Assembly (NCBI GenBank): GCA_963748015.1
Contig: CAVVHE010000004.1
Location: 1,024,001 to 1,088,000, forward strand
Direction of reading: 5' to 3'
Length of the DNA stretch: 64,000 nucleotides
Origin: Terriglobia bacterium
Lineage (GTDB): Bacteria > Acidobacteriota > Polarisedimenticolia > Polarisedimenticolales > JAIQFR01
Part shown: in pieces, positions 1-64,000 of the stretch
Layout: the number at the start of each line of letters is the position of its first letter
Position numbering within the stretch: the stretch's first letter is position 1
Position numbers and translations under genes: made by a program
The notes under the pieces: generated by a model
Told to the model about the DNA's origin: nothing
Database searches by the model: none
Seen by the model: the letters and a program-made list of their open reading frames with translations, nothing else

Positions 1-811
1 CGGCCACCAGGTAGAGCGTCGCGCGGGGGGAGGCGCCGTACTGCACCAGCCCCTCGAGGTCGAGCTTGAAGTCCTTCGGCCGCCGCGTCGCCTGCACCAG
101 GCGCACGGCGTAGTCCTTGATCCGGTCGTCGACGTAGATCGAGTACATCGCCTCGCGGGCCCGCTCGAGATCCGCGAGCTCGACCACGGCGCTCGCGACG
201 GGCTCCCGGGCGCCGCTCATCCGGTCGAGGATCTGCCGTTCCTCCTCGATCGACGGGTAGTCCACCTTCAGCTTCAGCATGAAGCGGTCCACCTGCGCCT
301 CGGGAAGCGGATAGGTACCCTCCTGCTCGATCGGGTTCTGCGTCGCGAGCACGAGGAAGGGGGACGGCAGGGCGAACGTCGTATCGCCGAGGGTCACCTG
401 CCGCTCCTGCATCGCCTCGAGCAGCGCCGACTGGACCTTGGCGGGAGCGCGGTTGACCTCGTCGGCCAGGACGAAGTTGGCGAACAGCGGTCCCTTGCGG
501 GGCACGAACGTGCCGTCCTTCTGGTGGAACACCAGCGTGCCGGTGAGATCGGCGGGAAGCAGGTCCGGCGTGAACTGGATCCTCTGGAACGATCCTCGAA
601 CGGCCGAGGCCAGGGTACGCACCGCGAGGGTCTTGGCCAGCCCCGGCACTCCTTCGAGAAGCAGATGCCCCTTGGCCAGAAGGCCGATGACCATCCGGTC
701 GAGCAGGTAACGCTGCCCCACGATGACCTTGCGGACCTCCGTGAGGAGCTGCTCCACCACGACCGCCTCGCGTTGCACGCGCTCCTGGATCGCCTGAACC
801 TCCTCGTGCAT
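1..811 (-). CDS. MoxR-family AAA+ ATPase (3' end outside window)
   Basis: Translated by hand from ATG at 811: MHEEVQAIQ...LLEGVPGLAKT...RIQFTPDLLPADLTG...LADEVNRAPAKVQSALLEAMQERQVT...ATQNPIEQEGTYPLPEAQVDRF, which are MoxR signature motifs. GGAGG upstream. Not in the ORF track because it runs off the edge. Confidence 0.93.
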   Translation of the reverse strand, partial: MHEEVQAIQERVQREAVVVEQLLTEVRKVIVGQRYLLDRMVIGLLAKGHLLLEGVPGLAKTLAVRTLASAVRGSFQRIQFTPDLLPADLTGTLVFHQKDGTFVPRKGPLFANFVLADEVNRAPAKVQSALLEAMQERQVTLGDTTFALPSPFLVLATQNPIEQEGTYPLPEAQVDRFMLKLKVDYPSIEEERQILDRMSGAREPVASAVVELADLERAREAMYSIYVDDRIKDYAVRLVQATRRPKDFKLDLEGLVQYGASPRATLYLVA

Positions 812-1033
812 CCCGTCCCTCCTGACCGCGCCGCCGGGCCAACTACCCAGCTTTACTTGTTGCCATTAAACGACTTAACAAGACTGCGCATTCTAAGGCA
901 CGAGCATCGGACTGTCAAATGAAGCGAAGCCCGGGCACCCTTCCGCGGCGGGACCGACCCGCCCGCCGCGAACCCTGCAAAGGCCTCCGCAGGAACCTAT
1001 ATTCCCCGGGGCGCGCGCCCCGGACGAAGCCAC

Positions 1034-2272
1034 TTGAAGAAGAAGCTCGCGGCATCCTTCCTGCTCGTGACCTGCCTCTGCACCGTCGCGGGGGTGCTGG
1101 GACCCGTGTTCCAGAACGATCCGCTCTGGGGACCGGCGCTCGTCGTCAGCCTCGACCTCGCGATCGGACTCGGAGCGGCGTGGATGGTCTCCCGCCTGCT
1201 CACCCGGAGGCTGAGGGGGCTCGCGTCGGCCGCGACGATCATCAGCCGCGGCGACCTCACTCGCGCCATCGACGTGAGCGGCGGCGACGAGACCGCGGAG
1301 CTCGCCCGCTCCTTCTCGAGCATGGTGGACAGCCTGCTCAACGTCGTTCTCGAGGCGCAGTCCACGGCGGAGCGCATCCACGGCGCGGCGGTCGAGCTCT
1401 CCACGTCGTCGGAGAGGATGAACGCGGCCACCGAGGAGATCGCCGACGCCGCGCGCGATATCGCCCGCGGGGCCGAAGAGCAGGCCGCGCAGGTCGCCCG
1501 GACCACGGCCACGACGCGAGAGCTGCGCCAGATGGTGGAGCACGTCGCGACCAGCGCGCGCGAGGCCGACTCCGCCGCCGCCGGTGCCGCCCGCAAGGCC
1601 GAGGACGGGGCCGCGGACGCGCGCCGGGTCGCGGGCGGGATCGCCGCTCTCTCCGAGAAGACCGCCGCGGCCGCGGCCAACGTCGAGGGATTCCGCCAGC
1701 AGGCGGACGAGATCGGGAAGATCGTCGCGTTCATCGGCTCGCTCTCGCAGCAGACGCACATCCTCGCCATCAACGCCGCGATCGAGGCGGCGCGGGCGGG
1801 CGAGGAGGGACGGGGATTCGCGGTGGTCGCCGACGAGGTCCGGCGCCTCTCGGAGAGCGTCTGCGGGTTCGCCGAGCAGATCTCGGCCTTGAACGAAGTG
1901 ATCCTCAAGGGCTCGCAGGAGGTGGCGCGCGACATCCGCGAGAGCGTGGCCGCGGCCGACGACGCCCGCCGCGTCGTCGCCAGCACGCTGACGTCGTTCG
2001 AGCAGATCCTCGAGGCGACCCGCGGAACGGCCCGCCTCGCGGAGGAGATCTCGAAGCAGGCCGGGATGCAGCGGGGGGCCGCGGAGACGGTCGTCGAATC
2101 GCTCGAGCGGATCTCGAGCATCGCGCACCGCAACGCCGCGGGAACCGTCGAGGCCTCGACCGCGACGACCCAGCAGAACGTCTCGATGGAGCAGATGGCC
2201 GCCTCCGCCGTCGCGCTCGCGCGGGCGTCGGACCAGCTCCGCGACACGATCGCGATCTTCAAGGTGAGATGA
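1034..2272 (+). CDS. Methyl-accepting chemotaxis protein (2 TM, HAMP, signalling domain)
   Basis: HAMP-like ISRGDLT...[10 protein letters not shown] and the MCP tip [33 protein letters not shown]. Confidence 0.92.
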
Positions 2273-2736
2273 AGGACACCGTGCGACCGGCCTCCGACTC
2301 CTCGGCCGCGGCTCCCGCCGCGAGAAGGGAGAGCTCGGGAACGGCCCCCCTGCTGGTCGTGCGCCTCGGCGCCGGGCGCTACGCCCTGCCGCTGGCCAGC
2401 GTCTCCGACGTGGCCCGGTGCGGCCCGCTCCGGCCGGTCCCCGGCGCCCCGGTGTGCGTGCTGGGCTTGGCGGAGCGCCACGGGCGCGTCGTGACCGTGC
2501 TCGATCTCGCGAGGCTCGTCGGCGAAGCTCCCGTCGCGGGCGACCGCTGCCTCCTCCGGCTCGCCCGCCCCCTCGACCACCTCGCCCTCGCCGTGCCCTC
2601 GGCCCCGCGTCACGTGACCCTTACCGCGGGCGCGCCGCGGGAAGGCGTCCCGGACCGGGCGCCCGTCCTCCTCGATCCCGAGCGCCTCCTGGCCAAGGCG
2701 GAGTCGGGAATGCCCGGCGCTCCGCGCACGCGGTGA
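2269..2736 (+). CDS. cheW: CheW-like coupling protein
   Basis: ATG overlaps the MCP stop (ATGA). Contains [11 protein letters not shown]...[25 protein letters not shown]...LLDPERLL. Confidence 0.85.
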
Positions 2737-4586
2737 GCGCCGTGGACCTCTCGAAGTACCTCGGACTGTTCGTGGCGGAGGCGCGCGAGCACCTGGCCGC
2801 GGCCCATCGCATCGCCGCGGAACCCGAGAGTCCTCTCGCCCGCGCCGACTCGGTGCGCGACCTGCTTCGCCACGCCCACTCGTTGAAAGGCATGGCGGCC
2901 TCGATGGGTTACGGCTCGATGGCCACGCTCGCCCACCGCCTCGAGGATCTCCTCGACGCGCACCGCGGAGGGACCTCGCTGCCGTCGGACGGGCACGCGG
3001 CGCTCGTCCTCGACGCCCTGAGCGCCCTCGAGCGGATGGTGGCCCTCGCCGAGCGGCAAGCCCCCGTGGAGGACGCCGACGCCCCCGGCATCGTCTCCCG
3101 TCTCGCGGAGGCGAGCGCGCCCGGAGCCGGCGGGCCGCAGGGCGAGCGGCCGCCGTCCCCCGACACTCCCGCAACGCGGAACCTGCGGATCTCGGTCGTC
3201 CTCTCCCCTACCGCCGCGTCTCCTCCGGTCCAGGCGGCGATGATCCTGGGCCAGCTCGGAGGACTCGGGCGCGTCGTCCAGAGCGATCCCCCTCCGGCCG
3301 CGCTCCGGATGGGCCGCCTCGACGGCCGTCTCGTGGTGCTCCTCGAGACCGAGCGGCCCGCGGCGGACGTGGAGAGCGAGCTGCGCTCCAACCCGGCGGT
3401 GGCGTCCTTCGGCGTCGAGCCCCTCGCGCCCGAAGATGCCCCGCAGGGCAGGCCCGCGTGCCCCGCGTCATGGATCCGCGTGCGCGCGGACGTCCTAGAC
3501 GCCGTGCTCGAGCGCGTGCTCGACCTGATGTTCGAGCAGGGTCGGCTCGCGGCACCCCTTCGCGACTCGCGCGACCGCGAGGCCGCGGCGCAGATGGAGC
3601 GATGCCGCGCGCTCCTTCGCGCGGTCCACGCCGACGTGATGGAGATGAGGCTGATCGCCTTCGATTCGGTCGCGCACCGCCTCTCGCGCGCCGTGCACGA
3701 CCTCGCCAGGCGGCTCGGCAAGCCGGTTCGCTTCGACATCGCGGGGCGCGACGTCAGGTTGGACCGCTCGATGCTCGAGGCGCTCGTGGACCCGCTCCTG
3801 CACATGGTCCGGAACGCGGTCGACCACGGCATCGAGGCGCCGGAAGCGCGGAGGGCCTCCGGGAAGGACGAGGCCGGAGCGATCTCGCTCTCCGTCGAGC
3901 GCCGCGCCGACCGCATCCTGATCACGCTCGAGGACGACGGGCGGGGCCTCGACCCCGGAACGCTTCGCCTCGCGGCCGTGGAGCGCGGAATCCTCGGCCC
4001 GTCGGAGGCCGCGCGCCTCGGCGAGGCGGAGTCCCTCATGCTGGCGACGCTCCCCGGGTTCTCGACCGCGGCGGCCGTCACCGACGTGTCCGGGCGGGGG
4101 GTCGGCCTCGACGCGGCCCGCGCGGGGATCGAGTCGCTCGGCGGCCGTCTCGAGATCCGGTCCGCCCCCGGCCGCGGCGCCTCCATGAGGATCCTGCTCC
4201 CGATGACCCTGGCGATGATCCAGACGATCCTGGTCCGGTCGCGAGGGCATCTCTTCGCCATCCCTGCCTCCGCCGTCGAGCGGATGCTTCCCTCCGGAGA
4301 GGCCCTCGTCTCGAGCGACGGCACGGCGCGGGCGCCGGTCCGGCTGGACGAGCGTCTCGGGATCGACGCCGGAGAGCCGCGCGCCGGCCGCGCGAGTGCT
4401 TTGCTCGTCTGCCCCGTGGGAGAGAGCCGCAGGGCCCTGCAGGTGGACGAAGTGCTCGGGCAGAGGGACGTGCTCGTGAAGCCGCTGCTGCGGCCGGTGA
4501 GCCTCCTTCCCGAGTATTCCGGCGCGGCCCTGCTCGAAGACGGTTCGGTGGTGCTCGTGCTGGACCCGGCGGCCCTGCTGGGCTAG
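2733..4586 (+). CDS. cheA: CheA histidine kinase
   Basis: GTG overlaps the cheW stop. HPt RHAHSLKGMA, then PLLHMVRNAVDHGIE, DDGRG, GFSTA...DVSGRGVGLD and a C-terminal CheW-like domain. Confidence 0.93.
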   Translation: MSAVDLSKYLGLFVAEAREHLAAAHRIAAEPESPLARADSVRDLLRHAHSLKGMAASMGYGSMATLAHRLEDLLDAHRGGTSLPSDGHAALVLDALSALERMVALAERQAPVEDADAPGIVSRLAEASAPGAGGPQGERPPSPDTPATRNLRISVVLSPTAASPPVQAAMILGQLGGLGRVVQSDPPPAALRMGRLDGRLVVLLETERPAADVESELRSNPAVASFGVEPLAPEDAPQGRPACPASWIRVRADVLDAVLERVLDLMFEQGRLAAPLRDSRDREAAAQMERCRALLRAVHADVMEMRLIAFDSVAHRLSRAVHDLARRLGKPVRFDIAGRDVRLDRSMLEALVDPLLHMVRNAVDHGIEAPEARRASGKDEAGAISLSVERRADRILITLEDDGRGLDPGTLRLAAVERGILGPSEAARLGEAESLMLATLPGFSTAAAVTDVSGRGVGLDAARAGIESLGGRLEIRSAPGRGASMRILLPMTLAMIQTILVRSRGHLFAIPASAVERMLPSGEALVSSDGTARAPVRLDERLGIDAGEPRAGRASALLVCPVGESRRALQVDEVLGQRDVLVKPLLRPVSLLPEYSGAALLEDGSVVLVLDPAALLG

Positions 4587-4915
4587 GCGAGGTGCTTCTC
4601 GATCAGGCGGCGGATCTGCTCCTTCGGCACGGCGCCGATCATCTGGTCCACGACGCGGCCGTCCTTGAACACCACCAGCGTCGGGATGCTCCGGATGCCG
4701 AACCGGTTCGACAGGTCGCCGCTCTCGTCCACGTTCACCTTGGCGATCACCGCGCGGCCTCCCATCTCGGAGGCCAGCTGCTCGAGCGAAGGGGCGATCG
4801 CCTTGCACGGCCCGCACCAGGCCGCCCAGAAATCCACGAGCACGGGACCGCGGAGCTTCTTGATCTCCTCGTCGAAGTTGTCGTCGTTCAGGTGTACGAT
4901 CGGATCGTTGGACAT
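4583..4915 (-). CDS. trxA: Thioredoxin
   Basis: VDFWAAWCGPCK active site, 110 aa, GGAGGAG RBS before MSNDP. Confidence 0.96.
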   Translation of the reverse strand: MSNDPIVHLNDDNFDEEIKKLRGPVLVDFWAAWCGPCKAIAPSLEQLASEMGGRAVIAKVNVDESGDLSNRFGIRSIPTLVVFKDGRVVDQMIGAVPKEQIRRLIEKHLA

Positions 4916-4969
4916 CGCTCCTCCGGGAACCGCTCGTGCGGGATTCAACGGGATCGGCGTCAATATAGC

Positions 4970-5833
4970 ATGCGCGATTCACGCTCCTCGACCTCCGGTC
5001 CACCCCGCGCGCGGCGCCGCTTCGGGCAGCATTTCCTGGCGGACGCGCGCGCCGCGGCCCGCATCGCCGGGGCGGCCGGCGCCTCGCCCCGCGAACCGGT
5101 TCTCGAGATCGGTCCCGGGCGCGGAGCGCTGACCGAGCCTCTCGTTCGGGCCGCGGGACGGATCGCCGCGGTCGAGCTCGACCGCGACCTCGCCGCGTGG
5201 CTCCGCGAGCGCTACCCGCAGGAGCGGCTCGTGCTCTTCGAGCGCGACGTGCTCGACTTCGACATGGGCGAGGTCGCTCAGGCACTCGGGTTCCCCCCCG
5301 GCACGCCCCTCGTCGTCGCCGGGAACCTCCCGTACAACATCTCGAAGCCGGTGGCCGCGATGCTCGTCCGGGACCGCCGCGAGGTCACTCGCGCGGTCCT
5401 GATGTTCCAGCGAGAGGTCGCCGATCGGCTCACCGCGTCTCCCGGCACGCGGGCGTACGGCCCGCTCACCGTGCTCGTCGGCCGGGCCTACCGCGTGTCG
5501 AGGCTCTTCGACCTTCCGCCCTCCGCTTTCCGTCCCCGCCCGGAGGTCACCTCGACGGTCACGTCGTGGGAGCGTCTTCCTCCGCAGCACCTCGTCGAAG
5601 CCTTGGAGCCCGCGCTTCGCGCCTGCCTCGCGGCCTGCTTCGCCCGGCGCCGCCAGACGCTCCTGAACAACCTCCGGGCCGCGCTGCCGGGGGGAGCCGA
5701 GGAGGCCAGGGCGCTCCTCGGCCGCGCGGGGCTCGACCCCGGCGCGCGGGCCGAGACCGTGCCTCCCGAGGCGTTCCTCGTCCTCGCGGAGAGCTGGCCC
5801 TGTATACTCCCCGGCCACGGAAGCCGACGGTGA
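4970..5833 (+). CDS. rsmA: 16S rRNA m6,2A dimethyltransferase (KsgA)
   Basis: FGQHFL, VLEIGPGRGALT, AGNLPYNIS, MFQREVADRL, FRPRPEVTS. Confidence 0.94.
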   Translation: MRDSRSSTSGPPRARRRFGQHFLADARAAARIAGAAGASPREPVLEIGPGRGALTEPLVRAAGRIAAVELDRDLAAWLRERYPQERLVLFERDVLDFDMGEVAQALGFPPGTPLVVAGNLPYNISKPVAAMLVRDRREVTRAVLMFQREVADRLTASPGTRAYGPLTVLVGRAYRVSRLFDLPPSAFRPRPEVTSTVTSWERLPPQHLVEALEPALRACLAACFARRRQTLLNNLRAALPGGAEEARALLGRAGLDPGARAETVPPEAFLVLAESWPCILPGHGSRR

Positions 5834-7596
5834 GCCGATTCCCGAAGAACGAACCCGCGATGCGACGAGCGCCGGCCGCATGGCGTCTGCCGGCGCTGGC
5901 ACTCGCCGCGGTCGCGATCGCGTCCGTGATCCCCTACCTCCCGGTGGCGAGCGGCGGGTTCGTCCAGGACGACCACTCGATCGTCGAGCAGAACCCGGTG
6001 GTGCGCCACGGGGGGATCGCGGCGATCTTCGGCACGGACTACTGGAGCGGCGGAGCGCCCGGCGGGGCGTCGGGACTCTATCGCCCGGTGACGATCCTGA
6101 GCTTCGCGATCGAGCGCGGCGCCGACGGCGGCGTGGATCCCGCCGGCGCCCATCGCGCCAACATCTTCCTGCACGCGCTGACCTCGCTCCTGCTCGTGCT
6201 GCTCGCCCGACGCGTGGGAGCCTCGTGGCCCGCCGCGACGGCCGCGGGGCTCCTCTTCGCGGTGCATCCGGTACACGCGGGTGCCGTGTCCGGTCTGGTC
6301 GGCCGCGCCGAAGTCCTTGCCGCGCTGTTCACGCTGGGAGCGCTCCTGGCCCACACCGCGGCGGGGCCATGGCGGGGCGCGCGCCGTCCCGGCCTCGAGC
6401 TCGCGGCCCCGTGGATCTCCGCCCTCCTGGTCTTCCTGGCGCTCGGATCGAAGGAGACGGCGATCGCCGCCCCCTTCCTGATGCTCGCCATGGATGCCCT
6501 GTTCCGTCCACCGGAGCGGGGCCTCGCCGTTTCGTGGTGGCGCGCCCGCATCCAGGCACTCGTCCCGACCGCCGTCGCGGTCGTCTCGTTCGTCGCGCTT
6601 CGAGGGCGCGTGCTCGGGAGCGTTCTCGCGGTGCAGAAGCCGATGCAGTCCGACAACCCCCTCGTGGTGCTCGACGGCGCGGAGCGCCTCGGCACCGCGT
6701 TCGGGCTCGCCGCGCGCGCCGCGGGGCTGCTGGCGTATCCGGCCCGGCTCACCCCCGACTATTCCGGTACCACGATCCCGAAGGAGTCCGGTCCCTGGGC
6801 ACCGCTCTCGGTCGCGGGGATCCTCTTCCTCGCGGCGCTGGCGGCGATCGCGCTCGTCCCCCTGTGGTCCCGCGCGACGCGAGCGCTGTCCTCCCCCGTC
6901 CTCGGCCCCTCGCTGCGCCGGGCGGCGTTCGCGGCGACCCTGTTCCTCTTGCCGTACCTCGTGGTCGGCAACCTCCTCGTGCCGATCGGCGTGATCTTCG
7001 CGGAGCGGCTCCTCTACCTCCCCTCGATCGGCTTCTGCCTGCTCGTGCCGAGCCTCGCCGAGAGCGCCCTGGCCGGCCGCCGCCCGCCGGGAGGACCGCT
7101 GCCGCTCCCGCTCGCAGCCGCGCTCGCCGCCCTTCTCGCCCTCGCCACGGTGGGCGGCGCAGTCCGGACCGCAGTGGCCAGCGCCGAGTGGCGCAGCGAC
7201 GAGCGGCTGTGGGAGGCGGCGGCCCGCTCGACCCCCGAGAGCCCGCGAGCCCAGTTCACCCTCGGGAAGATCCGTGCCGACCAGGGAAGGGACACCGAGG
7301 CCTACGACCTGTTCGACCGCGCCACGTCCCTCTGGCCCTACTTCTCGTCGGCGTGGTACGAGAAGGGATTGATCCTCGCCCGGCGCGGAGATCTCCCTCG
7401 CGCCGAAGAGGCGCTCCGGAAGGCCGCCGAGCAGAACCCTCGCTCGGACAGGTTCGCCGAGGCGCTCGGCAACCTCTTCTTCGACGCCGGGCGCTTCCGC
7501 GAGGCCGCGGACGCCTACCGGCGCGCGGTCGCGCTCGGCCGCCCGGATCTCGCCGCGCGCGAGCGCGAGGCGAGGGCGCGCTCCGCCGGCCCCTGA
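5830..7596 (+). CDS. TMTC-like GT-C membrane glycosyltransferase with C-terminal TPRs (copy 1)
   Basis: FVQDD, LYRP, HRANIFLH, LFAVHPVH...GRAE, SKE, AERLLYLP, followed by TPR helices. GTG overlaps the rsmA stop. Confidence 0.82.
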   Translation: MSRFPKNEPAMRRAPAAWRLPALALAAVAIASVIPYLPVASGGFVQDDHSIVEQNPVVRHGGIAAIFGTDYWSGGAPGGASGLYRPVTILSFAIERGADGGVDPAGAHRANIFLHALTSLLLVLLARRVGASWPAATAAGLLFAVHPVHAGAVSGLVGRAEVLAALFTLGALLAHTAAGPWRGARRPGLELAAPWISALLVFLALGSKETAIAAPFLMLAMDALFRPPERGLAVSWWRARIQALVPTAVAVVSFVALRGRVLGSVLAVQKPMQSDNPLVVLDGAERLGTAFGLAARAAGLLAYPARLTPDYSGTTIPKESGPWAPLSVAGILFLAALAAIALVPLWSRATRALSSPVLGPSLRRAAFAATLFLLPYLVVGNLLVPIGVIFAERLLYLPSIGFCLLVPSLAESALAGRRPPGGPLPLPLAAALAALLALATVGGAVRTAVASAEWRSDERLWEAAARSTPESPRAQFTLGKIRADQGRDTEAYDLFDRATSLWPYFSSAWYEKGLILARRGDLPRAEEALRKAAEQNPRSDRFAEALGNLFFDAGRFREAADAYRRAVALGRPDLAAREREARARSAGP

Positions 7597-7684
7597 GTAG
7601 CGGGGCCGGTTCCCCTCGGATTTCCCGCGCCGCGCTCTGGTATACTTTTTTTCCTCGCACGCCGTAGGAGAATCGGGAGTTCCG

Positions 7685-9346
7685 GTGCCATCCCCTGCAC
7701 GCCTCGAGATCATTCCGCTGGGCGGTCTCGGCGAGTTCGGCATGAACCTCATGCTGTACCGCCACGGGAACGACTGCATCGTGGTGGACGCCGGCATGAT
7801 GTTCCCGGGCGCCGAGCACCTCGGCGTGGACGTCGTGATCCCGAACATGTCGTTCCTCGACGGCTGCGGAACGATCCACGGGGTCGTGCTCACGCACGGC
7901 CACGAGGACCACACCGGCGCGCTGCCCTACCTGCTCGCGCGGAGGGAGGTCCCGGTCCACGGCGCGCCGTTCACCCTCGGCCTCGTCAAGGGAAGGCTCT
8001 CCGAGCACGACCTCGCGGTCCGGGGACTCCTGCGCCCCCTTCCCCTCGACGGCACGCCGCTCGCGCTCGGACCGTTCACGGTCCAGCCGCTTCCGGTCGC
8101 CCACTCGATCCCGCAGGCGGCGATGCTCGTGCTTCGCACGCCGGTGGGAACCGTCGTGCACACGGCCGACTTCAAGCTCGACCCCACGCCCCTCGACGGG
8201 GTCGGCGTGGACCTCTCGGTTCTCGCCCGGCTCGGAAGCGAGGGAGTCCTCGCCCTCCTCTCCGACAGCACCAACGCCGACCGGCCCGGCTTCACCCCCG
8301 GCGAGCGCTCGGTGATCCCCGCCCTCGACTCCCTGATCGCGTCGGCGACGAACCGCGTCTTCGTCACCTCGTTCGCCAGCAACGTCCAGAGGATGCAGCA
8401 GGTGGCCGGGCTCGCCGCGCGCCACCGCCGCAAGGTGGCGCTCGTCGGGGCCTCCATGCTCTCCCATTCGGAGGTCGCCGAGCGCCTCGGCCTCCTCCGC
8501 TTCCCCGCGGGGCTTCGCGTGGACCCGGGGACCGCGATGGACCTCCCCCGCGACCGCGCGCTGATCCTCGTCACCGGCTCGCAGGGCGAGCCGATGTCGG
8601 CGCTCGCCCGCATCGCCGTGGACGAGCACCGCGACGCCCGCATCGAGGAAGGCGACCTGGTCATTCACTCGGCGCGGACGATTCCGGGAAACGAGAAGAC
8701 CATCGGGCGGATGATCAACCACCTCCTCCGGCGCGGCGCCGAGGTCGTCACCCAGGCGGACGCCCCGGTGCACGTGTCGGGGCATCCCGCCCGCGAGGAG
8801 CTGAAGCTCCTCCTCCGGCTCCTCCGCCCGAAATTCCTGATTCCCATCCACGGCGAGTACCGACAGCTCAGGGAGCACGCCCGCATCGGCCGGGAGGCCG
8901 GTCTCGCCGCCGACGCCGTCGTCCTGGCGGACTCCGGCGACGTGATCGCGCTGACGGAGAGCGCGTGCTCCGTCGAGGACCGCGTCCCCGTCGGGCAGGT
9001 CTTCATCGACGACGCGCTCGAGGTCGTCGACATCTCGGTGCTGCGCGACCGGCGCCGGATCGCCGGCGACGGCATCGTGCTCACCGTCATCGCGGTGGAC
9101 CGGAGGACCGGGATCGCGAGCTTCTCCCCCGAGATCGTCAGCCGCGGCTTCCTCCCGGAGGACGGCGACGACGCCGTGCTGCAGGAGGCGCGCCGCGTGG
9201 TGAGCCAGTCGCTCGCCGACGCCACGCCGGAGGAGCGCTCCGACGAGGGGCTCCTCAAGGCGCGGATCGCCACGGACCTCAAACGGTTCTTGAGACGCCG
9301 CACCCAGCGCCGGCCGTTGATCGTGCCGGTGCTGGTGGAGATGTAG
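7685..9346 (+). CDS. rnj: Ribonuclease J
   Basis: IIPLGGLGEFGMN, THGHEDHTG, HTADFK, TGSQGEPMSAL, HVSGH, PIHGEY. Confidence 0.95.
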   Translation: MPSPARLEIIPLGGLGEFGMNLMLYRHGNDCIVVDAGMMFPGAEHLGVDVVIPNMSFLDGCGTIHGVVLTHGHEDHTGALPYLLARREVPVHGAPFTLGLVKGRLSEHDLAVRGLLRPLPLDGTPLALGPFTVQPLPVAHSIPQAAMLVLRTPVGTVVHTADFKLDPTPLDGVGVDLSVLARLGSEGVLALLSDSTNADRPGFTPGERSVIPALDSLIASATNRVFVTSFASNVQRMQQVAGLAARHRRKVALVGASMLSHSEVAERLGLLRFPAGLRVDPGTAMDLPRDRALILVTGSQGEPMSALARIAVDEHRDARIEEGDLVIHSARTIPGNEKTIGRMINHLLRRGAEVVTQADAPVHVSGHPAREELKLLLRLLRPKFLIPIHGEYRQLREHARIGREAGLAADAVVLADSGDVIALTESACSVEDRVPVGQVFIDDALEVVDISVLRDRRRIAGDGIVLTVIAVDRRTGIASFSPEIVSRGFLPEDGDDAVLQEARRVVSQSLADATPEERSDEGLLKARIATDLKRFLRRRTQRRPLIVPVLVEM

Positions 9347-9349
9347 ATC

Positions 9350-11680
9350 ATGGACGTGTCGAGCCGGCGTCCGAAGAAGCGCCACGGCCTCGGCGAGGTG
9401 GTCGGGATCCTCCTCCTGACGCTCGCCGCGCTGGTCGTCGTCGCGCTGGCGACCTACGACACGGCCGACCCCAGCCTGTTCCACTGGCTGCCGTCGCCGC
9501 GGCCGACCCACAACTGGACCGGCTGGGTCGGGGCGTCCATCGCCGAGGGGCTCGTCCAGTGCTTCGGCCTGGCCGCGTTCCTGGTCCCCCTGATCCTGGC
9601 CCTCCTGGGGTGGACCCGCCTCAAGGGCCAGGGGGTCGCGGCGTCTTACGAGAAGCTCCTCGGATACGCGGTGGTGCTGGTGTCGCTGTCCGCGCTCCTC
9701 GACCTGCTCTACGGCTCGGTGGCGTTCGGCGGCTGGACCCCGTCCGCGGGAGGCGAGCTCGTCGGCCGAGGGGTCGCGAGCGCTCTGCTGGCCCTGCTCG
9801 GAGGCGGCGGCGCGCTGATCGCGGCCGTCGGGATCCTCGCGGCCGGGATCGTCCTCGCGACGCGGTTCTCCTTCATCCGCGCCGGAGGGGTCCTCTTCCA
9901 GGCGTTCGCCGCGCTGGCACGGCGCCTCGCCGCGCGCCTCGCCGCCTTCCGCGAGGCGAGACGGCGCGCGGCCCAGAAGCGCGCGTTGATCAAGAAGCAC
10001 GCGAAGCGGGCGACGGCGCCCGGGTCGGCGGCCGAAGCGGCCGACGCGGCGCAGGCTCAGGCCGAGGAGAAGCCGCGCCCGTCCATCCGCGTCCCGCAGG
10101 ACCCGGAGGTCGTGACGGCGAAACCGGCCCGCCCCCCGATCCAGGTGGCCGCCCCGCCGAAGCCCGCCGCGCCCTCCCAGCGCCAGCCCGCGCTCCCCAT
10201 GGATCGAGGCGACGGCGGGATCGCCCTGCCTCCGATCGAGCTCCTCAACGAGGCGGCGCCGCAGCAGGGAGAGGACGAGAAGGAGCTCCTCGCCCGCGCC
10301 CGCCAGATCACCGAGAAGCTGAGGGAGTTCTCCCTCGAGGGGAGCGTCGTCGCGATCCATCCCGGCCCGGTGGTCACCACGTTCGAGTTCAAGCCCGAGG
10401 CGGGGGTCAAGTACTCGAGGGTCACGGGGCTCGTGGACGACCTGTGTCTCGCCCTCAAGGCGGAATCGGTCCGGATCGACCGGATGCCCGGACGATCGAC
10501 GATCGGCGTCGAGGTCCCGAACCGTCACCAGGAGACGATCTACCCGAGGGACCTCATCGGGTCGGAGCGCTTCAAGAACTCGAAATCCAAGCTCACGTTG
10601 GTGCTCGGGAAGGACATCAGCGGCGGCGTGTTCACCGCGGAGCTCGACCGGATGCCGCACCTCCTGATCGCCGGAGCGACCGGCGCCGGGAAGTCCGTCG
10701 GCTTGAACGGCATGATCGCGAGCATCCTGTACAAGGCCACGCCGCGCGACGTCCGGTTCATCATGATCGACACCAAGATGATCGAGCTGGGGATCTACGC
10801 GGATATCCCCCACCTCCTGGTGCCCGTCGTCACCGACCCGAAGGCCGCCTCCACGGCGCTGAAGTGGGGAGTGCGCGAGATGGAGCAGCGCTACCGGAAG
10901 CTCGCCTCGGTAGGCGTGCGCAACATCGAGCAGTTCAACGCCCTCCTGGAGCAGGAGCCCGGCCGCACGATGAAGGACGCGCGGACGGGACAGGAGGTCG
11001 CGCTCGGGCGCCTCGCCTACATCGTGATCGTGATCGACGAGATGGCCGACCTGATGATGGTGTCGTCGGCGGACGTCGAGGAATCGGTGATGCGGCTCGC
11101 CCAGATGGCGCGCGCGGTCGGGATCCACATGATCCTCGCCACGCAGCGCCCGTCGGTGGACGTGATCACCGGCACGATCAAGGCCAACTTCCCCGCGAGG
11201 ATCGCCTACCGCGTCTCGCAGCGCGTGGACTCCCGCACGATCATCGACCAGGGAGGGGCCGAGCAGCTCCTCGGCCGCGGCGACATGCTCTTCCTCCCGT
11301 CCGGCTCGTCCCGTCTCATCCGTCTCCACGGCGGGTTCGTCACCGAGACCGAGCTGAACCGCGTCACCGCCTTCCTCAAGAAGCAGGCGAAGCCGGTTTA
11401 CGACGAGTCCGTCCTGCGGGAGCCCGAGGAGGATCGTCCGGGGTTCGACGCCGGCGAGCGGGACACGATGTTCCTCGACGCGGTGCGGATGGTTCTCCAG
11501 GAGGGGCAGTGCTCGATCACGCTGATCCAGCGCCGGCTGCGGCTCGGCTACGCCCGCGCGGCGCGGATCGTGGACATGATGGAGCAGGACGGGATCATCG
11601 GCCCCGCCGACGGGAGCAAGCCTCGGGAAGTCCTCGTGGGGCCCGAGATCCTCGAGACCCTCGAGGCCCCCCGGCCGTGA
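9350..11680 (+). CDS. ftsK: DNA translocase FtsK/SpoIIIE
   Basis: N-terminal TM domain, MPHLLIAGATGAGKSV, IDEMADLM, ATQRPSVDVITG and gamma domain QRRLRLGYARAARIVD. Confidence 0.97.
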   Translation: MDVSSRRPKKRHGLGEVVGILLLTLAALVVVALATYDTADPSLFHWLPSPRPTHNWTGWVGASIAEGLVQCFGLAAFLVPLILALLGWTRLKGQGVAASYEKLLGYAVVLVSLSALLDLLYGSVAFGGWTPSAGGELVGRGVASALLALLGGGGALIAAVGILAAGIVLATRFSFIRAGGVLFQAFAALARRLAARLAAFREARRRAAQKRALIKKHAKRATAPGSAAEAADAAQAQAEEKPRPSIRVPQDPEVVTAKPARPPIQVAAPPKPAAPSQRQPALPMDRGDGGIALPPIELLNEAAPQQGEDEKELLARARQITEKLREFSLEGSVVAIHPGPVVTTFEFKPEAGVKYSRVTGLVDDLCLALKAESVRIDRMPGRSTIGVEVPNRHQETIYPRDLIGSERFKNSKSKLTLVLGKDISGGVFTAELDRMPHLLIAGATGAGKSVGLNGMIASILYKATPRDVRFIMIDTKMIELGIYADIPHLLVPVVTDPKAASTALKWGVREMEQRYRKLASVGVRNIEQFNALLEQEPGRTMKDARTGQEVALGRLAYIVIVIDEMADLMMVSSADVEESVMRLAQMARAVGIHMILATQRPSVDVITGTIKANFPARIAYRVSQRVDSRTIIDQGGAEQLLGRGDMLFLPSGSSRLIRLHGGFVTETELNRVTAFLKKQAKPVYDESVLREPEEDRPGFDAGERDTMFLDAVRMVLQEGQCSITLIQRRLRLGYARAARIVDMMEQDGIIGPADGSKPREVLVGPEILETLEAPRP

Positions 11681-13556
11681 GGCGCGGCGCGACCCGGCTG
11701 CGCTCCGGGCCGGCCTCCCTCTCCGCCGCCGCCCGCGCCGCGATCGCCGCCGCGGCGATCGTGCTGGCCGCCGTCGTCTCGCACGCCCCGCTCCGTCACG
11801 CCGGGTACGTGCAGGACGACCACCTCGCCGTCGAGGGGAACACCGCCGTCGCCCGCGGCCAACTCGACGCGATCTTCGCCGGCTCGTACTGGGAGGGGGC
11901 GCGAGGCGACGACCGGACGCTGTACCGGCCGGTCACGATCCTGAGCTTCGCGATCGAGCGGAAGCTGACGGGAGAGCCCGATCCGTTCGTCTCGCACCTC
12001 GTCAACGTCCTCCTGCACGCGCTCGCCGCCCTGGCGCTCGCGGCGCTCGCCCGCCGGATCGGCGCGTCCGATCTCGCGGCGGCCGGAGCGGGGCTCCTGT
12101 TCGCGCTGCACCCGGTCCTGACGGAGGCGGTGGCCAACGTCGTCGGCCGCGCCGAGATCCTGGCCGCGCTGCTCACCCTCTCGGCGCTCCTCGCGTACAG
12201 CGCGACCGGCGCCTGGGAGACGGCCGGCGGCGCGCCGCCCTCCCCGGTGCGCGTGGGCCGGGCGCGTATGGCGGCCTGGGGGAGCGCGGCCCTCGTCTTC
12301 CTCGCCCTCGGATCGAAGGAGACGGCGATCGCGGGAGTCGGCCTGCTCCTCGTGCTCGATCTTCTATTCCGTCCCCGCCCCCGGGAAGCGGCCCGCGCCA
12401 TCCTCGTGGACCGCGCGGCCGCGCTCGCGCCCGTGGCACTCGCCGTGGCGCTCCACCTCATCCTGAGGGTCCGCGCGCTCCAGGGGTTGATCCTCGCGCA
12501 GACGGTTCCCGCGGTGGACAACCCCCTGGTCCGGCTCGACGGGATCGAAAGGCTCGCGACCTCCCTGTCCATCGCCGCGCGGTACGCGAGACTCATCCTC
12601 CTCCCCGTGCGGCTGTCGGCGGACTACTCGGGGAACGTCATCGCGGCGGAGAGCAGCGTATTCTCCCCGCGCCCGCTCGCGGGTCTGCTGTTCCTCGCGG
12701 CGTGGGTCCTGCTGGCGCTGCTGCCGGTTCTCGTCGCGCTGCGCCGCCGCGGGACGGTGACGGCGGCCCCCCTGCTGCCCCGCCAGCTCGCGCTCTGCGC
12801 GGCGCTGTTCCTTCTCCCCTACCTGGTCGTCGGCAACCTCCTCTTCCCGGTCGGCGCGGGAATGGCCGAGCGGTTTCTCTATCTCCCGTCCACGGGATTC
12901 TGCCTGCTCCTCGCGGTCCTGATGGGGAGGCTCTTCGAGGGAGAGATCGCGTTCGTCCCCGCCAGCCTCTCGCAGCTCCGCCGGCTGGTCGGCCTCGCGT
13001 TCGCGCTCCTCCTCGCCGGCTTCGCGATCCGGACCGCTTCGCGCTGCGTCGAGTGGCGGAGCGACCGGACCATCTTCGAGGCGGCGGCGCGGGTCAACCC
13101 CGAGAGCCCCCGCGCCCACTACATCGTCGCGACCCTCGACGCGAGGGAGGGCAAGACGGCGGAGGCGCTCGACCGGATCGAGCTTGCGCTCCGTCTCTGG
13201 CCCGACTATCTCCCCGGTTGGGTCCAGAAAGGAGTCCTCCTCGGACAGCTCGGCGACATCGCCGGGGCCGAGGCGGCCTGCCGCGAGGCGACCCGCGTCG
13301 GCCCCTCCTACGGCCGGGGCCATTCCAATCTTGGCCTCGCCCTCCACCGCCTCGGCCGCCTCGCCGACGCGGAGCGCTCCCTCCGCAAGGCCGTTCTCTG
13401 GGATGCCTCGCTCGACCAGGCGTGGGCGGAGCTGGGAAACGTCCTGTTCGAGCAGCGGCGCTACGCCCGGGCCGCCGACGCCTACGCGCGCGCCGCGCCC
13501 TCGGCCGCTCGGCGGTGAGCGGTCGCCTCAAGGAAGCCCGCCGCCTTGCCGGCTAG
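11677..13556 (+). CDS. TMTC-like GT-C glycosyltransferase with TPRs (copy 2); probable frameshift near 13490
   Basis: YVQDD, LYRP, HLVNVLLH, LFALHP...GRAE, SKE, AERFLYLP, TPRs. The main frame stops at 13518. The tail matching copy 1 (ALGR...) continues in another frame to 13556. Confidence 0.8.
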
Positions 13557-13564
13557 GGTGGCCG

Positions 13565-13726
13565 CCGGACGAGCACGGTCGGCTCCCCGCCCCTCGCGGC
13601 ACGTTTCGGCGTTGCGCGGCGAGAGCCGCCGCGCCGCCTCACTCCGGTTTTCGCGCGGTCGTCCAGGGAATAGACGACCGCGCGAAAACAGGGCCGCGAG
13701 GGGGGGAGCCGACCGCGCTCGTCCGG
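13565..13726 (-). repeat. Structured three-way-junction intergenic element, copy A
   Basis: Near-perfect closing stem of about 34 bp (13565-13600 / 13693-13726) encloses two hairpins. Junction sequences are shared with copies B and C at 63.4-63.9 kb. Confidence 0.8.
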
Positions 13727-13740
13727 AGGAGTGGGCCGGG

Positions 13741-14823
13741 TCAGGAGGGTCGGCGCCAGATTCCCGGAATGGGAGTGGAGCAGTCCGGGCAGGCGCCGTC
13801 GGCGCGCAGGCGGTTCGACAGGACCTGGAAGCCGCGCCGCTCGATCAGGATCGCGCCGCAGCCGTGGCAGCGCGTGTCCTCGAGCCCGGCCGTACGTCCG
13901 GGGAGGTTCCCGGCGTACACGTAGCGGATCCCCGCCTCCCGGCCGGCCTCCACCGCGCGCAGCAGGTCCTCGACCCGCGTGTCGCCGCCGCCGGTCATCC
14001 GGTAGTCCTCGTGGAACGCCGTGACGTGCCACGGGATGTCGGGCGACACCTCCGCGACGAACGACGCGATGTCCCGCAGCTCCTCCCTCGAGTCGTTGAA
14101 CCCCGGGACCACGAGCGTGACCACCTCGACCCAGAACTTCTTCTCGCGGAGCAGGCGGATGGTGTCGAGCACCACCTGCAGCCTCCCGCCGAGCGCGCGG
14201 TAGGACGCGTCGCGAAACGACTTCAGGTCCACCTTGAAGAGCTCGGCGTGGGGGCGGAGGTAATCGAGGACCTCGGGGGTGCCGTTCCCGTTGGAGACGT
14301 AGCCGCACAGCATCCCCTCGCGCTTCGCGAGAGCGAACACCTCGACCGCCCACTCGGTCGTGATGAGCGGCTCGTTGTAGGTGCTGACGACCACCGGGGC
14401 GCGCCTCGAGCGGGCGAGGTCCACGATCTGCCCGGCCGACACGTCCCTCGGCTTGGCCAGGGCCTCGCGGTCCCGCAGCGTCTGCGAGGTGAGCCAGTTC
14501 TGGCAGTAGGCGCAGTGGAAATCGCAGCCGAGCATTCCGAACGACACCGCCTCCGCGCCGGGAAGCACGTGGAAGAACGGCTTCTTCTCGATCGGGTCCA
14601 CGGCCAGCCCGGCGACGTACCCCGCCGGGACCCGGAGCACGCCGTCCCGGTTGAATCGGATCCTGCAAATCCCGTCGTGCCCCTCGGGGATGAGGCAGCG
14701 GTGGCCGCACGCGTGGCATCGCACCTTTCGCCCCTCGAGCGGCTCGTAGAGCGCACCCGGCCGGGTCCGCCTCAGGAGCTCGTCCCCCAAGCTCGCGACC
14801 GCCGGATCGGTGGGTCTCGGCAT
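13741..14823 (-). CDS. amrS: AmmeMemoRadiSam-system radical SAM enzyme
   Basis: N-terminal CHACGHRC...GICRIR, DPIEKKPFFH, GCDFHCAYCQN, TYNEP, YVYAGN, and C-terminal CxxC motifs. Confidence 0.9.
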   Translation of the reverse strand: MPRPTDPAVASLGDELLRRTRPGALYEPLEGRKVRCHACGHRCLIPEGHDGICRIRFNRDGVLRVPAGYVAGLAVDPIEKKPFFHVLPGAEAVSFGMLGCDFHCAYCQNWLTSQTLRDREALAKPRDVSAGQIVDLARSRRAPVVVSTYNEPLITTEWAVEVFALAKREGMLCGYVSNGNGTPEVLDYLRPHAELFKVDLKSFRDASYRALGGRLQVVLDTIRLLREKKFWVEVVTLVVPGFNDSREELRDIASFVAEVSPDIPWHVTAFHEDYRMTGGGDTRVEDLLRAVEAGREAGIRYVYAGNLPGRTAGLEDTRCHGCGAILIERRGFQVLSNRLRADGACPDCSTPIPGIWRRPS

Positions 14824-14895
14824 GACCGGCCTCCGCGTTCGAATCGAGTGTAGCGCAAGCCGCGGGATGCGCGGCGGACGATCGCGGGCGCGAGG

Positions 14896-15056
14896 GTCGG
14901 CCCGGGGCGCCGGTGGCTTTTTAGCTCTGTGAGCTTGCCCTGAAGGGGCGGAAACCCTTCGGCATCCGGGAACGACCTTGCCGATAATGTCGTCCTTTAG
15001 GGTCCCGGAGTCAACGTGGAAAACCCGGAAAAGCCACTAGCCGCGACCATTTTTTT
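14896..15056. ncRNA. Candidate multi-branched structured RNA, family unassigned
   Basis: Closing stem GGTGGCTTTT/AAAAGCCACT encloses three hairpins and is followed by a T run on the + strand. Lower GC than flanking genes. Confidence 0.45.
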
Positions 15057-15083
15057 GCGGCGACGGGGTGCTAGGATGACCGG

Positions 15084-16687
15084 ATGACGAAGGCCGCCTC
15101 GAGATGCGCCGCCCCGGCGCTCGCGCTCGCAGCCCTCGTCCTCCTGCCGTTCCTCGGCAAGGCCTTCACGATCGACGACACCCTCTTCCTGCAGCAGGCC
15201 GAGCACCTGCTGACCGACCCGCTGCACCCGACCGCGTTCGAGACGGTCTGGTCGGAGCTCGCGGCGCCGCTCAGGATGTCCTCGATCATGCCGAGCGGCC
15301 CCGTCATGGCGTACCTCCTGGTGCCCTGTGTCCGGCTCGGGGGCGCCGAGTGGCTCGCGCACCTCGAGCAGCTCGTGTTCTTCTGCCTCGCGATCCTCGC
15401 GACGGCGGGCATCGCGCTCCGGCTCGGTCTCCCGAAGGAAGCCGCGCTGGCGGCGGCCCTCCTGCTCGCCGCCACCCCGGCCGCCCTCGCCATGGCGGCC
15501 ACCGCGATGCCCGACGTGCCGGCGATGGCCCTCGGGGCTCTCGGCATCGAGCGCCTCCTGGCCTGGAAGGAAACGCGACGATGGCCCGCGGGTGTCGCCG
15601 CGGCCGCGCTCCTCGCGCTCGCCGCGCTCGCCCGGTCCCATCTCCTGCTCCTCCTCGGCGTCGCGATCCTGCTCCTGCCCGGCGCCGCCGCCGGCCGGCG
15701 GAGCTGGCGCGAGGTCCCGCGCCCCGCGTGGATCCCGATCGTCGCCGCGCCGCTCGTCGTCCTTGCCGTCGTGCTGATCACGCGCGACCCGGAGGGGCGC
15801 TCCCTGGCCTTCGCCGGCTCGACGCTCGGCTTCAACTCCCCCGCCAACCTCGCGCAGGAACGTCACGGCCTTCGCGGTTCACTGGACGCTGGTGCTCCCC
15901 CTCGCGCTCCCGTGGGCGGCGTCGCGCTGGCGGGCTCATCGTCCGCCAGCCGTTCCCGTACGTGGCGACGCTCGCCGCGGCGGCCGTCCTTCTGCGTGAA
16001 GGGGCAGCGCACCGCGTGTTCTTCCTCGCGCCCGCGGCCGGTCTCGGCGCGGGCGTCCTGTGGGACGTGCTCTCCGACGGCTGGCGCCGGAGGGACCGCG
16101 TTCAGACGGCTCTCGGCGCCTGGCTGCTCATCGCGCTGCCGGTCACGATCTACCTCCACATGCCCTCGAAGTACCTCCTGGCCTCCGCCCCGGCCGCCGC
16201 GATCCTCGTGGCGCGACGGCTGGCGGAAGCACCGCGGCGCCTTTCGATGGCCCTCCTTGGAGCCACGATCGCCGCCGGGATCCTGCTGGGCGTCCTGATC
16301 GTCCGGGCGGATGCGGCGTTCGCGGCCCTCGGCCGGCGGGCCGCGGTCGAGCTGATCGCTCCCAACGTGGCCGCGGGGAAGAACGTGTGGTTCGCCGGCC
16401 ACTGGGGATTCCAGTGGTACGCTGAGAAAGCGGGCGCGCGCTGCCTCACGACGACGACGCCCCCGCGCCGGGGCGACCTGGCCGTGTCGAGCCGCGTCGG
16501 GTTGGGCCAGGCCATCAAATTCTTCCCGCGCCGCGAGCTGGTCGCGGCGCTCGAGGAGTCGCGGCCGGGGGGACGGATCATGAGCAGGAAGCTCGGCTGC
16601 GGCTTCTTCTCGAACTACTGGGGTTATCTTCCCTGGGCGTGGGGCGACGACCTCCTCGACCGTTACGATCTTTGGCGGCTGGAGTAA
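15084..16687 (+). CDS. GT-C (ArnT/PMT-like) membrane glycosyltransferase, two apparent frameshifts at about 15855 and 15935
   Basis: KAFTIDDTLF, MPDVP, multiple TM helices, SKYLL...P, GHWGFQWY. The coding frame switches twice. Confidence 0.7.
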
Positions 16688-16690
16688 TCC

Positions 16691-18925
16691 ATGGGCTGGT
16701 TCTTCGCGTTCTTCCTCCTGTCCGGGTTCTGCGGGCTGGTCTACCAGGTCGTCTGGCTCCGCGTCGCGATGGCGGCCTTCGGCGTGACGACCCCGCTCGT
16801 CTCGATCGTCCTCTCGGTGTTCATGGCCGGGCTGGCGGCCGGGAGCTGGGGAGGAGGTCGGCTCGCGGCGCGTCTCGATCGGCTCGGCGCCGGCGGGTTC
16901 CTCCGCCTTTACGCCGGGACCGAGCTCCTGATCGGCCTCTCCGGCATCGCGGTCGCGCCCCTGCTCGGTTGGGGACGCGCGGTGCTGGCGTCGCCGGGCG
17001 GCGAAGCGGCATGGGGCTCGTCGAGCTATTACCTGGCCTCCGCCGCCTGGGTCGCCGCCGCCCTCCTGCCGTTCTGCTTCTGCATGGGCGCGACCTTCCC
17101 GCTCGCGATGGCGGGGATCAGGGCCGCATATCCCGAGTCGTCGAAGCGCTCCTTCAGCTTCCTCTACGTCGCGAACGTCCTCGGCGCGATGGCCGGGGCG
17201 CTCGGCTCGGCGTTCGTCCTGATCGAGCTCCTCGGATTCCGCAAGACGCTGCTCGTCGCCGCGGCGGTCAATGCCCTGGTCGCGGCGATGGCGCTCGCCG
17301 TCTCGAGACGGACCGGCGCCCATGCGGCTCCCGAGCCCCCGTCCCGCGGCCGTGCCCCGTCCCTCGGCGCGACCGCTCCGGCGGAGACCGGCAGGCTCGG
17401 CCTGGCGTTCCTCTTCACCACGGGGCTCGTGAGCCTCGCGCTCGAGGTGGTCTGGACCCGCCAGTTCGTTCCGTTCCAGGGGCCGGTCGTCTACTCCTTC
17501 GCGACGATGCTCGCGGTGTACCTCGCCGCGACCGCGATCGGATCGCGGGTGTATCGCGCTCGCGCCTCGAGGCTCGGCCCGGCGTCCGTCGGGTTCCCCT
17601 GGGTCCTCGCGGGCGTCTTGGCGGGTGCCGTCGGTCTTCTCGCGCTGCTCGCCGCGGACCCGCGCATCCCGCTCCCCTACGGGCTGCTGTCGGGCGCGAT
17701 CCGCGTCGCTGTCGGCATCGGGCCCTTCTGCGCGGTGATGGGTTTCTTCACGCCGATGCTGGTCGATCTCGTCTCCGCGGGAAATCCCGACCGCGCGGGA
17801 ACGGCGTACGCGGTGAACACCCTCGGCTGCATCGCCGGTCCCCTCCTCTCCGGGTTCGTCCTCCTGCCGTTCCTCGGAGAGCGCTGGACGACCGTGCTGC
17901 TGGTCCTGCCGCTGTTCGCCCTCGCCGCCGCGGGCCGGAGCGCCGGAGCGGTCAAGACTCCCCTCGGAGCGCGCGCGGCGGGGCCGGTCGTCGCCGCGGT
18001 CGCCGGCGCGGCCATCCTGATCTTCCTGACGAAGGACCTCGAGACGATGTACCCCAAGCGCGTCGTGCGCCGCGACCACACCGCGACGGTCATCGCGACC
18101 GGCGAGGGGATGCAGAAGAGCCTCTTCGTGAACGGCCAGGGGATCACGAACCTCACGCCGATCACCAAGATGATGGCCCACCTCCCGCTGGCCATGCTCG
18201 ACCGGCCGCCTAAGAACGGGCTGGTGCTGTGCCTCGGGATGGGAACGTCGTACCGCTCGATGCTCACGTGGGGGATCCCGGCCACCGTCGTCGAGCTGGT
18301 GCCGAGCATCCCGTCGCTCCTCGGCTACTACCACGCCGACGGCGACGCGGTGCGGAGCAACCCGCGCGGGCGCATCGTGGTGGACGACGCGCGGCGGTTC
18401 CTGGAGCGCTCCGGCGAGACGTACGACGTCATCGTCGTGGACCCGCCCCCTCCCCCCGAGGCGGCGGCTTCGAGCCTTCTCTACTCGACGGAGTTCTACG
18501 ACAGCGTGCGGCGGCGGCTCGCTCCCGGAGGGATCCTCCAGCAGTGGCTCCCCGAGGGGGAGAAGATCGTGGTCTCCTCGGCGGCGAAATCGCTGGCCGC
18601 GCGATTTCCCTACGTCCGGGTCTTCCGCTCCGTCGAGGGCTGGGGCTTCCACTTCCTGGCGAGCGACCGCCCGCTTCCGAGCCGTACCGCCTCCGAGCTG
18701 GCCCAGCGCCTCCCCGCCGACGCGGCGAAGGACCTCGTGGAGTGGGGGCCGGCCCAGATTCCCGAGCGCCAGCTCGTCGCGGTCATCGGGCGAGAGCTGT
18801 CCTTCTCGTCGGTGATCGGCCTTTACGGGGACGCGCCGCTCCTGACCGACGACCGTCCCGTCAACGAGTACTACTTCCTCCGTCGACTGACGAACCCGGA
18901 GGCGACGGTGTGGACGTACCGCTAG
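16691..18925 (+). CDS. Fused membrane (MFS-like)/spermidine-synthase-like SAM-dependent protein (copy 1)
   Basis: SGFCGLVYQVVW, MGATFP, YVANVLGA, then CLGMG, VELVP, DDARRFL, YDVIVVD, LYSTEFY, TDDRP. Confidence 0.85.
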   Translation: MGWFFAFFLLSGFCGLVYQVVWLRVAMAAFGVTTPLVSIVLSVFMAGLAAGSWGGGRLAARLDRLGAGGFLRLYAGTELLIGLSGIAVAPLLGWGRAVLASPGGEAAWGSSSYYLASAAWVAAALLPFCFCMGATFPLAMAGIRAAYPESSKRSFSFLYVANVLGAMAGALGSAFVLIELLGFRKTLLVAAAVNALVAAMALAVSRRTGAHAAPEPPSRGRAPSLGATAPAETGRLGLAFLFTTGLVSLALEVVWTRQFVPFQGPVVYSFATMLAVYLAATAIGSRVYRARASRLGPASVGFPWVLAGVLAGAVGLLALLAADPRIPLPYGLLSGAIRVAVGIGPFCAVMGFFTPMLVDLVSAGNPDRAGTAYAVNTLGCIAGPLLSGFVLLPFLGERWTTVLLVLPLFALAAAGRSAGAVKTPLGARAAGPVVAAVAGAAILIFLTKDLETMYPKRVVRRDHTATVIATGEGMQKSLFVNGQGITNLTPITKMMAHLPLAMLDRPPKNGLVLCLGMGTSYRSMLTWGIPATVVELVPSIPSLLGYYHADGDAVRSNPRGRIVVDDARRFLERSGETYDVIVVDPPPPPEAAASSLLYSTEFYDSVRRRLAPGGILQQWLPEGEKIVVSSAAKSLAARFPYVRVFRSVEGWGFHFLASDRPLPSRTASELAQRLPADAAKDLVEWGPAQIPERQLVAVIGRELSFSSVIGLYGDAPLLTDDRPVNEYYFLRRLTNPEATVWTYR

Positions 18926-20366
18926 CCCCGGCACCCTTCGGACAGAGGACCGCGTAGCGGCGGCCGTACTCGTTGGCCTCGGCGCGGGACACCTCGTAAC
19001 CGCCGGGCCCGAGCAGGTAGGCGAGCAGGTCGTCCTGGACGCTGAAGTCGTGCCACAGGACGCACCGGTACCCCGCGTACCGCCGGCGGAAGTCCTCGAA
19101 CTGCGAGGGGTCGAGCGGCATCCCGATGAAGCGCTTGTCCGGATAGCGCCACATGACGCTCTCCGGATGGTAGAAGGAGCTGTTGACCATGTACTCGCCG
19201 TTCTCGAGGAGAGCGGGCGGCGGCGTGACCAGCCCGATCGGGTACATCTCGAGCGGCTCGAGCCCCGAAGCCCCGGCCGCGAGCGCCAGCGCGACGAGGC
19301 CCCACGACGCGACCCGGCGCGCCGGCCCCACCACGCCGGCGACTCTCGTCGCGACGGCCGCGATCGCCGCGAAGAAGACGGGGAACAGCCCGAGCCAGAT
19401 CCGGAAGAAGTTCGACGACTTGCTGCCGTCGAGGAGCAGGAAGTAGCCGAGCGTCGAGAAACCCGCGAGCACCAGGTGCCACCGGCGGCTCGCGACGAGA
19501 CAGACCGTGCCGAGGAGCATGAAGAGGAGCGGGCCCCAGGCGATACCGGCGGGGCCCGAGACCCACTCGGGAAAAGGCACGATCTGCTCGTGCAGCCGCT
19601 TCAGCCCCTCCCGGATGGCGGGATGGAGCTGCAGGACCAGCGTCGAGACCGGGTTGAAGTCGGCCGTGCGCGTCGCGAGACCGTCCCAGGTGAAGAGGTA
19701 CGGGTAGGCCGCGATCGCGCGGTGGTTCCGGATCCATGCCGCGGCCAGCGGCAGCGCCGCGCCGGCCGCGAACGCCGCGGCCCGGCGGCGCGTCCTCACG
19801 GCGGGCAGGAACAGGAACGCGTCGAACGCCAGGTTCATCCGGGTGGCCAGCGCCGCCCCGAAGAGGAGCCCCGCCCCGCCCGCGGCGACCGCTCCCGGGA
19901 CGGCCGCGGCCAGCGCGAGGGCGGCGAGGAGCAGGAACAGGGCGAACGACTCGGGCCCGTAGTGGCAGGTGAACGCCACGAGCGGCCCGAATCCCGCCGC
20001 CACGATCGCGGCGGCGAGGGCGGTCCGGGGAGCGTCGTCGCCCCGCTCGTCCTTGCGGAGCCAGACCCACAGCGCCGCGATCGAGAGCCAGGACAGGAGA
20101 CCCGCGAGCCGCTGCGGCTCGAGACGGAGAGGCACCGACGCGCAGAGGCGATACCAGGCCTCGCCGTACCAGATGTACGGCTGGCCGTCGAAGAGGGTGA
20201 AGCCGAGGCCCGCGCGGAGGTTCCGGATCAGCTCGAGGTGGCGCCAGGGGTCGAAGATCGGGACGCCCTGCCGGACGAGAAACGCGAGCCGGACGGCGAG
20301 ACCGGCCACGAGAACGGCGCCGACGAGGGCCCCTTCCCGTTTCCACGAACCCCGCCCGACCGACAC
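18861..20366 (-). CDS. Polytopic membrane protein, probable GT-C glycosyltransferase
   Basis: PIFDPWRH loop after TM1, GPES, ATRMN, W.RN and many TM segments. GTG start with a G-rich RBS. The true stop may be at 18922 if there is a terminal frameshift. Confidence 0.62.
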   Translation of the reverse strand: MSVGRGSWKREGALVGAVLVAGLAVRLAFLVRQGVPIFDPWRHLELIRNLRAGLGFTLFDGQPYIWYGEAWYRLCASVPLRLEPQRLAGLLSWLSIAALWVWLRKDERGDDAPRTALAAAIVAAGFGPLVAFTCHYGPESFALFLLLAALALAAAVPGAVAAGGAGLLFGAALATRMNLAFDAFLFLPAVRTRRRAAAFAAGAALPLAAAWIRNHRAIAAYPYLFTWDGLATRTADFNPVSTLVLQLHPAIREGLKRLHEQIVPFPEWVSGPAGIAWGPLLFMLLGTVCLVASRRWHLVLAGFSTLGYFLLLDGSKSSNFFRIWLGLFPVFFAAIAAVATRVAGVVGPARRVASWGLVALALAAGASGLEPLEMYPIGLVTPPPALLENGEYMVNSSFYHPESVMWRYPDKRFIGMPLDPSQFEDFRRRYAGYRCVLWHDFSVQDDLLAYLLGPGGYEVSRAEANEYGRRYAVLCPKGAGASGTSTPSPPGSSVDGGSSTR

Positions 20367-20464
20367 CGCGATCCCCCCTCCCCGCCGCGATCCCGCGCGC
20401 CATCGTATCATCCGGAACGCGCGCAGATGCTACGATAGCGGGCCGATCGCGGAGGATCAGCGGC

Positions 20465-21214
20465 GTGTACAAGGGGAAGAAGGTCGTCGTGGTCATGCCG
20501 GCGTACAACGCCGCGCGGACGCTGGTGCGGACCTACGAGGAGGTCATGCAGCAGGAGTTCGTGGACCTCGTCCTGCTCGTGGACGACGCGAGCCGCGACG
20601 AGACGGTCGAGATCGCCCGGACGCTCCCGCGTACCAAGGTCCACGTCCACGAGAAGAACCGCGGCTACGGCGCGAACCAGCGGACCTGCTACCGGCTCGC
20701 CCTCGAGGAGGGCGCCGACATCGTGATCATGGTCCACCCGGACTACCAGTACACCCCGAAGCTGCTCCCTTCCCTGGTCGCGCTCATCGGGAACGGGATC
20801 TATCCCTGCGTCCTCGGCTCGCGGATTCTCGGCGGCGGGGCGCGGCGCGGGGGGATGCCTCGCTGGCGGTACGTCGCGAACCGTTTCCTGACCCTCTACT
20901 CGAACGTGCTCCTCGGCGGCAAGCTCTCCGAGTACCACTCCGGCTATCGCGGCTTCTCGCGCGAATTGCTCTCCCGGCTCCCTCTCGACGCCAACTCCGA
21001 CGATTTCGTCTTCGACAACGAGGTCCTGGCCGAGGTGCTCTGGCTGGGATACGAGATCGGGGAGGTGAGCTGCCCCACGAGCTACTTCGAGGAGGCGTCG
21101 TCGATCAATTTCGGTCGCAGCGTCCGCTACGGATTCGGCTGCCTGTACACGGGGCTCCTGTTCCGGCTCTGCCGCCTCGGGATCGCCCGCTCGCGCAGGT
21201 TTCCGCGCGCGTGA
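20465..21214 (+). CDS. GT2 glycosyltransferase, polyprenol-phosphate glycosyltransferase (DPM1/GtrB-like)
   Basis: VVMPAYN, VDDASRD, NRGYGA, HPDYQY, GSR, LSEYHSGYR, FDNEVL. Confidence 0.88.
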   Translation: MYKGKKVVVVMPAYNAARTLVRTYEEVMQQEFVDLVLLVDDASRDETVEIARTLPRTKVHVHEKNRGYGANQRTCYRLALEEGADIVIMVHPDYQYTPKLLPSLVALIGNGIYPCVLGSRILGGGARRGGMPRWRYVANRFLTLYSNVLLGGKLSEYHSGYRGFSRELLSRLPLDANSDDFVFDNEVLAEVLWLGYEIGEVSCPTSYFEEASSINFGRSVRYGFGCLYTGLLFRLCRLGIARSRRFPRA

Positions 21215-22687
21215 TCAGGGGGCTTCGCCCTCCGAGCCCGCGCCGCCGACCAGGCTGACGTCGCCGTTCGCGACGATCTTCAGGACGGGACGGCTCATCC
21301 GGCCGATGTTCCCCTGCGCCTTGGCCCCGTCGTCCACGACCGCCACCTGCGGCAGGCCGCTCGACTCGATGCGGCCGTACTTCGCCACCGCCTCGACCCG
21401 GCAGCCGCCGACCGGAGGGAACTGCACCGTCACGCCGCCGCCGTTGTTCACGATCGAGCTGTCCGCGCCGCCCGCCATGGACGACCAGGACACCTCGACC
21501 TGCCCCCCGTCCGCATCCACGTCCACCGGACCGTTCAGCTCGGACAGCCGCACGTCCCCGACGCGACTCTTGACCTTCACCGCGTTCGTGATCTGGCTCG
21601 CGGTCACGTTGCCGTGATCGGACTCGATCGTCAACGGGCCCGCGGCGTTCTCCACCTCGATCGACGCGGACGTCGTGCGGATCGTGACCTCGCCGCCGAG
21701 ATCGGACACGCGGGAGGCGATCCCGACGCCGGCCACCGTCACGGCCCCGGACACCGACTGGAGCTGGACCTCCTCCGCGCCGTTTCCCTGGACCTCGACC
21801 GAGCCCTTCACGATGGCGCCTCGCACCGCGCCTCCCGTGGCGGTGACCCGCAGCGTGCCCTCGAGCTCGCGGAACTGGGTCAACGTGTCGCTCTCGATCG
21901 CGATCGCGCCCCTCGATTTCTCGAGCTTCAGCGTCGCCCCGCTGATCGAGAGATCGCCCCCTCGCTCGAGCCCGGTCACCTCGGCCCGGCCCCCACGAAC
22001 GCGAAGCCTGCAGAATCCCGCCGCCCCGGTCACCTTGACGTCGGTGCCGTCGAAGTCGCCGTCGACGGCCTCGCGGGCATCCCTCACGTCGGCGCTCCCC
22101 TTGGCGATCCGGAGGGAGACCGCCCCCAGGGCGCCGTCCACGGTCGCGTTCAGCTCCCGCCCCCGGGCGGTGACCGTCCCCGCGCTTCGCGTCGCGACGA
22201 GCGTCCCCGAGTCGATCTCGGCGGTCAGCGACCCCTCGACCCCCGTGGCGTCCAGCCGGTTCCGCGGCCCGCTCACCAGGACCGAGCCTAGGAGGCCGCT
22301 CAGCCGGATCACCGATCCTTCCGTCCGCACGATCACGCTCATGGCGGGAGGCACCCAGACCTGGAGGACGGCCGGCACCTCCCTGGCGCCCGTCGGCGGA
22401 ACGATCCGGAACGTCGTCCCGTCGAGCCAGAGTGCGACCGGGAGCGGCGCCTGCGTGGCTCCCCCCATCTCGCTCGAGTACTGGAGCTTCCCCGCCTCGC
22501 CCGCGACGATGGTGATCTGCCCCCGGAGCCGCTCGAGCTCGAGCACCCTCTCGTCCGTGACCTCGACGCCCCCCTGGGCCTCCTCCGCGAGGAGCTTGGG
22601 CCCCTCCGCCGCGGCCGCGCCGGCGGCGAGCAGCGCGACGATCAGGCCGCACGCCGCACGCACGATCCTTCGATTCACCGCCACCAC
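21215..22687 (-). CDS. Secreted DUF4097/adhesin-like beta-strand-repeat protein (copy 1)
   Basis: Signal peptide, repeated G-x-V/L-x-V/I strands, C-terminal NGDVSL. Confidence 0.75.
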   Translation of the reverse strand: MVAVNRRIVRAACGLIVALLAAGAAAAEGPKLLAEEAQGGVEVTDERVLELERLRGQITIVAGEAGKLQYSSEMGGATQAPLPVALWLDGTTFRIVPPTGAREVPAVLQVWVPPAMSVIVRTEGSVIRLSGLLGSVLVSGPRNRLDATGVEGSLTAEIDSGTLVATRSAGTVTARGRELNATVDGALGAVSLRIAKGSADVRDAREAVDGDFDGTDVKVTGAAGFCRLRVRGGRAEVTGLERGGDLSISGATLKLEKSRGAIAIESDTLTQFRELEGTLRVTATGGAVRGAIVKGSVEVQGNGAEEVQLQSVSGAVTVAGVGIASRVSDLGGEVTIRTTSASIEVENAAGPLTIESDHGNVTASQITNAVKVKSRVGDVRLSELNGPVDVDADGGQVEVSWSSMAGGADSSIVNNGGGVTVQFPPVGGCRVEAVAKYGRIESSGLPQVAVVDDGAKAQGNIGRMSRPVLKIVANGDVSLVGGAGSEGEAP

Positions 22688-23391
22688 GACGCCTCCTCGC
22701 CCTTCGCGAATCTCTCGAGCGCGTCCCGCGCGGCCGCCTGCTCCGCCTGCTTCCGGCTCGCGCCCCGGCCGGTTCCCAGCACCCGTCCCTCGAGGGCCAC
22801 CTCGGCCTCGAACTCCCTCGCGTGCGCCGGCCCCGAGGTTCCGGTCACGGCGTAGCGCGGCGTCTGGTGCACTCGCGCCTGGATCAGCTCCTGCAGGCGC
22901 GTCTTGTAGTCCTCCGCCGCCTCGTCGCTCCCGAGCGCCTCGCGGAGAACTCCCCCGAGGTGACGGGTCACGAAGGACCGCGCCACGCGGAGCCCGCCGT
23001 CGATGTAGACCGCGCCGAGCACCCCCTCGAAAGCGTCGGCGAGGAGGGAGACCTTGTCCCGCCCCCCGGTGCTCTCCTCGCCCCGGCCGAGATGGAGGGC
23101 CTCGCCGAGACCGATCCGGCGCGCCGCCTCCGCCAGCGCCTCGGTGCGGACCACCGACTGCTTCCGCCGCGTCAGCACCCCCTCGTCGGCCTCCGCGTCC
23201 CGGCGGAAGAGCCAGTCGCCGACCACGAATCCCAGGAGCGAGTCGCCGAGGAACTCCAGCCGCTCCCAGTCGCCGCCCTGCCCGCCCCCGCGCTCGTAGG
23301 CGCGCGACCGGTGGGTCAGCGCGCGGACCAGCAGGGCGGGGTCCTTGAAGCGGTAGCCGAGGCGGGTCTCGATGTCCGCCCGGTCCGGCAT
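22675..23391 (-). CDS. rnc: Ribonuclease III
   Basis: ALTHRS, ERLEFLGDSLLG, LADAFEGVLGAVYIDGG, and dsRBD DYKTRLQE...GASRKQAEQAAA. Confidence 0.96.
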   Translation of the reverse strand: MPDRADIETRLGYRFKDPALLVRALTHRSRAYERGGGQGGDWERLEFLGDSLLGFVVGDWLFRRDAEADEGVLTRRKQSVVRTEALAEAARRIGLGEALHLGRGEESTGGRDKVSLLADAFEGVLGAVYIDGGLRVARSFVTRHLGGVLREALGSDEAAEDYKTRLQELIQARVHQTPRYAVTGTSGPAHAREFEAEVALEGRVLGTGRGASRKQAEQAAARDALERFAKGEEASWWR

Positions 23392-23408
23392 TCCCACCGC
23401 GTCCTCGG

Positions 23409-23945
23409 TCAAGGGGCCGTCCTCGAGGGGGGAGCTTCCTTCACCTCGTCCGACACCTTGGTGAACTCGCGGCGCGGCCGCGCGTCCGCCTCGAATCGCT
23501 GCCCGCCGCGCTCCAGCGTGTAGGCCGAGAGGGTCAATCCTCCCGGCTCCACCACCAGCTCGTCCACGTAGCGGATCGGAGCGTTCGACGAGGCGAGAGG
23601 GGTCCCGGAGCACTCCACGCGCAGGTGTCCCGTGCCGGGATCGACGGCGGTGCGGAAGACGAGGTCGTAGGTCTTCGCCCCGTCCTGGATCGACTCGCCG
23701 CGCCCGTCCCACCCCGAGCGCATCGCGTAGGTCCCGTCGGACGACCGGACCGAGATCCGCGCCCGCCAGTCGTCTCCCTCCCGCACGATCGAGAGGGTCG
23801 AGCGGATCCGATCGTTCCCCTGCCCCCAGGTCCCCGCATAGCCGGTATCGCTCGCGGCGGGCTTGCGGGCGCAGCCTCCCGCGTGCGCCGCCAGGAGGAT
23901 GGCGGTGACGAGGAGGGCCGCGCTGCGTCGCGTCGTTCTCGGCAT
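23409..23945 (-). CDS. Hypothetical lipoprotein (copy 1)
   Basis: Signal peptide with a lipobox-like AGGC. SDTGYAGTW...YVDELVVEPGG is shared with 27083-27598. Confidence 0.75.
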   Translation of the reverse strand: MPRTTRRSAALLVTAILLAAHAGGCARKPAASDTGYAGTWGQGNDRIRSTLSIVREGDDWRARISVRSSDGTYAMRSGWDGRGESIQDGAKTYDLVFRTAVDPGTGHLRVECSGTPLASSNAPIRYVDELVVEPGGLTLSAYTLERGGQRFEADARPRREFTKVSDEVKEAPPSRTAP

Positions 23946-24021
23946 GACGTTCCAGGGGATTTTACACTCTGGGCGCGCGGCCGGCCGCAGGACGGAGCTC
24001 CCGGACTAAACTACCCCTCGC

Positions 24022-25617
24022 ATGAGATCCCCGGGCGCATCCAGGAGCCTCCTCGTCACGATCGCCGCCGCGGCGGCGATCGCCGTCTACGCCAACTCGC
24101 TCCCGAACGGATTCGCCCTCGACGACCCGGCGGTCGTCGCGGGGAACCCGCTCGTCACGGGGCAGTCCTTCGCCGCGATCTTCTCGGCGCCGTACCACCA
24201 CGGCCCGGCGCAAACGACGCCGACCGGCCTCTATCGCCCCGTCACCACCCTGAGCTTCGCGCTGAACCACGCGCTCGGGGACCTTCGACCGGCCGGCTAC
24301 CACGCCGTCAACGTCGTTCTGCACGCCCTCGTCTCGGCCCTGGTTCTCCTCCTGGGGCTCGAGCTCGGCCTCGCCCCGGCCGCGGCCCTCGCGGGCGCGC
24401 TGCTGTTCGCGGTCCATCCCGTCCACTCCGAGGCGGTCGCCAACGTGTCGGGGCGCGCGGAGCTTCTCGCGGCGGCGTTCTTCCTCGGAGCGCTCCTCGT
24501 CTTCGCTCGCGGCCGCGAGGAGGGCGGCCGCCTGCGAGGAAGCTCCCTCGCCTGCGCGGCGGCGCTCTCGCTCCTCGCGATGCTCTCCAAGGAGCACGCG
24601 GTGACCTTCGTGGGCGTGGCGGCCGCTTGGGAGCTCCTGGTGCGGCGCGAGCCGGGCGTCTCGCTTCCGGCGTTCCTCCGCGCCCGGAGACCCGAGTTGC
24701 TCCGCACCTTCTCTGTCTTGCTGCTGCCGGTGCTCGCCTTCCTCGCGGCGAGAGGGGCGGTGACGGGGACGCTCCTCCTGCCGCCGGGCGCCGTCACCCC
24801 GATCGAGAACCCCGCCGCGGGGCTCCCGCTCCTCGAGCGCTGGGCCCTGGCACTCGCCGCCGCGGGACGCTACGCCCGCCTTCTCGTCTTCCCTCGAACC
24901 CTGTCCCCCGACTACTCCTTCGCGGAGATCGTGCCGGTCCGCTCCCTCCTCGACCCGTGGCTGCTCGCGGGAGCGGCCTCCGCGATCGCTTTCGCGGTCG
25001 CGCTCGTCGCCGCCATGCGCCGCTCGCGGCCCGCCGCGATGCTGCTCCTCCTCGCGCTGCTCGCCTTCTCGGTCGTGTCGAACTTCCCGTTCACGATCGG
25101 GACGATCCTGGCCGAGCGGCTGCTCTACCTCCCGTCCGTGGGGTTGTGCCTTCTCGCCGGCACGGCGTGGCCGCTCGCGGCGCGGCGCACGGGGCGACGG
25201 ACCGCGGGCGCGCTCGCCGCGATCGTCCTGCTCGCGGCGTCCGCCCGGACGGTCGCCGCGAACATGGCCTGGCACGACGACTTCGCGCTCTACTCCAACG
25301 CGATCTCCGCGGCGCCCCGCAGCGTGCGGGTGCTCGGGAACCTCGCCGTGGAGCTCGCCACGAGAGGGCGACTCGACGAGGCGGCGTCTCTCCTCCAGCG
25401 CGCCGTCGCGCTCGCCCCCGACTTCGCTCCGAACCGGATCAACCTCGCCGGCGTCTTGTTGAAGCAAGGCCGTCCCGACGCCGCCGAGGTCGAGGTCCGC
25501 CACGTGCTCGACCGCGACCCCGGCAACGCCATCGCCCTCGCCCAGCTCGGCGCGATCCGCGCCCGGCGCGGCGCCGCCGCCGGCGCGCGCGAGGCCCTCC
25601 CGCGCCTGCCTCGCTAG
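24022..25617 (+). CDS. TMTC-like GT-C glycosyltransferase with TPRs (copy 3)
   Basis: FALDD, LYRP, HAVNVVLH, LFAVHPVHSEAV...GRAE, SKE, AERLLYLP, TPR. Confidence 0.85.
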   Translation: MRSPGASRSLLVTIAAAAAIAVYANSLPNGFALDDPAVVAGNPLVTGQSFAAIFSAPYHHGPAQTTPTGLYRPVTTLSFALNHALGDLRPAGYHAVNVVLHALVSALVLLLGLELGLAPAAALAGALLFAVHPVHSEAVANVSGRAELLAAAFFLGALLVFARGREEGGRLRGSSLACAAALSLLAMLSKEHAVTFVGVAAAWELLVRREPGVSLPAFLRARRPELLRTFSVLLLPVLAFLAARGAVTGTLLLPPGAVTPIENPAAGLPLLERWALALAAAGRYARLLVFPRTLSPDYSFAEIVPVRSLLDPWLLAGAASAIAFAVALVAAMRRSRPAAMLLLLALLAFSVVSNFPFTIGTILAERLLYLPSVGLCLLAGTAWPLAARRTGRRTAGALAAIVLLAASARTVAANMAWHDDFALYSNAISAAPRSVRVLGNLAVELATRGRLDEAASLLQRAVALAPDFAPNRINLAGVLLKQGRPDAAEVEVRHVLDRDPGNAIALAQLGAIRARRGAAAGAREALPRLPR

Positions 25618-27086
25618 CGCGGAAGCGGGGGGGTGGCGGCGGGCCTGGAACGCCGGGGCGGCGGCTTGAGCGCTAGAAGTCGGACGTCGCCGTTGGCGAC
25701 GAAGCGGATGATCGCCGAGGCGCCCTTGCCGACGTCTCCCGCCGAGGACTTCCCCGTGTCGTCGGCTTCCACGCCGGGCACCTCGCTGTCCACGCGGCCG
25801 AAGGTGGTCCTCGCCTCGATGCGGCAGGCGCCGGTCGAGGGAAGGGTCGCGACGATCCCGCCCCCTTCGTTCCGGACGAGGCTCTCCCCCTGCCGAGGGA
25901 ACGCGGACCAGGCGACCCGGGCCTCCTGCCCCTCGGCCTCGAGCTGCAGGGTGCCGGAGAGGCCCTCGAGGCGAACGACGCTCTTCTTCCCGCTGACGTC
26001 GAGGGGTCCGGAAGCGCGGAGCACCGTGATGCTCCCCGAATCGTTGTCGAGCATCAGCGGACCGGACGCGTCCTCGATCGTGATGTCCGACCCTCCCGAG
26101 TAGATCTCGGTCTCCCCCCGCACCCCCTTGAGCCGCAGGGTCAGCCCGTCCCCCTGGAAGCGCATCGGACCGTTGACTCCGGCGATCTCCACCGTGGGCC
26201 CCTCGCTTCGCACCTCGAGGAGGTCCCCCGCTCCCGAGCCGGTGACGGCGCCGCCGTAGCTGTCCACGTGGAGCGGCCCCCGCAGGTCGGCGAACTTCAG
26301 CTCCGCGTCGGTCGTGACCTCGACGTCTCCGGCGTTCCCGCGGATCTCCGCGGGGGTCCGCTTGAGGCCCAGGATGCTCTCGCCGCCCAGCTCTCCGGCG
26401 AAGACGGTTCCCCCGCTCGCCCGGATCGTCGCCGGCCCCCGCACCCCATCGCAGCGGAACGCCACGGCGCCGAGCGTGGCGGTCATGCGCCCTCTCACGT
26501 CCTCGATCGAAGCACTCCCGCCGGTCAGATCGAGGGACGCCGGCCCCGTCCCGGAGAGCTTCAGGCCGAGGTCCGTTCCGTGCACGGCCACGTCCCCCGA
26601 AACCGCGCTGGCGTCCACCGCGCCGTCGTGAAGATCGAGGGTCAACGAGCCCTCGATCCCGCGTCCCGACACCGCGACGCGGCTCCCACGGATCTCGACG
26701 TCGTGGGGGACGTCCCGGAACCTCACGGTGGTGTCGGAGACCTCGAGCAGCACCGACACCCCCTCGGGAACGGCGATCTGCAGGAACCGCGGCGCCGGGG
26801 CCGTCCCCGGGACGGCTTCGAGCACGAACGAGTTTCCATCGAGCGACAGCGCGATGGGCACGGGGGTCTGTTTCCCGCCCTGAGCCATGCTCGCGTAGCG
26901 GAGCTCGCCGGGAGAGCCGGCGCCGAGGTAGATCTCTCCCTCGAGGCCCCGCACGACGAGGCGCGTCTCCCCGGTCACGGGCACGATGCCGGCGGGCTCG
27001 GTCGAGAGGGCCTCCCCGCCTTCGGCGCGCGCGAGGACAGCGAGCGAAAAGGCCATCGCCCACGCGGTGGAGCGGAAGCCCGTCAT
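25614..27086 (-). CDS. Secreted DUF4097/adhesin-like beta-strand-repeat protein (copy 2)
   Basis: Same length (490 aa) and motifs as copy 1 (GELRYAS, GACRIEA, ANGDVRL). Confidence 0.75.
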   Translation of the reverse strand: MTGFRSTAWAMAFSLAVLARAEGGEALSTEPAGIVPVTGETRLVVRGLEGEIYLGAGSPGELRYASMAQGGKQTPVPIALSLDGNSFVLEAVPGTAPAPRFLQIAVPEGVSVLLEVSDTTVRFRDVPHDVEIRGSRVAVSGRGIEGSLTLDLHDGAVDASAVSGDVAVHGTDLGLKLSGTGPASLDLTGGSASIEDVRGRMTATLGAVAFRCDGVRGPATIRASGGTVFAGELGGESILGLKRTPAEIRGNAGDVEVTTDAELKFADLRGPLHVDSYGGAVTGSGAGDLLEVRSEGPTVEIAGVNGPMRFQGDGLTLRLKGVRGETEIYSGGSDITIEDASGPLMLDNDSGSITVLRASGPLDVSGKKSVVRLEGLSGTLQLEAEGQEARVAWSAFPRQGESLVRNEGGGIVATLPSTGACRIEARTTFGRVDSEVPGVEADDTGKSSAGDVGKGASAIIRFVANGDVRLLALKPPPRRSRPAATPPLPR

Positions 27087-27598
27087 CGGGCCCCGACCGC
27101 CGGAACGCCCGCGACCGCGTCCGCCACCTTCTCGAACGAACGCGTCGGCCGTCCGTCCCGCTCGAATTTCTGCCCGTCCCGCTCGTTCGTGTACGACCAG
27201 AGGAGCTTACCTCCCGGCTCGACCACCAGCTCGTCCACGTAGTGGATGTCGAGCTTCTCCGGCTCGAGCCGCCGCTCGCGGCATTCGACCAGCAGGCGAC
27301 CGGTGGCCGGATCCGTCCTCGTCGAGAACTCGTAGGTCGCCATGAGCTTGCCGAGGAGCTTCTCCTCGCACCGCCCGTCCCAGCCGCACGTGACGTCGAG
27401 CGAGTGCTCGTAGGAGTGCTTCGACCAGCGGAAGAGATGGCGATCGCCGGCTCTCGCGATCGCGACGATCGAGACGCCGCGGTCGTTTCCCTTCGCCCAG
27501 GTGCCGGTGTAGCCGGTGTCGCTGACCTTCGGCCGCACGCTGCAGGCCGGCCACGACAGGATGCAGACGATGATCGCGAACCATGACAGCCTCTTCAC
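27083..27598 (-). CDS. Hypothetical lipoprotein (copy 2)
   Basis: Signal peptide ending WPAC. SDTGYTGTW...YVDELVVEPGG. GGAGG RBS. Confidence 0.75.
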   Translation of the reverse strand: MKRLSWFAIIVCILSWPACSVRPKVSDTGYTGTWAKGNDRGVSIVAIARAGDRHLFRWSKHSYEHSLDVTCGWDGRCEEKLLGKLMATYEFSTRTDPATGRLLVECRERRLEPEKLDIHYVDELVVEPGGKLLWSYTNERDGQKFERDGRPTRSFEKVADAVAGVPAVGAR

Positions 27599-27608
27599 GT
27601 CCCCCTCC

Positions 27609-29382
27609 TCAACGGATTCCGATCTCGCGGAGAAGTCCCGCGTCGAGCGCGATCCCGGCCTCCGCGGCGTCCCGCGCCGCCTTCCTGGCCTCCTCGAGAT
27701 CGCCCGCGCTCGCGAGCGCGATCACGAGATTCGTCCGGCACGCGGCGTGCGTCGGGTGCGCGGAGAGCGCCCGCCGGAGGATCGGCACCGCCTCGAGCGC
27801 CGCCCCGCGACGGATCAGCAGCGCGGCCAGGTTTCCGGCGGCCTCCGCGCTCGCGGCATCGAGAGCGAGCGCTTCGCGATAGGCGACCTCCGCGTCCGCG
27901 GCGCGCCCGGCCGCCTCGAGGACCGCCCCGAGATCGAACCGCGCCGTCGCCGAGGAAGGATCAAGCTCCGACGCCCGCCGGGCGTCCCGCTCCGCGGCCC
28001 CGAGATCGCCCGCCTGCCGGTACGCCACCGCGCGGTTCGCGAGCGCTCCCGCGAGCTCGACGCGCGTGAGGTCCGCGGACGGGACGGCGAGCGATCCCGC
28101 CAGGAGCGCCGCGCAGGCCCCCCCCGCCCACGCGCGCCGCCGGGCCCGGACCTCGAGGGCGCCGGCCAGCGCGGCCAGGCCGCACCCCGCCGGGACGCAC
28201 AGCAGCACGGAGGCGGGGAGCCGGTAGCGGCTCGACGCATAGAACAGGACCGGTGTCGCCGCGCAGGCGAGGATCGCGCTCCAGACGATCCCGCCCCCGC
28301 TTCCGCGGAAGCCGAGAGCGACGAGTCCGGCGGCGGCAAGTCCCGCGATCAGCGCGAACGGCACCGGGGCCGCCCGCCTCCACGGGTTCTCGTCGAGGGC
28401 CGGGGCGTAGTCGAGGCCGTGCTCGGCGTTGTCGAGGAAGAGGAGCGCGCGTCTCGCGACGAGCCGCGCCGTCCCTGCCGGGTCGGAGAGCCGCGCGCGG
28501 ATCGCTTCCCGTCCCCACCACCCGTCGGCCTCCACCGGATCGAGCGCGGCGTCCGGCCCGCGCGGACGCGATCTCGGTCGCTTCCCGGCGCTGCGTCGCG
28601 ACGGCGCCCGTGAAGCCCGCCGGGAGGGTGAAGCCCCCCTCCGCCCCCGGCCCGTTGCCGTGGTACAGCGTCATCCCGGAATTCGAAGAGACCGCGACGA
28701 CGTGGCCCGAGACGGCGAGGTTCCGAACGGCCACCGGGAGGACCACGATCGCCGTCCCGGCCGCCAGGAGGGTCGCGACCCGCGCCCGTTTCCGGATGGC
28801 CTCCAGGAGCGCCCAGAGGGCCGCCACGAGCAGGAGGTTGGGACGCAGGAGGGACGCCACCCCCGCCCCGGCGCCCGCACCCATGGCACCGACGGCCAGC
28901 CTCTTGGAAGAAGAATTATAAGTAGTCGCGACCCAGGCCGAGGCCGCCAGGATCAGGAGCGCCGCCGGCTCGCCCAGCGGCCTCGAGGCGAAGAACAGCG
29001 CGGGGTGGTAGAGAAGAACGAGGGCCGCGGCGGCGAGACCCGCGACCTCCCCGGCCGACCTTCGCGCCACGAGGGCCAGCAGGCCTGCCGCCCCCACGAC
29101 CGCCAGCTGCTGCAAGAGGTAGAGCAGCCCGAACCGTTCGCCGAAGGCCGCCAGGAACCCCGCGAGAAGCCACGGGTAGCCCGGGGCGAGGTAGTACGCC
29201 CCCGGCGGGCCTCCCCTGCCCGCAACCAGGTCCCGCGCCCACTCGAGGTAGTACGCCCCGTCGAGCATCGGCCTCGCGAACGCGGGGTCGGTGGCGGGCT
29301 GGGCCAGCACGTAGGCGGCGCGCGCGACGGCCCCCGCGGCGAGGAGCGCACCGAGCGCCACGGCGAACGTCCTGCGGGTCAC
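27609..29382 (-). CDS. GT-C (family 39-like) glycosyltransferase with C-terminal TPRs; frameshift near 28550
   Basis: LDGAYY, APGYP, LRPN, VRN...GNGPGA (ORF 27961-29382) continues as ...SRYRLP plus TPRs (ORF 27609-28535). Confidence 0.78.
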
Positions 29383-29398
29383 GCGGGCGCCCTCGGCC

Positions 29399-32300
29399 TC
29401 AGGGCGTGCTCGGAGCCACGGTGGGAGTCCTCGAAGGCTGCGACCGCCTCAGCTCGTCGCGCCGCACCCGCGCCGCGTCGGCCTCGCCCTTCTCCCCCGC
29501 GGCGTCCGCGGCCCGCGCCAGGACGTCGAAGAGCTCCGCCGAGCCGGAGTAGTACAGCTGCGCCTCGCGCGCCCTCGAGAGCGCCTCGGGCGCCCGTCCC
29601 AACGCCAGGAGCGCCTCGGCACGGGCGAGGACCGTGCCTTCCGACTGCTCGCCGAGCCGGATCGCCTCTTCGATCTCGACCAGAGCCTCCGCCGGCCGTC
29701 CGGTGGCGAGGAGGCGATGGCCCAGGAGCGCGTGCGGCCCCGCCAGGATCGGCTCGAGCTCGATCGCCTTCCGGTAGAGACGCTCCGCCTCGTCCCGCTT
29801 TCCCTGCGTGTCTCGGAGGATCCCGAGGCGGTGGAGCGCCGCCGCGCTCTCCGGGTACAGCTCGACCGCCCGGGAGAGCACCTGTTCCGCCTCGTCGGCC
29901 TTCCCGAGGAAGAGGTCCACGTAGCCGAGGTTCACCAGGGCGTCGAGGTTGTCCGGCTCCTCGCGCGCGGCGAGGGCGTACCGCTCGCGCGCGCCCGCCA
30001 GGTCGTTCTTGTGCTGGAGCGCCAGTCCATCCTTGAGGGCCCAGTCCGCGACGAGGTAGCGGGCATAGCGTTGCCCGGACTCGGCCGACGGGACGACGAC
30101 GCTCATCGCATCCTCGCCTCGCCCCTGCGACCTCAGGATCTGGGCGTCCAGGACCGCCCTGTAGGCCCCCGACAGGGCCAGGAACGACGAGCGATACTCG
30201 CCGTCGAGGCCGAGGCGGGAAGCCCTCTCCTCGGCCGTCGGGCAGAGCCGCATCAGCTCGAGGAGGTTCGGCCCGACGGTGTCCGCGAAGAGCCCTCTCG
30301 GAGCGAAGAACTCGACGCGCGGCCGATCGTCGGTGCTGCGCGGCGCGTCCCTGGGCGAGCCGGCGCAGCTCGGCCTCGTCGGCCTGGTAGAACGAGAGCG
30401 CCTCGACCGGGCCTCGGACCCCGATCCCGCGCCAGGCTCGACCTTGACCTCGGGACGCTCGAAGCGCCGCGTCAACTCGGCGAGGTCCACCGGCGGGAAC
30501 GGCTCCTCCCGGCCGAGCAAGACGAGCGTCAGGCCGGTCGAGAAGGCCCTGACGTGCGGGAACACGTCGGTGAACGACCCGACGATCGTCTTCAGACGTC
30601 CTCGGGGAGGTGCCGCCAGACGGGGACGAACTGGCACATCACCCCGCCCGGGGCGAGCCGCGACCGGTACAGCTCGAAGTAGTCGCGCGAGAAGAGCGCT
30701 CCGGAGCCGCTGAGCGACGGGAAGTTCGGGTGCGCCGAGATCACGTCGAAGCGCTCGCGGGTCAGCTTGAGGAAGTTCCGCCCGTCGTCGAGCTTCACCT
30801 CGAGCTTCGGATTCTCGAGCAGGCGATGGTTCACGTCGGAGAAGAACCGGCTCGCCTCGAAGACTCCCTTCTCGAGCTCGATGCCGTCAGCTTGTCGATG
30901 CTCGTGGAGCGCGATCGCCCCCGCGGTCACGCCCGCCCCGAGCCCGACGACGCACGCCTTCCGCACCGGCCCGGGATGCATCAGCATCGGAAGGTGCCCG
31001 AGCATCCTCTGCTCGAACATGTCCTCGAAGTGGTCGGAGGCGGTGGTGCTCCCGTTGACCGTGATGAATTTCCCCTTCGGACTTCGGAACGAGATGATCG
31101 TGTCGTTGAACCCCTCGGTGAAGGTCATCAGGCGGTAGTCCGCGGCGACGCGCTCCAGGATCACCTCGCCGTCGTCGTCCAGAGTAGGTGCGCGGCTCGA
31201 AGTACGCCCCCGCCCCGAGGATCGTCCGGTTCCACCGGGGCGAGAACAGGAGCACGCCCGCGAGGACCACGACGCCCAGGCCGGCCGGCATCGCCCATCG
31301 CGCCTCACGGGCCCGGGCTCGGCGAGGAGGCTTCCGAACGCGAGGCGCGAGGGCCACCGCCGCCACGAGCTTGAGCGTCCACTCGCTGCCGATCGTGGGG
31401 AGCAGCACGAACCCCGCGCCGAAAGAGCCGAGGATCGAGCCCACCGTGTTCCACGCGTAGACCCGGCCGATCATCGAGCCCGTGCCGCCGCCCCCCGCCG
31501 CGGCGAGCCTCACGACGACCGGGAACGTCGCGCCGAACGCCATCCCGGCCGGTACCAGCGTCAGGAACGACAGCAGCAGCTTGGTCTCGTTCATCCCCGC
31601 GAACGTGATCCCGATCGCCGAGATCACCTTCAGGAACAGCCCCGGCATGGCGTTGACGCCGAGGCCTCCGAGCACGACGAAGAGCGCCACCGCCCCCTGC
31701 ACCAGCGCCAGCAGGCGCACCGGCGGCTCGAACCGGTCCGCGAGACGCCCGATGACGATCGATCCCACGGCGATTCCCAGCAGGAACATCGAGAGCATCG
31801 CGCTGAACGAGTAGACCGTGCTCCCGAACACGAGCACGAGCACGCGGAACCAGACGACCTCGAACGCGAGAGCCGCGAGCCCGCTCCCGAACGCCACCCA
31901 GAGCGGCCACGAGGCGGGCTCGGTCAGCGGCCGGGCCGGGAGCCGCCGGACGGCTCCGCGCGCCGCTCCCGCGGCGCGCCGCCGCTTCCGGCGCGTTCCG
32001 GTCGAGGAGCCAGGCCGTGCAGGCGACGGCGGCGTTGAAGCACGCGGCGAGCAGCGTCGTGCGGACCAGGCCGAGATAGCGGGAGCAGCCACCACCCCGC
32101 CACGAAACACCCGACCGCCGCCCCGAGCGTGTTGACGAAGTACAGGAGCCCGACGCCGAGCCCCACCCGGTCCTTCCTCCGCAACAGTCCCTGGCCGAGG
32201 GCGGGAAGCGTCGCGCCCATGAGCACGGTGGGCACGAGGAGGAGCGCGATGCAGAGGACGAAGCGGATCGACCGACCGCAGCAGGAAGGAGTCGGGAAGG

Positions 32301-32659
32301 AGGGGAAACGCCCAGCCGTAGAGGGCGTCCACGACGCGAAGGAGCAGCGGGAGCAGCAGCGCGTACGCGCCGACGCCGGCCTCGAGGAGCGCGAACATCC
32401 GGAGCGGCCGCTTCGCTCGCTCGGCCCTCTTCCCGAGGAGCGCCGCGCCGAGCGCCATCCCCCCCATGAACGACACCAGCACGGTGCTCACCGCGAAGGC
32501 GGTGACGCCGAAGACCTCCGCCAGCATCCGGCTCCAGACGACCTCGTAGGACAGGCCGCAGGCGCCGCTGACGACGAACAGCCCCGCGAACGGGAGGGCC
32601 AGCCTCGGAAGGCCGTCGAGGAGCGCCGGCGGCGCCTGGCCGCGAGGGGTGCCGGTCAC
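29399..32659 (-). CDS. Fused membrane/spermidine-synthase-like protein with C-terminal TPRs (copy 2); several frameshifts
   Basis: Pieces in different frames: SGACGLSYEVVW, MGATLP, AFEVVWFR, YAWNTVG, GLGAGVT, DDGRNFL, FDVI, TDDRPRVEF, TPRs. Confidence 0.78.
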
Positions 32660-34610
32660 GGCTTCACCGGCTTGATCTTCGCGAGCTCCTGCGCGAAGCC
32701 GGGAAGGGCGCGAAGCGGCGCGAGCAGCGGCTCGCTCTCGAGCACCTCGCGGTCGTCGTACCCCTTCGCGATCGCCTCGGCGAGGGCCGCCTTCGCGCCC
32801 GGCGGCGTCGCCGAGCGCCGCGCGGCAGAGCGCGCGAACGAGGAGGAACGACGCGACCTCTTCCGGCTTCGCCGTCTTGAGCCCCGCCTCGATCTCGCGC
32901 CGCGGCTTCGGCGGTCTTCCCGCCGCGACGAGCGCGAGCGACGAGGCGATAGGTCAGGGCGGACTCTCCCGGCGTGGTGGGCGAGCCCGGCGCGGAAACG
33001 CCTCGACGGCCCGGGCCGGGTCGCCCTTCTTGATCCACAACTCTCCCGCGAGGAGGCTGCCCATGCAGGTTCTCGGGATACCGTGTCTCGATCTCCGTCG
33101 CGAGACGCTCGCGCCGCGTCGAAATCGCCGAGCTGGACCGCCGCCTGCGCGGCGCTCTCGAGCACGTAGCGATTCCCGGGGTCCGCCTTGAGGATGCCCT
33201 TCCAGACCTCAAGGGCGCGCGGCGTAGCTCCTTCGCGCTCCATGAGGTCCCGGCCCTTGAGGATCTCCCCCTCGAGATAGACGAGGTCCTTGGGACTCCT
33301 TCCGCCGCGGCGCTCGGGCGCCACCGTGCCCCCGACGTAGCCGAGGCTCGCGAGCCGCTCGAGCGCCTCGGGTCGAGGGGCGCGGCGGTCGCCTCCGCCG
33401 TGGTCCCCTTCTTTTCCCACGCGGCGAGCCGCGAGCACAGCGCCGCGTCGAGGTCGCCGCGCCTTCTCCTTCTCCAGCGAGATCGCGTTGCTCTTCTCCT
33501 GCGGGTCGGCGTCGAGGTCGAAGAGCTCCGACTCGCTCGACCGGATGTACTTCCACTGGGCCGCGCCGCAACCCCTCGAGGGGGCTCCAGCCGTAGAGCA
33601 GCGAGCCGGCGAGGCTCTCGAAGTAGAGATCCCGCCGCGGGAGCGCCTTCCCGAGCGCGGCGGGCTTCAGGCTGATCCCGTCGAGGCCGCCCGTCAAGGG
33701 AAGGCCGGCGTAGTCGAGGAGCGTGGACGCGACGTCCACGAGGGTCACCGGCTCGGAGACCACGCGCCCTTGGCCTGCCCGGGGGCCTTGAGGAGGAGCG
33801 GCACGTGCAGCGTGCTCTCGTAGACGAGGTTGCAGTGCATCTTCTCGCCGTGGTCGTAGAGCCCCTCGCCGTGGTCCCCCGCGACCAGCACCAGCGTCGA
33901 ATCCCAGATGCCGAGTTTCTTCAGCTCCGCGAGGACGTTGCCGACCTCGGCGTCCACGTAGGCGATCTCGCCGTCGTACGGGACGCTCCCGGAATTTGGC
34001 GGAGTACGGGAAGGGCGGGGCGTACGGAAAGTGGGGATCGAAGTAGTGCAGCCAGAGGAAGAACGGTTTCCCGGAATGCCCGCGCAGCCACTCGAGCCCG
34101 AGGCGCGTCACGTCCGCCGCCTTCCGTTCCGCGTTCATCGGGAGCTTCTTCGCCCCCGGCTCCGAGAACAGGTCCAGGTAGACGTGCGAAACCCTGGCCG
34201 AGCCCGGTGCTTCGGCGGCCACGGGATAGGCCGCGGGGACGGCCGCGGTCGCCCAGCCGGCGTCGGCGAGGCGCCTCGCGACCGTCGCCTTCCCGTCGGG
34301 CAGGCGGAACATGCCGTTGTAGCGGACGCCGTGGACCGGCGGGTATTCCCCGGTGAACATCGAGGAATGGGACGACGAGCGTCACGGGGACGGTCGCGAT
34401 CGCCTCCGTGAAGCGGACGGACTCCCGGGCGAGAGCGTCGAGGTGAGGAGTCGCCGCCCCGCCGTAACCGTAGCAGCCGAGGCGATCCGCCCGCGTGGTG
34501 TCGAGGGTGATCAGCACGATCCCCGACGCGTTCCTCGACGACGAGCAGGAGAGAGCGGCGAGGAGCGCGCCCGCGAGCACGAGAATCTTCGAGGCGCGGG
34601 ACGCGCTCAC
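32656..34610 (-). CDS. Sulfatase/alkaline-phosphatase-superfamily lipoprotein with TPRs; frameshifted
   Basis: Lipobox ALSC, LITLDTTRADRLGCYG, PVTL-SHSSMFTG, WLHYFDPHFPY, AGDHGEGL, ERLASLGYV, spread across frames. Confidence 0.8.
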
Positions 34611-36390
34611 CGGCCGTGGCTCCTGAGCACGTCCGCGTATCCCGGATCGCTCCGGATCGACGCCAGGTCGGGGTCCTTCTCGATGTTGTCCCAGTCGCGG
34701 TAGCCGGCGTCCACCGCCTCGCGGAGCCGCGCGAGGGCTCCCGGCTTGTCCCCCTGGAGCGCGCGGACGCACGCGAGGTCGTAGAAGAGCTCCGGCTCCA
34801 CCGGCCCGATCTCCATCGCGGCGCCGAGCAGCAGCTCCGCCTTCGCGTACTGCTTGGCCATGAACGCGGTGTGGGCCACCCAGTGCAGGCTCTCCTGGCG
34901 CTCGGGGAAGTCGCTCGAGGAGGTTCAGCAACGGCTGCTGGACCACCTGGTCCCGCCCTGCCCCGACCCCGAACAGGACCCGCTGCAGCAGCACGGCGAA
35001 ATTGTCCGGATGGGCCGAGAAAAGCTCCCTCGAGAGATTGGCGGTCCGGAGGCCCTTGTGCTCCGCGAAGTAGAGTCGCAGCTCCGCGAGGCGCGCGAGC
35101 AGCTCGTTGGCCTTCGACGCGTCGAGGCTCGGCGAATCGAGGCTCGCCGGGCCCAGCACGACGCCGGCCTCCTTGAGCTTGCGCCGCGTCTCCGCCGAGA
35201 GCTTGCGCTCGCGCGGCGCCGCGGGACGAGCGTTCGCGGCCTTCGCCTCGGCGCTTGCGGAGGGATCGTCCTTCGATTTCTTCAGGGTTTCCCAGTCGGC
35301 GATCACGAAGCCCCGGGGACCTTCCACGGCCGTCAGCGGCGGCCAGGCGAGCTGGTCGTCCGTCGCCCAGGTCCAGGCGTATCGAGTCCTCGGCGACGGC
35401 TCGCCCGGCCTCCTCAGGTCGCGGCCGTCGGCGCCGGCGGCGCCGCCGCCGCCGATCAGGGCGCGGATCGTCTCGGCGACGTCGGGGAGCCACACCTTGC
35501 GGGCATCCCGCGCTCCGCGGGAGCGAAGCTCCGCTGCTCCCGGCCCCGCCCAGATCAGCGGGACGCGCAGCGTCTCCTTGCGGAGCCAGAACGAATCCCC
35601 TCTCGCCCCGTCCTCCCCGAGCATCGTCCCGTGCGTGCCCACGACGAAGACGTCGGTGCTCGCCTTGCGGCCCGATCGCTCGATCGCCGCGACGATCGAG
35701 GCGATCGCCGCGTCCACCTTGCCGACTCCTTCCCGGTAGGCCTTCGAGGCCTCCTCGACGGTGCCGGTCACCGGAAGCCTGCGAAGCTCGGCGAGATCCA
35801 CCCACCGAAGAAGCTCTTGTCGGCTCCCGACCGAGGAGAGCCACTTGTCGAAGTTGCCAGCCGACCTCCGAAGACGGCCGCGCCGGGAGGATACATCTGC
35901 CCTCCGCCCACGACCCCTTTCGAGGGACCGTCGAACAGGGCGAAACCCCGATCGAGCCCGCTCCCGAACGACACGAACGGCGAGGTCACGAAGGCCGCGG
36001 TCTCCCACCCCTCCCGCTCGCGGCCTCGGCGAGCGTGCGGCGCCTCCGGGCTTCAGCCGATCGGCCACGTTGTCCCGTACGCCCGAGCGGTCGGGGGCGA
36101 GGCCGGTCAGGAGCGCCGCTCGACGCCGGCCGCGCCATCGGGCACGGTGTCGTCGCGTCGTCGAAGACGACGCCGGAGCCGGCAAGGGCGTCGATGCGCA
36201 GGCGTGCTGACCGCGCCGCCGTAGGTCGAGAGCAGATCCGGGCGGAACTCCTCGACCGCGATCAGCACGACGCCGCGCGGGCCTCCGTGCGCCGCGGGCG
36301 CCGCCGACTTCGAAGAGTCCTCGAGGGGGAGCCGCACGACGCCGGCGAGCCACGCCAAACCCAGGACATGGTGACGAGCGATTTTCTCAT
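34607..36390 (-). CDS. Sulfatase-like protein, divergent paralog, with C-terminal TPR; frameshifted
   Basis: VVLIAVEEFRPDLL, LLTGLAPDRSGVRDN, GLDRGFALFD, VGTHGTMLGEDG, LRVPLI, YDLACVRAL...DPDLASIR. Confidence 0.68.
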
Positions 36391-36434
36391 GATGGGATCT
36401 TATGCGACGGAGAGACCGGCGACAACGTCCGCTC

Positions 36435-36472
36435 AAAAGAGAAGGCCACGGGGCTTCCCCCGTGGCCTTCTC
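36435..36472 (-). terminator. Intrinsic terminator
   Basis: 15-bp perfect stem GAGAAGGCCACGGGG/CCCCGTGGCCTTCTC, followed by TTTT on the minus strand, just downstream of the 36500-37374 gene. Confidence 0.8.
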
Positions 36473-36499
36473 GAGTGGTGCTGTTCGACGAAGCCGAGA

Positions 36500-37374
36500 C
36501 TACTTCTTGGGCTTCTTGTCGATGTTCTTGAACTTCGGATTCGCCAGCGTCGAGTTGCAGCGGACCTGCGTCGTGCCGCCGACGTAGTCGCCCAGCTGCA
36601 GGCCGCTGTCGAAGCTGACCTGCCACGCCAGGAAGAGGTCCTGGTCGGCGGGGGCGGTGGCGCAGTCGAACGTGAAGGCACGCCAGCGAGCCGCCCGTGG
36701 CGGGAACCGTCTGGCCGGTGAACGTCCAGCCGGCAGCCGCGACGGACGGACGGGTCGTGCCGAAGGCGCGCATCAGGCGGAGGCCGCTGAGGGTCGCCGT
36801 CGGGGCGGCTGTCGGAATCGCTGAACAGCCGTTCACGATCGGGGGCGCCGTGACGCTCATGGTGAGAACCGTCCCGGCCTTCCCGGTCACCGCGACCTGG
36901 CGGATTCGGGATCTCGATCGCGTTGACGTTCGCGCGACCGACGAGCAGCGACAGATCGAAGGTCACCGCGGGACCGAACTGCTCGACGCTCCGCCACGCG
37001 ACAAAGGCCGAGCCCGTGGCGGTCTGGGCCTGCACGAGAGCGATAATCGCATTCGGCGGGGCAGAGGAAGACGTCGCCGATTCCCGAGGAACCCATTCAT
37101 GTAGTACCGGTTCGGGCGCCGTCGGTGAACCATACCGGGTCGGTCCAGTTGGAGACCCCGTAGCGCTCCCTCGTTGCCGAGGGCCCGGTTGCCGGCCTGC
37201 CAGAAGCGGCCGACGAGCGGCGCCGGGGACCCAGTCCGCCGGGAAGAACGTGTAGGTGAAAGTGCCGTCGCTCCCGAGCTGCCCGAACTGCTTCTCCGGG
37301 AGGCACGAGGCGCTAGCAGGCATCGCGGCGAGGACCGCGACCGCCAGAACCGCAAGAACGAGAATCTTCTTCAT
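36500..37374 (-). CDS. Secreted Cys-containing hypothetical protein; several frameshifts
   Basis: Signal peptide MKKILVLAVLAVAVLAAMPASA and GGAGG RBS. The last frame reads ...FTFDCATAPADQDLFLAWQVSFDSGLQLGDYVGGTTQVRCNSTLANPKFKNIDKKPKK*. Confidence 0.7.
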
Positions 37375-37396
37375 GATTTCTTAACCTCCCCCTGGC

Positions 37397-38063
37397 TCAG
37401 TAGTGAGACGGAGTGTAATTGACCGTCGTGTTCATCTTGACGAAATAGGCTTCGCCGGGAGTCAGCGGGTAGTCCGCGCCCGACCCCTTGCGGCCCGTGT
37501 AGGTCTGGAGGCCGTCGCTCGACTTCAGGAACTTCTGGACGCTCGCGACGTTGGCGAGGCCGATGTCGTCCATCAGCCCCTTCGCGGTGGCGGCGGTCTG
37601 GTGGTAGTTGTACGCGAAGAAGTTCGTGCCGGACTTCGACGTGCCGGCCAGCGTCGCGTTGCAGCGTGTAGGCCAGCGTCGGGTTGTCCGAGCCCACCAC
37701 GATGTAGTTGGTCGTGGTGTTCATCTTGACGAACAGCCCCTCGCCGGCCACCATCCCGTAGTCGGCGCCGGACCCCTTGCGGCCCGTGTAGGTCTGGAGG
37801 CCGTCGCTCGACTTCAGGAACTTCTGAACGCTCGCGATGTTGGCGAGACCGACGTCGTCCATCAGGTTCTTCGCGGTGTTCAGACCGGTCTGCCGGTTGT
37901 CCGGCAGCGCCAGCGTGGCCGTGCCGCTCTTCGAGACGCCGGCGGTCGTCTGGGTCAGGGGGTAATTCAGCTTGAATCCCATGTTGGAGGCAAGGAGGCC
38001 ACCCGCCATGACCACCACGGCAAGGGCGACTACCATCACCCCGACGAACGTTCTCTTGCTCAT
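37397..38063 (-). CDS. Secreted protein of about 221 aa with two tandem ~96-aa repeats; one +1 frameshift near 37660
   Basis: MSKRTFVGVMVVALAVVVMAGGLLA-SNMGFKLN..., with ASVQKFLKSSDGLQTYTGRKGSGADY occurring twice. Ends NYTPSHY*. Confidence 0.8.
37482..37826. repeat. Intragenic 56-nt exact direct repeat
   Basis: 37482-37537 is identical to 37771-37826. The offset is 289 nt (96 codons + 1). Confidence 0.9.
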
Positions 38064-38166
38064 TCCTTCTCCTCCGAGGTCATTGCCACACCCGGTTACG
38101 TAGCCCGAGTCTCCCTCCCTGGCTCCGCCCCCGCGCGTGGACTCATTTTCCACGCGATCCCGCCTT

Positions 38167-38194
38167 AATGTACGAGAAAGGGCGGAAACGTCAA
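38167..38194 (-). promoter_or_regulatory. Sigma70-type promoter candidate for the two secreted-protein genes
   Basis: Minus strand reads TTGACG-N16-TACATT, about 100 nt upstream of the ATG at 38063. Confidence 0.55.
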
Positions 38195-38249
38195 GGAGAA
38201 ATCCCCCCCGTTTCCTGGCGCAGCGGGTTTTGCGAAAGTTAGACAAAGG

Positions 38250-38726
38250 TTAGTCGATCCTATAGAAAACGATGTCGGAACCGTCTCTCACCGCGTCGGC
38301 ATACGCGCCGTTCTGGACCTTGACGCCGCGGCCGCAGTCGAACTTGTTCGGGACGTTCGACTTGCAGATGTAGTGGCTCTTCTGCCCGTTGGCGATGTTG
38401 AACACCACCTGGCCGTCCCGCTTCTCCACGAAGAGCCTCAGGGACTTCGACGAAACGTATGTGCCGGCGTGCCCCAGGAGCAGCACGAGGGCCGCGCCCA
38501 GCATGACCGGAAGCGCTCCGGCCAAAGCCAGCCTGCGCGCCGGCACGAACAGGGAGGCTGGCGCCGCCGGATCGTGAGCGGGGTCCAGGGTCTCGTCGAC
38601 GATCCTCGTGCGGGAGTGGCCGCTCAAGGACTCGTCTCCACCCCGGCTACCCTGCCACTCGGCGATGGCCCGGTCGAGGACCGCCCCGCCGCGGTCCCGG
38701 TCGTGATTCCTTCGAGTCCAGAGCAT
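38250..38726 (-). CDS. Single-pass membrane protein, possible anti-sigma factor
   Basis: Soluble N-terminus, one TM (LAGALPVMLGAALVLLLG) and a small extracytoplasmic beta domain with two Cys. GGAGA RBS. Confidence 0.6.
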   Translation of the reverse strand: MLWTRRNHDRDRGGAVLDRAIAEWQGSRGGDESLSGHSRTRIVDETLDPAHDPAAPASLFVPARRLALAGALPVMLGAALVLLLGHAGTYVSSKSLRLFVEKRDGQVVFNIANGQKSHYICKSNVPNKFDCGRGVKVQNGAYADAVRDGSDIVFYRID

Positions 38727-38825
38727 CGGCGTTTCTCCCTTTACACAGGGATCTACCGGCGAGAGGGGCGGCGCGTTCAACGCTGATCGAAGAAAAAGAA
38801 GGTGGCCCGCGACCCGGAGCGGGGT

Positions 38826-41108
38826 CTATCGCCTAAACCTAGGCATACGAAGGACATCCAGCACGTTCGAATAATCATCCGTCCAGAGATACCGTGGGTC
38901 TTCGCCCGGGGCGGCCCAGCGTGGGTCTCGGGCCAGGACCTCGAGGCGAGCGGGCCCCCGGGCCAGGACCGCCCAGGTGGACCCGTCCTTCCCCTCGAAC
39001 AGCTCCTTGGGGGCCTCGACCCTGTCCGTGCGGACGAACACGGCGAGGTCCAGGCTCCGCGCGACCGCGCCGATCACCGGGGCCAGGTTCATGAACCCGT
39101 TGGTCAGGTGGACCGCCAGGATCCCGTCCGGCGAGAGCTTCCTTAGGTAGAGCTCGACGGCCTCGCGCGTCAGCAGGTGCACCGGGATCGCGTCCGAGCT
39201 GAACGCGTCGAGGACGATGAGACCGTACTTCCCGTCGGGCTCGCGTCCGAGGAGCAGGCGGCCGTCGCCGGGCACGGTCTCGATGGCCGCCTTCGAGTCG
39301 GCCAGGTAGGTGAAGAAGCGCGGGTCGCGCGCGATCCGGATCACGGCGGGGTCGATCTCGAAGTACGTGAAGCGCTGCCCGGGGAGCCCGTACGCGGCGA
39401 TCGTCCCCGCGCCGAGGCCGACGAGACCGATCTCCCCCGGCGGAGGCGAGGGAAGGAGCTCGGAGAAGACCTGCCCGAGCGGTCCGCTCGGGTGGTAGTA
39501 GGTCGTCGGCACGCCGCGGAGATCCGCGTCGAGCGCCTGCGTGCCGTGCCGCGTCGCGCCGTGGATCAGGACGTGGAACTCGACCTGCCGGGCCGTCTCG
39601 CGCCCGCCCGCGTCCACCAGCTTGAAGGGCAGTCCGACCGTCGTCGCGACGCGGTGAACGCCGAAGAACGTCCTCTCGCGGTGGAGGCTCGCCGTGGGCG
39701 CGGCGCTCTCCATCCAGCCTCCGACGAGCAGCACCGAGAGCGCCAGCGCGAACCTCGTGCGCCAGCCGATCAGCGCCAGCGCGATGAGAGCCGGCCCGCC
39801 GGCGCGGACGGCGAGCACGCCCCAGGAACCCTCGTTCCCCGGAGCGGGACGGAGAAGCTGCAGGAAGAGGAGCAGCCCCGCGAACGCCAGCGGTACCGCG
39901 AGATCGAGAAGGCGCGACGCGCGCGAGGGCGCGCGCGAGGCCTCTTCCTTCCAGCGCGGGCGCAGAAGGCACGCGGCCGCGAGCGCGATCGGGTACTCGG
40001 CGACGCTGCGGAAGATCGCGGGGGCGAGCAGCGCGTTGAACACGCCGCCCAGCGCCCCGCCCAGCGCGACGAGGAGGTAGAACTCGGTCAGGCGGCTCGC
40101 GCGCGGCCGCTCCTCCGCGAGGCGGCCGTGGCAGGTCAAGCCGATGGCGAAGAGCGTCGCCAGGTGGAGCGGGAGCAGCAGGAACCCCTTCCCGCGGGTC
40201 GAGGCCATGAAGCTCGCCGCCACGAGCGCCGCGAGCACGGCGAGAACCGTTCCGCTGTGCCGCGCAGGAACCCGCCATCGCGGCGAGAAGACCAGGACGA
40301 ACGTCAGGAGGTAGATCGCGAGCGGGACCACCCAGAGGAGCGGCACCGCCGCGATGTCCGAGGTGACGTACTGCGTCGTGCCGAGGAGGGCGCTCGACGG
40401 CACCAGCGCGAGGAGCACCCAGAGCAGGCGCCGGCGCCACGACGGCGCGTCGTCCGCGTCGTGCTCCACCGCGATGGCAGGCGCGGCCGCGGGGCCCGCG
40501 CTCCTCGCCGCGGCGACGGCGCAGGCCGCGGCGGCGACGCCGAACGCGGCGTAGCCGGCCGACCAGAGCGTGCTCTGCGAGAGCGCGCCGGCGGCCGCCG
40601 CGGCCCTAAGCGGCCAGCGCGGCTCGATCACCAGCGGGTAGAGGAGCAGCCCGGCCAGACTCCCCGCGTTGCTCGCGGCGTAGAGGAAGTACGGATCGGA
40701 CGCCCTCGCGTGCCCGCTCCCCGAGAACCAGCGCTGGAGGAGCGGCCCGGTCGTCGAGAGGACGAAGAACGGCGCGCCGGCGACGAGCGCGAGCGTGCCG
40801 AGCATCCAGGGGATCGGGCTCCCCTCCCCCCGCGGCGCGGCGCCGAGGGGTAGGGCGAGCGGCAGCGCGAGCATCGACAGGGCGAGGACCGCGGCGTGCG
40901 TCAGCGCCTGCGCGCGCGGGTTTAGGCGGCGCGTCAGCAGGTGCGCGTAGGCGTATCCCGCCAGGAGCACCGCCTGGTAGAAGACCATGCAGGTGTTCCA
41001 GACGGCGGGGCTCCCGCCGAGGAGCGGCAGCAGCATCTTCGCGACCATCGGCTCGACGGTGAAGAGCAGCAGCGCGCTCAGCAGGGTGACGAGAACGTAG
41101 AGGATCAT
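38826..41108 (-). CDS. Fused membrane/spermidine-synthase-like protein (copy 3)
   Basis: LSALLLFTVEPMVAKMLLPLLGGSPAVW, YAASNAGS, CHGRL, RTFFG, HGTQ, GLGAGT, FEIDP, GDGR, LDAFSSDAIPVHLLTREA, WTDDYSN. Confidence 0.87.
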   Translation of the reverse strand: MILYVLVTLLSALLLFTVEPMVAKMLLPLLGGSPAVWNTCMVFYQAVLLAGYAYAHLLTRRLNPRAQALTHAAVLALSMLALPLALPLGAAPRGEGSPIPWMLGTLALVAGAPFFVLSTTGPLLQRWFSGSGHARASDPYFLYAASNAGSLAGLLLYPLVIEPRWPLRAAAAAGALSQSTLWSAGYAAFGVAAAACAVAAARSAGPAAAPAIAVEHDADDAPSWRRRLLWVLLALVPSSALLGTTQYVTSDIAAVPLLWVVPLAIYLLTFVLVFSPRWRVPARHSGTVLAVLAALVAASFMASTRGKGFLLLPLHLATLFAIGLTCHGRLAEERPRASRLTEFYLLVALGGALGGVFNALLAPAIFRSVAEYPIALAAACLLRPRWKEEASRAPSRASRLLDLAVPLAFAGLLLFLQLLRPAPGNEGSWGVLAVRAGGPALIALALIGWRTRFALALSVLLVGGWMESAAPTASLHRERTFFGVHRVATTVGLPFKLVDAGGRETARQVEFHVLIHGATRHGTQALDADLRGVPTTYYHPSGPLGQVFSELLPSPPPGEIGLVGLGAGTIAAYGLPGQRFTYFEIDPAVIRIARDPRFFTYLADSKAAIETVPGDGRLLLGREPDGKYGLIVLDAFSSDAIPVHLLTREAVELYLRKLSPDGILAVHLTNGFMNLAPVIGAVARSLDLAVFVRTDRVEAPKELFEGKDGSTWAVLARGPARLEVLARDPRWAAPGEDPRYLWTDDYSNVLDVLRMPRFRR

Positions 41109-42934
41109 GGCGCGAGCCTCGCCAGCTCCCGGCGGGCGCGGTCGCCGGCGGGACCTGGGACGGCGGCCTTTCGAAGGACCTCGATCGCCTCCTCCTTCCG
41201 CCCGAGCGCGGAGAGGTTCGCGCCGAGGGCCGTGCCCGCCCTCGCGTCTTGGGGCATGAGCGCGGCCGCTCTCTCGAGGTGGGGCTCGGCCTCCCGCGGC
41301 CGCCCGGCGTCGTGGAGCAGCGTGCCGAGGAGAAGGTGCCCCGCGGCGGAATCCGGATCGAGCCGGATCGCCTCGCGCAGCCGGCTCTCCGCCTCCTCCC
41401 GCCGGCCGAGGAGGGCCAGCACGCGCCCGAGCTCGGCCAGGACCGGCGAGTCCTGCGGGAAGAGGCGCAGCGCCTCCTCGTAGCGGGCGCGCGCCTCGTC
41501 GAGCCGGCCGGCCTTCGCGAGCGCCCAGCCGAGATTCACGACGCCGGTCCGGAAGGTCGGCGCCAGAGAGGCGGCGCGGGCCAGCAGCGGGAGCGCCTCG
41601 TCCACGCGCCCCGCCTCCGCGAGCCAGAGGCCGTAGTTGAACAGCGCATGGACGTTCTCGGGAGCCCTCGCGACGCCGCGCGAGAGGAGGGCCTCCGAGT
41701 CGCGCCACGTCGCGAGCTGCGCGCGCGTGACGAGCGACAGCGCGAGGATCGCGGCCGCGGACCCGAGCACCGCCAGGCCGCGCGCCGCCGAGCCGCGGCC
41801 CTCGACGGCGCCGAGCGCCGCCCAGGCGACGACGACGAAGATCCCGATCAGGGGAAGATACGCGTACCGGTCGGCGACGAGCTGCGTGCCGAACGGGACC
41901 AGGCCAGAGACCGGCAGGAGCGCGGCCCCGTACCACGCGACGCCCGCGGCGACGACGGGGCGGCGGCGGAAGAGGACGATCGCCAGTCCGGCCGCCGCCA
42001 GCAGGAGCGCGGCCGACAGCGCGACCTTCGCGGCCGCTCCCGCGCCGAGGTCCATCGGGTAGAAGAGCGAGAGGCCGGCGGGCCAGACCGTCCGCGCCGG
42101 GTACCACGCGTACGAGAAGACCGCGTGCGCGAGACGCTCCGCGAGCGGGTGCGACTCGAGCGTTCCGAGCGCCTCCCCCTGCTTCTGAGCGAGGAGCGTG
42201 ACGGCCGAAGCGGCGGCCGCGAGCGCCGCGAACGGGACCTTCTCGAGGAGTAGCCGGCCGGGCGGGACGGCGCGTTTCTCCCCTCGGAACCTCTCGAGCG
42301 GCCAGAGGTCGATCGCGAGCAGGAGGAGCGGCACGACGACGGCCGTCGGCTTCGCGGCGAGCGCGCCTGCGTACGCGGCCAGCGAGGCGGCGTAGCGAAA
42401 CGCTCCCCCGCGCCGCGTCCAAGCCGCGTACGCGAGGAGGGACAGCAGCACGAGGGCCAGGCTCAGAACGGCCTTGCGCTGCGAGACCCACGCCACCGAC
42501 TCGACCTGGAGCGGGTGGACCGCGAAGAGCGCGGACGCGAGCGCCGCCGGCGCCGCGCGTCCCGTCGCGCCGCGGAGCAGGAGGAACAGCAGGGCGGCGT
42601 TCAGGGCGTGGAGCAGGGCGTTGACGGCGTGGTGGGCTCCCGGCCGGAGGCCGAAGAAGGAGACGTCGGCCATGTGGGACAGCAGGGTCAGGGGATGCCA
42701 GTTCCCGACGTGGAAGGCGGTCATCGCCCAGCCCGCGTTCGCCCAGGTCAGGCCCTGCGAGACGTGCGGGTCGGTCGCCACGTACTCGAAGTCGTCGTAG
42801 CGCACGAAGCCGAAGCCGAGAACCGGCGCGTAGAGGAGCAGCGTGCCCGACGCGAGGACGAGGGCGAGGATCGCCGCGGCGCCGCGGGACGACGCGCGCG
42901 CGCCCGCTTCCGATCCGATCCCGTCGAGGCCCAT
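41105..42934 (-). CDS. TMTC-like GT-C glycosyltransferase with TPRs (copy 4)
   Basis: FVRYDD, NWHPLT, HAVNALLH, LFAVHPLQVESVAW..QRK, ADRYAYLP, multiple TPRs. Confidence 0.85.
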   Translation of the reverse strand: MGLDGIGSEAGARASSRGAAAILALVLASGTLLLYAPVLGFGFVRYDDFEYVATDPHVSQGLTWANAGWAMTAFHVGNWHPLTLLSHMADVSFFGLRPGAHHAVNALLHALNAALLFLLLRGATGRAAPAALASALFAVHPLQVESVAWVSQRKAVLSLALVLLSLLAYAAWTRRGGAFRYAASLAAYAGALAAKPTAVVVPLLLLAIDLWPLERFRGEKRAVPPGRLLLEKVPFAALAAAASAVTLLAQKQGEALGTLESHPLAERLAHAVFSYAWYPARTVWPAGLSLFYPMDLGAGAAAKVALSAALLLAAAGLAIVLFRRRPVVAAGVAWYGAALLPVSGLVPFGTQLVADRYAYLPLIGIFVVVAWAALGAVEGRGSAARGLAVLGSAAAILALSLVTRAQLATWRDSEALLSRGVARAPENVHALFNYGLWLAEAGRVDEALPLLARAASLAPTFRTGVVNLGWALAKAGRLDEARARYEEALRLFPQDSPVLAELGRVLALLGRREEAESRLREAIRLDPDSAAGHLLLGTLLHDAGRPREAEPHLERAAALMPQDARAGTALGANLSALGRKEEAIEVLRKAAVPGPAGDRARRELARLAP

Positions 42935-42954
42935 GCGGGCGCTTCGCCCCGGCC

Positions 42955-43533
42955 TCACCGGCGGTCCGGGGGGCCGAGGAGGGTCCTGAGACGGTCCCTC
43001 GCCCGCCCGAGATGCCTGCGGACGGTGATGCGGGTGATCCCGAGCGAGCGGGCGACGTCGAGGGTCTCGAGGCCCTCGAGCTCCTTGAGGATGAACACCG
43101 CCCGCTCCCTCTCGCTCAGCGCGCCGAGCGCCGCCTCGAGCCGATCGCGGAGGCTCCGCCCCTCGGCCTCCCGCTCCGGTCCGGGGCCGGCGTGCGCCGC
43201 CCGGTCCGCCGTCCCGTCGGCCCACGGGACCTCGTCGCGCGCCCGCCGGCCGGTCCGGAGATGGTAGTCGTACGACGAGTTCACGGTGACGCGATAGAGC
43301 CAGCCCGCGAACGGATTTCCGGACTTGAAGCCGGAGAGGTGGCGAAAGACCCGGATGAAGACCTCCTGCGCCACGTCCTCGCGGTCCCGCGACGGGACCC
43401 CCATGAGCCGCAGGACGCGCAGGACCCTCCCCTGGTGGCGGTCGAGCAGCGACTCGAACGCGCGGACGCTACCGTCGCGCGCCGCGGCCACGAGCTCGTC
43501 GTCGGAGACTTCGGGACCCAGCGAGTCGGCCAA
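42955..43533 (-). CDS. ECF (sigma-70 group 4) sigma factor
   Basis: EDVAQEVFIRV, FAGWLYRVTVN, and region 4 LSERERAVFILKELEGL...TVRRHLGRAR. Confidence 0.92.
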   Translation of the reverse strand: MADSLGPEVSDDELVAAARDGSVRAFESLLDRHQGRVLRVLRLMGVPSRDREDVAQEVFIRVFRHLSGFKSGNPFAGWLYRVTVNSSYDYHLRTGRRARDEVPWADGTADRAAHAGPGPEREAEGRSLRDRLEAALGALSERERAVFILKELEGLETLDVARSLGITRITVRRHLGRARDRLRTLLGPPDRR

Positions 43534-43562
43534 GCGGACCTCGGGAGCTCAAGGTCCCCATT

Positions 43563-46500
43563 CTAGAACGAGCTGAGACTGCCCTTCGCGTCCACCGAGA
43601 GGACCGAGTAGTACTGGGTCGTGGCCGGCGTGCCGAGGTCCACCGAGGTGCCGGTGGGCGAGGCGATCTTCGGAACGAGGCCGTCGCGGATGTCGGCGCG
43701 CGTGAAGCGGTGATCGGTCGCGTAGACCTCGTAGTGGTCGATCGTCGCCGGGAGGCCCGGCGGGTTGAACGTCGTGGTCACGGGAGCCCACGAGAGCACG
43801 ACGTGGCCGGTCACCTTGTCCGCGAGAAGGACGTCGATGCCGTTCGGGAGCTGGTTCCCGAGGCCGCCCGGGTTCCCGGCCGCGTCGATCGCGCGGACGG
43901 CGTACACGTAGTCCGGCTTCCCGGCCGCCAGCGCGAGGGGATCCGTGAAGCCGGCGCCGGTCGTCGTGCCGAGGAGCGTCGCGGTCGCGAGCGTGAAGGT
44001 CGGAGAGAGGGCGCGGTAGACCTCGTACCGCGCGATCGTGGCGCTCTTCCCGTAGATGTCCGTCGTGACCGCGGTCCAGGACAGGACGGCGTCCGAGCCG
44101 GACTTGTCCACGAGGAGGGTGTCGATGAACCCCGGGGACCTCACGCCGCGAACGAACGTCGGGACCCCGGTCTGCTCCGGCGTCGAGTACGCCGAGGTCT
44201 TGAGAGAGGTGTTGGTCGCCGTCAGGGCGACGTAGTAGCGGACGCCGTCCTGCAGGCCGGAGAGCTGGTACGCGTTATTCGTTCCGGAGCTGACGCTGAA
44301 GGTGTAGCTCCCCGGCGCGGTGCCGTACCAGATCGTGTAGTTCTTGAGATCCGTCTCCGCGTTCGCGCTCCAGGCGAGGTTCAGGCGGCCGCCCGTCTCC
44401 GGGTCGGAGACCACGAGGCCGGTCGGCGGCGCCGGCGGGTTCGGGTTGAGCGGGGTCGCCTGCGCGCAGTCCGGCCCGCTCACCGCGCAGTCGGTGTTGA
44501 AGTTCGACCACCGGCTCTCGAACCCCTCCAGGTCCACCGCGACCAGGTAGTAGAAGTAGGTCTTGGCGTTCAGGACCGCCGTGTCGGAATAGGTCGTGCC
44601 GGTCCGCCCGGCGGCGATGCGGGTGTAAGAGGTCGGCGTGCCGAGCGCGCGCCAGACGTCGTACTTGATCGTCCCGGGGGTGGTACTCGCCTGCCACGAG
44701 AGGTTCACCACCGCGTTCCCCGCGACGGCGGTCACGGCGGTCGCCGGGGCGACGGCCTTCAGGGCTAGGCGCTGCGCCGGGTCGCCGAGGAGCGTCCACC
44801 CCTGGCATCCCTCGTAGTCCAGGTTGCCGCACAACATCGAGATCGTGTCCAGCGTGGGAACGTCGAGGGTGCGCGCCTTGCGGCTTCCGAAGAGATCTCC
44901 CCAGATCACGTCGGCGACGGCGTGGTGCGCCGTGGAGTAGGACACGCCGGTGGGCGCCGATACGGCGACCGCCCCTCCCGTCCCGCTCTTCAGCCAGTCT
45001 TCCCCCATCGAGTTCAGCATCGTCGTGTGGAAGCCGCCCGTGAGGCAGTTCAGGGCGATCAGCCACGGCGGCTTGGTGACGTTGGTCAGGTCGGGGATGT
45101 CGAACCGGACGTACCCCGAGTCGAAGATGACGTCGTCCGACCAAACCTGGAAGTTCCCATGCCCCACGTACTGCACGATGGCGGCGCCGTCGGTGAACCC
45201 TCCCGTCCCGTTGACCGCGGCCTTGATGTCGGCGGTCATCTGCGGGCGGTTGCAGGAGGTCGAGCCGCAGTAGTCGCTCCAGTAGCGGAGCTTGTCGAAG
45301 GTGTACGGGGGCGCCTTCATGTAGGCCGACGACTGGTCGTTGGTGGCCTCGAAATCGAGGCCGTCCGTCGGGTCGATCCTGCCGGCGACGGTGTGCCCGC
45401 GGTCCGAGACGAACAGGGCGTGGCGCGTCCAGAGGCCCGGGGCGGTCGCGCTCTCGTAGTTGAAGATCTTCGTCAGGACCGCGCCGGCCTCGGCGTCGGA
45501 GCGCGCGGGAATGCGCCCCACCACGAGGTCCGCGAGATGGTCCGTTCCGATCACGGCGGCCAGGGCGTTGTCGCTCGCGAGGTACGCGAGCTGGTAGTCG
45601 CTGTTGAGCAGGTTCACGGTCGGGACGTAATCGCTGACCGCGGCGGTCGTGTCGTTGTGCTTCGGGTCGTACGAGCCGTCGCCGATCAGGAGAACGTAGA
45701 ACGGCTTCGGGCCCGCCCACCCCTCGCCCGGCGCGGCGGACATCACCCAGCCCAGGAACTTGCGGATCGCGTCCGGCCCGTAGAGCCCGTCGTTGAACTC
45801 GTCCTGCACGTCCTGGAGCATCACGATCTTCGACGTGATCCCCTGCTGGGCGAGCCTCAGGGCGAGGAGCTGGTTCAGCTTGGTCGTGGCCGCGGAGCCC
45901 AGGACGTCCGGGCGCGAGATCACGATCATGTCCGCCTGGTTCGCGTTGTTGCGGAGGTCCGAGACGGTGTCGGCGGCGAAGTCCGGATCGGCGGGGACCG
46001 ACACGCCCCCGGAGCCCGCGACCACGAACCGCCTCGCGCTCCCCGCGGGGATTCCCGGGTCCTGCGCCACGTGGAAGCGCACCGCGTACGGCCCGATCCC
46101 CGTCACCGCCGCGCCGGTGAGGCGCGTGGGGCTCGAGATCCCCGTCGCGCCGGCCCTCGCGGTGAGCTCGTAGACGGAAGGAGGACTCGCAGGGCCGCTC
46201 GCGAAGCCCGAGATCTCGAACTCGGCGTCCCCGTTCGGGTAGTCGAACGTCAGCGCGTCGCCCGAGGCGACGAACGCCCGCCGGTAGCGGATCTCGATCC
46301 AGTCGAGGATCATCGAGTTCACGGAGCCCGAGACCGTCACCGCCTCGCTCTTCACGTAGGCGGGGTCCTGCAGAACCGGGCCGCTCGCGGGATACGTCCA
46401 GGTGAAGTCGTGCGTGTAGACCATCCGGCCGTCGAACGACCCGTCGTCGTTGTTCGTCGCGAGGTTGTGCCCCGCGGTGCCGTCGTACTGCAGGGTGATC

Positions 46501-47858
46501 CGGCTGCGGTGGTCCGGGTTGATGGTCGCGGACTCGCTGATGCCGCGAAGCCGGACGATCACGCGGGCCGGGAGGGTCCCCGAGGCGAGCCCCGGTAGCG
46601 GGACCGCGTCGGTGCGGGACGCCGGGGCCGAGAAGAACGGCTTCCAGTACCACGGGTCGTTCGCGGAGAGAGGGAACCAGGCGTTGTCCACCTCCCGGTG
46701 CGAGACCGCCTCGAAATCCGCGGCCGGCGTCGCGCCGAGCGGTGCCGCGGGGACCTCGGGCATGCGGGCCCGCACGCCGGTCTCGACCGTCAGGAAGTAG
46801 ACGTTCTCGTCGGTGACGTCCGCGTACTCGTAGAGATTGAGCGACGCCCCGCCCTGATCCTGGTTCAGGGTCGTCTTCGGATCGAAGTCGAGGGCCTGGC
46901 CGTAGAACTGCACCCACTCGGGCTGGCCGGGGTTGTTGTCGAGTATGTCGTTCCCGTCGGGGTCGTGCACCTCGAGCGGAACCTCGACGCCGTTGCTCGT
47001 CAGCTTCCAGGACGAGAGGTTGTAGGCCGGGAAGCCGCTGGCGGCCATCCTCGCGTAGTCGAGGCGGATGACGCCGTTGCTCCGGACCTTGATCCTGTAG
47101 CGGGGCGTGGTGTCGAGGGCGGACGACGCCATCGGCGCCGGGAGCGCGTCGGGAGACGCGGCGCTCCGGAGGCGGAACGACCGGCCCTGCTCGTAGTTGA
47201 CGAAAGAAGTGCGGTAGGCGCTCTCGATCCTGGGATCGGCGGGCGCCTCGACCCTGTCTCCGCTGTCCCCGTCGAAGTGGACGGTCACGGTGAAGCCGCG
47301 GGCGATACGGACGCCGTTCCGCGCGCGGTCGAACCGGACGGGAGACAGGTGGACCTCGACGTACCGCTGGTCTCGGAAGACGCCGGTCTCGCCCAGCCAG
47401 GCGACCTCGGCGGGAAAGGTGCCCGGCCCCTCGTAGAAGTCCCTCGACTCGCGGCGGGCTTCGGCGATCCGAGGCTCCGCCCCGGGTCCGGCCGAATCGA
47501 CGAGCCGTGTCGCCACGGGGCGAGGACGAATCCCAGGTCGAAGATCTTCGCCCTCGAGTCGAACCTCGAGACGCGGCACTACGCCTTCGGGAAGGGCTAC
47601 CCGAACGACTTTTCTGGGAAGATCGGGTACTTCGGGGCGCCTGTCCAGCGCCCCGAAGCCCTCGATCCTGATGGCGAAGTGCCCTTCCGGGTCTTCCGCC
47701 AGCGAAACCGCCGGAGTCGTAACCCGAAAGGTGAACCCCGCGGCCTCCCGCGGCCCCCCGCTCGGGTTGACGACTGGTTCGGACGAGGAGCCCACTCCGC
47801 GTCCGGCTGTTGTCGCTAGCAACAAGGCCCAGAAGGCGAACCTTCTGGGGAATCTCAT
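43563..47858 (-). CDS. Large secreted C25 (gingipain-like) cysteine protease with propeptide and C-terminal FN3/Ig-like repeats
   Basis: Signal peptide, propeptide-like PDLPRKVVRVALP, LLIGDGSYD, VGRIPA, catalytic-like YVGHG and LNC, LLGDPA, and FN3-like VNLSW...Y.YYLVAVD repeats. Confidence 0.85.
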   Translation of the reverse strand: MRFPRRFAFWALLLATTAGRGVGSSSEPVVNPSGGPREAAGFTFRVTTPAVSLAEDPEGHFAIRIEGFGALDRRPEVPDLPRKVVRVALPEGVVPRLEVRLEGEDLRPGIRPRPVATRLVDSAGPGAEPRIAEARRESRDFYEGPGTFPAEVAWLGETGVFRDQRYVEVHLSPVRFDRARNGVRIARGFTVTVHFDGDSGDRVEAPADPRIESAYRTSFVNYEQGRSFRLRSAASPDALPAPMASSALDTTPRYRIKVRSNGVIRLDYARMAASGFPAYNLSSWKLTSNGVEVPLEVHDPDGNDILDNNPGQPEWVQFYGQALDFDPKTTLNQDQGGASLNLYEYADVTDENVYFLTVETGVRARMPEVPAAPLGATPAADFEAVSHREVDNAWFPLSANDPWYWKPFFSAPASRTDAVPLPGLASGTLPARVIVRLRGISESATINPDHRSRITLQYDGTAGHNLATNNDDGSFDGRMVYTHDFTWTYPASGPVLQDPAYVKSEAVTVSGSVNSMILDWIEIRYRRAFVASGDALTFDYPNGDAEFEISGFASGPASPPSVYELTARAGATGISSPTRLTGAAVTGIGPYAVRFHVAQDPGIPAGSARRFVVAGSGGVSVPADPDFAADTVSDLRNNANQADMIVISRPDVLGSAATTKLNQLLALRLAQQGITSKIVMLQDVQDEFNDGLYGPDAIRKFLGWVMSAAPGEGWAGPKPFYVLLIGDGSYDPKHNDTTAAVSDYVPTVNLLNSDYQLAYLASDNALAAVIGTDHLADLVVGRIPARSDAEAGAVLTKIFNYESATAPGLWTRHALFVSDRGHTVAGRIDPTDGLDFEATNDQSSAYMKAPPYTFDKLRYWSDYCGSTSCNRPQMTADIKAAVNGTGGFTDGAAIVQYVGHGNFQVWSDDVIFDSGYVRFDIPDLTNVTKPPWLIALNCLTGGFHTTMLNSMGEDWLKSGTGGAVAVSAPTGVSYSTAHHAVADVIWGDLFGSRKARTLDVPTLDTISMLCGNLDYEGCQGWTLLGDPAQRLALKAVAPATAVTAVAGNAVVNLSWQASTTPGTIKYDVWRALGTPTSYTRIAAGRTGTTYSDTAVLNAKTYFYYLVAVDLEGFESRWSNFNTDCAVSGPDCAQATPLNPNPPAPPTGLVVSDPETGGRLNLAWSANAETDLKNYTIWYGTAPGSYTFSVSSGTNNAYQLSGLQDGVRYYVALTATNTSLKTSAYSTPEQTGVPTFVRGVRSPGFIDTLLVDKSGSDAVLSWTAVTTDIYGKSATIARYEVYRALSPTFTLATATLLGTTTGAGFTDPLALAAGKPDYVYAVRAIDAAGNPGGLGNQLPNGIDVLLADKVTGHVVLSWAPVTTTFNPPGLPATIDHYEVYATDHRFTRADIRDGLVPKIASPTGTSVDLGTPATTQYYSVLSVDAKGSLSSF

Positions 47859-47912
47859 CGCTACCCTACGGGGTGCCGCCGCCGAGTGCCGCGGAGGCCC
47901 CCTGGTCAGACC

Positions 47913-48026
47913 TTAGCTCTGGATCGGGCCCGCTCCGCAGCTAGCATCCGCCTTCGAACAAGCGAGGGCCCGGGCTTCCAGCTTCTCCGTGTGGACGATC
48001 GCGGGACGCTCGTAACTCTTTTTCAT
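47913..48026 (-). CDS. Putative RiPP precursor peptide, 37 aa
   Basis: Hand-translated as MKKSYERPAIVHTEKLEARALACSKADASCGAGPIQS*. AGGGGGAGG RBS. YxxP leader motif and two Cys. Sits between the radical SAM gene and the C25 gene on the same strand. Confidence 0.8.
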   Translation of the reverse strand: MKKSYERPAIVHTEKLEARALACSKADASCGAGPIQS

Positions 48027-48107
48027 TCGCCTCCCCCTGACCTAGTCTTAAACCTGTTTGAACTAAGTACTTAGCTACATTTCCGCGCCAGATTGCCCGG
48101 CGCAAGC

Positions 48108-49223
48108 TTACTTATACGGTGCCATCGGCAGCTTTTCAAGAAGTTTTTCTGAGGGCTTTCCCCCGATCTGGATCAGGTCGTACGCCCTCCGCACGGCCCG
48201 CGCGTTGATTTCCGCCTGCGGATACATGTCCAGGGGACCGCCGACCTGCTTCTCCGCCACGCCCATACAAAAGGTGAAATACGGACCATTTTCGTGCTGG
48301 TCGAGCTTCCGCCTGGCCTGGACGGCGAGGTCCCGGACCTCCACGAGGACGGGCGACCGCCGCCAGATCTCCTCCATGCTGTCGATTTCGAGGATGTTGG
48401 CGGCCTTCCGGCGAAGAGCCACGCAGGGGAAGATGTTCCCGTAGGGATCGATCGTGAACCCCGACCGGCCGGAGCCGCATACCGCCTCGGCGGCATCCGA
48501 GGCGCAGTGATTCGATCGCGGCGGAAGCGTTCCGTGGTGGAGATCCATGTACCACTCGGCCCAGTACTTCCTGAGGAACTCGTCGTCCGGACGAAGCGAG
48601 AGAGGGTCGAGGTTTCCGTCGTCCTTCGGGGTGATCACCGCATCGAACACGAGATGACAGCCGAGGGAGTCGGCGAGGTCGCGGATCTCGAACACATCGG
48701 CCTGGTTCAGCCGGGTGATCGGGCACTTCAGATCCACCTTGACCCCGAGTTCCCTTAGATTTCGAATCCCCCTGATCGTCTTCTCGAACGACCCCTTGAT
48801 CTTGGTCAGCGCCTCGTGAATCTCCGGACGGGAGCCGTGCAGCGAGATCTCCACCTCCATCGGGTTGAGATCCGCTACCTTTCGCGCGACGACCGGATCG
48901 GCCAGCAGGTAGCCGTTGGAGTAGATCCTCAGCGCCATCCCGAGCCGGCGGGCTTCCTGGGCGATCGCGAAGAAGTCCTTGTGGCAGAGAGGCTCCCCGC
49001 CGGTCAGCGTCAGGTAGAGCACTCCGACTTCGGAGACCTTCCGGATTGCCTCGAAGATCTGGGGCGTGGTCATCTCCTTGGCCCCGGTCGGCGAGTTGTA
49101 GCAGAACGAGCAGAGATGGTTGCAGCGATAGGTGAGCTCGATCTGCGCGTTCAGCGGAATCGCCTCGGCGAACGCCTTTTCGAGCAGACGGGTGTAGGGG
49201 TTCTTCCCCGTCGCTTCGGTCAT
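48108..49223 (-). CDS. Radical SAM enzyme with SPASM/twitch-type C-terminal domain (peptide maturase-like)
   Basis: ELTYRCNHLCSFCY, LTGGEP, SNG, ISLHG, and CGSGRSGFTIDPYGNIFPC. Confidence 0.9.
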   Translation of the reverse strand: MTEATGKNPYTRLLEKAFAEAIPLNAQIELTYRCNHLCSFCYNSPTGAKEMTTPQIFEAIRKVSEVGVLYLTLTGGEPLCHKDFFAIAQEARRLGMALRIYSNGYLLADPVVARKVADLNPMEVEISLHGSRPEIHEALTKIKGSFEKTIRGIRNLRELGVKVDLKCPITRLNQADVFEIRDLADSLGCHLVFDAVITPKDDGNLDPLSLRPDDEFLRKYWAEWYMDLHHGTLPPRSNHCASDAAEAVCGSGRSGFTIDPYGNIFPCVALRRKAANILEIDSMEEIWRRSPVLVEVRDLAVQARRKLDQHENGPYFTFCMGVAEKQVGGPLDMYPQAEINARAVRRAYDLIQIGGKPSEKLLEKLPMAPYK

Positions 49224-49248
49224 CGCGAGCCTCCCGGGGAGTCGGCCG

Positions 49249-49536
49249 TTACCCGCCGAGCATCCCCTGCGCGGCCAGCTCGCCGAGGAAGGCCTGGACG
49301 TCCGAGCTCGCGGTCTCCGCCGGCACTTCGAACTCGGCGGTCACCGCGGCGACGATCTCCTCGACCGTGTGTTCCCCGTCGAGCAGCGAGAAGACCTTGA
49401 CCCCGACGGGGTTCAGGACCTTCACCTCGGCTCGTCCCGGCAGAACGACCAGGCCGCCCTCATCCCCGACCGCGCGGTAGGCGCAATCGGTACTACGACG
49501 CGGCTTGTCGGAAAGCGAGATGACAGGGGCAGTCAC
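49249..49536 (-). CDS. PqqD-family RiPP recognition element (stand-alone RRE)
   Basis: 95 aa with LNPVGVKVFSLLDGEHTVEEIV...EFEV...DVQAFLGELAAQGML. GAGGAG RBS. Confidence 0.9.
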   Translation of the reverse strand: MTAPVISLSDKPRRSTDCAYRAVGDEGGLVVLPGRAEVKVLNPVGVKVFSLLDGEHTVEEIVAAVTAEFEVPAETASSDVQAFLGELAAQGMLGG

Positions 49537-49563
49537 GTCGAGGCTCCTCCTCTTCGGCGAGCT

Positions 49564-49592
49564 AATCTATATCCAAACCGCGCGCTTGTCAG
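49564..49592 (-). promoter_or_regulatory. Sigma70-type promoter candidate for the PqqD-rSAM operon
   Basis: Minus strand reads CTGACA-N17-TAGATT within an AT-richer intergenic stretch. Confidence 0.5.
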
Positions 49593-49701
49593 ATTTGAGT
49601 ACCAAAATTGTCCAGATTCACCCTCGAAATGTACCCCGAACCCCCCGTGCCGGCAACCCCAACTTCGGGAGACCCCGGGCTTTCCTTGACTTCCGACAGG
49701 C

Positions 49702-51504
49702 TCAGCGCGCTCCGCCGCAGGCCGCCGCGGCGCTCGCCCGGATGCGCTCGAGCATCGCGCGCTCGGCGGGTTCCTCGAGGGCGACCTCTCCGGCCAGCCG
49801 CAGGGCCTCGCAGGGCCTGCCGAGGCGCAGCTCGCACTCCGCGAGGATCGCCCTCGCCATGCCGAGGCCGGGGTCGAGGGCCGCCGCGCGGCGGGCCGCC
49901 TCCCCCGCCCCCTCGAGCTCCTTCGTGCGGAGCCGGGCCATCGCGAGACCGAGCCACGCCTCGGCCCGCGCCGGAGTCACCGCCACGGCGCTCTCGAACG
50001 CCTCGGCCGCCGCGGGAACGTCCCCGCGCTCCAGGAGCAGGAACCCCAGGTTGCTCCGCAACGCGCCGTCCCGCGGCGAGCGCTCGGCCGAGCGCCGCAG
50101 CGTCTCGATGCGCTCGTCCGGCGAGCCGCCCCCGAGGAGGCTCGCCATCTCGGCGTCCACCAGCGCGGGATCGATGCCGAGCCTCTTCGCGCGCTCGAAG
50201 GCCTCCAGCGCGCGTTCCCGCTGTCCGATACGGGCGAAGACGTGCGCGAGGTTGAGTTGCGCCTTGAGCGACGACGGCTCCTCCGCGGCCTTCGCCGTCC
50301 ACAGAGCGAGTTCGTTCCGCCAGAGCGGAACGCGGTGGAGTAGGAGGCCCGCGTAGTACGCGCCCAGGAGCGCGAGCGCCGCCGCGCCTGCGGCCCTCAG
50401 CCGCCGGTTCTCCCGGGGGAGCAGGAGCGCCGCGAGGAGTAGGACGGCGCCCGCCGACGGGAGGTAGAGGAAACGCTCCGAGAGAGTCGTCTCGATCGGC
50501 CGCAGCTGCGCGACCGGGAGGAGCGATACCAGGCACCATCCCACGAGCGCTCCCTCGACCTTCCGCCCCGCCCTCCACAGCAGGACCGCCGCGGCGAGCG
50601 CGCCGGCTACCGCGAGGACGGCCAGCGCCCCCTTCGCTCCCTCGACCGGGGGCGGCTCGAGGTGGAGCCCCCACGGGGGGACGACGAGCCAAGCGAGATA
50701 GCTGCCGAGCACCACGAACGGACGAAGGAGCGACGGCGCCGTCGAGGCGTCCGCCGCGCCGAGCAGCCGGCCGAGCCCCGCCACGCGCATCGCGGTGTAG
50801 ACCGCCGCCGCGCCCGCGTACGGGACGTATCTCGCCGCGCGCGCGGCGAGGTTGTTCCCGCGGGGCCACCCTTCGCGCGCGCTCTCGAGGAGGAGCACGA
50901 GCAAGGGGATGGTCGCCGCCATCTCCTTCGACAGCAGGGCGAGGAGCCACGCAACGCCCGCCCCCGCCCTGAAGGGCCACGGGCGCGCCGAGCGCGCCCC
51001 CCGGAGGTGCAGGACGATCGCCGCCAGGCCGAACAGCGCCATCAACGGGTCCACTCTCCCGGAGATGAACGCGACCGACTCGGCGTGCGCGGGGTGGAGC
51101 GCGAAGAGGATCGCGCCGGCCGCGGCGGCGCCCACCGCTCCCTCGAACAGGACGAGGCCGAGCGCCAGGACGAGGAGCGACACCCCCGCGTGAACCGTCG
51201 CGTTGGTCAGGTGGAACGGCAGCGCCGCGCCGCCCCCGCGCCGGTAGTCGAGCTCCACCGAAAGGACCGCGACCGGCCGGTAGTAGCCCAGGCCCATGCG
51301 ATCGAAGTCGGAGGCGTAGTAGTCGCGCAGCAGCGCGCGCCTCGCGTCGAACGGCCGCTTCAAACCGTCGTTCTGCACGATGAGCCGGCCGTCGTCGTAG
51401 ACGAACTCGCCGGGCAGGCCGGGCAGGTAGACCGCCACGGCCACCGCGGCGGTCAGGATCGCGGCCGCGAGCTTCGCGCGAGGAACCGACGGGGAGAGGC
51501 TCAC
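49702..51504 (-). CDS. TMTC-like GT-C glycosyltransferase with TPRs (copy 5)
   Basis: FVYDD, YYRP, HLTNATVH, LFALHPAHAESV..ISGR, SKE, SERFLYLP, TPRs. Confidence 0.85.
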   Translation of the reverse strand: MSLSPSVPRAKLAAAILTAAVAVAVYLPGLPGEFVYDDGRLIVQNDGLKRPFDARRALLRDYYASDFDRMGLGYYRPVAVLSVELDYRRGGGAALPFHLTNATVHAGVSLLVLALGLVLFEGAVGAAAAGAILFALHPAHAESVAFISGRVDPLMALFGLAAIVLHLRGARSARPWPFRAGAGVAWLLALLSKEMAATIPLLVLLLESAREGWPRGNNLAARAARYVPYAGAAAVYTAMRVAGLGRLLGAADASTAPSLLRPFVVLGSYLAWLVVPPWGLHLEPPPVEGAKGALAVLAVAGALAAAVLLWRAGRKVEGALVGWCLVSLLPVAQLRPIETTLSERFLYLPSAGAVLLLAALLLPRENRRLRAAGAAALALLGAYYAGLLLHRVPLWRNELALWTAKAAEEPSSLKAQLNLAHVFARIGQRERALEAFERAKRLGIDPALVDAEMASLLGGGSPDERIETLRRSAERSPRDGALRSNLGFLLLERGDVPAAAEAFESAVAVTPARAEAWLGLAMARLRTKELEGAGEAARRAAALDPGLGMARAILAECELRLGRPCEALRLAGEVALEEPAERAMLERIRASAAAACGGAR

Positions 51505-52661
51505 GGCTGCGGAGCGCCTCCCTCCCCCAGCCTCTCGAGCACCTTTCGCGCGGCCGCGCTCCCCGGCTCGATCTCGAGCGCCTCGTACGCGGCGGAGCGG
51601 GCGGAACGGCCGTGTCCCAAGCCCAGCTCGGTCTCGGCGATGCCCACGAGGGGATCGGCGAAGCTGCGGTCCATCCGGTGCGCGCGGCGGTAGAGTCGCA
51701 GGGCGGCTTCCGGGCGCCCCTGCGCGCGCTCGAGGTCGGCGCGCACGACGAGGAAGTACGGCGACGCGGTCGCGACGCTCGCGAGGGCGAGCGCGGCCTG
51801 GGCCTCGCGCTCGAGCCCTTGCAGCCGGTAGAGCGCGGCGAGATTGCCGAGGATCCCCGGATCGCGAGGCTCGATCTCGAGCGCTTCCTGGTAGGCCCTC
51901 AGCGCTCCCGCGGTGTCCCCCGCGCGGCGGCGCGCGACGCCGAGGTTACCCCGGGCCGCGAGGAGCTTCGGCGCGAGACGGATCGCCGTCTCGAAACGGC
52001 CGATCGCCACGTCGTACCGCCCCGTCCGGAGGTCCTCGACGCCGAGGTTGCTCAGGTAGAGGCCCCCGAGGTACAGGTCGTCGATCATGTTCGCGCCGAC
52101 CACGCGCCGCTCCCGCGTGCGGTCGAAGTCGAAGACGAGGAGCGAATCGGAGATCCCGTACGTGGCGACCACGTGCGTGTTCACCACGACGAGGTCCCCC
52201 TCGCGCTCGCTCCGTCCCTCGTAGGCGGGAATGGCCGCGCGCGCGTCGAGGCCGAGCGAGCGCGCCATCGCGATGAACAGGCAGGTGAACGAGAGGCAGT
52301 TTCCCCTGCGCTCCGAATAGGCCTCGATCGCCGCGAACGTCCCCCGCGAATCGTACTGGAACGGGAAGCGGGACGCGTCGAAGAGCCCGCCCTGGAGGGC
52401 CTGGAGCCGCTTGCTCACCGAGCCCTGCCCCGCCAGGCGGTCCGCGGCGTCCCGCATCTCCGGCGTGAACGCGATCGGGTTCGGCACCGCCGCGGGATCG
52501 ATGTCCCGTGCCAGGAGTGCTCGGGCCCACGCGTCGGGCGAGGAGCCGGCGAGGTCCGCGGACCCGCCCGACTTCAGCACGCACCCGGCGGGCGCCAGCA
52601 GCCCCGCCAGCGCGATCCCCGCGACGAAACGTCTTGCGGCCACGCGCCCTAGTCTACCCAA
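51501..52661 (-). CDS. Transglutaminase-like domain plus TPR lipoprotein
   Basis: Lipobox-like PAGC. Putative Cys-His-Asp triad in GNCLSF, THVVA and FDFD. TPRs follow. The start may be GTG near 52643. Confidence 0.75.
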   Translation of the reverse strand: MGRLGRVAARRFVAGIALAGLLAPAGCVLKSGGSADLAGSSPDAWARALLARDIDPAAVPNPIAFTPEMRDAADRLAGQGSVSKRLQALQGGLFDASRFPFQYDSRGTFAAIEAYSERRGNCLSFTCLFIAMARSLGLDARAAIPAYEGRSEREGDLVVVNTHVVATYGISDSLLVFDFDRTRERRVVGANMIDDLYLGGLYLSNLGVEDLRTGRYDVAIGRFETAIRLAPKLLAARGNLGVARRRAGDTAGALRAYQEALEIEPRDPGILGNLAALYRLQGLEREAQAALALASVATASPYFLVVRADLERAQGRPEAALRLYRRAHRMDRSFADPLVGIAETELGLGHGRSARSAAYEALEIEPGSAAARKVLERLGEGGAPQP

Positions 52662-52674
52662 AGCGGACCGGATC

Positions 52675-54564
52675 CTATCGGAGATAACCGAGCGATCTCA
52701 GCCGCTCCACCATCTCGGGATCGTAGTCGCTTCCCGCGGTCCGGGCGTCGAGGGCGCGGCGCCCGAACGTCGCCACGGGGAGCGGGAGGCCGCCGGGAAG
52801 CTCGAGGCAGGCAGCCGGTGGGCGACCTCGCATCTCGAGGCTCCGAGGGAACCCGGCGAGGGCCAGGACCAGCGGCGCCACGTCGAGATCGGTCACGGGG
52901 GACGAGACGCAGCCCGCGCGCGCGGCGCCGCCTTCCACGATCACGAACCCCTCCGCGTCCGGGGCGGCTCCGCGGCCGGGGTCCGCGATCACGACCGCCC
53001 GCGTCCCCGGTCCCCCCGAGAGCGCGGGGCCGAGCAGCCGGTCGAGCCAGCGGACGTAGGCCTCGAGCGACGCCTGCCGCTCCAGCAATGCGACCGCGCC
53101 GCCCGCCGGAGCGTCCTGCTCGATCCTCCTCCTGAGAATGTCGAGACCCGGGAGATAGACGAAGCCCGCGGCGACCGACGGATCCTGCAAGAGGCGGCCC
53201 ATCGCGCGCCAGGCGTAGGCGTCGATCAGGAACGACTCCCATGCGTGCGCCCGCGCCTCGCCCTGCCCCGCCGCGGGGAACGCCGCCTCGAACTCCTCGC
53301 GGATCGCGCGGCGGTCCCCTTCGAATTCGTTCCGGAGGCGGGCGAAGAGCGAAGCCGGGAGCGTGTCGCGGTCCTCCCTCGCCGCCGACAGGAGCTTCGG
53401 CAGCACGCGGTCCGTCACGACGTACCCCTTCGGGCTCGCCCCCTCGCCGCCGACCGCCGGCCACGACGCCCACCAGCCGACCGCCGCGGCCGACTTCTTG
53501 AGGCCCACGATCTCCCACAGCGTCAGCACTCGCCGCCCCGCGCCGCTCGTGGGAACGGTACGCGTCGGCAACAGGAAGCGAAGGGCCGCGGTGAGGAGCG
53601 CCGGGCCGGCCTCGGCCCGGAGCGGGGTGGCCACGCCCGGGAGACGCTCCTCTCCCACGCTGCGCACCCCGTGCTCCGACGCGGGGACCCCGGTCAGGAT
53701 CGTGGTCCACACCTCCGGAGGCGTGGCACCGTTCCGCCGCCGCTTGGGGAACACGGCGCCGCGCGCCATCCCGGCGAGAAGGTGCTCCACCGCGCCGCGA
53801 CTCTCGAGAGCCTCGACCAGCGCCCCGTCCAGGCCGTCGAGGCCCACCACGAGCAAGCGATCCGCGTCCGGCCGGGGCTCGAACGCCGAGGCCGGCCGCG
53901 CCGCGGACGGGTCCGCGGTCAGCCCGCGGACGAGGAGATAGATCACCGCGAGCGGGAGGAGCGCCAGGACGAGCACCCGGGCCGTGCGCCTCCGCCGGTC
54001 GGGGACCTCGCCGGTTCGACCGATGATCCCCGCGAGCGACACCAGGCCGGCGAGCCACGCCACGAGCAGCGTCACCGCGAGGGCCGCCGCGAGGAACGCG
54101 AGATCTTCCGCGAGGCCGGAGCGGACGCTCCTGCTCCCCACGAGCAGGACCAGGTAGGCGAGCGTCCCCAACCCCACGAGCAGGGACGCGGTCAGCGCGT
54201 CGCCCCGCTTGGCGCCGCGGCGCCGCGCCAGCGCCGCCAGGGAAGCGGCGACCGCGAGGTCGAGCGCGAAGAGCGCGGCGCCGGCGAGCAGGCCGAAGTA
54301 GAGCCAGAGCAGGAGGGCATCCGAGGCGCCGAGGAGCGGGCGGTTGGCCGCCACCGCGGCGCCGGCCAGGAACGCCCCCAGCATCGGCGCGCCCAGCACC
54401 GCGGCCTTGAGCGCGGACCGGAGGAGGCGCCAGAGCGGCGAGCCCGTCCCCGGGGTGCCGCCGAGGACGAACCGCTCGATGGGTCCTTGGAGGTAGCCCC
54501 GCTCGACGAGCTTCCGCCGGACCTCGTCGTAGCCCGGGTCGCCCGCCCCGCCCTGCCCCGGCAC
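52675..54564 (-). CDS. Membrane-anchored alkaline-phosphatase-superfamily (phosphodiesterase-like) protein
   Basis: N-terminal TM bundle, VVGLDGLD, PEVWTTILTG...HGV, VGWWASWP, DVAP, ERLRSLGY. Confidence 0.78.
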   Translation of the reverse strand: MPGQGGAGDPGYDEVRRKLVERGYLQGPIERFVLGGTPGTGSPLWRLLRSALKAAVLGAPMLGAFLAGAAVAANRPLLGASDALLLWLYFGLLAGAALFALDLAVAASLAALARRRGAKRGDALTASLLVGLGTLAYLVLLVGSRSVRSGLAEDLAFLAAALAVTLLVAWLAGLVSLAGIIGRTGEVPDRRRRTARVLVLALLPLAVIYLLVRGLTADPSAARPASAFEPRPDADRLLVVGLDGLDGALVEALESRGAVEHLLAGMARGAVFPKRRRNGATPPEVWTTILTGVPASEHGVRSVGEERLPGVATPLRAEAGPALLTAALRFLLPTRTVPTSGAGRRVLTLWEIVGLKKSAAAVGWWASWPAVGGEGASPKGYVVTDRVLPKLLSAAREDRDTLPASLFARLRNEFEGDRRAIREEFEAAFPAAGQGEARAHAWESFLIDAYAWRAMGRLLQDPSVAAGFVYLPGLDILRRRIEQDAPAGGAVALLERQASLEAYVRWLDRLLGPALSGGPGTRAVVIADPGRGAAPDAEGFVIVEGGAARAGCVSSPVTDLDVAPLVLALAGFPRSLEMRGRPPAACLELPGGLPLPVATFGRRALDARTAGSDYDPEMVERLRSLGYLR

Positions 54565-54567
54565 GGC

Positions 54568-55461
54568 TCAGCGATCCCGGCCGCGGACGTATTCCGCGAG
54601 CGCCCGGAGCATTCCCCCGCGGCGTCCGAACGGCTTCAGGGAGGCGACGGAGGCGTCGATCAGCTCGTCCACCAGGCGGCGCGCGCCGTCGATGCCGCAC
54701 AGGTTGACGAACGTCGTCTTGTCCCGATCGCGGCCGGCGTCCTTCCCGGTCGTCTCGGGGTTGCCGCTGTAGTCGAGCAGGTCGTCGGTGATCTGGAACG
54801 AGAGGCCGAGGTTCTTGGCGTAGCGGCCGAGAGCCTCGACGTCCCTGGCGCGTCCTCCGGCGGAGAGCGCCCCGAACTCCGCCGCCACGATGAACAGCGC
54901 CCCGGTCTTGTGGCTGTGGATGAACTCGAGGGCGTCGAGGTCCACCTTCTTTCCGGTCGACTCGAGGTCCACGACCTGGCCGCCGATCAGTCCCCCGCTC
55001 CCGATCGCGCGCGCGAGCCTCCGGGCCGCCTCTCCGCGGACCTTCTCTCCGAGCCCCCCCGCCTCCATCACGAGGGCGAACGCCGCGTTGAGGAGGGCCA
55101 CCGCCGCGAGGATGGCGTTCGCCTCCCCGGAAACCCGGTGCAGCGTCGGCTTTCCGCGGCGCAGCGTCGCGTTGTCCATCGAGGGGAGGTCGTCGAGGAT
55201 CAGGGACGAGGCGTGCACCATCTCGACGGCCGAAGCGAGGGGCAGCGCGTCGTCGGGATCTCCGCCGAGCATCGAGGCCGTTGCCAGGGTGAGGACCCCG
55301 CGAAGCCGCTTCCCCGGAAGGAGCAGCGTGTAACGCATCGCCTCGTGAAGGGCCGGAGGCGGGGTCCCGAGCGACGGCACGACCTGGTCGAGGGCGTCCT
55401 CGACCCGGCTCCTCCCCTCCGCGAGGAAGGTCTCGAGCGTTTCGCGGTCGTTCCTGGCCAT
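54568..55461 (-). CDS. ispA: Short-chain polyprenyl (farnesyl/geranylgeranyl) diphosphate synthase
   Basis: GKRLR, LILDDLPSMDNATLRRGKP, GQVVD, KTGALF, FQITDDLLD. Confidence 0.9.
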   Translation of the reverse strand: MARNDRETLETFLAEGRSRVEDALDQVVPSLGTPPPALHEAMRYTLLLPGKRLRGVLTLATASMLGGDPDDALPLASAVEMVHASSLILDDLPSMDNATLRRGKPTLHRVSGEANAILAAVALLNAAFALVMEAGGLGEKVRGEAARRLARAIGSGGLIGGQVVDLESTGKKVDLDALEFIHSHKTGALFIVAAEFGALSAGGRARDVEALGRYAKNLGLSFQITDDLLDYSGNPETTGKDAGRDRDKTTFVNLCGIDGARRLVDELIDASVASLKPFGRRGGMLRALAEYVRGRDR

Positions 55462-55486
55462 GGACGAGGAGGTTAACACCGCGCGC

Positions 55487-56401
55487 CTAGCGGCGCGCAA
55501 GCCTCTTTTCGAAGAACTCCGTGATCCGCCGGTTGTACCGGTCGAGCTCCTCGCCGTAGAGGTGGCTCGTGCGCGTTGCGGGCAGGACGATCAGGTTGGC
55601 GTCGGCATCGCGCTGCTCCGGCACCGACGCGTACATCCTCTGCATCTCGGCGGCGAGCGTCGCGTCCCCCGCGGGCGCGACGAAGAGAAGGTCGCGCGAG
55701 GTGAGGAGCGGCACGACCGCGGCGGCTTCCTGCGTCCCGCCCTCCGGCCGCGACATCAGCCGGAACGCGAGGCGAGGGAAGAAGCCGAGGTATCGGACGC
55801 CGAAGCTCCAGCCCGCGTACACCTTCCGGACGAGCGGGTAGCCGGGGCCGGGATAGAGCCCGTCGAGCACCACGACCCGCGCCGCGGGACGTTCCGGCGC
55901 GGCGAGGACCGCGGCATGGGCGCCGAGCCCGACGCCGTAGAGCCCGATGCGGCGAGCGTCCACGTTCTTGAGGGCGGCCACGTAGTCGAGCGCCCCCAGG
56001 ACGTCCCGCTTCTCGTCCACCCCGAGCGTGCTCGCTTCGCCGCCGCTCTCGCCGTGCGCGCGGAAGTCCAGGGCCAGGGCGGTGAAACCCGATTGCTGGA
56101 GAGCGATCGCGAGGTTGACGAGAGAGCCCTTGCCCGCGCCGAGGTCGTGACAGAGGACCACGGGCGCCCCTCCCGGGGCGCCGCGGACCAGCCAGCCGGA
56201 GAGCTCGATTCCGTCCGAGGACCGGAAGTGGACCTCCTCGACGTGCGAGAGGAGCGCGCCGAGGTCGCCGGTTTCGCTCGCCTCGCGAGGGGGATGCGTC
56301 GCCCGGTGCACCTGGATCCCGAGGGCGCCGGCGGCCGTCAGGATCGCGATGATGGCGACCAGGAGGACCGTGCCGGGCAGGGAACGCCAGAAACTCTCCA
56401 T
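55487..56401 (-). CDS. Membrane-anchored alpha/beta-hydrolase-fold protein lacking the nucleophile Ser
   Basis: DGIELSGW, DFRAHGESGG. The elbow reads GLYGVGLGA. Confidence 0.78.
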   Translation of the reverse strand: MESFWRSLPGTVLLVAIIAILTAAGALGIQVHRATHPPREASETGDLGALLSHVEEVHFRSSDGIELSGWLVRGAPGGAPVVLCHDLGAGKGSLVNLAIALQQSGFTALALDFRAHGESGGEASTLGVDEKRDVLGALDYVAALKNVDARRIGLYGVGLGAHAAVLAAPERPAARVVVLDGLYPGPGYPLVRKVYAGWSFGVRYLGFFPRLAFRLMSRPEGGTQEAAAVVPLLTSRDLLFVAPAGDATLAAEMQRMYASVPEQRDADANLIVLPATRTSHLYGEELDRYNRRITEFFEKRLARR

Positions 56402-56503
56402 CGAGCGTGCTCCCCACACCGCGACGGCGACACCTCGCGGCGGGGATCGAATATAGGTGCCGGGAGGCGCCGGGGACAAGCGGGCGCCCTCGCAGGCCGA
56501 CGA

Positions 56504-56589
56504 GCGAGCGGAGCCCGAGACCGGAAGCGTCCGCAGACGGCCCTTTTCCGGGCCGGCGAGGAACGCTCCCGGTCTCGGGCACCGCTCGC
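56504..56589. repeat. Long imperfect inverted repeat downstream of uvrC
   Basis: GCGAGCGG-A-GCCCGAGACCGG-A-AGCGT pairs with ACGCT-C-CCGGTCTCGGGC-A-CCGCTCGC. An inner GGCCC/GGGCC hairpin is present. Confidence 0.75.
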
Positions 56590-56592
56590 GGG

Positions 56593-58407
56593 CTAGGTCG
56601 TTCGACGCCGGATTCCGGCCGTTTTGAGGGCCTCCGCGACCTTCTTCCCCGCGATCCCGGCGACCGCGTCGGGACCGGCCGAGAGGACCCCTTCGACGCT
56701 GCCGAACTCCAGGAGCAGCTTCTTCGCGATCGTGGGGCCGATCCCCGGCACGTCGAGGAGCGCCGAGCGGAGGGTCCGCCGGGAGCGCTTCTTGCGGTGG
56801 TGCGTCACCGCGAAGCGGTGGGCGTCGTCGCGGATCCTCTGGACGAGGTGGAGGGCCGGAGACGACCGGTCGAGGCGGACGGGCTCGCCCCGGCCCTCGA
56901 GCCAGATCTCCTCTTCCCGCTTCGCGAGGGCGATCACCGGCAGCATCGGGAGGCCGACCCCGGCCAGCGCCCGCACCGCCGCGCCGAGCTGCCCCTGGCC
57001 CCCGTCGATCAGCACGAGGTCGGGAAGGCGCCGGTCCTCGGCGAGGAGCCGGCGGTACCGGCGAGTGACCGCCTCGGCCATCGAGGCGAAATCGTCGGGC
57101 CCCGTGACCCCGCGGATGTTGAAGGTGCGGTAGTCGGACTTCTTCGGCTTGCCGCCTTCCCAGACGACCATCGAGGCCACCGAGTCGCTCCCCTGGATGT
57201 TCGAGATGTCGAAGCACTCGATCCTGAAGGGGGGCTCGTCGAGGCCGAGCGCCTCCGCGAGCGATTCCATCACTTCGACGCCGTGGACGTGCGGCGCGCG
57301 GAAGCGGCTCTCGAACGCCAGGGCCGCGTTCTTGCGGACGATCTCGAGAAAGCGTTTCTTGACGCCGCGCTCCGGCACGCGCAGCCGCACCCGCCCGCCG
57401 CGCCGCTCGGAGAGCCAGCGCTCCATCAGCGCGGCGTCGGCGGGAGGATCGGGCACGTAGATCTCCGGGGGCGGCGCGGCCTCGGCGTAGTACTGCGCGA
57501 GGACCGTCGCGTAGAACGACTCCGGCTCGAAATCGAGCCCGTCGAAGCCGAACTCCCGTCGCGACTGGACCTTCCCCTCCCGCATCTGGAAAAGCTCGAG
57601 CGCGACCTCGCCTCCCTCGCGGTGGTGGGCGAAGTAATCCTGCTCCTCGAGGCCGACGGACGCGATGTGCTGCCGCACCGAGAGGCGGCGGACCGTCGCC
57701 AGGGTGTCGCGGTGGCGCGCGGCCTTCTCGTACTCCTCGGCCTCCGACGCCTGCCGCATCTTCGACCCGAGCGCCGCCTCGAGATCGCGGTGGCGGCCCT
57801 CGAGGAACATCCGCACGTCGTCCACCGCCCGGCGGTACTCGTCCGGAGACGTCTTGCCCGCGCACGGCGCCAAGCACTGGTCGAGGTGGTAGTAGAGGCA
57901 AGGTCGCCGCTTCCCGTCGAAGATCTCGGCGCACGTCGCCACGCGGAAATCGCGCTGGACCAGCTTCAACGAGCGCCGCGCGCCGGAGGCGGGAATGAAC
58001 GGCCCCGCGTAGAGGCTCCCGTCGAGCCGGGGCCGGCGCACGAGCGAGACGCGCGGATACTCGTCGGCGAGCGAGAGCTTGAGGTACGGGAAGCTCTTGT
58101 CGTCGCGCAGGACGACGTTGAACGGCGGCCTCTCGCGCTTGATGAGGTTCGCCTCGAGCAGGATCGCCTCCGTCTCGGTGTCCACCACGATGATCTCGAG
58201 GTCGAGAACCTCCGAGACGAGGCGCTCCACCCTCGGCGGGTGCTGGGCCGAGGGCTGGAAGTACGATCGCACCCGGCTCCTCAGGGACTTCGCCTTCCCG
58301 ACGTAGAGGAGCTCGCCGCGCCCGTTGCGATAGAGATAGACCCCCGGCCGGTCGGGGAGCGCGTCGAGCTTCGCGCGGAGCGCGGGATGGGGGAAGGCCT
58401 CGTCCAA
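56593..58407 (-). CDS. uvrC: Excinuclease ABC subunit C
   Basis: GIY-YIG PGVYL...YVGKAKSLRSRV, RIECFDISNIQG, PDLVLIDGGQGQ, HhH VPGIG. Confidence 0.97.
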   Translation of the reverse strand: MDEAFPHPALRAKLDALPDRPGVYLYRNGRGELLYVGKAKSLRSRVRSYFQPSAQHPPRVERLVSEVLDLEIIVVDTETEAILLEANLIKRERPPFNVVLRDDKSFPYLKLSLADEYPRVSLVRRPRLDGSLYAGPFIPASGARRSLKLVQRDFRVATCAEIFDGKRRPCLYYHLDQCLAPCAGKTSPDEYRRAVDDVRMFLEGRHRDLEAALGSKMRQASEAEEYEKAARHRDTLATVRRLSVRQHIASVGLEEQDYFAHHREGGEVALELFQMREGKVQSRREFGFDGLDFEPESFYATVLAQYYAEAAPPPEIYVPDPPADAALMERWLSERRGGRVRLRVPERGVKKRFLEIVRKNAALAFESRFRAPHVHGVEVMESLAEALGLDEPPFRIECFDISNIQGSDSVASMVVWEGGKPKKSDYRTFNIRGVTGPDDFASMAEAVTRRYRRLLAEDRRLPDLVLIDGGQGQLGAAVRALAGVGLPMLPVIALAKREEEIWLEGRGEPVRLDRSSPALHLVQRIRDDAHRFAVTHHRKKRSRRTLRSALLDVPGIGPTIAKKLLLEFGSVEGVLSAGPDAVAGIAGKKVAEALKTAGIRRRTT

Positions 58408-58416
58408 AGGCGCTCC

Positions 58417-59253
58417 CTATCGGGCGAACCCCTTCAGCAGATCCACGAACGACGGCTCGAGGGCGAAGGTGAGCACCGCGCTGGGGACCTCCGCGGCGAG
58501 CTTCTCGACCACCGCGGCGACGCGAGGGTCGGCGGCGACGAGCTCGGCGATGAAGGTCAGGTTCGAGAGGAGCCGGGTCTTGATCGCGAGCGCCGGCGCG
58601 GGACGCAGGGACGGGGAGGCGCCCTTCTCCGGAAGGAGAATTCCCGCGAGCGGCCACCGGCCCGGAGGGCACGCGGACGGGTGCGTCGAGCGAAACGGCG
58701 AGCCGAGCAGCTCGGCGCCGCCGCTCGCGCCGTCCACGAGCACCAGATCGTCGCTCACCACCAGGGCGCCGCGCGTCTCCGCGAGCGCCGCGGCGGTGCT
58801 CTTCCCCGCCCCGCTCGCACCGGGCAGCACGAAGCCCCGTCCGTCCAGCACGATCCCGGCCGCGTGGATCACGGCCCCGTTTCTCGATGGCAGGAGAAAC
58901 GCCATCGCCGCGCGGACGAAGTTCTGCAGCGCGTAACGGCGGACGGGTTCCGTCCCCGGCGCGAGGTGCACGGTCGCGTGGCCGGCCAGCTCCACGCGGC
59001 AGGTCCCGCGGGAGGTGCCGTAGGTCGCGCTCGTCCCCTCGAACGACAGGCTCATCCCCTTGGGAGCCTCCGCTCGATCCTCGGCGGCGGGCCGGTCCTC
59101 GAGGACGCGAATCGAGAGGAGGGGCGCGACGATCTCCGAAGCGCGGTATGCCGCCCAGGCATGCGATATTCCCTCGAACTCCTCGCGGGCCGCCACGCCC
59201 TCGAGAACGACGCCGAGCCCCGAGAAGTCGAATTCCACCCGGGGCGAGCTCAT
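58417..59253 (-). CDS. HprK-related/ScmC-like P-loop protein (copy 1)
   Basis: IHAAGI...GASGAGKST...VSDDL...GSPF. Confidence 0.75.
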   Translation of the reverse strand: MSSPRVEFDFSGLGVVLEGVAAREEFEGISHAWAAYRASEIVAPLLSIRVLEDRPAAEDRAEAPKGMSLSFEGTSATYGTSRGTCRVELAGHATVHLAPGTEPVRRYALQNFVRAAMAFLLPSRNGAVIHAAGIVLDGRGFVLPGASGAGKSTAAALAETRGALVVSDDLVLVDGASGGAELLGSPFRSTHPSACPPGRWPLAGILLPEKGASPSLRPAPALAIKTRLLSNLTFIAELVAADPRVAAVVEKLAAEVPSAVLTFALEPSFVDLLKGFAR

Positions 59254-59314
59254 GCGATTCTCTCCCGGCGAACCCGGGCGCAACGGAGGAGGACTCGCGC
59301 CGGCGTCGGACCGG

Positions 59315-60259
59315 TCAAAGCCCAGCCCTCTCGATGGCATCCCAGTACGAGTCGTCCATCCTGAAATGGAGGTGCGCCAGGGGAATTCCGTCGAACGCGC
59401 GCTCGATCCGCTCGAAGAGATCGGGGCGGCGAGCGAATGCCTCGGCGACGAACGGGAGGTTCCCGACCAGCTCGCCGAGCGCGCGCACTCGCGATATCTC
59501 GCGGACCGCCGCCTCGTTGTCCTTCACGATCCGGAACCCGGCCGCGAGCGGGAAGCGGCCGATGACCGGCTCCCCGCCTTCGTAGGTTCCGCGGAAAGGG
59601 CTCCCGACCAGGTCGAGCCTCCCGCCCTCGCCGGGGAGCAGCAGCGACAGGTCGTCGCTCACCACCCTCGCCCGCCGGCTACAGGCCGACAGCGTGGACT
59701 TTCCCGCCCCCGACTCGCCGAAGAACAGATAGGCGCGACCGTTGCGGACCGCGCCCGCGGCGTGGACCAGCGCCCCGCCGCGGCTCGCGGCCTGCCAGGC
59801 GACCGCCGCGCGGACGTAGTTCTCGATCGCGCGCAGCTCAGGATCGTAGGTCCCACCGGCAAGGAGCATCAACCCCTCGCCCTCCAGCGTGTCGAACCAG
59901 CCGGCGAGCCGGTAGCCGAGGAAGCGGACCCGGGTGCCGTCGATCTCGATGAACACCGGGTTGAACTCGGGCTCGTCCGGCGGCTCGATGAAGTACTCGC
60001 GGTCCTCCAGGGCCAGTCGGACGCGCAGAGCGCCCTTCCCGATCCGAGGCTCGCCGACGTAGGATCCGTAGCGCTGGCGGAGGATCGCGTCGAGACGGTC
60101 GTCGAGCCCGCCGATCTCGATCCTGAGCGGGCCCAGCTCGAGAGCCATCGCCCGGGAGCCGGCCGGCGGGCGGGGCTCCGCGAAGTAGTCCATGGGGAGC
60201 GGCTTCCCTCGGCGCGACGGGTAGGTGCCCGCCTTCGAAGTCCGGTGTTCCGTCGTCAT
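59315..60259 (-). CDS. HprK-related/ScmC-like P-loop protein (copy 2)
   Basis: VHAAGA...FGESGAGKST...VSDDL...GSPFRG...LHF. Confidence 0.78.
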   Translation of the reverse strand: MTTEHRTSKAGTYPSRRGKPLPMDYFAEPRPPAGSRAMALELGPLRIEIGGLDDRLDAILRQRYGSYVGEPRIGKGALRVRLALEDREYFIEPPDEPEFNPVFIEIDGTRVRFLGYRLAGWFDTLEGEGLMLLAGGTYDPELRAIENYVRAAVAWQAASRGGALVHAAGAVRNGRAYLFFGESGAGKSTLSACSRRARVVSDDLSLLLPGEGGRLDLVGSPFRGTYEGGEPVIGRFPLAAGFRIVKDNEAAVREISRVRALGELVGNLPFVAEAFARRPDLFERIERAFDGIPLAHLHFRMDDSYWDAIERAGL

Positions 60260-61386
60260 CCGTCCCTCCCCTCCCCGGGCCGCGCGACTCGGATATGGCC
60301 CCCGTCCCAATCCCGCCCCGACAAGCCCGCCGACTCGATCTCGGCGAGCAGCGCGCGTCGGGTGAAGTAGCGCACGAACGAGCGCTTCATCGTTCCCCCG
60401 AGAGAGATCCAGCGGGAATGGCTCGAACCCCATTCCCCCTTCGGCGATCCCGCGCGACGGGCGAGCTGCAGGGTCAAGATAAACCTTTGGTAGGACGTTT
60501 TCACCCTGCGAACCCCGAGGAAGACCGACCCGTCCGGCTCGAGCCAGCGCTCGATCCGGCGAAGCAGGTCGATTCTCTCCCCCTCCGAGGGAATGAAGCT
60601 GTACACGTCGTAGGTGAAGAACACCGCGGAGAGCCCGCCGGCGGGCTCGTCGTGCGTCCTCAGGTCGCCCAGCACGAATTCCACGGACAGGCGAAGCTCC
60701 GACGCGGCGCGCCGGGACGCCTCGACCATCGCGGGAGCGTAGTCGAGCCCCCGGACTCGATATCCGTCCCGAGCGAGCCCGAAGGCCTCGTGACCCGCGC
60801 CGCTCCCCGCGACGAGGATCGTGCCCCCGCGCCGCACCGCCGAGCGCATGCGCTCGGAAAGGCGGGGCTCCCAGACGGGGACCTGCAGCCGCGCGTAGTA
60901 CGGCGCCTGCTCCTGGTACTTCTCCCGGACCGTGTCGGCCGGATCCGCCGACGCATCGACCCCCTCGCGCACGGCTTCCGCGAGGTCGAGGAAGAGCCGC
61001 CTCATCGCGGCGATGGGCCGGGGAACGGGAACGCTCTCGACCGCGACGCGTCCGAGCACCGCATCCTCGCCGACCTCGGCGCGCTCGCCCGGGTCCGAGT
61101 CTCCCGCGAGCACGAGCGACCCGGAGCGGACCCGCTCGACGCGCAGCACGTCGGGCACCCCCCCGGGCCAGGCCAGCACCACGTCGCCGCGCGCGATCCC
61201 GCGCGCGCCGCCCGGCTTCACCGCGATCCTCTGGCCGTGCGAGATCGCGGGCCACATCCGGTCGCCGACGTACGTCGTCTCGAGCCTGGACGCGCCGCGC
61301 GCCAGAAGGCGGAGGAGCGACGGCGTGGCGTACACCGGCGGGTCGACCAGGATCACCGCCGACAGCGGGTGAAAGAACGAGGTCAC
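60256..61386 (-). CDS. Degenerate S24/S26-peptidase-like domain fused to a class I SAM-dependent methyltransferase
   Basis: [14 protein letters not shown]...RGDVV...LAGD...VLGRV, then [25 protein letters not shown]. Overlaps both neighbours by 4 nt. Confidence 0.7.
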
Positions 61387-63383
61387 AGCAGGGCCGCTTT
61401 CTCGCGGAGGTACCGGATGCGGTCCCGGTGGGCCGCGGCGGCCTCGAAGTCGAGATCGTCGGCCGCGCGCCGCATCTCGGAGGCGAGCCGGGCGATCTCG
61501 GCCTCGAGGGCGGCGACGTCCTCGAACACCTCCTCGCCGTCCTCCTCCTCGAGCGGCACGGTGGAGTAGTCGGCCGCGAGGGGTGTGCCCAGGATCTCGT
61601 CCACGGCGCGCCGGATCGTCTCGGGGGTGATCCCGTGCGCCGCGTTGTACTCCTCCTGCCTCGCGCGGCGGCGGGCCGTCTCGTCGAGCGCGACCCGCAT
61701 CGAGTCGGTGACCTTGTCGGCGTAGAGGATCGCGGTGCCGTTGACGTTCCGCGCGGCGCGGCCGATCGTCTGGATGAGCGAGCGCGCGGAGCGCAGGTAC
61801 CCCTCCTTGTCCGCGTCCAGGATCGCCACGAGCGAGACCTCGGGGAGGTCGAGCCCCTCGCGGAGGAGGTTCACGCCGACGAGCACGTCGTACTCCCCCC
61901 GTCTCAGGTCCCTCAGGATCTTGACGCGCTCGAGGGTCTCGACGTCCGAATGGAGGTATTCCACCCTCACCCCGAGCTCCTTGTAGTACTCGGTGAGGTC
62001 CTCGGCCATGCGCTTGGTCAGGGTCGTGACGAGGACGCGCTCTCCCCCCTCGACCCGCGCGCGGATCTCCGCGAGCAGGTCGTCCACTTGCCCGTCGATC
62101 GGGCGGACGATCACCCGGGGATCGAGGAGGCCCGTGGGGCGGACCACCTGCTCCACGATCTCTCCTCCCGCGCGCTCGAGCTCGTGGTTCGCGGGGGTGG
62201 CCGAGACGTAGATCGTCTGCGGCCGTCGTTGCTGGAACTCGTCGAAGGTCAGGGGGCGGTTGTCCACCGCGGACGGGAGCCGGAAGCCGAAATTCACCAG
62301 CGTCGTCTTGCGGGCGAGGTCGCCCTTGTACATCCCCTCGATCTGCGGCACGGTGACGTGGCTCTCGTCGATCACGAGGAGCGCGTCCTCGGGGAAGTAG
62401 TCCATCAGGGTCGGCGGGGGCTCTCCCTTCGCTCGGCCCGTGAGGTGGCGCGAGTAGTTCTCGATCCCGTGGCAGTAACCCACCTCGGTCATCATCTCGA
62501 GGTCGAACAGGGTGCGCTGCTCGAGGCGCTGGGCCTCCAGGAGCTTCCCTTCCTTTTCCAGGGCGGCGAGCCTCTCCTTGAGCTCCGCGCGGATCGCCGC
62601 GATCGCCCGGAGCAGGTCCTCCCGCGGCGTGACGTAGTGGCTGTTCGGGTACACGGGCGCGCGATCGAGCGCCTCCAGCGCCTTCCCCCGCACCGGGTCG
62701 ATCCTCGACACCTTCTGGACCTCGTCCCCCCACAACTCGATCCGCAGCGCGTCCTCGGCGTAGGCGGGCCAGATCTCGATCGTGTCCCCCCGGACCCGGA
62801 ACGCGCCGCGACGGAGGTCCGCGGGGGTCCTCTCGTACTGGATCTCGACCAGCTTCCGGATCGCGCGCTCGCGATCGAGGCGTCCGCCGCTCTCGACGAG
62901 GAGCATCATCCCGTGATAGGCCTCCGGCGACCCGAGGCCGTAGATGCACGAGACGCTCGCCACGATCAGCACGTCGCGCCGCTCGAAGAGCGCGCGCGTG
63001 GCCGAATGGCGCATCCGGTCGATCTCCTCGTTGATCGTCGCTTCCTTCTCGATGTAGGTGTCGGACTGCGGGACGTAGGCTTCCGGCTGGTAGTAGTCGT
63101 AGTACGAGACGAAGTACTCGACCGCGTTCTTGGGAAAGAGCCGCCGGAACTCCTGGTAGAGCTGCGCGGCGAGCGTCTTGTTGTGCGCCATGACCAGGGT
63201 CGTGCGGTTCGCCCGCGCGACCACGTTCGCGATCGTGAAGGTCTTGCCCGACCCGGTGACGCCGAGGAGCACCTGGTCCGTCCGCCCCTCGGCGACGCCG
63301 CGGGCGAGCTTCTCGATCGCCTCCGGCTGGTCCCCGGTCGGCTTGAAATCCGACACGATCTCGAACTTCGCCACCTTCGTCAC
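61383..63383 (-). CDS. uvrB: Excinuclease ABC subunit B
   Basis: [53 protein letters not shown], and a C-terminal UVR domain. Confidence 0.98.
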
Positions 63384-63448
63384 GCTCCCTCGGCGATTCT
63401 ACCTTTCGCCTTCCGCGTTGTCAGGACGGGTGGTCGTGGCCGGGCAGC

Positions 63449-63601
63449 GGGCCGGAGGGCCAGGGACCGTACCTCGCCGGGCACGCTCGCCGGTTCGCGA
63501 TTCGCCGCGACGGCTCGCTCCGGTTTCGCTCGCGCCCGCCAAGGAAGGGCGGGCGCGGCGAAACAGGGCCCGGCGAGGTACGGTCCCTGGCCCTCCGGCC
63601 C
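63449..63601 (-). repeat. Structured three-way-junction intergenic element, copy B
   Basis: Perfect 34-bp closing stem (63449-63482 / 63568-63601) around the shared two-hairpin core. Confidence 0.85.
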
Positions 63602-63602
63602 T

Positions 63603-63752
63603 CGTGGCCCTCGCTGCGATCGGGTCCGAACGAAACGGCGTACAGCGGACGGCCGCGGCGGACGAGAGCAACGCTACTGCTCCAGCTCGCGCCTTCCGCC
63701 GCGACGTGGTGTGTACCACGCAGTTCCGCGCCGGGACCCGAATCGTGCCACG
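63603..63752. other. Multi-stem structured spacer between copies B and C
   Basis: Nested pairings: CGATCGGGTCC/GGACCCGAATCG, GCGGA/TCCGC, CGCGGCGGA/TCCGCCGCG, CGTGGT/ACCACG. Confidence 0.55.
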
Positions 63753-63916
63753 CGGCTCGCGCGATCCGGTCCGGGGCGCACCTCCCCGGGCCCTGTTTCG
63801 CCGCGCCTGCTATTCGATGGCAGGCGCGAGCGAAACCGGAGCGAGCCGGCGCGGAAGAACGCGCAACGGCGAGCGTGCCCGGGGAGGTGCGCCCCGGACC
63901 GGATCGCGCGAGCCGC
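63752..63916 (+). repeat. Structured three-way-junction intergenic element, copy C (inverted relative to B)
   Basis: Perfect 40-bp closing stem (63752-63791 / 63877-63916) around the shared core. Confidence 0.85.
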
Positions 63917-64000
63917 CCCCGCACCAACCCCCGCGCCGAGCGCCGGGCACGAGCACCCCGGTTTGCCGAACTCGGGCCCGCTGGTACTCTCTAGCGGGAG

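Follow-up and report, generated by a model that had tools for sequence, protein, structure and literature searches.

What kind of element are the two long hairpins, copies B and C, that lie in inverted orientation upstream of uvrB in this 64,000-nucleotide stretch of Terriglobia bacterium DNA (hereafter the window)? A preliminary description, made from the window alone, considered them copies of an unassigned structured repeat and left three options: a ribozyme-like RNA, a protein or RNase III substrate, or a REP-like non-autonomous mobile element. The last of these fits best. With about 60 copies in the genome and a polymorphic presence among relatives, the family is probably an uncatalogued, lineage-restricted, REP/MITE-like non-autonomous mobile hairpin element, putatively recognised as a folded single strand.

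Structure of the two copies

B and C occupy a divergent intergenic region, between uvrB on the minus strand and a plus-strand gene for a class A penicillin-binding protein (PBP; Transgly, 216 bits) (Table 1). An inverted-repeat search confirmed the perfect closing stems that had been described, with arms 100% complementary over 34 bp in B and 40 bp in C and 85 nt between the arms in each. The two cores are joined by a 115-nt inverted match (85%) of 63468-63582 with 63777-63891. Alignment of B (minus) with C (plus) gives the same junction strings, GGGC-CCT-GTTTCG...CGAAAC-CGGAGCGA-GCCG...CGGC-GAGCGT-GCCC, flanked by outer arms of unrelated sequence, in agreement with the reported identity of junctions and difference of arms; B starts with GGGCCGG and C with GCGGCTC. 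The compensatory change noticed in an inner stem is present (CCTGC/GCAGG in C, CCCGC/GCGGG in B), and C, to which a U-G wobble had been ascribed, has a single U.G pair in its fold, at the top of hairpin 1. The third copy that had been mentioned also exists, as copy A.

Table 1. Positions of the elements, their parts and the neighbouring gene in the window (CM, covariance model)
Feature	Position	Strand	Basis
Copy B, whole element, 153 nt	63449..63601	core on minus	inverted repeat, fold, CM match G000:C4:1087471-1087583, E 7e-17
B closing-stem arm, 34 nt, perfectly complementary to 63568-63601	63449..63482		inverted-repeat search
B closing-stem arm, 34 nt, partner of 63449-63482	63568..63601		inverted-repeat search
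B hairpin 1, GTTTCG...CGAAAC in core orientation	63523..63564	minus	sequence, fold, B/C alignment
B hairpin 2, GCCG...CGGC in core orientation	63489..63514	minus	sequence, fold, B/C alignment
B-C spacer, 150 nt, outside the repeat, unique	63602..63751		genome search, self-match only
Copy C, whole element, 165 nt	63752..63916	core on plus	inverted repeat, fold, CM match G000:C4:1087776-1087888, E 2e-16
C closing-stem arm, 40 nt, perfectly complementary to 63877-63916	63752..63791		inverted-repeat search
C closing-stem arm, 40 nt, partner of 63752-63791	63877..63916		inverted-repeat search
C junction strand CCT	63792..63794	plus	columns (near-)invariant in 85 sequences
C hairpin 1	63795..63836	plus	fold; helix 2 covaries
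C junction strand CGGAGCGA, where conservation in the family is highest	63837..63844	plus	motif search, 85-sequence alignment
C hairpin 2	63845..63870	plus	fold; helices 4-5 covary
C junction strand GAGCGT	63871..63876	plus	85-sequence alignment
Copy A, second subfamily, longer hairpin 2	13565..13726	minus	CM match G000:C4:1037589-1037708, E 9e-17
uvrB, neighbour of B, outside the element	61383..63383	minus	NCBIfam equivalog, 1065 bits

With RNA parameters, B and C each fold into a closing stem and two hairpins; the energy is -161.2 kcal/mol for C (z -15.3) and -143.2 kcal/mol for B (z -13.9), and none of 200 shuffled sequences was as stable as B or C. In the fold of C, the two C of CCT pair with the GG of CGGAGCGA and the T is bulged. 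The consensus fold of 85 sequences has three helices that meet at one junction, with the 5' and 3' ends in the closing helix, and the joining strands of the family, CC(U), (C)GGAGCGA(G) and GA(A)GCGU, are near-invariant. GAGC-type repeats, GGAGCGAGCC and GGCGAGCG, are found near the junction.

The likeness to a type III hammerhead that had been pointed out holds for the topology, in that three helices surround a junction closed by the stem of the 5' and 3' ends, and does not extend to the core sequence. The hammerhead core is CUGANGA...GAAA with a UH cleavage site, and the strands CCU, CGGAGCGA and GAGCGU do not contain it. Moreover, no hammerhead or any other ribozyme model of Rfam 15 matched positions 63300-64000 even at E<=10, and junction linkers of 0, 1 and 2 nt leave little room for a catalytic core. 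To our knowledge, no hammerhead has a closing stem near the length of that of the element. Thus, although the three helices, about eight invariant unpaired nucleotides and tandem G-A/G-A positions at the base of hairpin 2 are features that a ribozyme could have, it is extremely improbable that the family is a self-cleaving ribozyme of hammerhead-like topology carried on a mobile element.

A dispersed family restricted to one lineage

A covariance-model search of the 4.8-Mb genome gave 64 matches, 58 of which are full hairpins of 147-194 nt with closing stems of 31-51 counted pairs. A first pattern, run on a collection of genome contigs, had found 9 loci, 2 of them true by the covariance model, and was too narrow for the other subfamilies. 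Class-wide, a match occurs in 9 of 119 genomes, all within two families of one order. In metagenomes the model confirmed 20 of 59 pattern matches, and viral contigs contained 0 matches to the element pattern. Copy number differs sharply within the genus, with 64 matches here as opposed to 1, 18 and 6 in the other genomes.

By crude gene calls, the 58 full copies are all intergenic (18 convergent, 11 divergent and 29 same-direction contexts). They lie close to gene ends and are dispersed singly between ordinary, unrelated genes, and B and C are ordinary members of the family, without demonstrated tie to uvrB; the link to that gene which their description had implied does not stand, as copies adjoin many unrelated genes. 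An element-rich stretch of contig C5 (448-453 kb) contains ordinary genes, among them those for a heptosyltransferase and a HAD hydrolase. In the four close pairs of copies every spacer is unique in the genome, and a conserved composite element formed from such pairs was rejected on this ground.

Gain, loss and inversion of copies

The check for empty-site polymorphism that had been proposed was positive in both directions. B and C are absent from the orthologous uvrB/PBP intergenic region in 5 of 5 relatives, where the gap measures 110-188 nt as opposed to 672 nt here, and 16 of the 26 copies in relatives face shorter, element-free sites in the genome studied; 7 others are at a shared locus, and 3 were classed neither as empty nor as shared. 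B and C would have entered the region after the split from the sequenced relatives. In one relative, many copies have similar arms, which indicates a recent burst and places the ends of the element at the base of the hairpin. In the genome studied, no two copies have near-identical arms, which counts against recent transposition there. No consistent target-site duplication was seen across 14 alignments of filled and empty sites, in which the divergence of the intergenic flanks precludes calls at the level of single bases; a 6-of-7 direct repeat was present at locus L092, and no repeat at L098 or L103.

Copies can also be turned round in place. At three shared loci they align much better when one is inverted relative to its flanks (132/192, 134/198 and 131/197) than when it is not (109/221, 108/215 and 107/199), and a control locus showed the opposite behaviour, with the unturned alignment being better.

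Pairing is kept while the arms diverge

Covariation was assessed in 85 sequences from the genome studied, its relatives and metagenomes. Paired cells amount to 96.0%, as opposed to 75.2% in shuffles, and double-change cells to 432, as opposed to 119 in shuffles, with 0 of 500 shuffles reaching the observed value; slid controls gave only 36-66 double-change cells. Compensatory changes occur in 25 of the 29 modelled pairs, which bears out, on a much larger set, the combination of conserved junctions with covarying helices first seen in B and C.

Conservation is lowest at the ends of the element and highest at its centre. Within the genome, the outer 24 nt of any two copies are at most 83% identical, with a median of about 60%, and when the comparison is confined to the 365 pairs with at least 85% likeness over the central 90 nt, the median outer-arm identity is 62%. 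The arms still pair: 33 parsed stems contain 1173 Watson-Crick pairs, 17 mismatches and 24 bulged positions. In six pairs of copies at shared loci, 37 paired positions have changed on both sides and 12 on one side and still pair, and 280 are unchanged; between species with shared loci, uvrB DNA is 78-85% identical. Conserved cores, randomised arms and pairing kept at shared loci point to selection acting in place on each copy, which is not predicted for a purely selfish element.

A role of the arms as guides was considered and rejected, as the outer 30 nt of 58 arms gave only 16-21-nt, chance-level matches in the genome. One arm had a 30-nt, 90% match to a neighbouring partial copy on contig C7.

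Several of these observations are what would be expected of a structured RNA selected by the host, with the junction as a protein-binding or catalytic module and the long stem as an RNase III-type substrate, acting alone or in neighbouring transcripts, and with some 60 copies as cis or trans regulators. The strong covariation, the conserved unpaired nucleotides of the junction, and the retention of both core and pairing at shared loci despite the divergence of the host genomes, including the compensated double changes, favour such an RNA. It is nevertheless rather unlikely, considering that the element has no conserved promoter or terminator, that its outer parts are unconserved and that no Rfam family describes it. 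Moreover, near-perfect stems of 31-51 bp are unusual among bacterial RNA genes, the elements have been flipped at three shared loci, and copy number ranges from 1 to 63 within one genus, with many empty sites. Among sequencing runs, none contained more than 0.22 of the words sampled from the stretch, and assembly of four of them gave short contigs, of which one DNA contig in each of two runs extends from the uvrB side into B; the RNA run did not cover the elements, no joints across them were seen, and these reads carry no information on expression in either direction.

Strand and orientation

In the closing stems, G.T exceeds A.C by 8 to 1 in the genome studied (G000) and by 23 to 6 in the others, under a scoring blind to mismatch type. 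Folding also finds the core strand more stable than its complement in 43 of 58 copies; for C, the RNA values are -161.2 kcal/mol on the core strand and -154.5 on the complement. Together, the G.T excess and the stability of the core strand are a hint at which strand folds, and both are in favour of a structured RNA. The strand signal becomes mixed when the inner 29 modelled pairs are considered (27 G.U vs 24 A.C), and over the folds as a whole the two strands have 43 vs 39 G.U pairs.

Orientation relative to genes, for which all counts come from a frame test that is a crude way of calling genes, gives evidence on both sides. In 23 of the 29 same-direction contexts of the genome studied, the core is oriented against both neighbouring genes (p about 0.002), suggesting an orientation-dependent effect on or from transcription. 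However, this bias was not reproduced among the 26 copies in relatives (10 vs 8), and where it holds, the sequence present in read-through mRNA would be the complement of the core and not the core itself, both of which weaken the case for an RNA.

Prediction with DNA parameters gives this three-way fold for either strand (-101.1 and -100.2 kcal/mol), as would suit a DNA-level structural site that forms a cruciform, or a folded hairpin on the lagging strand, to which a host protein binds. Gyrase, an IHF/HU-like protein or a factor of the primosome or of repair would be candidates, in line with proposals made for BIMEs, and the site would spread passively. Such a site would be in line with arms that are almost purely Watson-Crick, with the intergenic position near gene ends and with flipping between inverted arms, which is a DNA-level event. 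A replication-strand bias is absent, however: on contig C4, the only one with a clear skew switch, 16 of 25 cores are on one template strand, which is not significant. Furthermore, covariation in the small hairpins and the one-strand G.T excess indicate a single folded strand and not a symmetric cruciform, and no candidate for the binding protein was found. We therefore regard a DNA site of this type as very unlikely.

No catalogued family and no linked mobiliser

The status of the repeat as unassigned was upheld, as no Rfam 15 family reached threshold in a scan of 63300-64000. Plant and animal miRNA-precursor models gave sub-threshold matches (best 41.9 bits, cut-off 75), which were rejected because such models match any long hairpin.

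A HUH/RAYT transposase or reverse transcriptase associated with the element, which the preliminary description had proposed to look for, was searched for in the genome and none was linked to it. The single Y1_Tnp (HUH) gene, at G000:C5:25863-26207, has flanking repeats of its own, which contain GTAG, occur only beside that gene and are unrelated to the element; around it, the covariance model found nothing better than E 0.5. Among 41 genomes, Y1 genes show no association with the element, being present in 6 of the 10 relatives that have it and in 23 of the 31 that lack it. The zinc-ribbon domain of TnpB/Cas12f-type proteins, PF07282, has no match in the genome, and an IS200/IS605 element or guide RNA was rejected on this basis and on that of the unlinked Y1 gene. 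A retron or another RNA linked to a reverse transcriptase was rejected as well, since the genome, whose completeness by marker genes is 100%, has no RVT_1 match anywhere. The genome also has one IS91 fragment and seven IS110-family matches, five of them with identical scores; the IS91 fragment and four of the IS110 copies were searched, and none of these five loci has an element nearby. Nor did the junction motif reveal a gene-bearing parent copy, 26 of its 27 matches being in small complete elements. The failure to find a mobilising gene, a parent copy or a consistent target-site duplication weighs against a mobile element.

Integron attC sites have R''/R' boxes at the hairpin base (RYYYAAC / GTTRRRY) and occur in cassette arrays with an integron integrase. 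This identity was rejected, since the hairpin bases of the element are unconserved and its copies are dispersed singly among ordinary genes.

How the element may spread and persist

If the element is mobile, the whole hairpin would be the unit and the compact three-way junction its constant part. We infer that the junction, as presented by a folded single strand, is what some structure-specific enzyme reads; the form most likely to be read is single-stranded DNA of the core strand. The long arms would need only to pair, and could therefore drift in sequence while remaining complementary. Their complementarity may result from selection for foldability, aided by arm-to-arm correction, for which template switching or gene conversion between the inverted arms is a candidate; the same process could also turn an element round in place.

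Relation to known repeats

According to two articles (PMC3116915, PMC3733652), the REPs, BIMEs and REPINs of Proteobacteria are associated with RAYT transposases of the Y1, HUH type. Like these, the element is a short GC-rich extragenic palindromic repeat with tens to hundreds of copies near gene ends, varies in copy number among close relatives, forms close inverted pairs and putatively acts as a folded single strand. In contrast to the imperfect palindrome of 20-40 nt that makes up a REP, and to a doublet of two of these, its unit measures 147-194 nt, with a stem of 31-51 bp and a three-way junction. It also lacks the GTAG or CGTC tag of REPs and BIMEs, and its outer ends are unconserved. 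It has no RAYT gene flanked by its repeat. A REPIN is a hairpin formed by two inverted copies of one conserved REP, whereas the arms of the element are copy-specific and the conserved part is an asymmetric centre with two different hairpins. The absence of a dedicated gene is not without parallel, as CGTC-tagged REPs are described by Di Nocera et al. (2013, PMC3733652) as abundant hairpin repeats without an adjacent dedicated transposase gene. The same article describes TIRYT genes of Acidobacteria, which are of Y1 type and have flanking inverted repeats of their own. The single Y1 gene of the genome studied resembles this arrangement, whereas its flanking repeats have no significant match to the covariance model of the element.

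Bacterial MITEs, such as the ERIC/RU, Correia and similar families covered in two reviews (PMC3184786, PMC2229807), are comparable in size (100-200 nt), in having long terminal inverted repeats that form one long hairpin, and in being intergenic, non-coding and polymorphic in presence. However, the terminal repeats of MITEs are conserved in sequence because the transposase reads them, whereas the ends of the element are its least conserved part; moreover, neither a parental insertion sequence nor a consistent target duplication was found for it.

A likeness of another kind, used here as a working comparison with no homology claimed, is with the viral hairpins of parvoviruses. Parvovirus and AAV genomes have T-shaped terminal hairpins that act with a HUH Rep protein and whose tips occur in flip and flop orientations. 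A long closing stem with two small hairpins likewise forms a single-stranded DNA three-way junction, GAGC-type repeats lie near the junction in both, and the two tip orientations relative to the flanks have their counterpart in the turned-round copies. The element differs in being chromosomal, dispersed and bacterial, and in having no linear single-stranded genome or linked Rep gene.

These strands can be joined in a broader reading, which we put forward as a quite unlikely one. The family would represent a new class of bacterial single-strand element, whose sole sequence-specific part is a compact T-shaped three-way junction that contains tandem G-A positions together with repeats of GAGC type, either read by a HUH-like or other structure-specific enzyme or being itself a small catalytic or protein-docking RNA. 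The arms would be self-correcting, diverging freely and being re-copied from each other, and the element would persist and flip in place for longer than species last, as a chromosomal analogue of the flip/flop hairpins of parvoviruses, possibly put to use by the host at gene ends in a way that depends on its orientation.

Most of what is known about REPs, REPINs and MITEs comes from Proteobacteria and a small number of further groups, and how they spread and persist is debated. The family described here comes from an uncultured high-GC lineage and inverts the usual pattern, with variable ends and a conserved central three-way junction. It offers clean material for asking how long arms remain perfect while they diverge, whether through selection or through template switching and arm-to-arm conversion, whether such elements flip in place, and whether the host maintains dispersed repeats that lack a linked transposase or whether these are selfish. 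If a partner of the junction is found, it would represent a new mode of recognition for a single-strand DNA or RNA enzyme.

Copies B and C and their locus

The two perfect closing stems reported in the preliminary description were found by an inverted-repeat search of positions 62500-64000. In hairpin copy B, 63449-63482 pairs with 63568-63601 (34 nt), and in hairpin copy C, 63752-63791 pairs with 63877-63916 (40 nt), each pair of arms enclosing 85 nt; the centres of the copies are linked by an inverted match of 115 nt (85%). Alignment of C (plus strand) with B (minus strand) confirmed identical junction strings (GGGC-CCT-GTTTCG...CGAAAC-CGGAGCGA-GCCG...CGGC-GAGCGT-GCCC) and unrelated outer arms, and located the compensatory change proposed for an inner stem in hairpin 1 (CCTGC/GCAGG versus CCCGC/GCGGG). 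In both copies the predicted fold comprises a closing stem with hairpins 1 and 2; its RNA folding energy is -161.2 kcal/mol (z -15.3) for C and -143.2 kcal/mol (z -13.9) for B, with 0 of 200 shuffles equally stable, and DNA parameters, applied also to the opposite strand, predict the same fold. The predicted junction is compact: both C of CCT pair with the GG of CGGAGCGA, a single A connects the two small-hairpin domains, the base of hairpin 2 is a GC/GC mini-helix with a GA/GA internal loop, and GT returns the chain to the closing stem.

As uvrB lies on the minus strand on one side and a class A penicillin-binding protein (PBP) gene on the plus strand on the other, B and C occupy a divergent intergenic region. 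The gap between the uvrB and PBP DNA matches is 672 nt here versus 110-188 nt in all five relatives examined, none of which has an element there. Since it is short and element-free in all five, we consider that B and C arrived in this lineage, the alternative being loss in all five relatives, sister genus included. Rightward of C, the sequence conserved with relatives begins again only after about 30-50 nt, at CCCGGTTTGCCG...CTGGTACTCTC (window 63917-64000 and beyond). All three same-genus genomes conserve this motif upstream of the PBP gene, and it may be the promoter or leader of that gene. On contig C4, a little upstream of the window (about 0.95-1.0 Mb), GC skew turns from positive to negative and gene-strand bias switches too, which places the window near a replication terminus or origin.

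Coordinates of features in the window and on contigs C4, C5, C7, C8 and C9 of this genome
Feature	Position	Strand	Basis
Copy A (third copy in window)	window 13565-13726	minus	covariance-model match and stem extension
uvrB	window 61383-63383	minus	confirmed
Class A PBP gene	begins just beyond window's right end	plus	identified
Close pair (B and C)	C4:1087449/1087752	(-,+)	stem extension
Close pair	C9:104178/104409	(-,+)	stem extension
Close pair	C5:452028/452312	(-,+)	stem extension
Close pair	C4:1562486/1562669	(-,+)	stem extension
Y1 (HUH, IS200-like) transposase gene, 155 aa	C5:25863-26207 (fetched locus L110:1390-1857)	minus	Pfam Y1_Tnp
IS110 matches of equal score (five)	C4:282255, C4:1434735, C8:530966, C8:817252, C9:81932
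IS110 matches, divergent (two)	C8:28417, C7:23068

A structured repeat family

Copies occur genome-wide, so the element is a repeat family and not a uvrB feature. In the genome (4.83 Mb, 9 contigs, about 69-70% GC) the junction motif has 27 matches, 26 of them sharing a common architecture. A covariance model trained on those 26 returned 64 matches at E<=0.01 (58 of them at E<=2e-8), and relatives carry copies too. After stem extension, 58 of the 64 are complete hairpins of 147-194 nt with closing stems of 31-51 counted pairs, a count that takes in a few junction-proximal pairs; in the remaining six the stem is short or decayed. Copies fall into at least two subfamilies: one resembles B and C, and the other is marked by a longer hairpin 2 (GGCGGCGCGGCGAC...GCCGCGCAACGCC) and by a small, conserved internal loop within the closing stem. 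All four close pairs share one arrangement (Table) and are separated by unique sequence. Local clusters were observed at C5:448783-463174 (five copies in 15 kb) and C9:104178-112844 (four in 9 kb), amid ordinary genes such as those for a heptosyltransferase and a HAD hydrolase. Partial tandem duplications of one element arm adjoin complete copies at two places: three successive arm-like units around 1900-2000 of a relative's locus (L095, G002:C26), and a 30-nt, 90% repeat (C7:4391-4420) within C7:4159-4420 of this genome.

The Rfam scan that had been proposed gave no family above threshold at E<=10; the sub-threshold matches, all to miRNA-precursor models, were set aside as expected for any long hairpin. 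A full-text literature search found no description of such a family, which is not proof of its being unpublished, and the term-matched passages of a 2026 preprint on mining non-coding elements hold nothing similar.

Covariation was assessed on 85 matches aligned to the model, of which this genome supplied 35 (of its 64), related genomes 32 (L073/L074 included) and metagenome loci 18; fitting the alignment to the model makes the counts lean slightly toward its structure. Standard pairs were formed by 96.0% of cells, against 75.2% in shuffles and 31-53% when the 3' partners were slid by 1-3 columns. Cells changed on both sides numbered 432, against 119 in shuffles (0 of 500 reaching 432) and 36-66 when slid. 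Compensatory changes appear in 25 of 29 pairs and bear out the covarying stems with conserved junctions first described. Single pairs take three or four Watson-Crick types (columns 29/70: UA 29, GC 27, CG 21, AU 3), and in one relative the hairpin 1 base GTTTTCG/CGAAAAC is wholly swapped for CGCGGCG/CGCCGCG with unchanged junction strands. The invariant or near-invariant letters of the alignment are GGCCCT, CGGAGCGAG and AGCGTGCC. The family is real, structured and uncatalogued.

Divergent arms, gain, loss and inversion

The ends are the least conserved part of the element. Across 1653 pairwise comparisons of this genome's copies, the outer 24 nt are never more than 83% alike. Where the central 90 nt reach an identity of 85% or more (365 pairs), the outer arms have a median identity of 62%, close to the level of GC-rich unrelated sequence. 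Within each copy, though, the two arms are nearly perfect complements: the 33 of 58 stems registered by a symmetric parser contain 1173 Watson-Crick pairs versus 17 mismatches and 24 bulged positions, mostly one subfamily-specific bulge near the junction. One relative has many copies with similar arms (...CGAAGTCCGCGTTCGAATTCGACC...), which from their likeness looks like a recent burst; similarity between these copies stops at the hairpin base, indicating that the whole hairpin is the unit.

Relatives differ by gain and loss of the hairpin as a whole. When 26 copies of four relatives, each with 2 kb of flank, were compared with this genome, 16 faced a shorter, element-free collinear site. Seven had a copy at the same locus, against a chance expectation of about 0.4 (our own estimate, assuming 26 copies spread over some thousands of intergenic regions), and three were unclear. 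Copies thus found at shared loci persist with their pairing kept. Mapping the relative's letters onto the pairs of this genome's copy at six shared loci left 280 pairs unchanged, 37 altered on both sides and 12 on one side with pairing kept, 47 apparently broken and 17 in gaps. Many of the breaks lie in the outer arms and are put down to pairwise-alignment slip, since pairing is good within the relatives' own stems. These counts indicate that pairing is maintained in place at a divergence where uvrB DNA is only 78-85% identical.

Copies can also turn round in place. Aligned between two species relative to collinear flanks, the elements of three loci match much better turned than collinear (L085, 134/198 vs 108/215; L089, 131/197 vs 107/199; L104, 132/192 vs 109/221), and control locus L106 showed the opposite (collinear 133/195 vs turned 109/214). 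At L104 the copy-specific arms are visibly alike in both species (20 of 24 letters, counted by eye), which argues for inversion in place and against fresh insertion. Going by the strands of the matches, orientation is unchanged at L107 and L108; L086 has the opposite orientation but, belonging to a different subfamily, may be an independent insertion.

Elements were matched in 10 of 41 genomes (this one and 40 relatives): all three others of the genus (1, 18 and 6 matches), one of two in the sister genus, five of ten in one genus of a second family and none of 16 in a third family. A class-wide sample at E<=1e-5 gave at least 9 of 119 genomes, all within the same two families; with 31 candidates scored per genome and many of the assemblies in fragments, weak or unassembled copies can go undetected. 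In metagenomes a strict three-part pattern hit 59 loci, of which the covariance model confirmed 20 as true members; in viral contigs the pattern had no match. An earlier, narrower pattern gave nine loci in a named genome collection, two of them real, both in one MAG labelled Terriglobia.

Folded strand and orientation

Closing stems scored blind to mismatch type have more G.T than A.C: 8 to 1 here, where 33 of 58 copies could be parsed, and 23 to 6 in the other copies, where 31 of 47 could; an MFE-based count gave 43 versus 5 by a method that favours G.U. Of 58 copies, 43 have a core strand that folds more stably than the complement (median difference 3.1 kcal/mol). The G.T excess and the stability count are evidence for the core strand being the one that folds, although copies are related by descent and such counts are not independent events. 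Against this stand the inner 29 modelled pairs, with 27 G.U versus 24 A.C by our tally (11 of the 24 in two columns with a subfamily-specific bulge), and the G.U totals across the folds of either strand (43 and 39).

With gene orientation called by a crude frame test on third-position GC, the core of the 58 copies here is opposite to both neighbouring genes in 23 cases and the same as both in 6 (p ~0.002), the other contexts being 18 convergent and 11 divergent. This bias, together with a core conserved in every copy, leaves room for the main rival reading, a host-level or RNA-level role of the element. The bias was not reproduced in the relatives' 26 copies (10 opposite, 8 same, 5 convergent, 1 divergent, 2 undetermined), and replication-strand bias was not significant (16 of 25 copies on the one contig with a clear GC-skew switch).

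Mobiliser and known systems

The association with a HUH/RAYT transposase or reverse transcriptase first envisaged was not borne out. The only Y1 gene of the genome lies in a lower-GC stretch (about 57-66%), flanked by three local copies, one inverted, of a GTAG-containing repeat (GCTCCGTAGGAGC...) confined to this locus, and the model found no element around it (best E 0.5). This looks like its own REPtron/TIRtron, unrelated to the hairpin; Y1 genes occur in 29 of 41 genomes, 6 of 10 with elements and 23 of 31 without. The genome has no TnpB and no reverse transcriptase, and IS91-type (Y2) transposase is represented by one isolated C-terminal fragment (C9:588993-589211, 169-aa frame). Five of seven IS110-family matches have identical scores and 393-aa frames and are probably an active insertion sequence. 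The IS91 fragment and four of the IS110 copies, five loci in all, were searched and have no element beside them. This genome contains no version of the element that carries a gene, and comparison of filled and empty sites revealed no consistent target-site duplication.

In behaviour the family resembles REP/BIME/REPIN elements and MITEs, yet it fails their defining features where tested: unlike REPs it has neither a GTAG nor a CGTC tag, unlike REPINs it is not a REP doublet, and it lacks the linked RAYT of both; unlike MITEs, it has neither conserved ends nor a parent insertion sequence. Among the readings first suggested, that of a REP-like mobile element agrees best with this behaviour and with the gain and loss. 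Parvovirus terminal hairpins are T-shaped, with a three-way shape, GAGC-type repeats and two tip orientations; the element has shape, repeats and orientations in common with them, as a structural analogy only. Di Nocera et al. (PMC3733652) offer precedents both for abundant hairpin repeats without a dedicated transposase, the CGTC repeats, and for Acidobacteria Y1 genes with their own flanking repeats.

We propose that a structure-specific factor would recognise the conserved three-way junction on a folded single strand, and that pairing would be the sole requirement on the arms. Quasipalindrome template switching is a documented route by which imperfect inverted repeats shift toward the sequence of the other arm (PMC7202029). 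Selection for foldability together with such arm-to-arm correction could explain arms that are near-perfect yet freely diverging, and recombination between inverted arms would account for the flips too.
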